Shown piece after piece: positions 1 to 62,772 of a DNA stretch of 62,772 bases. Location: positions 1 to 62,772 of the forward strand of contig NIVC01003522.1 in NCBI GenBank assembly GCA_002269645.1, in the 5' to 3' direction. Made by a program: the position numbers and the translations under genes. Each line of letters starts with the position of its first letter. Positions within the stretch are counted from its first letter, which is position 1. The notes beneath the pieces were generated by a model. It did no database searches. It had not been told where the DNA came from and saw nothing but the letters and a program-made list of their open reading frames with translations. This DNA comes from Macrostomum lignano (Eukaryota).

Positions 1-3000
1 GTCGGGGGGGGAGCTGCTGTCAAGACTATAACACACGGGCTTTGTCTCCACCAACCCCTGCTCAGTCGGGGGGGGGGAGCTGCTGTCAAGACTATAACAC
101 ACGGGCTTTGTCTCCACCAACCCCTGCTCAGTCGGGGGGGGGGAGCTGCTGTCAAGACTATAACACACGGGCTTTGTCTCCACCAGCCCCTGCTCAGTCG
201 GGGGAGCTGCTGTCAAGACTATAACAACACGGGCTTTGTCTCCACCAACACGCCCCTGCTCAGTCGGAGGGGGAGGCTGCTGTCAAGACTATAACACACG
301 GGCTTTGTCTCACCAACCCCTGCTCAGTCGGGGGGGGGGGAGATGCTGTCAAGACTATAACACACGGGCTTTGTCTCCACCAACCCTGCTCAGTCGGAGG
401 GGGAGCTGCTGTCAAGACTATAACACACGGGCTTTGTCTCCACCAACAACCCTGCTCAGTCGAGGGGGAGATGCTGTCAAGACTATAACACACGGGGCTT
501 TGTCTCCACCAACCCCTGCTCAGTCGAGGGGGAGCTGCTGTCAAGACTATAACACACGGGCTTTGTCTCCACAACGCCCTGCTCAGTCGGGGGGAGCTGC
601 TGTCAAGACTATAACACACGGCTTTGTCTCCAACAACCCCTGCTCAGTCGGGGGGGGAGCTGCTGTCAAGACTATAACACACGGGCTTTTGTCTCCACCA
701 ACGCCCTGCTCAGTCGGGGGGGAGCTGCTGTCAAGACTATAACACACGGGCTTTGTCTCCACCAACCCCTGCTCAGTCGGAGGGGGAGCTGCTGTCAAGA
801 CTATAACACACGGGCTTTGTCCTCCACCAACCCCTGCTCAGTCGGGGGGGGGAGCTGCTGTCAAGACTATAACACACGGGCTTTGTCTCCACCAACCCCT
901 GCTCAGTCGGGGGGGAGCTGCTGTCAAGACTATAACACACGGGCTTTGTCTCCACCAACCCCTGCTCAGTCGGAGGGGAGCTGCTGTCAAGACTATAACA
1001 CACGGGCTTTGTCTCCACCAACCCCTGCTCAGTCGGGGGGGGGAGCTGCTGTCAAGACTATAACACACGGGCTTTGTCTCCACCAACCCTGCTCAGTCGG
1101 AGGGGGAGATGCTGTCAAGACTATAACACACGGGCTTTGTCTCCACCAACCCCTGCTCAGTCGGAGGGGGAGCTGCTGTCAAGACTATAAACACGGGCTT
1201 TGTCTCCACCAACCCCTGCTCAGTCGGGGGGGAGCTGCTGTCAAGACTATAACACACGGGCTTTGTCTCCACCAACAGCCCTGCTCAGTCGGGGGGGAGA
1301 TGCTGTCAAGACTATAACACACGGCTTTGTCTCCACCAACCCCTGCTCAGTCGGGGGGGAGCTGCTGTCAAGACTATAACACACGGGCTTTGTCTCCACC
1401 AACCCTGCTCAGTCGGGGGGAGATGCTGTCAAGACTATAACACACGGGCTTTGTCTCCACCAACCCCTGCTCAGTCGGAGGGGGAGCTGCTGTCAAGACT
1501 ATAACACACGGCTTTGTCTCCACCAACCCCTGCTCAGTCGGGGGGGGAGCTGCTGTCAAGACTATAACACACGGGCTTTGTCTCCACCAACCCCTGCTCA
1601 GTCGGAGGGGGAGATGCTGTCAAGACTATAACACACGGGCTTTGTCTCCACCAACCCTGCTCAGTCGGGGGGAGCTGCTGTCAAGACTATAACACACGGG
1701 CTTTGTCTCCACCAACCCCTGCTCAGTCGGGGGGGAGATGCTGTCAAGACTATAACACACGGGCTTTGTCTCCACCAACCCTGCTCAGTCGGGGGGGAGC
1801 TGCTGTCAAGACTATAACACACGGGCTTTGTCTCCACCAACCCCTGCTCAGTCGGAGGGGGAGCTGCTGTCAAGACTATAACACACGGCTTTGTCTCCAC
1901 CAACCCCTGCTCAGTCGGGGGGAGCTGCTGTCAAGACTATAACACACGGGCTTTGTCTCCACCAACCCTGCTCAGTCGGGGGGGAGCTGCTGTCAAGACT
2001 ATAACACACGGGCTTTGTCTCCACACACCCTGCTCAGTCGGAGGGGGAGCTGCTGTCAAGACTATAACACACGGGCTTTGTCTCCCACAACCCCTGCTCA
2101 GTCGGGGGGGAGCTGCTGTCAAGACTATAACACACGGCTTTGTCTCCACCAACCCCTGCTCAGTCGGAGGGGGAGCTGCTGTCAAGACTATAACACACGG
2201 GCTTTGTCTCCACCAACCCTGCTCAGTCGAGGGGGAGCTGCTGTCAAGACTATAACACACGGGCTTTGTCTCCACCAACCCCTGCTCAGTCGGGGGGGAG
2301 CTGCTGTCAAGACTATAACACACGGGCTTTGTCTCCACCAACCCTGCTCAGTCGGGGGGGAGCTGCTGTCAAGACTATAACACACGGGCTTTGTCTCCAC
2401 CAACCCCTGCTCAGTCGGAGGGGGAGCTGCTGTCAAGACTATAACACACGGGCTTTGTCTCCACCAACCCCTGCTCAGTCGGGGGGGAGCTGCTGTCAAG
2501 ACTATAACACACGGGCTTTGTCTCCACCAACCCCTGCTCAGTCGAGGGGGAGCTGCTGTCAAGACTATAACACACGGGCTTTGTCTCCACCAACCCCTGC
2601 TCAGTCGGAGGGGGAGCTGCTGTCAAGACTATAACACACGGGCTTTGTCTCCACCAACCCCTGCTCAGTCGGGGGGAGCTGCTGTCAAGACTATAACACA
2701 CGGGCTTTGTCTCCACCAACCCCTGCTCAGTCGGGGGGGAGCTGCTGTCAAGACTATAACACACGGGCTTTGTCTCCACCAACCCCTGCTCAGTCGGGGG
2801 GGAGCTGCTGTCAAGACTATAACACACGGGCTTTGTCTCCACCAACCCCTGCTCAGTCGGGGGGGAGCTGCTGTCAAGACTATAACACACGGGCTTTGTC
2901 TCCACCAACCCCTGCTCAGTCGGAGGGGAGCTGCTGTCAAGACTATAACACACGGGCTTTGTCTCCACCAACCCTGCTCAGTCGAGCTGCTGTCAAGACT

Positions 3001-3033
3001 CACACGGGCTTTGTCTCGTGCTCAGTCGGGGGG
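1..3033. repeat. ~64-bp tandem satellite, left part (runs off window start), ~47 units
   Basis: Unit GTCGG(A/G)GGGGAGCTGCTGTCAAGACTATAACACACGGGCTTTGTCTCCACCAACCCCTGCTCA with a variable poly-G tract; the last two units before 3033 carry deletions. Confidence 0.98.
3025..3033. other. Target-site duplication (left copy; right copy 8870-8878)
   Basis: GTCGGGGGG flanks both ends of the element and is part of the satellite unit; exact length is ambiguous because of the G run. Confidence 0.8.
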
Positions 3034-3052
3034 ACTTGACTTACTTGACTTA
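3034..3052 (-). repeat. LINE 3' terminal short tandem tail (TAAGTCAAG)2T
   Basis: Plus strand reads ACTTGACTTACTTGACTTA directly after the TSD. Confidence 0.85.
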
Positions 3053-3145
3053 GCTGCAGGGCGGTCCGAAGACGCAGCGGGGAGGCGAGCGTCGCCCATT
3101 CCGCTAATCCCTGAAAGACCCGCATAGGCTAGGGCGCGGGGCCGG

Positions 3146-6100
3146 TCAGGGAGGTCTGCCGGTCCTGTCTGCAGCGTTGTCTTCGGTGGGGAAGACGGAG
3201 GCTCGCTTGGTGGCCCGGAGGAACCGGATGAGCCGTGGGATGTTCTCGGGCCGGCAAACGTCGTCCAGGGACGGGTTGGGCCCGAGGTGGTTGAGCCGGT
3301 CTCGGTTGAAGGCCGGGCAGTAGCAGACGAAGTGCATGGCATCTTCATTCTCGAGGCTGCAGAAGGGGCAGAGTTCACTCCGGCGAACACATCGGAGGAA
3401 GCAGTGCCTGGCAAAGCAACCGTGACCTGTGAAGGTCATAGTGAGAGCGCGGATATCTTTTCGATTTTGATTCAAAAGGATTCTCCGCAGCTTGAGGGAC
3501 GGATTGGGCACTGCCGCACGAGATTGGCGGCAGTTGGAGATACCATCCCATCTGCGCAAGTGCAGGATGTCCGCCCAGTCGTTAATCTGACGATTAATGA
3601 CTGTGGCGGGGATGGGGGCCAGGGGCACGGGGCCAAGGGGCGAGCCGGAACAGCCCGCCTTAGCGAGGGAGTCGGCGAGCTCGTTACCTTTGAAGCCGGC
3701 GTGTCCTGGGATCCACGTGAGCCGGACGGTGTTCCTCCGAGCCAGCTTGTTGAGCTGCCCGATACAGTCGCGGACTGTTCGGGAGTTCGTAGTGGTGTGA
3801 CACAGGGCCTGTAAAGCGGCCTGGCTGTCAGAGTGGAAGAAGATTCTTCTGTCCTTGAAGTCCTTGCGGTGGAGCTCAGCTGCACAGGAGCTGATGGCAA
3901 GGACTTCATTCTGGAAGACGCTGGAGAGTCTGCCAGTGTGTTGGGCGTGAGTAGCAATCACGCGGCCGTTGATAAGGATGCAGACTCCAAAGCCGGATAA
4001 ACCGTCTTTGGAGGATCCGTCAGTGAAGCAGTGAACCTCCTGAGGGGCCCAGCTGTCGTTGGCGTTCTCCCTGGAGGGGATCGTGACCTTGAAGCGTTGG
4101 TAGAGGTTGAGGGAGCGCGGTTCAGCGTCCGAAAGGACAGCCGCACTCCCACTCTCCTCCAGAACTTTAAGGCACAGGTCAGAGTGCGGCAGGAGCTTGC
4201 GCTTCGCCATCGCTCTTTGTGGCTTGAAGCTAACACCAGCCTCGATGAGCCGGCGGGTGGTTTTAGCAGCCTCGCGACGGACAAAGATGTCCAGAGGCGG
4301 GAGGCAGAGAAAGGCGTTGAGGCCGTCAAAGGGAGCAGAGAGCGGGGCATTCAGGATCATGCGGCACGCACGTCCCTGCACCTTTTTGAGGGCTTCGTGG
4401 CAGGTTTTAATCTGCAAGGCGCTGGTCCAGACCAGGCCGGCGTATGTAACGGCCGGTCGGACCATTGCGGTATAGATCCACCAGAGACGCTTTGGGGTGA
4501 GGCCCCAGGTGGTGCCGACGGCTCTGCGCAGCTGCGCAAGAATCGCGAGGGCTTTTTTGGTTTTGGCCTGGACGTGGGTGGACCAGCTCAGCCGGTGGTC
4601 CAGCGTAACGCCGAGACACTTGGTTTGCTTGCAGGATGGAATTTCCACCCCGTAAAGCTTTAGTGGGCGAATACGCCAGTTTACCCTGCTGGTGAACATG
4701 ATCGCGACAGTTTTGGTCTCGGAGAGCCTGAGGCCGCACCTGTCCGCCCAACGTTCAGCAGAGCGAATGAAGTTTTGCAAAAGATCTCTAAGGGTTTCAG
4801 GTGACGGTCCGGATGCCACGGCTGTGACATCATCGGCGTAACCGACCTTGAGGATGGGGTCAAGATGGCTGTCCTGGAGGAGCTCATCGATGACCATGTT
4901 CCAGAGAACTGGAGAGAGGACACCGCCCTGGGGGCTGCCTTTGCAGACGGTTACCGTCCGTTGGTGGCCCAACAGGTGTGCGGTGGCAGTACGGTGGCTG
5001 ATCATATACATGATCCACCGGGTGAGGTGCGAGTGGGTTCCTCTAGCACGTAGAGCTCTGTCAAAGGCCTCAAAGAGGACATTATCGAAGGCTCCAACAA
5101 TGTCGAGGAAGACAGCGAGAGCGTAGCCATTACCAAGAACGGCTTTCTCCAGCATGTCAACCAGAACGTGAAGCGCGCTCTCCGTGGACCTGCCTGCCCG
5201 AAAGGCATGCTGGTTCTCACTGAGCGGCTTGTTCTTCAGTTCCACAGAGAGGAGGCGCCAGAGCACCAGTCTCTCTAACAGCTTCACCAATGAGGAGGTG
5301 AGGCTAATTGGTCTGAAGGATTTAATGGACCGGTAGTCCGGTCGGCCAGGCTTGGGGATAAAGACCACCTTGGCCTCGGTCCAGGATTTCGGAACAAAGC
5401 CGAGCACAATGCAGGCTTTCAGAAGCCGGCAAAGGTTCCGCAGGAAACCGGTGCATTTCACCGCCTCCCGCAGGAAGGCTGGCACAACGCCGTCCGGTCC
5501 TGGGGATTTGAAGGGTTTGAAGGAGGAGACAGCTTTAGTAACGCGGTCCTCCGTGATGATTGAGTCAGCCAGTACGTGTCCGCCCACTGAGTGGTCAGGG
5601 GGCCGGGCCTAGCTGGCTCGTTCGGGAAAAACGCTGTTAGCATCGCTTCCAGTGTTTCTCCTGGGTTCTCAGTGAGCGAGCCGTCGGCTCTCTTGACTGA
5701 GGAGAGTTTGGACATTTTGTCCAGGGTGAGGGCTTTAACGATTCTGGAGGTGGGGCGGGAGCCCTCAAGTTCCTCACAGTATTCGCGCCACTTGTTGGTT
5801 TTGGCGTTCCTAACCTGCCTCTTGAACTCGTGGATAGAGTTCAGGTAGGCGGTTTGGTCGGCCGGGTTTTTAGTTTTTTGGGCCCTGCGGTGAAGCCTTT
5901 TGGCTCTGCGACGGAGGTCGCCAAGCTGCGGGTTCCACCATGGGGCCGACTGTTTGCCTTTATATGCCTTTAGTGGGCATGAGGCTTCGAAGGCAGCAGT
6001 GAGCGAGTCCGTAAGTGCGGCCGCAAATTCATCTGCTTCTTCGCAGGTGTTGATGGAGACTGGAGCGCTAGTGCAACGATAGGTCTCCTCCAGGGCAAGC

Positions 6101-6849
6101 CTGAAGGCGGTCCAGTCGGTATTCCTAGCATTCCGTTTCCAGTAAAGCTGGCCTGCGTTACGGGCGCTGGCCAGCGTGAAAGAGATGAACTTGTGATCGG
6201 AGAGGGACGCCTCAGGAAGCACCCGCCATTCCCTAGTGCTCTGGAAGAGCCTGGGCGTGGCGAGGGTGGCATCCAGCACCTCCGATCGGCGTCCGTTATT
6301 GAAGGTAGGGGTACTACCCGAGTTACAGAACTCAAGGGTTGTAGTAGCAATATAAGCCAGGAAGTCTTCACCTCTCTGGTTTATATCAGAACTGCCCCAG
6401 TGGGTGTGGTGGGCATTGATGTCACCTGCCACGAGCAGCTCATAGTTTCTGGTGGAGCAGAGCTCGACCAGTGTGACAAGCTCTACTGGGATCATCTCGC
6501 CGTCGCCCGGTAGGTAAACCGAGGCGATGAGGGTAGTCCTCCCAGGGAGTATGTCTTCAGACTGGATGACACAGATGTCCCTGGTGGACAGGTCTGATCT
6601 GAGCCATGCGTTAATAGAACTGGACACCATGATGCAGGATCTTGGTGCCAGGTTTCCCTCCCGGGTACCAGCGGTTAAACACTGGTAGCCGGTGGGGACA
6701 TGTTGGGGGCTGCCCCTAAGCGTCCAAGGTTCCTGGATAAGGATAATCCCTGGCACGTATTGGTCAGTGTGCTTCAAGAGGTTGACTGAAGCAGCAATGC
6801 TGTGCTGCAGGTTGACCTGCAAGCAGTGGATGCCCTGGGAGACAGTCAT
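3146..6849 (-). CDS. LINE ORF2 (AP endonuclease - reverse transcriptase - RNase H - CCHC-type finger), split by one frameshift near 5598-5602
   Basis: APE motifs LQVNL, IQEPW, GDINAH, SDHK in 5458-6849. RT motifs QHAFRAGRST, LDIVGAFD, GSPQGGVLSP, YADD; RNase H FTDGS, NEVLAI, SDSQAAL, WIPGHAGFKGNELAD; CPFC..H..C in 3146-5608. One extra C in the C5 run (plus G5 5598-5602) joins the frames as ...PARPGPPDHSVGGHVLAD... Confidence 0.93.
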
Positions 6850-7000
6850 GTCTACTGTCCAGGGGAGGAGAAAAGCAACTCATTCTCAGCCTCATCGGTG
6901 AGAGTTGAGTCGCCAATTTCCATTGGCTCAGGCTCAGCCGCCTCCCCAGCCGCCGCGGAGGCGGACACGGCGCCCACGGCAGGTGAGTCACCTAGCCGCG

Positions 7001-8380
7001 CTACACCGCCCTCCTCCCCAGCGACTGGGGTACGGCTGCTGCCTTCGCCTTGCGCCCGCCGTCGGGAGTCTGAGCTCGGCCGGCAGCGTCCTCCTGGTGG
7101 TAATCCCACCAGTTGGAAGGCTGAGCCGTGCCGTCGTCCAGTTCCCTCGGCTGGCTTTCAGTGTTTTTTCGAGCGGCACGAGTCTGCTCGAGGTGAAGTC
7201 TCAGAGACTGAGCTTCGTCAAGTGCGCGCTGGATTAGACCGGACCGCCGGCTACTGCGGGCGGGTCTACGTCCGCGCGAGGCGGACTCAGCAGCGCGAAT
7301 AGCCTTGTTAGGCTCGGGATCGGGTTGCTGCTGCCGCTTGGCCGGCGGGGCATGAGCCCCAGCTCCGGGAGCGGCGCGCTTCCCGTCTTTCTTGGTCTCC
7401 ACCTTGCCCTCCTCACAGCGGAGGATGGTCAGTTGATGGAGACCAAGGTGGAGGTTTGTGCCGTGCGGTAGCCGCTTGGCCCATCCCTCCGTCAGGCCGA
7501 GGATGACTGTGGCCCCGGTCGTGCCCTTGCGGACCGTGCTGTGGTACACAAGACCACTGGCGTCGAGATCCGGGTGCCGCTTGAGCAGGAGCTGCCGCAG
7601 CTGCTCCCCGGACTTGATTGCACTGTCGGCCGGGACCCAAATCCGATGGCGGATGGTCTTCGGCCGCTCGCTCTCCAAGGCGAAGGTCAGCTGGCCCAGG
7701 TCGCTGTGCCAGTCGAACTTGGGCAGCTGATCCCGCAGGAGCTGGGTGCTCTCCTCGGATTTGCACCACAGTAGGATGCACCCGTTCGCCTTGGTGGACT
7801 TGACGATGTCCACGAAGACGCCCTCCAGGGTTAGATTGAGCAAGCCCTCGTCGATGGTACGCCACGCGACGTCGAGCTGCTCGGGCGTCAGGTCGAAATC
7901 CCCGCCGAGGATCATCACGGCGGGTTGCAGCGGCTGCTTGACCTTGGACGCGTAGGACTCGGAGGTCTTGAGCGGGGCCGCTTTGTCTTTGGAAGGCGGT
8001 AGGCCGGCAGGGTTGCCCCCCTGAGAGCCCGAGGACACGGCGGTTCCTGACGGCCCAGCCGCGCCACCGGACTCCCCAGAGGGCCTCCCCGCTGCGGTGG
8101 CTCCCGAAGGCCTCACCGCGGCTTGCGTGCCCTCCTCAGACGCAGCAGCAGCCCGCTTCTCCTGCCGCTTACGGTTGCGGCGGATGTTCCGCTGTCGTCG
8201 AGACTCGGCCGTGCGCGGTCGGCTAGACTGGCGGCCAGGGTGATCGGCGGCAGCGTCAGCTGGCCCGGTTGGACCAGGTTGGGCGTTGGTGCTACCAGTG
8301 GTAGCTACCGGAGCGGCTGATCCCGGTGAGCCAGAGGCGACCGGGTCAGTTTCTTTAGGGATGGTGGCGTTAGTGGCCAT
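7001..8380 (-). CDS. LINE ORF1 protein (probable DUF4780-like domain, no zinc knuckle seen)
   Basis: ATG at 8380 (MATNATIPK), low-complexity N-terminus, SYASKVK motif, then a globular region. An acidic tail in another frame (6852-7109, ending TAG-ac-ATG at the ORF2 start) may be the true C-terminus. Confidence 0.8.
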   Translation of the reverse strand: MATNATIPKETDPVASGSPGSAAPVATTGSTNAQPGPTGPADAAADHPGRQSSRPRTAESRRQRNIRRNRKRQEKRAAAASEEGTQAAVRPSGATAAGRPSGESGGAAGPSGTAVSSGSQGGNPAGLPPSKDKAAPLKTSESYASKVKQPLQPAVMILGGDFDLTPEQLDVAWRTIDEGLLNLTLEGVFVDIVKSTKANGCILLWCKSEESTQLLRDQLPKFDWHSDLGQLTFALESERPKTIRHRIWVPADSAIKSGEQLRQLLLKRHPDLDASGLVYHSTVRKGTTGATVILGLTEGWAKRLPHGTNLHLGLHQLTILRCEEGKVETKKDGKRAAPGAGAHAPPAKRQQQPDPEPNKAIRAAESASRGRRPARSSRRSGLIQRALDEAQSLRLHLEQTRAARKNTESQPRELDDGTAQPSNWWDYHQEDAAGRAQTPDGGRKAKAAAVPQSLGRRAV

Positions 8381-8584
8381 AGCTGAAAAGCGGGGAGGGC
8401 TACTCGTTATGCGAGTTGAGTACCCGACTGGCCGACACCTCAAGCCAGCCGGTTTGAAAAAAGGACCGCTAGCGACCGGACTACTCCCCGGCCTTCCAGC
8501 CCATCGGCACGGTCAAACACCTTAGGCATTAGAGGGTACGTTAAGCAGTACCACGGCCTGCAGGCTGGTGAGCCAGACCCGCAT

Positions 8585-8869
8585 ACCCAAATTCGGCCGA
8601 AGCCACTGGATAGGGTCGCCAGCGCCGGAGCCCAGTCTGTCCAGCAGCCCTAGGGTCTGCCTTGAACACACGCGGGGACGAGTACCCCTGGGTCGACTTG
8701 CGAGACAGCGTGGGGGAGTCTGCGGCTGCCAGAGGCAAATAGAGGGTGCAGACCTCCCACCAGCCTTGACCTGCTGAAGATGGGGGCAGGCGTGAAGCAT
8801 CGCAGACCTTAGCTCGTAGGCCTAGTCTGTCTCATACTTCACTGGCATGCTGAATACGCCTTCGCGTGC
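8585..8869 (-). ncRNA. HDV-like self-cleaving ribozyme at the LINE 5' end
   Basis: Minus-strand RNA: P1 GCACGCG (8869-8863) / CGCGUGU (8674-8668) with G1-U wobble; P2 ACCCAG (8693-8688) / UUGGGU (8590-8585); P3 GGG (8687-8685) / CCC (8677-8675); L3 UACUCGU; P1.1 AC/GU (8667-8666); J4/2 CGAAU with candidate catalytic C at 8595. G1 is the first base after the TSD. Confidence 0.88.
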
Positions 8870-11800
8870 GTCGGGGGGGGGGAGCTGCTGTCAAGACTAT
8901 AACACACGGGCTTTGTCTCCACCAACCCCTGCTCAGTCGGGGGGGGGAGCTGCTGTCAAGACTATAACACACGGGCTTTGTCTCCACCAACCCCTGCTCA
9001 GTCGGGGGGGGGGAGCTGCTGTCAAGACTATAACACACGGGCTTTGTCTCCACCAACCCCTGCTCAGTCGGGGGGGGGGAGCTGCTGTCAAGACTATAAC
9101 ACACGGGCTTTGTCTCCACCAACCCCTGCTCAGTCGGAGGGGGAGCTGCTGTCAAGACTATAACACACGGGCTTTGTCTCCACCAACCCCTGCTCAGTCG
9201 GGGGGGGGGGGGAGATGCTGTCAAGACTATAACACACGGGCTTTGTCTCCACCAACCCCTGCTCAGTCGGAGGGTGAGCTGCTGTCAAGACTATAACACA
9301 CGGGCTTTGTCTCCACCAACCCCTGCTCAGTCGGAGGGGGAGCTGCTGTCAAGACTATAACACACGGGCTTTGTCTCCACCAACCCCTGCTCAGTCGGGG
9401 GGGGGGGGAGATGCTGTCAAGACTATAACACACGGGCTTTGTCTCCACCAACCCCTGCTCAGTCGGAGGGGGAGCTGCTGTCAAGACTATAACACACGGG
9501 CTTTGTCTCCACCAACCCCTGCTCAGTCGGAGGGGGAGATGCTGTCAAGACTATAACACACGGGCTTTGTCTCCACCAACCCCTGCTCAGTCGGAGGGGG
9601 AGCTGCTGTCAAGACTATAACACACGGGCTTTGTCTCCACCAACCCCTGCTCAGTCGGGGGGGGGAGCTGCTGTCAAGACTATAACACACGGGCTTTGTC
9701 TCCACCAACCCCTGCTCAGTCGGGGGGGGAGCTGCTGTCAAGACTATAACACACGGGCTTTGTCTCCACCAACCCCTGCTCAGTCGGGGGGGGGAGCTGC
9801 TGTCAAGACTATAACACACGGGCTTTGTCTCCACCAACCCCTGCTCAGTCGGAGGGGGAGCTGCTGTCAAGACTATAACACACGGGCTTTGTCTCCACCA
9901 ACCCCTGCTCAGTCGGGGGGGGAGCTGCTGTCAAGACTATAGCACACGGGCTTTGTCTCCACCAACCCCTGCTCAGTCGAAGGGGGAGATGCTGTCAAGA
10001 CTATAACACACGGGCTTTGTCTCCACCAACCCCTGCTCAGTCGGAGGGGAGCTGCTGTCAAGACTATAACACACGGGCTTTGTCTCCACCAACCCCTGCT
10101 CAGTCGGGGGGGAGCTGCTGTCAAGACTATAACACACGGGCTTTGTCTCCACCAACCCCTGCTCAGTCGGAGGGGGAGATGCTGTCAAGACTATAACACA
10201 CGGGCTTTGTCTCCACCAACCCCTGCTCAGTCGGAGGGGGAGCTGCTGTCAAGACTATAACACACGGGCTTTGTCTCCACCAACCCCTGCTCAGTCGGGG
10301 GGGGAGCTGCTGTCAAGACTATAACACACGGGCTTTGTCTCCACCAACCCCTGCTCAGTCGGGGGGGGGGGAGATGCTGTCAAGACTATAACGCACGGGC
10401 TTTGTCTCCACCAACCCCTGCTCAGTCGGGGGGGGGAGCTGCTGTCAAGACTATAACACACGGGCTTTGTCTCCACCAACCCCTGCTCAGTCGGAGGGGG
10501 AGATGCTGTCAAGACTATAACACACGGGCTTTGTCTCCACCAACCCCTGCTCAGTCGGAGGGGAGCTGCTGTCAAGACTATAACACACGGGCTTTGTCTC
10601 CACCAACCCCTGCTCAGTCGGGGGGGGGGAGCTGCTGTCAAGACTATAACACACGGGCTTTGTCTCCACCAACCCCTGCTCAGTCGGAGGGGGAGATGCT
10701 GTCAAGACTATAACACACGGGCTTTGTCTCCACCAACCCCTGCTCAGTCGGAGGGGGAGCTGCTGTCAAGACTATAACACACGGGCTTTGTCTCCACCAA
10801 CCCCTGCTCAGTCGGGGGGGGGGAGATGCTGTCAAGACTATAACACACGGGCTTTGTCTCCACCAACCCCTGCTCAGTCGGGGGGGAGCTGCTGTCAAGA
10901 CTATAACACACGGGCTTTGTCTCCACCAACCCCTGCTCAGTCGGAGGGGGAGATGCTGTCAAGACTATAACACACGGGCTTTGTCTCCACCAACCCCTGC
11001 TCAGTCGGAGGGGGAGCTGCTGTCAAGACTATAACACACGGGCTTTGTCTCCACCAACCCCTGCTCAGTCGGGGGGGAGGTGCTGTCAAGACTATAACAC
11101 ACGGGCTTTGTCTCCACCAACCCCTGCTCAGTCGGAGGGGGAGCTGCTGTCAAGACTATAACACACGGGCTTTGTCTCCACCAACCCCTGCTCAGTCGGG
11201 GGGGAGCTGCTGTCAAGACTATAACACACGGGCTTTGTCTCCACCAACCCCTGCTCAGTCGGGGGGGAGCTGCTGTCAAGACTATAACACACGGGCTTTG
11301 TCTCCACCAACCCCTGCTCAGTCGGGGGGAGCTGCTGTCAAGACTATAACACACGGGCTTTGTCTCCACCAACCCCTGCTCAGTCAGCTGCTGTCAAGAC
11401 TATAACACACGGGCTTTGTCTCCACCAACCCGGCTTGCTGTCAAGACTATAACACACGGGCTTTGTCTCCACCAACCCCTGCTCAGTCGGGTCAAGACTA
11501 TAACCACGGGCTTTGTCTACCAACCAGTCGGGCTGCTGTCTCCACCAACCCCTGTCAGTCCACCAAGCTGCTGTCAAGACACTGTCTTTGTCTTTGTCTC
11601 CCTGCTCAGTCGGAGCTGCTGTCAAGACTATAACACACTGGGCTTTGTCTCCACCAACCCCTGCTCAGTCGGAGGGGGAGATGCTGTCAAGACTATAACA
11701 CACGGGCTTTGTCTCCACCAACCCCTGCTCAGTCGGAGGGGAGCTGCTGTCAAGACTATAACACACGGGCTTTGTCTCCACCAACCCCTGCTCAGTCGGA

Positions 11801-12024
11801 GGGGGAGATGCTGTCAAGACTATAACACACGGGCTTTGTCTCCACCAACCCCTGCTCAGTCGGGGGGGGAGCTGCTGTCAAGACTATAACACACGGGCTT
11901 TGTCTCCACCAACCCCTGCTCAGTCGGGGGGGGAGCTGCTGTCAAGACTATAACACACGGGCTTTGTCTCCACCAACCCCTGCTCAGTCGGGGGGGGGAG
12001 CTGCTGTCAAGACTATAACACACG
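8870..12024. repeat. ~64-bp satellite, right part, ~49 units
   Basis: Same unit as 1-3033; resumes exactly at GTCGGG; scrambled sub-units at ~11380-11640. Confidence 0.98.
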
Positions 12025-12094
12025 AACTCCGAAATCTACATGTACTTGCAGTTGTCTGATCCCTCCAAGTCAGATTCCTAGCTGATCCCAATTC

Positions 12095-12520
12095 TAATCC
12101 CTCAGTGCCACTATCTGTGCTAATCCCTCAGTGCCACTATCTGTGCTAATCCCTCAGTGCCACTATCTGTGCTAATCCCTCAGTGCCACTATCTGCTAAT
12201 CCCTCAGTGCCACTGTCTGTGCTAATCCCTCAGTGCCACTATCTGCTAATCCTTCAGCGCCACTATCTGTGCTAATCCCTCAGCGCCACTATCTGTGCTA
12301 ATCCCTCAGTGCCACTATCTGTGCTAATCCCTCAGAGCCACTGCCTGTGCTAATTCCTCAGTGCCACTATCTGTGCTAATCCCTCAGTGCCACTATCTGT
12401 GCTAATCCCTCAGCGCCACTATCTGTGCTAATCCCTCAGTGCCACTATCTGTGCTAATCCCTCAGTGCCACTATCTGTGCTAATCCCTCAGTGCCACTAT
12501 CTGTGCTAATCTCTCAGCGC
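12095..12520. repeat. 26-bp minisatellite, ~16 units
   Basis: TAATCCCTCAGTGCCACTATCTGTGC. Confidence 0.95.
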
Positions 12521-12934
12521 CTTAATCCCCCACAGCGCTGCAATATACCTGACCATTAAAGGCTGTCAACGGTCATTACAGCTCAAATTTTCACAAAATC
12601 AACGCAATGAATTGTATTAGCTCCGGTTAGGAAGAGAAGATGCCAAAGTCCTGTACGAATAGCATGCGGAAGGCGAGACGAGTGTTTGTGTTTAAATTAC
12701 GCATATGAACTGAAATTCTGTCGCCAACTCAAGCTCAGTGGCGGGTGGTTTGGATAAAAAAGTAGATGGGAATGCTTAGCAAGCTCAAGCACACAAAAAC
12801 GCATTGCCTGCATTGAAGCTGACTGATGAAAATATTTCGCACAAAAATGCTATATACGTCTGCTTCTATCGAGTCTTTCTTGCTGGCCCAGTTGAGGCAC
12901 TGAAAAACAAAGTGCTGCTGCCGGCTGGAGGCCG

Positions 12935-14662
12935 CTAGTCCCCGCCGGCAAACAGCGGCTCGGCGCCGAGCTTGCGCTGCTTCACGCGGGTGCTGCGCTC
13001 CAGGTTGTTCTTCTTCTCGATTTCCAGCGCCAGGTCGCCGGCCTGCTCCCACTTGCAGGACTCGTCCATGAAGCTGCATTTCTCCGAACCCCACTCTGGG
13101 TACACGTGCTCCACCGAGATGGCCATAGGCAGGTTCCTGGGCTCCAAGATGCCCTGCAGCAGCCGCGGGTTGGATTGCTTCCACTGTGTGGTCTCGATGG
13201 GCCTGGCCGGGTTCTTGCCGAACGGCGACTGCATGCGCAAGTCGCCCACCTTGGAGCAGGTTGGGCCGGTGCGCTGGTAGTTGAAGTACAGGTCCGAGTT
13301 GTCCGGGTAGGACTCCTTCACGAATAGGGCCACTTGGGCTGCTTCCGGGTACGGCTTGCGTATCTTGTAGGGTGGGAACATTTTCACCATGAGACGGTCG
13401 CACTGGTCAATGGCCACCAGGTGCGGGCCCCGCAGCGTCACCACAAGGTACTTCACCCAGCGGTACATGCCGATGCGCCGGTTCAGGATCCGTCTCGTCA
13501 CCTCGATCTCGCAGCCGGTCCTCTTGGCGATGGACCGAAACTGCCCTGGGTCCACGAGGAAGGCCTCGACCACCTGGTCAGTGAGCAGCACAATGTACTC
13601 CTTGCGGGATACGTCAGCAAACACGTTCATGCAGCCGATCACAATGCCCTCCTTGTCCAGATGGCCCATGTTCAGCTTCTTCTTGTCCGTTTTATCCGCT
13701 TTTTTTTCCTCCCCCGGTGCGGGCAGGTCCTCAGCTGGCTCCCCGTCTTCCGCATCGCCTTCGCCATCTCCTTCGCCGCCTTCGTCGCCACCTTCACCGC
13801 CGGCAGCGTCTTCACCAGCTGAGGTGCTCGGCGTCTCCTGTTGGTCGGCCTCATCATCTTCTGTGGAGCTGCCGCCGCCGCCGCCGCCGCCGCCGCCATC
13901 GTCAGCGATGTCCTCGTTATCGGTGGAGCTCACACCGGCTCCGCTGCCTTCGGCGCCCTCCTTGCTGGTGCTGGTGGTGCCACCGTCGTCACTGGATTCG
14001 CGTCTGCATCGGTGATGGCGGAAGGAGTCAGGTGATATAGTTCGAAATGGCAGTGTATACTCTAAACCTGGAGCTTAGGCTTAGCCTAGAATAGCAAACT
14101 ATGATTGGGTGTGCGGCGCTTATCATCAGCTGGGCACTCACGCATTGGACACATTGGACTCGCTGTCCATGATAATATTGATGTCCACCATGCCGTCCTT
14201 GTTTTTCTCTGCAGCCTTGAACTGCGTGATGATGGTGGTTTGCTTGCCCTCTGCGCTGTGCCGCTGAATGTCCCGCAGTCCGCCCGCCTTGGACTGGCCG
14301 AACGGGTTCTTGTTGTTGGTGTTGGAGTCGGAGCGTCGTCGCTCTAGCTCAGCTGCTTGCTGCCGCTCCTGCCGGCTCAGCAGCTCGTGGAGGCAGCCGG
14401 CGGCTTTGGTTGTCACGGCAACCGCGTCCATAGTCCCGGAAGAGATGCTTTGTGGATTATCCGGGCGCGGCTGCTTGCTGGACTCGGCCGTCTCGTTGGT
14501 CCAGGGATTCCAGTGGCGGAGGCTGCGTCTGGCGGCCCATCCCTTCTGCTGGCCGGCAGTCAGCTTCATCCACTCGAGAGAGCGGCCGAACACACGGCGG
14601 TCAACGGAGGTCGGACTGAATTCGGAGCCGCTGCTGGACTCGCAGCTGCTCTCACTTTCCAT
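12935..14662 (-). CDS. Uncharacterised 2-exon gene (~529 aa), acidic/low-complexity N-half, possible degenerate KH-like domain
   Basis: Exon 1 14662-14142 (ATG; donor gc|GTGAGT), exon 2 14003-12935 (acceptor ccatcaccgatgcAG); phases match (521+1069 nt). Segment FRSIAKRTGCEIEVT...YLVVTLRGPHLVAIDQCDRL resembles a type I KH fold without GxxG. Confidence 0.68.
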
Positions 14663-15325
14663 GCCTAGTTGGGTCTGCGCTTTGCTCGACTTGAAGGCAG
14701 AATGAAATAGGCGATGAGGCGGGAAGCTGAGCGGGGGGCGTAAACTTTTTGTGCTCGGCTTCTCACAGAGCAAGCTCAGCGGAGTTGTCTATGGCTTTCA
14801 TCTTGAGACAAACTTGCCTTCAATACTGCTCTGTGGGATTTCAAGTTAGGAGCATAAAGAGGTGAATATTTGGCTTTCTATTATATTTATGATTCTAGAT
14901 GCGTAATGCATGCTTCTCATAAAGTTTTTAAGTCCGGAAATGGAATTCTTCATAAGAGCTTGAGTGAACTTATGGAGGTGCATGATGTCAATAAGGCAGG
15001 AAATATTGGTCTTGACCTTGAGCTTCGATTTCAGATCTACAGTGCAATGGTTTAGGTTTCGTAAGCAATAAGGCAGGGGACATGGGTCACTGGGAGCCTA
15101 ATTGTGAGTGACTGACTTAACTTAGACTACTGATAAAAGTAGACGATTAAAGAGTTGAAAGTTAAAATCTCTCACATAGCCTAAAAATGTCTCCATAAAA
15201 GAAATGACAGCATAAAAGAAGCGACCAATCAGGAAGCGGCCGGCCAATCGGGCTGCCAGTGCAAGAGAAAAAGGCCAGCTCCATTAGAGGGAGAGCGAGA
15301 GGTTGACTTCGGCTGCAGGCTGGAG

Positions 15326-17809
15326 ATGGGCGAAGCCAACTGCTCCGTGCTGACCAGCTCTGGCGATGAGCAGTACCGACAGTTCTTCGAGCGAGCCCAA
15401 TTCGCCACGGCGCTCATCGCGTACCCCCTGATCTGCAGCTTCGGCATCGTGGCCAATGCAGTCAGCGTCATCGTCATCTCCAGCTGCAAGCTGGCCGCGC
15501 CCACCAACGTTTTCTTGGTGAGCCTGGCGCTCAGCGACACGGTCAAGCTGGCCAACGACTTTTTGTACTTCGTGAGCGTTCTGGTGCAGCACGCGGCTCC
15601 GAACTCGGATGCCGCCGCAGCGATGTTCGCCAGCCTCTATCCCTACAGCCACTTCGTTATGCAGACGTCAAACTGCGTCACCGTTTGGCTGGCGGTCGCC
15701 ATCTCTGTTGAGCGGTGAGGCTTGGTACTCAGTTAGTGCGCTGTCAGTGCAATGTTGATAACACCTGTCTGACACCTATGGCAATAAGCCTATTATTAGA
15801 CAATTAGGCTGCAACAGAGGGCGCAGCTTGTAAAAATATACGGCAGCCTCGCAGGTTCTCTTCGAAGCATGGTAACAGAGCAGGGTCAGTCTGGTAACAG
15901 AGCAGGGTCAGTCTGGTAACAGAGCAGGGTCAGTTTGGTAACAGCAGAGTCAGTCTGGTAACAGAGCAGGGTCAGTCTGGAAACAGAGCAGGGTCAGTCT
16001 GGAAACAGAGCAGGGTCAGTCTGGAAACAGAGCAGGGTCAGCCTGGTAACAGAGCAGGGTCAGCCTGGTAACAAAGTAGGGTCAGTCTCAGCCCAGCTGA
16101 GCCCCCAAGCAGTCTCGGCCTACCCGGGGTTGCAGCTGCAAGCCACTTGGACTGCTGCAGCCAACCCATTTATCAATCGGCGGAGCCTTCACAAAAATGC
16201 TCTTGAAGCTCTATTCTCATTTTAGGGGTGCGCTTGCACTTCTCATTCGGCTTGAAATCGCAAGGCCGTCGGAGTGCTGCTCCGGTGGATGGGAAATTGC
16301 GGGACGTGGCTTTAATTAGCGGGTTGCAGTGCAGCTGCCACCGCGCTCTGTCTGTGACGCAATACAGCAGAGCACAGCATCCCCTGCCTCCTCAGCATCT
16401 ATCAGCACCTGTTAGGGAGAACTCTGATTAATGGGACTAATGGGAGCGGGGGAAAGCAAAGGCCTACAGGAACTTCGGGCTGGGATCGGGTGAGCTGAGA
16501 TCTTACCTGTAAAATTAGTACGGCTCGGCTGTCAAAGAAAGCACTAAAACTGCCGTTTCAGTTTCGTTCTGGTGGCGGCTCCGAGCCGAGCCAAGCAGCT
16601 GTGCACTCTGCGGGCTTCAAAGCTGATTGTGCTCGCCACCTGCTCGCTGCTGACGCTGCTCTGCCTGCCGCACCTGCTGCGCTATGAGTCGGTCGGCTGT
16701 GCCGAGCCGCAGACCAACGGCACGGTGCAGCACCGGGTGGTGGAGACGGGCAGCTGGCAGTCCAGCCCATACCGGAGGCTGTACACCTGGCTGATCTACG
16801 CCGCGCGGTTCCTGGTGCCGCTGACAATGCTGATTGGCCTGAATGCCTTCATCGTGCGCGCCCTGCGGCGGACGCGCAGCCGGCGCCGGCTGATGGGGCG
16901 GCACCGGATCACCGTGATGCTGCTCACCGTCGTGCTGGTGTTCATCATCAGCATCATGCCGGACGCCGTGCTCAGCACGGTGCTGAACTACGGCTTCGTG
17001 GAGGAGAGCTATTTGGTGCGGGGCGTGCGGGAGATCACGGACGTGTTCGTGTGCTTCCACTCGGCCTGCAACTTTGTCCTCTACTTCACATTCAACAGCA
17101 TCTTCAAGAATCAGTTCCTGCAGCTGTTCTGCTGGTAAGTGCCTGGCAGAACATGGCATGGTTGTTGCTTTTCAGCTTTGAAAAAAGTTGCATAGGCGTC
17201 GAATCCAGTCACTCGATGCCGGAACCTAGAATCGGGTCTTTTTCACAAAAGCCTCTCTGTAGGCCTGCAATGCGCTGCAGGAACACTCGCAGACAGCTGG
17301 CACTCGTAAGCTGATGGAGCGTGGGAAACCTCCGAGCCGAAGATTGTGGGTGAATTATGCTAATTTGCTGCCTTGGTTTCTCAATACCTTGAGGTGTTGT
17401 TTGAAAATGATGGACCTCTCAGTTGACTTTTTCTCTTTTGTTCACACGTAAGCTTGCAACAGACATCGCTGCAAGGTTCTGAGGGGAAGGTAAATCAGAA
17501 ATACGAGTAAAGTCGTGTTTATCAAAATCAGCTCTTCTCTCCTTTCATTTACATTCTTGCAGGCGGTGCAGCCAGAAGCCCCGGCTGCGGATTCACGCCG
17601 GGTCCGCCGAGGGCTCCGGCTCCGTGCCGAGGCTCTACGTGAGCCTGCAGGCGCCCCGGCGCAAGCCCCAGGTGCACAGGGAGGCGGCCAGCGGTGGGCT
17701 GGAGATTCCGTTGAGGTCGGTTCTGGAGACCCCGGCATCGATGCTGGAAATTGTGCGAATGAAGACGCAGCGACGGGCAGGAGGTGCGTCAGGAGACACG
17801 GCGGTCTGA
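15326..17809 (+). CDS. Class A (rhodopsin-like) peptide GPCR, FMRFamide/myosuppressin-receptor-like, 3 exons, ~402 aa
   Basis: Exons 15326-15714, 16562-17134, 17563-17809 with in-phase GT-AG. TM1 GIVAN, TM2 FLVSLALSD, TM3 SVERF (split by intron), TM5 FLVPLTMLIGLN, TM6 FIISIMPD, TM7 HSACNFVLY. Confidence 0.92.
15872..16087. repeat. 22-bp minisatellite in GPCR intron 1
   Basis: GGTAACAGAGCAGGGTCAGTCT, ~10 units. Confidence 0.92.
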
Positions 17810-17893
17810 GCTGGCGGTTCAAGTTGACGCGCTGTTGCGGGCCATCTTTACTTGGGTAGCATTCAAGAACTCCAGCTGATGTGGCCTGGCAGT

Positions 17894-18156
17894 GTGTTAG
17901 GGCTGCCTCAACTGCAGTGTTAGGGCTGCCTCAACTGCAGTGTTAGGGCTGCCTCAACTGCAGTGTTAGGGCTGCCTCAACTGCAGTGTTAGGGCTGCCT
18001 CAACTGCAGTGTTAGGGCTGCCTCAACTGCAGTGTTAGGGCTGCCTCAACTGCAGTGTTAGGGCTGCCTCAACTGCAGTGTTAGGGCTGCCTCAACTGCA
18101 GTGTTAGGGCTGCCTCAACTGCAGTGTTAGGGCTGCCTCAACTGCAGTGTTAGGGC
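17894..18156. repeat. 23-bp minisatellite
   Basis: GTGTTAGGGCTGCCTCAACTGCA, ~11 near-identical units. Confidence 0.95.
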
Positions 18157-19177
18157 CGCACGTCTGCGGGCAGCTTTGATTACAGAGACCGTTTTTCTTG
18201 TAAATTCCGTTCTGAACACGGATGACTTTTTCGTCTAAAAACTGTTTCATGCGACCTATTTATGACCCATCCCACATACCGCTAACTGTGTTCCCACTAG
18301 CCTCACATTTCGTTGTCATTTTGATAACCTGCTCGCGTTCCGAACCAGAGGTGTCAGCCCTTGACAGACAGGCGGACAGCTATGGCTATAAATAGACCCA
18401 AAGCCGGAAGCCAAGACCTGTCAGGACACAGATATTCGATTAACTCACACTTTTTGATCGCTTGTTTATCGCTTACCGCTATGTTTACCGCCTGTTTATC
18501 GCTTTGTTTATCTCTTTTTCTTAGAAATTGATGCAAAAATGCAGAGCAGTCGGATTCTACAAGTCAGGAATCAAAATAATCCAAAGCGAGTTTTAAAAAT
18601 GCTACCCTGGCAAACAAGCGGAGCACTGACGAAATTCCTGCAGTCGTTCTTGACACTTTTGGCATATTTTTTCTCAGCCCGAGTTTGACTATGGTAAAAA
18701 TACTTAACGCTATGAACGAGGGGTGTTTCAGAAGTAACGAGAATTTCGTCTTGGACTTTGTTCATTTAAGCTGGAGAATGCTGGTTAAAGTTGCAAACTG
18801 TTGACTAACCGCCGAGAACCTCACTCAAAAGTGCTTTCAAGTGAGACTGAGACTATGCAAGGACCGAAAAGTCCTGCAGACGAAGGCGCTGATTTTTTAC
18901 AAAACCCGTTTGTTCATTTTTTCCATCGACAAAAATCCGATTTTTTAATCCCGAGCTTGGACTTTCCTGCAAGATTATCTAAATTAGTTCGTGAATCAGC
19001 CTCAGGCGCAACGCATGCTGTTCCCAAGTTCTAAGGGGGAGAAGTTGGAAATTTAGTGCGAAAAGCTGAAGTGTTCTGTCCCCACTGATGAATTTCGTTG
19101 AGTAAAATTGCAAGCGGCGTCTTTCTTATTTTATTGTCATTGCAATCGTCACGCAAGGCAAAGTGCTGCCATTAGTG

Positions 19178-20947
19178 TGCCTCTGGCTGAATGAGTTTCA
19201 GTGCCTCTGGCTGAATGAGTGTCAGTGACTGGCTGAATGAGTGTCAGTGACTCTGGCTGAATGAGTGTCAGTGCCTCTGGCTGAATGAGTGTCAGTGACT
19301 CTCGCTGGCTGAATGAGTGTCAGTGCCTCTGGCTGAATGAGTGTCAGTGCCTCTGGCTGGCTGAATGAGTGTCAGTGACTCTGGCTGAATGAGTGTCAGT
19401 GACTCTCGCTGGCTGAATGAGTGTCAGTGCCTCTGGCTGAATGAGTGTCAGTGCCTCTGGCTGAATGAGTGTCAGTGACTCTCGCTGGCTGAATGAGTGT
19501 CAGCTGTGCCTCTGGCTGAATGAGTGTCAGTGCCTCTGGCTGAATGAGTGTCAGTGACTCTCGCTGGCTGAATGAGTGTCAGTGCCTCTGGCTGAATGAG
19601 TGTCAGTGCCTCTGGCTGGCTGAATGAGTGTCAGTGACTCTCGCTGGCTGAATGAGTGTCAGCTGTGCCTCTGGCTGAATGAGTGTCAGTGCCTCTGGCT
19701 GGCTGAATGAGTGTCAGTGACTCTGGCTGAATGAGTGTCAGTGACTGGCTGAATGAGTGTCAGTGACTCTCGCTGGCTGAATGAGTGTCAGCTGTGCCTC
19801 TGGCTGAATGAGTGTCAGTGCCTCTGGCTGAATGAGTGTCAGTGACTCTCGCTGGCTGAATGAGTGTCAGCTGTGCCTCTGGCTGAATGAGTGTCAGTGC
19901 CTCTGGCTGAATGAGTGTCAGTGACTCTCGCTGGCTGAATGAGTGTCAGCTGTGCCTCTGGCTGAATGAGTGTCAGTGCCTCTGGCTGAATGAGTGTCAG
20001 TGACTCTCGCTGGCTGAATGAGTGTCAGCTGTGCCTCTGGCTGAATGAGTGTCAGTGCCTCTGGCTGAATGAGTGTCAGTGACTCTCGCTGGCTGAATGA
20101 GTGTCAGCTGTGCCTCTGGCTGAATGAGTGTCAGTGCCTCTGGCTGAATGAGTGTCAGTGACTCTCGCTGGCTGAATGAGTGTCAGCTGTGCCTCTGGCT
20201 GAATGAGTGTCAGTGCCTCTGGCTGAATGAGTGTCAGTGACTCTGGCTGAATGAGTGTCAGTGCCTCTGGCTGAATGAGTGTCAGTGACTCTCGCTGGCT
20301 GAATGAGTGTCAGCTGTGCCTCTGGCTGAATGAGTGTCAGCTGTGCCTCTGGCTGAATGAGTGTCAGTGACTCTCGCTGGCTGAATGAGTGTCAGCTGTG
20401 CCTCTGGCTGAATGAGTGTCAGTGCCTCTGGCTGGCTGAATGAGTGTCAGTGACTCTGGCTGAATGAGTGTCAGTGACTGGCTGAATGAGTGTCAGTGAC
20501 TCTCGCTGGCTGAATGAGTGTCAGCTGTGCCTCTGGCTGAATGAGTGTCAGTGACTCTCGCTGGCTGAATGAGTGTCAGCTGTGCCTCTGGCTGAATGAG
20601 TGTCAGTGCCTCTGGCTGAATGAGTGTCAGTGACTCTGGCTGAATGAGTGTCAGTGCCTCTGGCTGAATGAGTGTCAGTGACTCTCGCTGGCTGAATGAG
20701 TGTCAGCTGTGCCTCTGGCTGAATGAGTGTCAGTGCCTCTGGCTGGCTGAATGAGTGTCAGTGACTCTGGCTGAATGAGTGTCAGTGACTGGCTGAATGA
20801 GTGTCAGTGACTCTCGCTGGCTGAATGAGTGTCAGTGACTCTCGCTGGCTGAATGAGTGTCAGCTGTGCCTCTGGCTGAATGAGTGTCAGTGCCTCTGGC
20901 TGAATGAGTGTCAGTGACTCTCGCTGGCTGAATGAGTGTCAGTGACT
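19178..20947. repeat. 20-28-bp minisatellite with a 79-bp trimeric higher-order pattern
   Basis: Core GGCTGAATGAGTGTCA; 28+27+24-bp variants recur in order (starts at 19921, 20000, 20079). Confidence 0.95.
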
Positions 20948-21204
20948 CGGTTCGGTAATTTTTCATCCGCAATCAGAAGGTGATCAGGTAAATCTGGATT
21001 AGAATACCGGACTGCAGTAAATGGGAGATGAGCAACGGCTGCAGTGAAATGTATTATCAACAATTTATCAACAGGGATGTGTTTCAATAGATACATAAGC
21101 CTCAAGATAAAAGTCCTTTCACGCATCTGCCTCTTCTCTGCCCGGCCTCTGTTGCTCTGCCTCTGCGTCTCCACGGCTGCCTCTCTGCAATTGTTGATGA
21201 ACTT

Positions 21205-23885
21205 TCATTGCTCTGCCTCGTCAGCATCTTTGATTTTGTTATTGCCGAGGGCAGGTGGCGTCGCCTTGATGAGCTGCTTGAGCTGGGCGTGGTGCTCCCG
21301 GTAGAATCGAACTCCCGGCACCAGGCGGCTGATGTTGATCCGTTGAATGTGTTCTCTCTCCTTCAGAGAGTACCAGCCCAGGTGCATGAACCAGTGCACA
21401 GCCACTGTCCGCTCCGTGAAGTTGTCCTTCAGGCCGCCGAACTGCAGGTCCCGACAGCCGCGGTCCACCCAGAGCTCCCCGTCGTTTGCTGGTTCTGAAG
21501 CATTTTGTGCGATGACGTGCTGTGGCCATTGCTGCTCTCGCGAATCTCATTAAATTCCCCGGACTAATTTCCCCTTCTCACGGCCGAATCTCTCATTAAA
21601 TTCCCCACACTAATTTCCTTTCTCACGGCTGAATCTCTCATAAAATTCCCCACACTAATTTCCTTTCTCACGGCTGAATCTCTCATAAAATTCCCCACAC
21701 TAATTTCTCATTCTAATGGCCGAATCTCTCATAAAATTCCCCACACTAATTTCTCATTCTAATGGCCGAATCTCTCATAAAATTCCCCACACTAATTTCT
21801 CATTCTAATGGCCGAATCTCTCATAAAATTCCCCACACTAATTTCTCATTCTAATGGCCGAATCTCTCATTAAATTCCCCACACTAATTTCTCATTCTAA
21901 TGGCCGAATCTCTCATAAAATTCCCCACACTAATTTCCCTTCTCACGGCCGAATCTCTCATAAAATTCCCCACACTAATTTCTCATTCTAATGGCCGAAT
22001 CTCTCATTAATTTCCCCGCACTAATTTCCCTTCTCACGGCCGAATCTCTCATAAAATTCCCCACACTAATTTCTCTTCTCACGGTCGAATCTCTCATAAA
22101 ATTCCCCACACTAATTTCTCATTCTAATGGCCGAATCTCTCATTAAATTCCCCACACTAATTTCTCATTCTAATGGCCGAATCTCTCATAAAATTCCCCA
22201 CACTAATTTCCCTTCTCACGGCCGAATCTCTCATAAAATTCCCCACACTAATTTCTCTTCTCACGGTCGAATCTCTCATAAAATTCCCCACACTAATTTC
22301 TCATTCTAATGGCCGAATCTCTCATAAAATTCCCCTCACTAATTTCTCATTCTAATGGCCGAATCTCTCATTAAATTCCCCACACTAATTTCCATTTCTC
22401 ACGGCCGAATCTCTTCCTGCAGGCGTCCATGAGGATGTCGGCATTATCCACATGCGGCGAGAAAATGTCCGGGTCCATCAGCCGGACGCTGTCAGCCCAA
22501 TCCCGCTGGCTCCCCTGCGCCGTCCACTCGTCCAGAGCCTTCGTCAGCATCAGCGGGCCGGTGCTGAGCATCACGGCTGGAAGGCCACGCATCAGGTGGA
22601 AATTGCAGCTGCTTGCCAGCCACGGAAGCTTGGGGCTCCCCTGTGGCTGAGTTTCCGGTCTCACCCTGACTCGGGACAGGAGTTCCCCTGTGGCTGAGTT
22701 TCCGGTCTCACCCTGACTCGGGACAGGAGTTCCCCTGTGGCTGAGTTTCCGGTCTCACCCTGCTTAGACTCGGGACAGGAGTTCCCCTGTGGCTGAGTTT
22801 CCGGTCTCACCCTGCTTAGACTCGGGACAGGAGTTCCCCTGTGGCTGAGTTTCCGGTCTCACCCTGCTTAGACTCGGGACAGGAATTCCCATGTGACTGA
22901 GTTTCCGGTCTCACCCTGCTTAGACTCGGGACAGGAGTTCCCCTGTGACTGAGTTCTGGACTCACCCTGGTTGCTTGGAGACTCGGCCATGCGGCTGACG
23001 AGGTCCAGCATAAAGGGGTGGCCGGGCCGGCAGCCCATGACGGAGTTCATAGCGCTTCTCTCCTTGTTCCAGAAGATGTGGCTCTGAGCCGGGTTCTCCT
23101 GGTCCAGGAAGCAGGCCTCCTCGTCCAGGTCCGGGGAGAACGGCTTCATGCACTCAACGTCCAGGTCTGCATACAAACCTGAAGTTGGACAAGGTTGAGT
23201 GACCAGTGTGCAGATAAATTACTGTGGGTCACCTTTTTATTGCTTGACGACTGAGTTATAAAGCGTTAGGGCACAAAGCTACATCAGGCCCATCTCAATT
23301 GCATTGTCTAGCAAGGTTGAAGTGCAATATTGTAGCGATTTCCGCTAGTTTTGGCACATGCGGAATAGGTTAGTGAATCAGCTACCTCCAAACAGGTACA
23401 GGATGATGTAGCGGATCGAGTCGGACTTCTTCAGCCGATTGGTGTACTTGGCGTACTGGGTGCGGTAGAAGTCGGGAAAGAACTCCTTGATGAGCAGCTC
23501 AGCGTCCTTGTCCCGCCACAGAATGTAGGTCCAGTTCGGGTTGAGCCGCCGGCAGGACTCGATGGCGAAGGAGTACTCCGCGAAGACCAGCTCAGACTCG
23601 CCCACCTGATGCAGAATCCGAGGGATCAGCCGAGGTCGCGGCCGGTCTCGGGATACGCTGCACCGGTGTAGCAGAGCCACCTGGTTGGGTTGGAATTGAG
23701 GGACAAGCCCTGAAAGAATTCTGTAGTGATGCTCAACCCGAGTTCCAGGTGCTCAGCTCGGATTTGAGGACTTTTTGATTCGAGTATTTGATTCAGTAGC
23801 AATTCAAATTTCAGACCAGCTCACTCACCGCCATGAGAAGGCAGAGAAGCAGACTCAAGACGCGCCAATTCTTCCTTCTGCTCAT
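21205..23885 (-). CDS. DXD-motif glycosyltransferase (Gly_transf_sug / SUR1-OCH1-like), type II membrane protein, 5 exons, ~342 aa
   Basis: Exons 23885-23829, 23680-23386, 23178-22966, 22576-22403, 21494-21205 (1029 nt, all phases match; the exon 5 acceptor is the best of several in-phase AGs). Motifs: N-terminal signal anchor, IPRILHQ, SDSIRYIILYLFGGLYADLD, GHPF, VMLSTGP, VAVHWF. Confidence 0.85.
21542..22412. repeat. 46-bp minisatellite filling glycosyltransferase intron 4; unit overlaps the exon 4 donor
   Basis: Minus unit GAGAGATTCGGCC(GTGAGA/ATTAGA)...GGGGAATTTTAT; the first unit contains the exon end and GT donor. Confidence 0.93.
22640..22975. repeat. 47/52-bp minisatellite in glycosyltransferase intron 3, beginning at the exon 3 donor
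   Basis: Minus unit CAGG|GTGAGACCGGAAACTCAGCCACAGGGGAACTCCTGTCCCGAGTC(TAAG), ~6 units. Confidence 0.92.
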
Positions 23886-23930
23886 TGCTGCTTCAAGTCA
23901 AGCAGTTTGAGCTGAACAGCAAGGAACGCG

Positions 23931-23938
23931 CTTATATA
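23931..23938 (-). promoter_or_regulatory. Candidate TATA box of the glycosyltransferase gene
   Basis: Minus strand TATATAAG about 46 nt upstream of ATG 23885. Confidence 0.4.
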
Positions 23939-24689
23939 GGGACGGGCTGCTCTGCAGGTAGGCAAACTCAATGTCAAATTAAAGGACATTTAAAATTGAG
24001 CAGAGCGAGCTGAGTCAACACTGAGCGCTCCGCGGCCCGCAGAGGTTTGCTCAGCCGGTGCAGCGGTTGGTCAGCCACAACTGACGCCAGTCCTAATGGA
24101 GTCGCAAGCCAACCCGGAGGCTCTTAATCTGCTCAGTGAATCCTGTGCTGCAGCTGGTCCTGCAGAGCCAGAAAGCAGTCTCGCGTTCATTACAAATTTG
24201 ACTTTCTTTAAGCCAGCCCAAATTATTCACTCATTCGAAGTGTTCATCATTTCACTGCAGCAGTGCTATTTGCATTTGCAGGGTGCGAGTGCTGGTGAGT
24301 CTGCAAAATTTCCTTTTCACACATTCACGCATCAGGCAATGCATTGCTTGCTAAAAGTACACGTAGAACTTTGCGATTGCGATTCACAGTGATCCACCCG
24401 CAACTCAAGAGCTATTAATACCTGCTCACTGCATGCGCACTTCCCCCGTTAAGCAGCACTCAGACAGTGGGCGTGCTATAAGTATCGCAAAGTCTCTGGA
24501 AAACAGTTATGGTATTATGGTATTATGGACGAAGTAGCAGCAGCATTTAATTTTGGTCCAACAATTGCATCAATTTGGTCGAAATTAAAAATCTTAATCT
24601 CTCAACCAAAGCGCGGCTGTCTGTGGCCAAAGCTCTCTCAACCTGTTCGAGTCCATTGGCACAAGGCCAGACAAAACAAAGTAAGTAGA

Positions 24690-25437
24690 AGATAATGCAT
24701 GGCTTTTAGGGCTGTATTATCCTAAATAACGGAGTAATTTAAGATATTTATAGTAACGGAGCTTTTGTCTATGGTAGCAACGCTGGCACAGCGGCAGTTA
24801 TTTGGTCCAGACGCTCGTGAGTCATTCGGCAAATTGTTCTCGCAACTGTCTGCAGGTTGTTGCGTACCGCTGGAATTTCAGCGTCTTTACCAACAATTTT
24901 CAGTCGCCTTTCCAGAGCTCTGCTGATAGTCTAAATCTGATAACTAACTGGAACTATTGCTTCAACTTCTGCTGCATTTCTGCAATATCAACAAAGGGTT
25001 CGTTTCAACTGCATCGAGTAGCAGTTGGACCTGAGGCTCTTGAGCAACTTGCCTTGGCGATTGCCTCCCTTCCTCACGCAATCTCTGCCGGCGGAGTTTC
25101 AACGCGCTGATGGATGCTGTAAACCATCTTTTCTTTTACATTCAGCAACCTTGCAATGTCATTTGGGTGTTCACCTCTGTCGAACGTTTCGATCACAAGC
25201 CAATGGCATTCGTTTGACAGCCCAGCACATGGTCCACAATTCTGGGGCTGAGCTTGCTCCTTAGCAGCAGTTGCAAATGAAGCTATATGGACCAAATTGA
25301 TGCTTGTTGGACCAAATAAAATGCAAGCCTTGCTACCATGGACAAAAGCTCTGTTGCATAGGCAATCTTGAATATCTTGGATTAAATTCAATGCGAGTAA
25401 GCCCGAATGGTCTGCAAAAAGCTATACCATTAATCAC
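24690..25437 (-). mobile_element. Degraded, internally deleted Tc1/mariner(IS630)-like DNA transposon remnant
   Basis: Diverged inverted repeats (GAGCTTTTGTCTATGGTAGCAA 24759-24780 vs TTGCTACCATGGACAAAAGCTC 25330-25351; 24543-24580 vs 25290-25324) around broken minus-strand HTH-like peptides (...DIARLLNVKEKMVYSI..., ...TISRALERRLK...PAVRNN). No DDE domain seen. Confidence 0.5.
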
Positions 25438-25878
25438 ACATTAATATCGCATAGCAATTATGACAGCTATCACAGATTGGTTAATCAGTGCTCAGAAGAT
25501 TTATTTTTTACGAGTAAAACAATAAGCAAACAGACTTGGTGTTGTTCATGCGATAAGGCCTATACTAAAGTACAGATTGGCAGACTGCCAATATGATTTC
25601 ATACCAATCATAGAACAGAGACGAAGAGAAGAAAAAGCTGAAGAACAAGGGCGTTCCGCTGAACATCGCCCATGATGGGCCTGCAGCCAAGCAAAATTGC
25701 TAGAAGCATTCAAAGAAGATTTCACAGATTTCACACTTTGCGTGGCAAACCTGCCCCAGAATGGCTTCTGTTAAGTGATCACTGAAACTCTCAGGTAAAA
25801 AGCGCTGCTGATCAGCGGAAAGCTACAAGCAGTCAGTCATGTACAGAGGAATTCGGAGAAGCTGCGGCAGCCAGCAGC

Positions 25879-36984
<11,106 letters not shown>

Positions 36985-37588
36985 TCAGTTATTTTTGGAG
37001 TGCAGCCACAAGTTGCCTCTTTTGTATTAATATTGAAAATTTTGGTGAATTCAAAGGCAGTAGCTATTATTAAAGCCATTAAATATGCATAGGCCTAGGA
37101 CTTTATTTATATATTAGTAAAAAAGTAGCAGTCACAAATAAATCTGTTTGTTTGACCTATTCTGAAAATATTACAGCAAACAATTTCTTTTATTTAAATT
37201 TATACCTTGATTAGATAAGATCATTTTTAATATATAGGATTTTTAACAAAATATATCATATTGTTTCAATTTAGTAAGACCTATTCATATATAATATAAA
37301 AGTACAATTATTATAACTAACACCTTTTGCTAAGAAAAAATTATCACAATTTTATACAAGCATATAATAATATATAAGGAAATACAATATAACTATGACT
37401 TATATTATTTATAGAGCCTAGAAAATAAATTTGGGACCAAAAACTACAATCTATAACTTCTAGGTTAGTAAACTAGAACTAAAAAGATATTCTAATTTAG
37501 ATACTTTCCTTGGAGAATCGACTAGTCTAACAGGTTATCATAGGAGGCCTATGATAGCTATAGGGGCTATAAGGCCTATAGTTAGAGG

Positions 37589-37741
37589 CAGTGGTGCAAC
37601 AAGAAAATTATTTTGAGGGAGGGCATTTAGCACCTAGAGGAGGGGGTATAGGAGGGCTGGGTTTTTTCTATGGAATTTCAGGGGGAGGGGCAATTTTTCC
37701 TCTGGAATTTGGGGGGGGGGGGGGGCCTGGCTGCGCCACTG
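37589..37741. mobile_element. Small MITE-like element (possibly hAT-type)
   Basis: TIR CAGTGGTGCAAC ... GCTGCGCCACTG (10/12); flanks GTTAGAGG / GTTAGGGA (6/8, possible decayed 8-bp TSD); G-rich interior in AT-rich DNA. Confidence 0.45.
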
Positions 37742-39229
37742 GTTAGGGAGCCTTAGTTTGGTCTAACATATACATTATAATATATTTTGTTAAATCCTAC
37801 ATAACCATTTCATACCCAGACATAACATAACAGTTTCAGACTCTGGGTCCTAACTAAAGCAAGATACCAAATAGTAGCTCATGTTATATTGGCAGATAAG
37901 TAGATTTGCTTTGATTTGATAATTTTTGACAATGCAATACAAATAATGCAAAAGAAATATAATATGAATGAAAATACATAAAAAACAACCACTGACATTA
38001 AAATTATTAATACTATCAAGCCTTGAATTATTTTTAAAGAGCATATAAATCAACGAACCTTTTAAGATAACGCGCATCGCTGTCGGGGTTCATTTTGATT
38101 TGTTTCGACTAACTAAAGCTCTCACAAATTAGCACACCACCAAGTGAGGTACATCGCATAAGCAACGCCGTCAAAAAATGAATGCTGTTTAAATTAGGAC
38201 CTAGTAGGGATCAGCGCTCAAGTGTATTTATTCATATTAAAACAAATGAAATGTAGCAAATAAAATGTATTCGATAAAATTACTAAAAAATGTCACGTTA
38301 AATTGTTAACTGACAACAGTTTGACTAAAATAACAAACTCATATTTCGCTAAGTCAACCTGAGAGCTAAAAATGCTTACAACTATAATTCAAGTAGTTTG
38401 TTTATTTATTTTTAAAAATAAAGCTGTCACATTAGTGTTACGTTGTATACAGTTAAAATTTTTTAAAGAAAAAGTCTAGAAACAAAAATTTTAAATTAGT
38501 CGAAATTACCCAAGTGTTGCACCGAATGAACTCGTCTAGACGGCTTACTCATGTTTCGAGTCAAGGAAGGGCTTTGGTTTAAATTTTTTACAAATTCTGA
38601 TCGTACATCGTAACCAACAGAGAGGCCTAGATGGAGAAAAACATTGTTTATGCATGAGAAGATTCATGACTCATGTTATTAAATTTACTAAGCTAAATAA
38701 TATATTTAGTTTAACCCTATTATTGTTCTTAAAGTTAATATAGTTTATGCAATTTTGGTGATTTAGGGTTTCCATGTTCATTTTAATTTTTATTGGCTAA
38801 TATTTTCTTCAAATACTAAATTGTTTATTGTTTTTTTGAAATATATAAATTATATGAAATATATATAAATATTTGTCCTTTGTCACATTATATAAAATTA
38901 TAACATTATCAAACATGAGGTAAAATTCTAGAGGCAAGCTATCATAAGGGATGCTAGTAGTAGGATGTTTTAAGGGATATTGGCAAATGTCAAGAGATAT
39001 CACTAAGGTACCATGAGGATATAGCCAGGGGGTCAAAGGATGCCAGCAAGTTTTTATAATTGGAGCTAGTAGGATGTTAGCAAGATATTAAAAAAAACAT
39101 TATTGGGTGTCATCAAGGTGGTTAGCAAGTTAATATGATTTATTTATAAGATCTATATAGCTATAAAGCTCTAGATATCTAAGCAATAATATATGATATC
39201 AGGGGGTTTCTAGCAGGATACTAGTATAC

Positions 39230-41630
39230 TAGTAGGATGTCATAAGGGATGCCAGCAGGATGTCATGAAGAATGCCAGCATGATATCATGAGGGATGTCA
39301 ACAAGATATCATGAGGGATGCCAGCAGGGTATTATACATATAAGGGATGTCAGTAGGATGTCATGAGGAATACCAGTAGGATGTCATAAGGAATGCCAGC
39401 AGGATGCCATGAGCAATAAGGAATGCCAGCAGGATGTCATGAGCAATAAGAAATGCCAGCATGATGTCATGAGCGATAAGGAATGCCAGCAGCATGATGT
39501 CATGAGCGATAAGAAATGCCAGCAGCAGGATGTCATGAGGAATGCCAGCATGATATCATGAGGGATGCCAGCAGGATGTCATGAGCGATAAGGAATGCCA
39601 GCAGCAGGATGTCATGAGGAATGCCAGCAGGATGTCATGAAGGATGCCAGCAGGATATCATGAGGGATGCCAGCAGCAGGATATCATGAGGAATGCCAGC
39701 AGCAGGATATCATGAGGAATGCCAGCAGCAGGATATCATGAGGGATGCCAGCAGCAGGATTTCATGAGGAATGCCAGCATGATATCATGAGGGATGCCAG
39801 CAGGATGTCATGAGCGATAAGGAATGCCAGCAGCAGGATGTCATGAGGAATGCCAGCAGGATGTCATGAAGGATGCCAGCAGGATATCATGAGGAATGCC
39901 AGCATGATATGAGGGATGCCAGTAGGATATCATAAGGAATGCCAGCATGATACCATGAGGAATGCCAGCAGGATGTCATGAAGGATGCCAGCAGGATATC
40001 ATGAGGAATGCCAGCATGATATGAGGGATGCCAGTAGGATATCATAAGGAATGCCAGCATGATACCATGAGGAATGCCAGCATGATATAATGAGGAATGC
40101 CAGCATGATATCATGAGGAATGCCAGTAGGATGTCATGAGGGATGCCAGCAGGATGTCATGAGCGATAAGGAATGCCAGCAGCAGGATGTCATGAGGAAT
40201 GCCAGCATGATATGAGGGATGCCAGTAGGATATCATGAGGGATGCCAGCAGCAGGATATCATGAGGAATGCCAGCAGGATGTCATGAAGGATGCCAGCAG
40301 GATATCATGAGGGATGCCAGCAGCAGGATATCATGAGGGATGCCAGCAGCAGGATATCATGAGGGATGCCAGCAGCAGGATATCATGAGGAATGCCAGCA
40401 TGATATCATGAGGGATGCTAGCAGGATGTCATGAGGAATGCCAGTAGGATGTCATGAGGGATGCCAGCAGGATGTCATGAGCGATAAGGAATGCCAGCAG
40501 CAGGATGTCATGAGGAATGCCAGCATGATATGAGGGATGCCAGTAGGATATCATGAGGGATGCCAGCAGCAGGATATCATGAGGAATGCCAGCAGGATGT
40601 CATGAAGGATGCCAGCAGGATATCATGAGGAATGCCAGCATGATATGAGGGATGCCAGTAGGATATCATAAGGAATGCCAGCATGATACCATGAGGAATG
40701 CCAGCATGATATCATGAGGAATGCCAGCATGATATCATGAGGAATGCCAGTAGGATGTCATGAGGGATGCCAGCAGGATGTCATGAGCGATAAGGAATGC
40801 CAGCAGCAGGATGTCATGAGGAATGCCAGCATGATATGAAGGATGCCAGTAGGATATCATGAGGGATGCCAGCAGCAGGATATCATGAGGAATGCCAGCA
40901 GGATGTCATGAAGGATGCCAGCAGGATATCATGAGGGATGCCAGCAGCAGGATATCATGAGGGATGCCAGCAGCAGGATATCATGAGGGATGCCAGCAGC
41001 AGGATATCATGAGGAATGCCAGCAGCAGGATATCATGAGGAATGCCAGCAGGATGTCATGAGGAATGCCAGCATGATATCATGAGGAATGCCAGCATGAT
41101 ATCATGAGGAATGCCAGCATGATATCATGAGGGATGCCAGCAGGATATCATGAGGGATGCCAGCAGCAGGATATCATGAGGGATGCCAGCAGCAGGATAT
41201 CATGAGGGATGCCAGCAGCAGGATATCATGAGGAATGCCAGCAGCAGGATATCATGAGGAATGCCAGCAGGATGTCATGAGGAATGCCAGCATGATATCA
41301 TGAGGAATGCCAGCAGCAGGATATCATGAGGGATGCCAGCAGCAGGATATCATGAGGGATGCCAGCAGCAGGATATCATGAGGAATGCCAGCAGCAGGAT
41401 ATCATGAGGAATGCCAGCAGGATGTCATGAGGAATGCCAGCATGATATCATGAGGAATGCCAGCATGATATCATGAGGAATGCCAGCATGATATCATGAG
41501 GAATGCCAGCATGATATCATGAGGAATGCCAGCATGATATCATGAGGAATGCCAGCATGATATCATGAGGAATGCCAGTAGGATGTCATGAGGGATGCCA
41601 GCAATATATATAATGAGGGATGTTAGCAGG
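39230..41630. repeat. ~20-26-bp minisatellite, ~2.4 kb, more degenerate at the edges
   Basis: CATGAGGAATGCCAGC(AGC)AGGATAT / ATGATAT variants. Confidence 0.95.
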
Positions 41631-42281
41631 GTGTAAGGGTGACATGGTTTGTCTGAACGTACATCAGAATTTAAATTATATCGACTTGTTTCTAAGGGAC
41701 AAACGCTATACCCTGTAGCCTATCAAAACTGCCACAATTGAAAGTTTAAGCATGGTTTCTCATATGCATGGTGCCTAGAATCATTGGACTTTATTTGGAG
41801 TTGCATCTTCTATTTTATATCACTAACAGTATAGTTGACTTGTTGAAGCATTAAGCAATTATCATCTATACTCAACAATAACAGTCAAGGAAATAATGGG
41901 TGTCTCACTCACCAAGCTGCTTAGATCGATTAATATTGAATAATAGGAAATTTTTGCACTTAACACCAGACCAGTTGTATAGTTAAATTTTAGGCTTGCC
42001 AAGGCTTTTGCCTCCAGTTCCCATGGATGAATAATCCATGCCAGTTCCACTTTGGCCATAGACAGTTTGCCTCTCCCCGCACATGCTAATTTGTTGTCTC
42101 TTGTGCCATAGACAATTGGTCTTCCAAACCCACCCTATCGATCAGTCTGAAATGTGTTGCTTGTTAAGCCGGTTTTGTACGAGTACTAACTAGCTTTATC
42201 AATTCAGGCGTTGCTTATCAAACTTGACTCACCACGGCAAAGCTTTGAGCAGAATGAAATGTCTGTTGCAGTAACATACAT

Positions 42282-42437
42282 GCGCAACCTTGGGAATCAC
42301 TCGGCCGTTTCTATTGGCGACACACGCATGTAAGTCGCTATTGGCTGAGAGCAGTCACGTGACTACTATTCCGTCCAATAGCGACTTACATGTGTGTGTT
42401 GCCAATAGAGGCGGCCGGGTGAATCCCTAGGTTGCGC
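42282..42437. other. 156-bp imperfect palindrome (63-bp arms, 56/63) with central AGTCACGTGACT
   Basis: Arms 42282-42344 and 42375-42437; five of seven mismatches are G-U compatible on the plus strand. Confidence 0.85.
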
Positions 42438-43525
42438 CCAAGCATGTGCAGTAACCAAGTCCTTGTTGCTACTCCAATTCTGTGTGCAAGTCAGAAAGTC
42501 GGTCTCCCGTGAGGTCGGCATTGGGGATCGCTTTCATAGCCTCGAAATGTCACATTTGCTTAATCGACAGTCAACTAGTCTTGCTAAGTAACTTCCGCCA
42601 GCTCACAACTTCGCGATTGCGACAATGCAAAGTTTTGGGTTTGTGGAAGATCCCGACTTCCTTTGATGTGAATTTCAAAATCGCGAAGCGTTGGGCAATT
42701 GGGTCGGTGGGTCAATTGCTGAACCCCCGGGCTGGAGCGCTGGAAGCAACAGGATGGATTGAAATATCTAAAGTATAATTGTTAAGCAGTTGATGGGGCG
42801 CATTGGGATCATTTATTTCTGTCTCTCGATAGTTTATTTATGATCTTGGCAGGCTTGATAATGGCTTTTGACTGAATGCGATTTCTGGTATAATAAATGC
42901 ATCAAGGATGGCATTGTTGGCTTATTGCCTTGCACGTGCAGCAGTGGCCTGCTCTGCTGCTTTTGGTGGCCGCAAAGTCCGCAATGCTCAAATGCACTGT
43001 GCTGCTTGGACTCTGCATTGTTCCATGCCACTGAGGCCCTGAGCCCCCGGAAGGGAGGCTGCAGAAATCGCAGGCGGGCACTGAATAAGCGGGGTTGTGG
43101 GGGGGGGGCAGACTAAGCTGCAGCCTTGCGCTGTGAACGGCCTGTCAGACTGGCTGGCTTATCCCATAGCCTGTGCGCACTCGCCCGCTCCGCCCCTTAA
43201 CCCCCCTCTCCCGCTGTGCACGCTTGTTCCCTGCCGCTCTTCGCGCACTGCTTCCCCAAGAAATGAGACGGGGGGAAGAAAATTGGGCCAGACAGGCCGG
43301 GTGTTCGCAGTGACCCTCCTTGCACTTTTGCCCCTCACGCTCATCCTGCTGCAGGGGGGCTCGCTAGCATGTTCCGGCTGCACTACTTGTGCAAGCGTGC
43401 GTACTGAGAGTTCCCCAGTATTCAAGGCTTGCTGAGCCCCCTGTGTTGCGGGAATTTTTTATCATAATTCATAAGTACTTCAGTCAGCCAGATATCTGAC
43501 AAAACCAAATGCTTTCGGATGCCAG

Positions 43526-43546
43526 CCAATTAGTCAGCGTCACGTG
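43526..43546 (+). promoter_or_regulatory. CCAAT-N10-CACGTG (NF-Y/E-box-like) motif between divergent KAP3 and proline-rich gene
   Basis: CCAATTAGTCAGCGTCACGTG; function is inferred only from motif and position. Confidence 0.3.
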
Positions 43547-44337
43547 ACCCACTAATTTTCAACCAGCCGTTGAAAAGACTGCACATTGGGCCTTCCCAAA
43601 GTAAACATTGGAATTAGTTTATTACGACAAACTTAAAGTTGACTGGCTGAGCTCAAGGCGTTCGACTCGGGCGCTGCGAGAACGGGTGTTGCGGGTGAGA
43701 GCGCCTTCGCCCATGGCAGGCCCTGCCGCCCGCACGTAGAGCCGAGCCAGTGCTTTCTGCTCACTTAAGACGCATTATGCCTGCCTGCTTTCTCTCCGAG
43801 AGTTCGCTTGCTTCTCTCGGGTGTCTCGGCCCGCAACAATGCCGCGACACGAGTTCGGACTGAGCCCCACCAACCCCTGACTCGGAGTCCGAGCTGATAA
43901 GCGGCCTTGCCTTGCCCTCCTCTCTCCATTATTTTAAACGCCCTGGACCTCGTCAACTGCCTGCCCGAACCCCAGCCCAGTGTGCTGCTTCTCCGCTCTG
44001 CTTTCATATCGGAGAAGGCTCTCATTCCCGTGCGCGTTTGAGTTCGGCTCTGTCTTACCTGAGGTTCCCTGCCCAATTCTTCTATACTTATGCTCGAGCT
44101 CGAGAATTCGTACCGCGCTTCTACTCTGGCGTTGAGCAGCTCTCTTCTTGCGAGTCACGGCTTTTGGCCTTTCCGTTCGCAAACACCGGATCTCCGCTCT
44201 CTCAGACTACCTGCGCTGCCTCGCTTCTCCGTCCATCGCGCTTTCCTCGAAAGGTCGTTGCCGCGGCAGAGCAGCTCGTCGCAGTTGGCGGTGCCCCGCT
44301 CGGCTCTGCCTCCCGCATCTCCAGCCACAGCTGCGCC

Positions 44338-45306
44338 ATGAGTGAGTCCAGCTCTCCCGACAGCCCGACGGCCTCCAGCGCCTCTGCCGGTGTCTCCAAC
44401 GGAAAGACGGCGGCCTCGCCGGTCCTCAGTCCCGGTAGCGAGCCGTCACTGCCGATCATGCACCGGCCAGCCGGGCCCAAGTCGCGCCGGCCGCCAACTC
44501 AGCTGCTGACGGCGCAGCACGACGGCTCCGCCTCCTCTCCAGCCTCGGGCGATGAGCCGCCTCCGACAACCGCAGCTTCCGTTGTACGCCGACCAATCGG
44601 CCCGAAGTCGCGTCGGCCGCCGACACAGCTTCTGCAGTCGCAGCGGGAAGCCGCGGCCTCCTCGACAACCTCCGTCGATGAGGCGACAGAGGAAGCGGAA
44701 ATCAAATCGGAGGCGGAAGCGGAGAAGGCCGCCTCAGACTGCGAGGATGCCGATGACATCTGCTTGGACCCGGTGGCTGAGGTCCAGGATGAGGACGTTG
44801 TGGCGGCGCCGGCGCCGGTAAGTCGGCCGCGGAACCTGCCGAAGGGCGCGGTGCCCATGCTGCCCGGGTTCGGCGGCGGCGGCATCGGCCTGCTGAAGCC
44901 ACGACTGCCCAGGCAGCAGCCGGAGACGAGTGTAGCGGATCCCGACGGCACCACGGTCGCCGGCACCTCCCCGGACTCCCCAGCAGGAGCAGCTGAGGAG
45001 CCTCCAAAACCGAGGCTGCGACCGGCGCGCGCGGGTCCAGCAATGCCGCCGCCTCCGTCGGTAGCGGCGACCGACCTCTTGGCGCTGCGCCAGCAGCTGC
45101 GGAAGACGCCAGCCGCCGCGCCCAAGCCTTCGTCGCCGCCGCAGTCGCCGCCGTCTTTATCGACGCTGCCGCGGCCGGCATCGGAGGGCGACAGTCAGGA
45201 AAAGAAGTCCACGGGGCCGCCGCCGCGCCCGCCTCCACCCGTCATCAGGCCGAAGCCGCGGGCGGCCAAGGGTGAGCGAAGGCCGAAACCATTCAGATGT
45301 TTTTGA
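44338..45306 (+). CDS. Proline-rich disordered protein with two RP(A/I)GPKSRRPPT (CPI-like) motifs; may splice at 45271 to an unlocated exon
   Basis: Acceptor-like ccacAG 7 nt before ATG 44338; GC-rich codon usage; duplicated GPKSRRPPTQLL; LRQQLRKT; PPPRPPPP; donor aag g|GTGAGC at 45272. Confidence 0.75.
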   Translation: MSESSSPDSPTASSASAGVSNGKTAASPVLSPGSEPSLPIMHRPAGPKSRRPPTQLLTAQHDGSASSPASGDEPPPTTAASVVRRPIGPKSRRPPTQLLQSQREAAASSTTSVDEATEEAEIKSEAEAEKAASDCEDADDICLDPVAEVQDEDVVAAPAPVSRPRNLPKGAVPMLPGFGGGGIGLLKPRLPRQQPETSVADPDGTTVAGTSPDSPAGAAEEPPKPRLRPARAGPAMPPPPSVAATDLLALRQQLRKTPAAAPKPSSPPQSPPSLSTLPRPASEGDSQEKKSTGPPPRPPPPVIRPKPRAAKGERRPKPFRCF

Positions 45307-45764
45307 AGGCCGATTATTCATAATCCTGCTGTGCCAATAATACTAGGCATTGTCAATCGGCCTTCAAAACGCTTGCGCATTCTTAGATAGGCATCTGCAG
45401 CAAATAAACTTGAGCTCACCTCCATTCGCGCCCCCCCCCCAGTTTCAGATGAGGCAGCCAAAGCCGCGTCTTCCGAGTGACTCGCCGAAACCCGCCCTAG
45501 CCGCTCCCCTCCTCGCCGCGCCCGTCGCCGACCAGCCAACGAACTGCGACTTCGCCATTCCTGTGACTTGGATAAAGCGTGCCGTTCCCACCTGTTTGTA
45601 TGCCCTCGCTTTCACTATTTCAGTTTCTCTTATGTGATTTTTTCATTGGGATTCGAGCATAATAAATACAGCGAGCCTGAGTTCGATTCTAACCAGCGTT
45701 TTGTTGAGTCTGATTTCATTTTCTGAGACTGTATTACAGGTAGAGGCTTGAGAGCGAAAAGTCT

Positions 45765-46457
45765 GGGAGTGAGCCAAGGACTACTATAGGGATCTGTTAT
45801 CTGGAGATGAGAGTCCGGGAGCGAGTCAAGGACTACTATAGGGATCTGTTATCTGGAGATGAGAGTCCGGGAGTGAGCCAAGGACTACTATAGGGATCTG
45901 TTATCTGGAGATGAGAGTCCGGGAGTGAGCCAAGGACTACTATAGGGATCTGTTATCTGGAGATGAGAGTCCGGGAGTGAGCCAAGGACTACTATAGGGA
46001 TCTGTTATCTGGAGATGAGAGTCCGGGAGTGAGCCAAGGACTACTATAGGGATCTGTTATCTGGAGATGAGAGTCCGGGAGTGAGCCAAGGACTACTATA
46101 GGGATCTGTTATCTGGAGATGAGAGTCCGGGAGCGAGCCAAGGACTACTATAGGGATCTGTTATCTGGAGATGAGAGTCCGGGAGCGAGCCAAGGACTAC
46201 TATAGGGATCTGTTATCTGGAGATGAGAGTCCGGGAGCGAGCCAAGGACTACTATAGGGATCTGTTATCTGGAGATGAGAGTCCGGGAGCGAGCCAAGGA
46301 CTACTATAGGGATCTGTTATCTGGAGATGAGAGTCCGGGAGCGAGCCAAGGACTACTATAGGGATCTGTTATCTGGAGATGAGAGTCCGGGAGTGAGCCA
46401 AGGACTACTATAAGGATCTGTTATCTGGAGATGAGAGTCCGGGAGCGAGCCAAGGAC
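45765..46457. repeat. 52-bp minisatellite, ~13 units
   Basis: GGGAGTGAGCCAAGGACTACTATAGGGATCTGTTATCTGGAGATGAGAGTCC. Confidence 0.96.
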
Positions 46458-46992
46458 CACTAAGGTTCTGTAGCAGCAGATTCAAATTCAAATTATTTTT
46501 TAGGCCGGTTTTCGCTACGGAGGGCATATTGGCAAGGCAGAAATGTTTGCAGTGTTTCCAGCAATAAATTGCTTTTTTGCTCACCTTCTAGGCTGCTGAG
46601 TAGCAAACGAAGCCTTGAACCGGCGAGTTTGACTCTCTAGTCTTTCGGGGTAAATCTAAAGAAACAACCAATTAACTCTTGAAGCAAAGAACTGTTACTT
46701 TTTTGCAGCATTCTCTAAACGAAATGTAATATTGGCATAAAAAATGAATTGTAATTTGCTAAAACTGTTTCAAAAGCGAAGTGAGGTGTTGCCCCTATAA
46801 AAAATCCATTTCAAAAAGCGGCTTGAGAAGAGTAGAAATAAAACTCCTGTAAAACATTTGTAGTATTTATTGCCAAATTGGCTCTTTCGACAAAAATTTT
46901 CTCGGCCTGGTCTTCAGCCTTGAGTATGATCTTTTCTGGGGGGGGGGGCTGCGTTAGAGAATCTTAATCATCCAGTTCCTTTAATTCCACAG

Positions 46993-47190
46993 CCCCAGGC
47001 AGGCGACGCCGACCCCGCCGCAGCAGCCCGAGGCGAGCACGGGCCGCAGCGGCCCAGTCTTGCTCGTCTTTGATTGGTCAGCGAGAATCAGCCAATCAGG
47101 TCCCGCTGGTAGTTCCGAGTGCCGCCATTGGCGGATCAGCCGCCAACCTATGAGAAGGCGCTGCACCCTGCACTGCACATGCCGCTGAGT
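46993..47190 (+). pseudogene. Internally deleted pseudogene of the tetraspan gene at 48674
   Basis: 5' part CAGGCGACGCCGACCCCG matches CAGGCGATGCCGACTCCG (ATG to ACG); 3' part GAATCAGCCAATCAGGTCCCGCTGGTAGTTCCGAG...GCCGCCATTGGC...ACCTATGAG matches the 49200-49300 region with a 20-nt deletion; all TM-coding sequence is missing. Confidence 0.75.
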
Positions 47191-47749
47191 TGGGACAGCT
47201 CGTGACCTGATTTTGGCTGATAGCCTCGGAATTGGCATCGTTTGTAGTGAAGAATAGGTTTACCTCATCTTGTAGTGGTAGGCTAAATGTGTTCTGACAT
47301 TAAATATTTTATAGTGCATTTGTTATTCGCTTGCTCGCATTCTCAAGCTTATCTGCTATATATTATCTGCATTTAGGCCCAGCAGTTTCACTTGTGTCAG
47401 GATCCATACATGGTTATTAAGTTGCGAGTTTGTTTTATTATACAATTCTTATATTGCTCGCATCAGTCTGCCGAAACCAGTATTCCGAACCGGATTCTGT
47501 AAGCGCACATTGTGCTGCGGAGATTCTTTGCCTTTTAGACCGGCTTTTTGCTGCTTTGCTTTTTACAGCTTTTCAACTCGCTTAGCTGCCCGGTCTGTTT
47601 GGCCTGACGCTGGATTTGTTGCTTTGCATCCATAGGCAATGCTGAATTGACCTGCGTCCTGCAAAGTCAGGAATAGCAATAAAAGAATAGAAATTCTCTC
47701 AGAGAGCAAATTCGGCTAGTCTTCTTTGTTTTGATCATTTTGTAGCTGG

Positions 47750-48495
47750 TAGGGAATCGGGTGGGGGGCGTAGTGAGGCTGGGAGGAGCTGGCAGAGAAT
47801 CTGGTGGGGGGGGGGCGGAGTGAGACTGGGAGGAGCTGGCAGAGAATCGGGTGGGGGGCGGAGTGAGACTGGGAGGAGCTGGCAGAGAATCGGGGGGGGC
47901 GCAGTGAGTCTGGGAGGAGCTGGTAGAGAATCGGGTGGGGGGGCGGAGTGAGTCTGGGAGGAGCTGGTAGAGAATCGGGGGGGGGCGGAGTGAGTCTGGG
48001 AGGAGCTGGTAGAGAATCGGGTGGGGGCGGAGTGAGGCTGAGAGGAGCTGGCAGAGAATCGGGTGGGGGCGGAGTGAGTCTGGGAGGAGCTGGTAGAGAA
48101 TCGGGTGGGGGGCGGAGTGAGGCTGGGAGGAGCTAGCAGAGAATCGGGTGGGGGCGGAGTGAGTCTGGGAGGAGCTGGTAGAGAATCGGGTGGGGACGGA
48201 GTAAGGCTGGGAGGAGCTGGCAGAGAATCGGGTGGGGGCGGAGTGAGACTGGGAGGAGCTGGTAGAGAATCGGGTGGGGGGCGGAGTGAGACTGGGAGGA
48301 GCTGGTAGAGAATCGGGTGGGGCGGAGTGAGTCTGGGAGGAGCTGGTAGAGAATCGGGTGGGGGGGGGCGGAGTGAGACTGGGAGGAGCTGGTAGAGAAT
48401 CGGGTGGGGGGGGGGCGGAGTGAGTCTGGGAGGAGCTGGTAGAGAATCGGGTGGGGGGGGGCGGAGTGAGGCTGGGAGGAGCTGGCAGAGAATCA
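47750..48495. repeat. ~42-bp G-rich minisatellite
   Basis: GGGCGGAGTGAGTCTGGGAGGAGCTGGTAGAGAATCGGGTGG with variable G runs. Confidence 0.95.
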
Positions 48496-48673
48496 GACAG
48501 CAATGGACTGGGACAGTGAACTGGTAGCAGAATTAAGAGCACAGCGTGGACAGCTTTAACTAACTAGAGTGTTGACCGATGCGCATTTGAGCTACTTTCA
48601 CCGCAAAAGCACCTCCCGTGCTCGCCCGATTTCTGCCGCTGCGGCAGCCCCTTTCGGAGCCCGCAGTCAGGCG

Positions 48674-49333
48674 ATGCCGACTCCGCAGCCGCCTCTGAAG
48701 ACAGCAGGCCGCGAATCCATCCTGGGCTTCATGCTGGCTACCTTCGGCCTGGCGTCCCTTGTTGGCTGCTGCATCCTGATCGGCAGAGACCGGCCGGACC
48801 TCTTGTACCTGATCGTCTACCTGCTGCACTCCACCTGCCTCGCAGCTGCCGGTCTCGCAACTCTGCCGCTCTGCTGTTTGTGCGGGCAGCGGCAGCGCAG
48901 CATCCGTCTGCTCAAGGCCAGCTCCATCTTATCTCTAGTCGCCTCTGTCTCCTGCGTAGCGCTTTTGCTGCTTTTCTGGAGATTAAAGCTGTATGAAAGG
49001 ACCCTGCCGCGCCTGAAAGGTGACCCCTTGCTGATCTTCCTCGGCCTGTTCGTCTCACTGCTGCTGCAGCTGCTGCTGACTCTGGCGCACTGCTTCCGGT
49101 GCAGGGCCACTCTGCGCCGCCTGCAGCTGCCGCTGACCCATGGCACCGCGCTGATTGGCCCACAAGTAGCCACGGCTGCCCAGGGCCCGTTTCTGATTGT
49201 TCAGCAAGAATCAGCCAATCAGGTGCCGCTTGTAGTTCCGAGTACCCCGGCTAGCAGCAACGTGCCGCCATTGGCTGATCTGCCGCCGACCTATGAGGAG
49301 GCGATGTCTCAGCAGCCGGGCCCGACGGTTTAA
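48674..49333 (+). CDS. Tetraspan membrane protein A (MS4A/CD20-like topology), C-terminal PPxY
   Basis: Single exon, ~219 aa from MPTPQ; four hydrophobic segments; LPLC motif ending TM2; tail LPPTYEEA. Confidence 0.8.
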   Translation: MPTPQPPLKTAGRESILGFMLATFGLASLVGCCILIGRDRPDLLYLIVYLLHSTCLAAAGLATLPLCCLCGQRQRSIRLLKASSILSLVASVSCVALLLLFWRLKLYERTLPRLKGDPLLIFLGLFVSLLLQLLLTLAHCFRCRATLRRLQLPLTHGTALIGPQVATAAQGPFLIVQQESANQVPLVVPSTPASSNVPPLADLPPTYEEAMSQQPGPTV

Positions 49334-50129
49334 GTTATGGCAGACTGCCTTGCAGCCTCACCTGAGCATCACCCGTGTAGCTGAGACTTTGTGCTGTCAG
49401 AACTTTTAGGCTTATTATCTATTTATTGATCATAGTTTATCTGCTTTAATTTTTTATAGATGCATAACTTCATGCGTTTTATGCCCAGCGCTTTGGATTT
49501 TATTCTGCAGCAGTTCCTCACCACCTCTGCTCTGCTGGTTTGGATTCAAAATTTGCTCCTCTCGAAGGGAATCGACGATTGGCGCTGCACTGCTTCAGTG
49601 GGGTGCAGCGAACATTATCTTGGGGATTCTCCAGGGTCTAAATGAGGGACAGAAACCGGCTCAATTCGTCCGCTAATTCGTCCCATGACGAGTCCCACAT
49701 AAGATGTTTACCTGTTTTCTAGCTTCAGTTGCCTGTGCAGCTCTAATCCCTGGCATGTAACATTGTAATCTCTGCTCTCCGCTTTGCAGCTGCAATTTGA
49801 ACTCATTTTCTACTCAGCAAGCATCGCATACTTCTGTTAATCTGCCGGTTCGGCTGCACAAATATTGCAATAAATGCTTTATAATCTGTTTTGAGTCTTG
49901 TAGGTGCTGTCGTTCATTTATTATTTTCAAGGTAAACGAAATTCGTTCGTTAGAAAGTTAGAAAGCGTTCAGTGTCGCATAGGAAAGTTGATTGCGTTAC
50001 ATATCGGCCGTGTTTTACTTCAGTTGCGAGGGTAGTCAGTGTTACTGAATCCAAATTTGCTGCTCCTTCCCTTTTGCACGCAGGCCTCCAAAGCAGTGAG
50101 CCGGCAGCAGGACCCACAGCCAGACAGGC

Positions 50130-51061
50130 ATGTCTCCAATCCACCTCCCCATCTCCAGCGAGTCCTTCACGGGCGGCCTGCAGGGCTCCGCCGGCCTCTT
50201 CCTGCTGGTCGCCCAGACGATCGCCCTGGTCCGCGGCTGCGTCACCTTCACGGCTAGCCTGAGCTTCTTACTCTTGACGGCCCTCTCCGCTGCTGCCGCC
50301 GGCTGCGTGCTGCTGCCGCTGTGGCGCAAAACATTCGCAGCGTCCGCTTCTTCAAGCAGCTCACCGCAGCCTCCCTGCTGCTCACCGCAGCCTCCCTGCT
50401 GCTCACCGCAGCCTCCCTGCTGCTCACCGCAGCCTCCCTGCTGCTCACCGCAGCCTCCCTGCTGCTCACCGCAGCCTCCCTGCTGCTCACCGCAGCCTCC
50501 CTGCTGCTCACCGCAGCCTCCCTGCTGCTCACCGCAGCCTCCCTGCTGCTCACCGCAGCCTCCCTGCTGCTCACCGCAGCCTCCCTGCTGCTCACCGCAG
50601 CCTCCCTGCTGCTCACCGCAGCCTCCCTGCTGCTCACCGCAGCCTCCCTGCTGCTCACCGCAGCCTCCCTGCTGCTCACCGCAGCCTCCCTGCTGCTCAC
50701 CGCAGCCTCCCTGCTGCTCACCGCAGCCTCCCTGCTGCTCACCGCAGCCTCCCTGCTGCTCACCGCAGCCTCCCTGCTGCTCACCGCAGCCTCCCTGCTG
50801 CTCACCGCAGCCTCCCTGCTGCTCACCGCCGCATCGATGCTGCTCACCGTGCTGACCATTGTGCAGTTCATCAAAGAGGCCACGCGGGACGATGGCGATG
50901 CCGATGACGACGGCGACGACGATGACGATGGCGATGGCGACGGGCCGCGCCAGCAGTGCCTGCAGCTCACCAGCATCTTTGGCATCGTCTTGTTGCTGCT
51001 CATTGCCACGTGCGGCGCCACCTTGCTGGTGCACTTCTGCCGCATCGCCTACGTCTTCTAG
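50130..51061 (+). CDS. Tetraspan membrane protein B, 1-nt frameshift near 50320, in-frame (LTAASLL)22 expansion in TM3
   Basis: 50130-frame gives TM1-TM2 to LPLW; 50321-frame gives AQNIRSVRFFKQ(LTAASLL)22LTAASMLLTVL...acidic loop...CLQLTSIFGIVLLLL; aligns to paralogues' LPLCRRDYRSLRYYR. Confidence 0.65.
50360..50842 (+). repeat. 21-bp coding tandem repeat, 22 perfect + 1 diverged unit
   Basis: CTCACCGCAGCCTCCCTGCTG. Confidence 0.97.
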
Positions 51062-51082
51062 TCCAACAGTCCAACACACATG

Positions 51083-51642
51083 CTGTCAGTGATGCTGTGA
51101 ATGATGCTGTCAGTGATTCTGTCAGTGATTCTGTCAGTAATTCTGTCAGTAATGCTGTCAGTGATTCTGTCAGTAATTCTGTCAGTAATGCTGTCAGTGA
51201 TGCTGTCAGTGATGCTGTCAGTGATTCTGTCAGTAATTCTGTCAGTAATGCTGTCAGTGATGCTGTCAGTGATGCTGTCAGTGATTCTGTCAGTAATTCT
51301 GTCAGTAATGCTGTCAGTGATGCTGTCAGTGATGCTGTCAGTGATTCTGTCAGTGATTCTGTCAGTGATGCTGTCAGTGATTCTGTCAGTGATTCTGTCA
51401 GTAATTCTGTCAGTAATGCTGTCAGTGATGCTGTCAGTGATGCTGTCAGTGATTCTGTCAGTGATTCTGTCAGTGATGCTGTCAGTGATTCTGTCAGTGA
51501 TTCTGTCAGTAATTCTGTCAGTAATGCTGTCAGTGATTCTGTCAGTAATTCTGTCAGTAATGCTGTCAGTGATGCTGTCAGTGATGCTGTCAGTGATTCT
51601 GTCAGTGATTCCGTCAGTGATGCTGTCAGTGACATTGTCAGT
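51083..51642. repeat. 12-bp minisatellite
   Basis: CTGTCAGT(G/A)AT(G/T). Confidence 0.95.
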
Positions 51643-52267
51643 GAGAGGCTGCGAGTGTGTCAGTCTTCGGTGTCATAGCAAATGTTTTACATATTTCCTC
51701 TGCTCAACAAGTGAATTTTGCTTGGAAGTAATTTATTATTAGACATTATTAGACATGTATACATAATATTAGATATATATCTACATATATCAGGTGTTTA
51801 TTCGAGAATTTTGTCCACATCCGTCTGGTACCATGCAGCAGCCCGAGCTCTTTTTTATCAGCCATTACAAGTATATTTAGCACAGTAATGTTCTGTATGA
51901 TTTTCATTTTTAATTGCTTTTTGTGTTCGCTTTTAACTATCATTGGCCTCAGCGATGGCTGGCTCATATCTGATTTTTTTGTCAATATGGGATACCCGCC
52001 TCGCGTGCCATTGCCTGTTTTTACGAGTATATCGGCCTTTGCAGCAGCTGTTTTCTAAGTTCAAAAAACGTTTTCACCAGCCTGAGCTTGGCTGAGCGCC
52101 ACCAGATCTTCTTTTGTGTTGCTTCTTTTGAAAAGCTGGCTTATCAATGTAAGGTTATCAAGTTAAATTTAGCCGTAATCGCAGCGAGTTATTGCTTGGA
52201 AGGCACATTTTTAGGTATATCAGGTATTTACTCGGGTGATGGATGGTCACTGGATTCGCTCAGGTTG

Positions 52268-52605
52268 CCCTCCCCATCTGCTCAGTCTGGCCATAGGCAC
52301 AGATGAGCGCCTGATGCCTCACTACCCTCCCATCTGCTCACAGATGAGCGCCTGATGCTCCACTGCCCTCTCCATCTGCTCACAGATGAGCGCCTGATGC
52401 CCCACTGCCCTCCCATCTGCTCACAGATGAGCGCCTGATGCCCCACTGCCCTCCCATCTGCTCACAGATGAGCGCCTGATGCCCCACTGCCCTCCCATCT
52501 GCTCACAGATGAGCGCCTGATGCCCCACTGCCCTCCCATCTGCTCACAGATGAGCGCCTGATGCCCCACTGCCCTCCCATCTGCTCACAGATGAGCGCCT
52601 GATGC
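52268..52605. repeat. 41-bp minisatellite, ~8 units
   Basis: CCCTCCCATCTGCTCACAGATGAGCGCCTGATGCCCCACTG. Confidence 0.95.
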
Positions 52606-52664
52606 CTTTTTGCTTTTTTGTCTCTTACGAGCTTAGAGATTTTTGTGTCAGCAATAATGTCTAT

Positions 52665-53390
52665 TAGCAAAAGCTCAGTAGCAAGACTTCATTAGCAACA
52701 GCTCATTGGCAACAGCTCATTAGCAACAGTTCATTAGCAACAGCTCATTAGCAACAGCTCATTAGCAACAGCTCATTAGCAACACTTCATTAGCAACAGC
52801 TCATTAGCAAGACTTCATTAGCAACAGCTCATTAGCAACAGCTCATTAGCAACAGTTCATTAGCAACAGCTCATTAGCAACAGCTCATTAGCAACAGCTC
52901 ATTAGCAACACTTCATTAGCAACAGCTCATTAGCAAGACTTCATTAGCAACAGCTCATTAGCAACAGCTCATTAGCAACAGTTCATTAGCAACAGCTCAT
53001 TAGCAACAGCTCATTAGCAACACTTCATTAGCAACAGCTCATTAGCAACAGTTCATTAGCAACACTTCATTAGCAACACTTCATTAGCAACAGCTCATTA
53101 GCAACAGCTCATTAGCAACAGTTCATTAGCAACAGCTCATTAGCAACAGCTCATTAGCAACAGCTCATTAGCAACAGCTCATTAGCAACAGCTCATTAGC
53201 AACAGCTCATTAGCAACAGCTCATTAGCAACAGCTCATTAGCAACAGTTCATTAGCAACAGCTCATTAGCAACAGCTCATTAGCAACAGCTCATTAGCAA
53301 CAGCTCATTAGCAACAGCTCATTAGCAACAGCTCAGTAGCAACACTTCATTAGCAACAGCTCATTAGCAACACTTCATTAGCAACAGCTC
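52665..53390. repeat. 14-bp minisatellite, ~50 units
   Basis: CATTAGCAACAGCT. Confidence 0.96.
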
Positions 53391-53507
53391 CTTTACAAGT
53401 CTTACATACACACGCACTACTTAAGTAGGCACTGCAGTGTTTAGGAAAAAGCCGCATAAATGTACACTGCCGTCCCCACAGCTGCAGCCGCGCGACCGCC
53501 GGTCGCC

Positions 53508-54128
53508 ATGTCGCACTGCCCGGTCGCGCCGCTGTCCATCTTTGGCGGCGTCTTCACCGCCTTCGGTGTGGCCACCTTCTTTGGCAGCCTGGCATTCGTG
53601 GCCCGCGGCTGCCACAGCTGGACCGGCCTGCTGCACTGCTGCCTGCTGCTTGGTGGCGTCACCATCGCTGCCGGGGTCGCTGCGCTGCCGCTGTGCCGCC
53701 GGGACTACCGGAGCCTGCGCTACTACCGCGGCCTCGCCATCGCCGTCCTGCTGCTCTCCGCCGCCTCCTTCGGCCTGGCCATCGCCGGCAGCACGCTGTT
53801 CTGGCTCAACTTCGCCGCCGGGGTGGACGGCGTTCTCGCCAACCGCGCCTGCGATGGCATGGGCAGCTTCATGTTCTACATCATGACCGCCGCCCTCGGC
53901 CTCATCCTCAGCTTCTCGCAGATGCTGATGGCTTTTGCCGTCTGCTGCAGTCTGAAGCCGCAGCCGCCTGTCCTGGCTGGGGTTGCCTTCCACGCCTCCG
54001 CGCCCAGCTCCGCCCCGGCGTCCACCAGCGTTCAGCTTCCTTCAGCATCTTCAGATGGCGCTGATGCCGCAGCACCTCTAGTGCCGGGCGACGGGCTCTC
54101 TGCTGCGCCACCTGTGACTCTGTGCTGA
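53508..54128 (+). CDS. Tetraspan membrane protein C (intact, ~206 aa)
   Basis: MSHCPVAP...; four TM segments; LPLCRRDY; Cys before TM4 (RACDG); acceptor ccccacAG at 53481. Confidence 0.85.
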   Translation: MSHCPVAPLSIFGGVFTAFGVATFFGSLAFVARGCHSWTGLLHCCLLLGGVTIAAGVAALPLCRRDYRSLRYYRGLAIAVLLLSAASFGLAIAGSTLFWLNFAAGVDGVLANRACDGMGSFMFYIMTAALGLILSFSQMLMAFAVCCSLKPQPPVLAGVAFHASAPSSAPASTSVQLPSASSDGADAAAPLVPGDGLSAAPPVTLC

Positions 54129-54202
54129 TGTTGGTGGCGGCTTCTCGGTTTACCGTTCTGTGTTGTCTGGAGTGTGTGAGCATTTTCCAATGCAATTTCT
54201 AG

Positions 54203-54692
54203 CCGCAGATGCTGGAAGATGCAGATGTGGTTTCGCACTGATGCTAGTGATGCAGGCTAGAAGCTGCAGATGTGGTTGCGCACTGATGCTAGTGATGCAG
54301 GCTAGAAGCTGCAGATGTGGTTGCGCACTGATGCTAGTGATGCAGGCTAGAAGCTGCAGATGTGGTTGCGCACTGATGCTAGTGATGCAGGCTAGAAGCT
54401 GCAGATGTGGTTTCGCACTGATGCTAGTGATGCAGGCTAGAAGCTGCAGATGTGGTTGCGCACTGATGCTAGTGATGCAGGCTAGAAGCTGCAGATGTGG
54501 TTGCGCACTGATGCTAGTGATGCAGGCTAGAAGCTGCAGATGTGGTTGCGCACTGATGCTAGTGATGCAGGCTAGAAGCTGCAGATGTGGTTTCGCACTG
54601 ATGCTAGTGATGCAGGCTAGAAGCTGCAGATGTGGTTTCGCACTGATGCTAGTGATGCAGATGCTGGCTGGGCACTGATGCTAGTGATGCAG
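54203..54692. repeat. 45-bp minisatellite
   Basis: GCTAGAAGCTGCAGATGTGGTTGCGCACTGATGCTAGTGATGCAG. Confidence 0.95.
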
Positions 54693-55322
54693 GCGTAGCC
54701 AGTGCCACAACAGCCTGTGGAGTTTTACAAGAACTACAAGTACATCACGTACTTTACTTGACTTGGCTGCAGGGCCGCGCCGGTCGCGTGCGGGAGAATC
54801 TCACTCTGTCATCGTTAATAAACCGTATCTTGTGCAATACTCGTCTCCTGGCTCTCGTTTTTGCTTTTAGTGTCGCTTCGTGTTCTGCATCGGTGTCCTT
54901 GTCCAATACAGGCTGTACTTTTACTGCCACCCCGTACCCCTGCTTTTTTGTCCATAGTTTGTGCCCGGATGAGGAAAATACACTGAGAAAGCTTATTTTG
55001 TTACGATTTTCTGTTGTGCTCCGGAGGTCCCGTTGTGTTTTTTGGTCATTTGATTACTTGAACTCCGTTATACCAAGCTTTGGATAAAAGTTCAGGTAGA
55101 ATTTGCCAAACTGAGCCTTGGATAAAAGTTCAGTTACAATATCGTCAATTTCCAATTTCCAGGTGATAAATCTGCAATTCCTGTAACATTTTGAGGTTTT
55201 TAGCGATTCTGTCTTTTAAAAAATTTCAAGCTCACGCAGTTACGGCATTGCCATTGCCTCGGATCTTCCCGCCCTTTCAAATCCCGCGCTCTCCATCCGC
55301 ACCTGCAGCCGCCGTCTTCGCA

Positions 55323-55953
55323 ATGCGGGGTTCCCTTCGCCCCGCACATCATATCCGCCGCTCTGTTGTCCGCCTGTGGCCTCTTCAGCCTGTGGAAGAG
55401 CGTCCAGTTTTTGGCGGCCGGCTGCGGCCTGCTGTCCGGCCCGCTGGGAATATGCGCCAGCGTCGTGGCTGTCTTCGCCTTTGGCGCCGTGCTGCCCCTG
55501 TGCCGCCGCGACTACACCAGCCTGAGCTGCCACCGGTGCCTCATCGCCGTCAGCCTGCCGCTGTCCGCGCTCACCCTCTGCCTCTGCTGCGCCTCTTGCG
55601 CAGCTGCGGGCGTCGACATGGCCAGGGAGAGCAGCAAGGCGGAAGGCTGCTACTCCGCACTGGCGCCGTTCGTTATCTGCCTCGTCCTCACCGGCGTGCT
55701 GGCCCTGTGCCACTGCTTCATTGTCGCCCTCCTGCTGTACCGTCTGCGGGCAGCGCGGCAGCCGCCCGCCAGCGACTCCGCCGACTACCAGCCGCCCCAG
55801 CGCCAGCGGCCGCTGCTCCGCCCCGCCCGGCGGAACCGGCCGGCCGCTGCCGCGCTGCCAGTCCCGTCCGCCCCGCTGGCCGACTCGGTGGACAAAGCTG
55901 CCCAGCTTCCCTCCTATGAGGATGCTGTGAGGATGTGTGAGCGCTCCCCATGA
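55323..55953 (+). CDS. Tetraspan membrane protein D; start needs a 1-nt correction in G4 (55327-55330); tail PSAP + LPSY
   Basis: ATG CGG (G)GTT CCC TTC GCC CCG gives MRVPFAPH, aligned to paralogue CPVAP; LPLCRRDY; EGCYS; VPSAP; LPSYEDAV. Confidence 0.78.
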
Positions 55954-56317
55954 CCCTGGGGTGGCGAGCGAGCAAACAAAGCGAGCGAGCGGCAGATAAG
56001 CTGGGCTGCAGAGTTTTCCCTGCCGCGATTGACTTTGAATTTTGCTGCTGAGCTGCCGCGCTTGCTAGCGCCTTGAATAAGCAAACCAGTCACGAGCTGC
56101 ATAGCTTGGGCATGCAGTTGATCAGCAGCTTTAGACTTATTTGTTGCTTTTTGTCTTCATATTTTATACTATGATTTGTGACGATGCTTTTGTTTTTGTT
56201 TCATTACAAATCATTCCAAATATTTTGATCTTTATTGCGGTTAAATGTTAGCCAAATTTTTATTGAGCTGTCAGATCTACAGATTGACACACGAAGTGTC
56301 AGTTAGTATGAATATCT

Positions 56318-57672
56318 ACTGACTGTCCGTGTCAGTCTAAATCTACTGACAGCCTGTGTCAGTCTAAATCTACTGACAGCCTGTGTCAGTCTAAATCTAC
56401 TGACAGTCCATGTCAGTCTAAATCTACTGACAGCCTGTGTCAGTCTAAATCTACTGACAGTCCATGTCAGTCTAAATCTACTGACAGCCTGTGTCAGTCT
56501 AAATCTACTGACAGCCTGTGTCAGTCTAAATCTACTGACAGCCTGTGTTAGTCTAAATCTACTGACAGCCTGTGTCAGTCTAAATCTACTGACAGCCTGT
56601 GTCAGTCTAAATCTACTGACAGCCTGTGTCAGTCTAAATCTACTGACAGCCTGTGTTAGTCTAAATCTACTGACAGCCTGTGTCAGTCTAAATCTACTGA
56701 CAGCCTGTGTCAGTCTAAATCTACTGACAGCCTGTGTCAGTCTAAATCTACTGACAGCCTGTGTCAGTCTAAATCTACTGACAGCCTGTGTCAGTCTAAA
56801 TCTACTGACAGCCTGTGTCAGTCTAAATCTACTGACAGTCCATGTCAGTCTAAATCTACTGACAGCCTGTCAGTCTAAATCTACTGACAGCCTGTGTCAG
56901 TCTAAATCTACTGACAGCCTGTGTCAGTCTAAATCTACTGACAGTCCATGTCAGTCTAAATCTACTGACAGTGCATGTCAGTCTAAATCTACTGACAGCC
57001 TGTGTCAGTCTAAATCTACTGACAGCCTGTGTCAGTCTAAATCTACTGACAGTCCATGTCAGTCTAAATCTACTGACAGCCTGTGTCAGTCTAAATCTAC
57101 TGACAGTCCATGTCAGTCTAAATCTACTGACAGCCTGTGTCAGTCTAAATCTACTGACAGTCCATGTCAGTCTAAATCTACTGACAGCCTGTGTCAGTCT
57201 AAATCTACTGACAGCCTGTGTCAGTCTAAATCTACTGACAGTCCATGTCAGTCTAAATCTACTGACAGTCCATGTCAGTCTAAATCTACTGACAGTCCAT
57301 GTCAGTCTAAATCTACTGACAGCCTGTGTCAGTCTAAATCTACTGACAGCCTGTGTCAGTCTAAATCTACTGACAGCCTGTGTCAGTCTAAATCTACTGA
57401 CAGTCCATGTCAGTCTAAATCTACTGACAGTGCATGTCAGTCTAAATCTACTGACAGTCCATGTCAGTCTAAATCTACTGACAGTCCATGTCAGTCTAAA
57501 TCTACTGACAGCCTGTGTCAGTCTAAATCTACTGACAGCCTGTGTCAGTCTAAATCTACTGACAGCCTGTGTCAGTCTAAATCTACTGACAGCCTGTGTC
57601 AGTCTAAATCTACTGACAGCCTGTGTCAGTCTAAATCTACTGACAGTCCATGTCAGTCTAAATCTACTGACA
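56318..57672. repeat. 27-bp minisatellite, ~50 units, with internal inverted repeat
   Basis: CTGACAGCCTGTGTCAGTCTAAATCTA (CTGACA...TGTCAG). Confidence 0.96.
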
Positions 57673-57909
57673 GGAATTCCTTTTCGATGGTTATTGCAGG
57701 AAAAGCTTTTTTGAATTGTCAATACTTTTTAGGAGAAAATTTTTCGAGCCGTGACTAATATGGGTTTTACAGGAATTTTGAGCATCAAATACATCTTTTA
57801 TAAGTAATTTCCATGGTTTGAGGTTTTTTAATGTTTTGGTTTTACAATATGCTACTTAATTCCGGTAAGCTAACCAGAACGGTAGGCTGTGTCCACTCAG
57901 ATCACCGGG

Positions 57910-58290
57910 CTGTGTCCACCAAGATAACCTGTCTGTGTCCACCCAGAGAACCTGTCTGTGTCCACCCAGATAACTTGTCTGTGTCCACCCAGATAACCTG
58001 TCTGTGTCTACCCAGATAACCTGTCTGTGTCTACCCAGATAACCTGTCTGTGTCCACCCAGATAACTTGTCTGTGTCCACCCAGATAACCTGTCTGTGTC
58101 TACCCAGATAACCTGTCTGTGTCCACCCTGTCCACCCAGATAACCTGTCTGTGTCTACCCAGATAACTTGTCTGTGTCTACCCAGATAACCTGTCTGTGT
58201 CCACCCAGATAACTTGTCTGTGTCCACCCAGATAACCTGTCTGTGTCTACCCAGATAACCTGTCTGTGTCCACCTAGATACACTGTCTGT
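57910..58290. repeat. 23-bp minisatellite
   Basis: ACCCAGATAACCTGTCTGTGTC(C/T). Confidence 0.93.
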
Positions 58291-58344
58291 GCCCTTCAAA
58301 GCTAGACACTGCAGTCTTTAAAACGATCTACGCACCAAATCGAG

Positions 58345-58880
58345 TGTGGCGTCTCACCGGTTGGTGTCTCACCGGTTGGTGTCTCACCTGTTGGTGTCTC
58401 ACCGGTTGGTGTCTCACCGGTTGGCGTCTCACTGGTTGGCGTCTCACCGGTTGGTCTCACCGGTTGGTGTCTCACCGGTTGGTCTCACCAGTTGGTTTCA
58501 CCAGTTGGTGTCTCACCGGTTGGTCTCACCGGTTAGTGTCTCACCGGTTGGTTTCTCAACGGTTGGTCTCACCGGTTAGTTTCTCACCGGTTAGTGTCTC
58601 ACCGGTTAGTTTCTCACCGGTTGGTGTCTCACCGTTTGGTCTCACCGGTTAGTGTCTCACCGGTTGGTGTCTTACCGGTTGGTGTCTCACCGGTTGTTGT
58701 CTCACCGGTTAGTTTCTCACCGGTTGGTGTCTCACCGTTTGGTCTCACCGGTTAGTTTCTCACCGGTTGGTGTCTCACCGTTTGGTCTCACCGGTTAGTG
58801 TCTCACCGGTTGGCTTCTTTCCGGTTGGTGTCTCACCGGTTGGTGTCTCACCGGTTGGTGTTCTCGCGGTTGGTGTCTCA
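58345..58880. repeat. 12-15-bp minisatellite
   Basis: GTGTCTCACCGGTTG. Confidence 0.93.
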
Positions 58881-58903
58881 CTATTTTCCCGTCTCTCCCG
58901 CAG

Positions 58904-59626
58904 CCGTGTTCCGTGGCTCCCGAGGCCATCTCCGGTGGACTCACAGGGGCCATCGGCCTCTCTAACTTCATTGGCTGTGCGGTGCTGCTGGTCTCGGGCT
59001 GCGACAAATTCAGGAGCGTCGATTACTGCAGCCTGACCGCCGGCTTCCTCATCGTCGCGGCGGGCTGCACGTGCCTCCCCATGTGCCGCAGGGACTACAT
59101 GGCTCACCCGCTGCACCGGCAGGTCACTATCGCCACCCTGGTGCTGTCTGGCGTGGCCTGCTGCCTGGCGATCGCCGCCTTCTGGCTCTTCATCAATGGC
59201 GGCGGAATAGCGGAGACCTTCTCGTCTGAGCCGCCACTCGCCAGCTACGGCCCCGCGTTCAAGCGGCCTCCTCGGCCAGCCGGCCTCTGCGGCGACGCGG
59301 TGGGCATTTTTTGCTACTTCCTGGCCATCTGCATCCTGGGCTTAATCGCCAGCCTCACCCAGTTTCTGATTGTGGCCGCCCTGTGCTACTGCTTCTCCTA
59401 CTTGAAGCGACCGGAGCCTCCAGCAGCTGAGGAACAGCGGCCTGCCAGAAACTGGGAGACCTTCGGCTTGTTGCCCAGCCCGGCCCCCGCCGAGCCGCTG
59501 GTCCTCAACGAAGCCGAATGGCCGCCGCCGTCAGCTCCGCCAGCTGCTCCGCCAATTCCGTCCGCTCCTCCGCAGGCGGAGCCGGTGGACGAGGAGGCCC
59601 CGCCCCGTGCTACGATGAGGCTGTGA
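58904..59626 (+). CDS. Tetraspan membrane protein E; exon has no in-frame ATG at its start
   Basis: Strong acceptor tattttcccgtctctcccgcAG at 58903 followed in phase 0 by PCSVAPEAISGG; LPMCRRDY; GLCGD; two PSAP motifs in the tail. Confidence 0.8.
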   Translation, partial: PCSVAPEAISGGLTGAIGLSNFIGCAVLLVSGCDKFRSVDYCSLTAGFLIVAAGCTCLPMCRRDYMAHPLHRQVTIATLVLSGVACCLAIAAFWLFINGGGIAETFSSEPPLASYGPAFKRPPRPAGLCGDAVGIFCYFLAICILGLIASLTQFLIVAALCYCFSYLKRPEPPAAEEQRPARNWETFGLLPSPAPAEPLVLNEAEWPPPSAPPAAPPIPSAPPQAEPVDEEAPPRATMRL

Positions 59627-60406
59627 ACATGTGCTGACAGGTGAGCAGCTGCATCTGCGATGAGGCTGTGAACATATGCTGACAGGTGAGCAGCTGCATC
59701 TGCGATGAGGCTGTGAACATGTGCTGACAGGTGAGCAGCTGCATCTGCGATGAGGCTGTGAACATGTGCTGACAGGTGAGCAGCTGCATCTGCGATGAGG
59801 CTGCGAACATGTGCTGACAGGTGAGCAGCTGCATCTGCGATGAGGCTGTCAACATGTGCTGACAGGTGAGCAGCTGCATCTGCGATGAGGCTGTGAACAT
59901 GTGCTGACAGGTGAGCAGCTGCATCTGCGATGAGGCTGTCAACATGTGCTGACAGGTGAGCAGCTGCATCTGCGATGAGGCTGCGAACATGTGCTGACAG
60001 GTGAGCAGCTGCATCTGCGATGAGGCTATGAGGCTGCGAACATGTGCTGACAGGTGAGCAGCTGCATCTGCGATGAGGCTGTCAACATGTGCTGACAGGT
60101 GAGCAGCTGCATCTGCGATGAGGCTGTGAACATGTGCTGACAGGTGAGCAGCTGCATCTGCGATGAGGCTGTGAACATGTGCTGACAGGTGAGCAGCTGC
60201 ATCTGCGATGAGGCTATGAGGCTGCGAACATGTGCTGACAGGTGAGCAGCTGCATCTGCGATGAGGCTGTCAACATGTGCTGACAGGTGAGCAGCTGCAT
60301 CTGCGATGAGGCTGTGAACATGTGCTGACAGGTGAGCAGCTGCATCTGCGATGAGGCTGTGAACATGTGCTGACAGGTGAGCAGCTGCATCTGCGATGAG
60401 GCTGCG
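59613..60406. repeat. 45-bp minisatellite beginning in the last codons/stop of gene E
   Basis: CGATGAGGCTGTGAACATGTGCTGACAGGTGAGCAGCTGCATCTG, ~17 units. Confidence 0.96.
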
Positions 60407-60767
60407 CAGCGGGAGTGAAACAAGTTTCACGCGCTTCGAAAGTACTGTTGTGTTGATCCAGCGCCAGGTGTAAAAATTACCTGTAAAAAAATTAATGCTC
60501 TCCAATTAGTGCTTTTTTTAATCACAGCTAGATACAAATCGTATCTTATGCTTGCTGAGCTGAAAAATGTTTTCACCGATTTGCTCAGCAGTTTTCGCAC
60601 AGAATCTTCCGCTTCAACATGGCTGTGCTGTCATTCACTTCAGTTCTGCCGACCTGTTGTTGCCGCATATTGTTACACATTCCAATTACACCAAATCTTA
60701 CAGTTTACCTAGTCTCAGACTTTTACTGCCTTCATCAGTTTTTTTATGTTTTCAGTTAGGTAGCTAG

Positions 60768-61178
60768 TATTAAGCTTGTTAGATGCGAACTCGCCACAGG
60801 TGTAGGATTAAGCTTGTTAGATGCGAATTCGCCACAGGTGTAGGATTAAGCTTGTTAGATGCGAACTCGCCACAGGTGTAGGATTAAGCTTGTTAGATGC
60901 GAATTCGCCACAGGTGTAGGATTAAGCTTGTTAGATGCGAACTCGCCACAGGTGTAGGATTAAGCTTGTTAGATGCGAACTCGCCACAGGTGTAGGATTA
61001 AGCTTGTTAGATGCGAACTCGCCACAGGTGTAGGATTAAGCTTGTTAGATGCGAACTCGCCACAGGTGTAGTATTAAGCTTGTTAGATGCGAACTCGCCA
61101 CAGGTGTAGGATTAAGCTTGTTAGATGCGAACTCGCCACAGGTGTAGTATTAAGCTTGTTAGATGCGAACTCGCCACA
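60768..61178. repeat. 38-bp minisatellite, ~11 units
   Basis: TTAAGCTTGTTAGATGCGAACTCGCCACAGGTGTAGGA. Confidence 0.96.
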
Positions 61179-61677
61179 GTGTGACAAGTTCAGACAATCC
61201 CGGGCTCGATAAAGCCAGAGTGACACTGGAAAAGCATATGGAAGCCACTGGCACACTGCCAAATCAGCTGTCTCTTAAAGGGTCATCAGCAGCAGCAACA
61301 GCACGGTGGGAAGCGTATTATAAAGCGGGAGCGGCAGGGGTCTCTCATCAATAGTGGATTATCACTGAGACACTTCAGATTGGCTACTCAGACTCGTATA
61401 TTCTCTTGTTATCTTGCAGTCCACGGCGCTTTCATCAGCCATCATGCTGGAGGTTGCTCATTGATTGCTCATAATGACTGATCCAGCGCCAGTTGTGACC
61501 GATCCACCGGGCACCGGACCGCCGCCTGCGCCCGAGCCGTCGGCACCGTTCTGGTTGGGCGTTTCGAGACTCCAACTGTTGCTCTGTGAGCCGATTGGGA
61601 CTTGCAAAGAGTTGCAAGGCTTCTGATTAAGCCAAGCTGCTCACCAACCCTCAGACCTCTCCGCAAACCCCTCCGCA

Positions 61678-62103
61678 AGCTACTTCAGCTCCTCATTCAG
61701 CCACTTCAGCTACTTCAGCTCCTCATTCAGCCACTTCAGCTACTTCAGCTCCTCATTCAGCCACTTCAGCTGCTTCAGCTCCTCATTTAGCCACTTCAGC
61801 TGCTTCAGCTCCTCATTCAGCCACTTCAGCTACTTCAGCTCCTCATTTAGCCACTTCAGCTACTTCAGCTCCTCATTCAGCCACTTCAGCTACTTCAGCT
61901 CCTCATTCAGCCACTTCAGCCAATTCAGCTCCTCATTCAGCCACTTCAGCTCCTCATTCAGCTGCTTCAGCTCCTCATTCAGCCACTTCAGCTACTTTAG
62001 CTCCTCATTCAGCCACTTCAGCTACTTCAGCTCCTCATTCAGCCACTTCAGCTCCTCATTCAGCCACTTCAGCTCCTCATTCTGCTACTTCAGCACCTCA
62101 TTC
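61678..62103. repeat. 30-bp (21/30 variants) minisatellite
   Basis: CAGCCACTTCAGCTACTTCAGCTCCTCATT. Confidence 0.94.
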
Positions 62104-62454
62104 ATGCTTCTGCCCGTCTCTGGCCTACTTGAGGAAGAACTTCAAGCTGATGAACTCAGAGCTGCACTTTCGCCTCCTGCGGCTTCTGTCCATTTTGTCA
62201 GCGGTCTGCTTCGTGTTGTGGGCGGCCTTCTTTGTTGGCTACTTGGCCAGCGTCCGGCCGACCCGCAACGGTACGGAAATAATTGTGGGCCGGAAGTCCC
62301 GTACGAGACCTGCTTCTACAAGCAGCTGGTGGTCAGAGGCCTCACCTGCGTTGGCGTGGCCGCCTCGCTAGTTGGTGCCATCGCCTTCAACTTTGCCGTT
62401 GCGCGGCACAACGGCAGGCGGCCGAGACGGCGGCAGGCACTGGCGACCAATTAG
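62104..62454 (+). pseudogene. Partial or frameshifted membrane-protein gene F, probable divergent member of the tetraspan cluster
   Basis: Joining frames near 62120 and 62290 gives MLLPVLAYLRKNF...HFRLLRLLSILSAVCFVLWAAFFVGYL...NGT...ETCFYK..LTCVGVAASLVGAIAFNFAV-basic tail, matching the TM2-end/TM3/loop-Cys/TM4 layout; two corrections are needed. Confidence 0.5.
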
Positions 62455-62544
62455 CGATGCTGCGCTCTACCCTCAGCCTGGCGCGCCTCCCCAGGCTGCG
62501 GCGGGCACTTTGACTGCTGAGACCACATCTCAGGATGGAGAGCG

Positions 62545-62772
62545 AATGGGGATGGGAGATAGTGATTGGGGATGGGTGAGAGTGAGTGCGATGGAGAGAG
62601 TGATTGGGGATGGTGAGAGTGAGTGGCGATGGGAGAGAGTGATTGTTGGATGGGAGAAGTGATTGGGGATGGGTGAGAGTGAGTGGCGATGGGAGAGAGT
62701 GATTGGGATGGGAGATAGTGATTGGGGATGGGTGAGAGTGAGTGGCGATGGGAGAGAGTGATTGGGGATGGG
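62545..62772. repeat. Purine-rich degenerate minisatellite running off the window end
   Basis: GATTGGGGATGGGTGAGAGTGAGTGGCGATGGGAGAGAGT. Confidence 0.88.

Follow-up and report, generated by a model that had tools for sequence, protein, structure and literature searches.

The question raised by this locus is whether the 5' end of a non-LTR retrotransposon inserted in satellite DNA folds into an HDV-like ribozyme that would cut the element's RNA exactly at the insertion junction. The window (the whole stretch of DNA analyzed, 62,772 nt) carries the element on its minus strand. The original prediction drew a nested double pseudoknot of 285 nt at the 5' end and called the element LOA-like.

The element and its insertion site

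The retrotransposon copy (3034..8869, minus strand; 5,836 bp) was delimited from its ORFs, Pfam domains and junctions. The insertion is hosted by a 63-64-bp satellite, arrays of which surround the retrotransposon (5-2984 and 8875-12024). Junction comparison identified a 9-bp target-site duplication, CCCCCCGAC, the 5' copy of which (8870..8878, minus) abuts G8869 and the 3' copy of which (3025..3033, minus) abuts the 3' tail. The flanks joined without the element read as an uninterrupted satellite unit (...CCCGAC directly followed by TGAGCA). The insertion therefore begins with G8869, in agreement with its earlier description as the first non-satellite base. The 3' tail (3034..3052, minus; junction analysis) consists of (TAAGTCAAG)x2 + T; the 3' end of a related contig, L002 (described below), has one GCTAAGTCAAAG only, behind the same conserved 3' UTR blocks.

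The copy has a 5' UTR of ~489-490 nt and two ORFs. ORF1 (7001..8380, minus; ORF list) is intact, encodes 459 aa from its ATG and is 55% identical to the protein P0001. ORF2 (3146..6849, minus) encodes an AP endonuclease, a reverse transcriptase and an RNase H (APE-RT-RNase H; Pfam Exo_endo_phos_2, RVT_1 and RNase_H). Two tblastn HSPs to the intact relative P0002 differ in frame and overlap at 5599-5629, and a single frameshift in ORF2 of this copy was called near these positions. The frameshifted state of this ORF2 was counted against the ribozyme reading. Among named proteins, the best relatives of ORF2 came from Macrostomum lignano and were unclassified; they matched parts of ORF2 at 74% and 63% identity. 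A further protein relative, P0003, was 60% identical.

A two-ORF layout with APE-RT-RNase H domains is common to clades I, LOA, Tad1, ingi and some R1. The domain layout observed here is compatible with several RNase H-bearing clades and therefore does not single out LOA. ORF1 proteins of the LOA group combine an RRM with CCHC knuckles. Neither a Pfam domain nor a CCHC motif was detected in this copy's ORF1; the ORF1s of relatives matched Pfam DUF4780. The literature on DUF4780 and on Macrostomum repeats yielded nothing usable for clade assignment.

Helix map of the 5' end

All strands quoted in the original prediction were located on the minus strand: GCACGCG (8869-8863), ACCCAG (8693-8688), GGG/UACUCGU/CCC (8687-8675), CGCGUGU (8674-8668), GU (8667-8666) and CGAAU-UUGGGU (8595-8585). 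The placement of P1, the 5' strand of P2, P3, L3 and P1.1 was borne out by compensatory changes in two relatives, L001 and L002. The remainder, from P4 to the 3' strand of P2, had to be redrawn. The revised map describes a proposed HDV-like ribozyme of 239 nt (8631..8869, minus) with a predicted cut 5' of G8869, and draws on the helix map, a descriptor and pair counts. Its strands follow the HDV order, P1-(J1/2)-P2-P3-L3-P3'-P1'-P1.1-P4-J4/2-P2'.

The 5' strand of P1, GCACGCG (8863..8869, minus), has G8869 as nt 1 and forms 7/7 pairs with the 3' strand CGCGUGU (8668..8674, minus; helix map and pair counts). Position 1 of the helix is a G8869-U8668 wobble, and ~190 nt lie between its two strands. 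The predicted cleavage position, at P1 nt 1, coincides with the insertion junction. This was the central claim of the original prediction, and the pairings of the double pseudoknot behind it covary in P1, P2 and P1.1.

P1 is followed by a J1/2 insert of 170 nt (8693..8862, minus), or 169 nt, as first counted, when P2 is taken to begin with ACCCAG. Folds, a conserved block and covarying stems mark the insert as a structured multi-hairpin domain. The conserved block, GUAUGAGA...GCUAAGGUCU.CGAUGC, contains one strongly conserved hairpin. Minimum-energy folds of the inserts of the window and L002 share the same set of hairpins, the stems of which covary, and the stem GUGGGAGGUCUGC/GCAGACUCCCCCAC named in the original prediction is present within the minimum-energy fold of the window.

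The 5' strand of P2, CCCAG (8688..8692, minus), pairs with CUGGG (8631..8635, minus), which forms the 3' edge of the ribozyme (helix map, descriptor and pair counts). P3 pairs GGG (8685..8687, minus) with CCC (8675..8677, minus) and encloses the L3 loop UACUCGU (8678..8684, minus). Bases 2 and 3 of L3 (A8683 and C8682) make P1.1 with the two bases directly after P1', GU (8666..8667, minus), as the pairs G8667-C8682 and U8666-A8683. J1.1/4 is UCAA (8662..8665, minus). P4 is a hairpin, GGCAGACC-CUAG-GGCUGCU (8643..8661, minus), of 7 bp and one bulged A; it belongs to the 8-bp class and was recovered in unconstrained folds. J4/2, GGA-C-AGA (8636..8642, minus), places C8639 as the predicted catalytic cytosine, 3 nt before P2'. 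The knock-out mutation proposed earlier, C8595 to U, would hit the wrong base, because the conserved cytosine of J4/2 is C8639.

The rest of the 5' UTR (8381..8630, minus) is also conserved and structured. It holds the CGAAU-UUGGGU segment (8595-8585), a GGCUUCGGCC hairpin and an invariant block, CCGGGGAGUA(G/U)UCCGG. RNAalifold placed 66 consensus pairs in this part, and at 16 of these both partners had changed.

Covariation in related elements

The comparison set comprised three sequences: the window, L002 (a Logan contig from run ERR14788467) and L001 (a JGI metagenome contig). L002 was 64% identical to the window in ORF2, about 33-36% in ORF1 and 54% (nucleotide) in the ribozyme region; L001 was 55% identical in ORF1 and 73% (nucleotide) in the ribozyme region. 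The 5' UTRs of both could be aligned with that of the window. L001 starts within J1/2, which leaves its P1 5' strand off the contig. The first base of L002 is the homologue of G8869, whereas its other end leaves the element and continues for ~520 nt in unrelated sequence. This 5' end lends support to processing at G1, although cleavage is not its only conceivable cause: it could also mark the boundary of a repeat or the start of a promoter.

The strand inventory was complete in the window and in L002, and complete save the P1 5' strand in L001. In place of the 7-bp, G1-U P1 of the window, L002 has GCCUGC/GCAGGC (6 bp, G1-C), in which two pairs are changed on both sides relative to the window; L001 contributes the 3' strand CGCGAGC only. 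P2 reads CCCAG/CUGGG in the window, CUCAGA/UCUGAG in L002 and CCCAAA/UUUGGG in L001, and P3 is GGG/CCC in all three. L3 (UACUCGU in the window, UCUCCGU in L002, UUCUCGU in L001) follows the pattern UNNYCGU in 3/3 sequences, with the first U and the G kept, just as in L3 of HDV. The original prediction had read P1.1 as an unusual A-U/C-G helix, and this reading gained from L002, in which AG pairs with U and C of its L3 (U-A and C-G), so that both pairs are replaced by changes on both sides; L001 has C-G and a U-U mismatch. J1.1/4 is UCAA, GCAA(U) and UAAA in the window, L002 and L001, respectively. Opposite the window's P4, L001 has an 8-bp hairpin (GGCAGACC-ACU-GGUCUGCC), and L002 has a 10-bp hairpin of unrelated sequence in the same place (GCGCCCGGCC-AUCU-GGCCGGGCGU). 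J4/2 reads GGA-C-AGA in the window, AG-C-UGC in L002 and GAA-C-GUG in L001; its cytosine lies exactly 3 nt 5' of P2' in 3/3 sequences.

Pairs were counted over P1, P2, P3 and P1.1 in a trimmed alignment of the three sequences (18 pairs). Of the cells, 95.6% were paired, and both-side changes were found at 6/18 pairs. With the 3' partners slid by 1-3 columns, pairing fell to 24-54%, with 0-1 both-side-changed pairs. Among 500 shuffles, 3 attained the observed values of pairing and covariation. Covariation drawn from three sequences is taken as support for the predicted pseudoknot, not as proof. Departures from the expected form were the G1-C pair of L002 in place of G1-U and the U-U of L001 in P1.1. 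Published HDV descriptors have a CNRA pattern at J4/2, and the J4/2 of L001 (CGUG) and of L002 (CUGC) fall outside this pattern.

Part of the P1 signal is ambiguous. Nucleotides 3-6, in the P1 5' strand, can also pair locally with nt 11-14, and this hairpin covaries between the window and L002; the covariation of P1 is therefore partly shared with a competing hairpin. In addition, the P1 3' strand can pair with a segment at about nt 165-170 that nearly repeats the P1 5' strand, over 6 bp in L001, 5 bp in L002 and 3 bp in the window. The local hairpin and this near-copy may represent competing folds, or chance. For L001, the near-copy might even allow a second, compact ribozyme with an internal cut. 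The corresponding compact ribozyme was rejected for the window, in which the segment at nt ~165-170 gives just 3 bp and a cut there would discard 165 conserved nt of the element.

Searches for further relatives, run with the ORF1 sequence itself and with an ORF1 profile, returned the L001 and L002 contigs only. No related loci were found among the metagenome contigs searched, and two conserved DNA patterns from the 5' UTR gave zero matches in metagenome, genome and viral contigs. Six more distant relatives (L003-L008) were 35-47% identical in ORF2. The ORF1 of L003 is cut by the contig start, L005 and L007 retain only ~70-110 nt upstream of ORF1, and the upstream regions of L004, L006 and L008 measure roughly 450-1,600 nt; the six yielded no usable element 5' end.

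Descriptor searches, folding energies and database models

A loose descriptor was set up to demand a 6-7-bp P1 with G as its first base, at most 220 nt in J1/2, P2 and P3 helices of 5-6 and 3 bp, respectively, a 7-8-nt L3, two pairs in P1.1, a hairpin as P4 and a cytosine three bases ahead of P2'. Applied to both strands of the window (125 kb), it returned about 7 loci, 8869..8631 among them, and a match just anywhere therefore means little. When the descriptor was anchored on element base 1, 11/20,000 dinucleotide shuffles of the 5' UTR matched (5.5e-4). A descriptor search over other genomic copies had been proposed with the original prediction; the anchored descriptor also matched L002 at its nt 1, and the 5' regions of L004-L008 (five scanned) gave no match, even when the descriptor was relaxed.

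The unconstrained fold of L002, which was more stable than its shuffles (z = -3.0), contained P1, P3 and P4 as well as a nine-pair helix that closes J1/2. That of the window contained P2, P3 and P4, and its minimum energy was no better than shuffles (z = -0.69). When P1 and P3 were enforced in the window, the fold became 3 kcal/mol less favorable; the P2 duplex, which the pseudoknot-free folding program had no means of adding, contributes -6.7 kcal/mol.

Rfam searches returned no ribozyme family match for the whole window at the gathering threshold, no match to HDV_ribozyme, CPEB3 or the drz families in 8300-9000 at E <= 10, and no ribozyme family match for the eight related loci at either the gathering threshold or E <= 10. 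These misses probably arise because the 170-nt insert between P1 and P2 defeats the compact models.

Alternative explanations

The 285-nt version of the original prediction placed P4 at 8665-8596 (~70 nt), read CGAAU as J4/2 with C8595 as the catalytic base and took UUGGGU (8590-8585) as P2'. It draws on the six pairs that ACCCAG and UUGGGU can form in the window, the similarity of CGAA to the J4/2 of HDV and the homologous site of L001, CAAA-UGGGU, where 5 pairs are still possible. L002 speaks against it: the homologous stretch there is GGCUAAACCGGGUAC, in which the position of the supposed catalytic C is a U and which has no complement to the P2 strand CUCAGA. Moreover, the 70-nt region does not form a single helix closing beside P1.1 and J4/2, for the GGGU(A) of the segment a different partner is predicted in 3/3 sequences, a conserved (A/G)CCC ~220 nt downstream, and the compact alternative covaries in 3/3 sequences. 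We regard the 285-nt version as very improbable. Smaller still is the chance that a GC-rich 5' UTR has come to meet a permissive HDV descriptor by accident. The roughly six other loose-descriptor loci in the window, presumably chance matches themselves, and the unremarkable fold energy of the window would be in keeping with an accident; the low frequency of anchored matches in shuffles, their recurrence at nt 1 of L002, the six both-side-changed pairs and the collapse of pairing on sliding the partners make it scarcely credible.

A more serious contender, though still an unlikely one, is a structured 5' UTR without catalysis, serving protein binding, translation or RNA stability, in an element transcribed from an internal promoter that starts at G1. 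Internal promoters occur, as a general statement, in many RNase H-group non-LTR elements (PMC3774820). Structure and conservation span the whole ~490-nt UTR, beyond the ribozyme part, Rfam gave zero matches, and a contig that begins at G1, as L002 does, is equally compatible with a transcription start. Set against this, such a UTR would have arrived by remarkable coincidence at the full HDV strand order, anchored on nt 1 in two diverged families, together with a 3-bp GC P3, an L3 of 7 nt that keeps its U and G, two P1.1 pairs right after P1' and a C exactly 3 nt ahead of P2'. Nor are promoter and ribozyme mutually exclusive: L1Tc has both (PMC3383444).

Proposed mechanism

The explanation that best accommodates these results is that the first 239 nt of the element (8869..8631, minus) form an HDV-like self-cleaving ribozyme acting in 5' processing, to which we assign a probability of about 0.77. 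The extreme 5' end of the element RNA would pair as P1 with CGCGUGU, the 170-nt J1/2 would be looped out between P1 and P2, and C8639 of J4/2 would serve as the general acid. The element would be transcribed inside a longer read-through RNA, here out of the surrounding satellite, and the ribozyme would cut this RNA directly 5' of G8869. The cleaved RNA would then begin at the first base of the element and be copied at a new target by target-primed reverse transcription, so that full-length insertions would start exactly at G1, beside the target duplication. The structured UTR downstream of the ribozyme may in turn aid translation of the uncapped product. Observed at this locus are the HDV-type pairings, which are conserved and covary in relatives, and the coincidence of P1 nt 1 with the junction.

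The competing pairings near P1 suggest a further idea, that the putative ribozyme is a two-state device alternating between an active fold (P1 and the helix closing J1/2) and an inactive one. This is doubtful. Were it true, cleavage would be timed, or the 5' end would be freed afterwards for translation or reverse transcription.

Comparison with known systems

The genomic HDV ribozyme has a 7-bp P1 with G1-U, a 3-bp GC P3, L3 UCCUCGC, a P1.1 of two C-G pairs, GCAA at J1.1/4, a J1/2 of a few nt, and one nt from P4 to the catalytic C, which is followed by 3 nt before P2'. The predicted ribozyme shares with it the helix order, the 7-bp G1-U P1, the 3-bp GC P3, an L3 of similar sequence (UACUCGU vs UCCUCGC), an NCAA-type J1.1/4 and the C with 3 nt ahead of P2'. 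It differs in its A-U/C-G P1.1, its 170-nt J1/2, its short P4 and the three nt, rather than one, from P4 to the predicted catalytic C.

A full-text literature search returned no paper linking HDV-like ribozymes to Macrostomum, and the very probable 5'-processing ribozyme predicted here lies in a retrotransposon family and host group for which no HDV-like 5' ribozyme was found described. If the prediction is true, an RNase H-bearing, two-ORF flatworm family joins the elements whose 5' end is fixed by an HDV-like ribozyme of their own; the known mechanism of HDV-like 5' processing would be unchanged by the new example. Large J1/2 inserts probably let HDV-like ribozymes escape Rfam models, and such ribozymes are therefore probably under-counted. 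For experiments, the corrected map gives the predicted catalytic C as 8639, not 8595, and the 3' edge as 8631, not 8585.

HDV-like ribozymes are described at the 5' end of baggins (LOA clade) and RTE elements, as summarized in later papers (Ruminski et al., 2011, via PMC6765202 and PMC3774820). Large members share a structured J1/2 (P1.2) with the structure proposed here (PMC4908430); the host here is a flatworm, not an insect, and no Rfam drz model matched. In Trypanosoma cruzi, the HDV-like ribozyme of L1Tc (L1TcRz) is reported to be active in vitro (PMC3185411). It likewise occupies the first nucleotides of an element of APE-RT-RNase H type, which it frees from long co-transcripts, and it overlaps other 5' functions (PMC3185411, PMC3383444). 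L1TcRz is compact (77 nt) and doubles as an internal promoter, whereas the candidate here is 239 nt long, of which the insert takes up 170 nt.

The likeness to R2 (Drosophila, silkmoths and others) lies in a double-pseudoknot ribozyme that a non-LTR element encodes in its first few hundred nt, with a P1 that covaries among species, conserved P3, L3 and P1.1, and a J1/2 that may be very long. Release of the R2 element RNA from its co-transcript by an HDV-like ribozyme has been shown experimentally, L3 of HDV ribozymes holds a G/U reverse wobble, and the silkmoth R2 ribozymes have J1/2 regions of 216-498 nt, part of which is required for activity (PMC3774820). In large HDV-like ribozymes, a structured J1/2 (P1.2) activates the core and can accelerate the reaction, in that it brings P1 and P2 together (PMC4908430). 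R2 has a single ORF, a restriction-like endonuclease and a specific site, and is co-transcribed with 28S rRNA; the element here has ORF1 and an APE-RT-RNase H ORF2, a target duplication, a satellite site and an A-U/C-G P1.1. Many R2 lineages are cut upstream, within the 28S sequence, whereas the cut predicted here falls at base 1 of the element.

Structure of the 5' UTR

The remainder of the 5' UTR, 3' of the proposed HDV-like ribozyme (window 8381-8630, minus strand), was compared with the corresponding regions of two related elements, one on a JGI metagenome contig (L001, 153-521) and one on a Logan contig from run ERR14788467 (L002, 238-598). The comparison defined a conserved structured domain of 66 consensus pairs, 16 of which were changed on both sides. 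The domain contained an invariant hairpin, CCGGGGAGUA(G/U)UCCGG, and a long-range pairing of the GGGUAC...GUACCC type, and two segments (~65 and ~38 nt) present in L001 and L002 were absent from the window copy. The domain might act in translation of the uncapped product or bind protein, but such a role is speculative.

Within the proposed ribozyme, a second, local partner was found for the 5' strand of P1 at window 8867-8856 (minus strand, nt 3-14), pairing ACGC with GCGU; in L002 the local hairpin of this strand was CUGC/GCAG and covaried with that of the window. A near-copy of the P1 strand was also located directly 5' of P2, at window ~8705-8699 (nt 165-171), with which the 3' strand of P1 can pair, by 6 bp in L001. 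Such pairing could represent an alternative, inactive conformer.

A loose HDV descriptor, a permissive helix-order pattern scanned over both strands of the window, also matched at 12896-13075 and 14837-15025 on the plus strand and at 49468-49298, 37305-37120 and 28470-28275 on the minus strand. These remaining matches were assumed to be chance because their count agreed with the shuffle rate.

Coding regions

ORF2 of the window copy was compared with the intact ORF2 of L002 (1,232 aa) as reference and showed one reading-frame change, at 5599-5629, between the endonuclease and reverse-transcriptase parts. The copy is probably non-autonomous, or else the assembly carries an indel at this point. 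Pfam DUF4780 was found in ORF1 of three more distant relatives with 35-38% identity in ORF2, namely L006 (1619-3400), L007 (73-3990; ORF1 of 1,305 aa) and L008 (493-2130), and was matched weakly by ORF1 of L001 (E = 0.008).

Tandem arrays

The 63-64-bp satellite formed two arrays, at 5-2984 and 8875-12024, the second with a 257-bp higher-order period, and in the mechanical ORF list it accounted for numerous spurious ORFs of great length, on both strands. The first units after the 3' junction of the element (window 2960-3033) were degenerate, with internal deletions (e.g. GAGCA[...]CGAGACAAAG) and no C-run, whereas units on the 5' side were regular. Four additional, unrelated tandem arrays, neighbouring each other, were present at 12094-12521 (period 26 bp), 15870-16088 (22 bp), 17894-18156 (23 bp, copies 100% identical) and 19177-20000+ (24/52 bp).

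Element ends

The 3' UTR blocks UUAGCGGAAUGGGCG and CCUGCAGCUAAGUCAA were common to the window (3034-3140, minus strand) and L002 (5850-5965). The last 9 nt (TAAGTCAAG) were tandemly duplicated in the tail of the window copy and present once in L002. This region probably serves as the recognition element for reverse transcription. The L002 contig began at exactly base 1 of the element and continued for ~520 nt past its 3' end (5966-6492), where the sequence was unrelated and contained an ORF in antisense orientation. Such a pattern, with a 5' stop at base 1 and a 3' run-on, would be expected of a 5'-processed read-through transcript.
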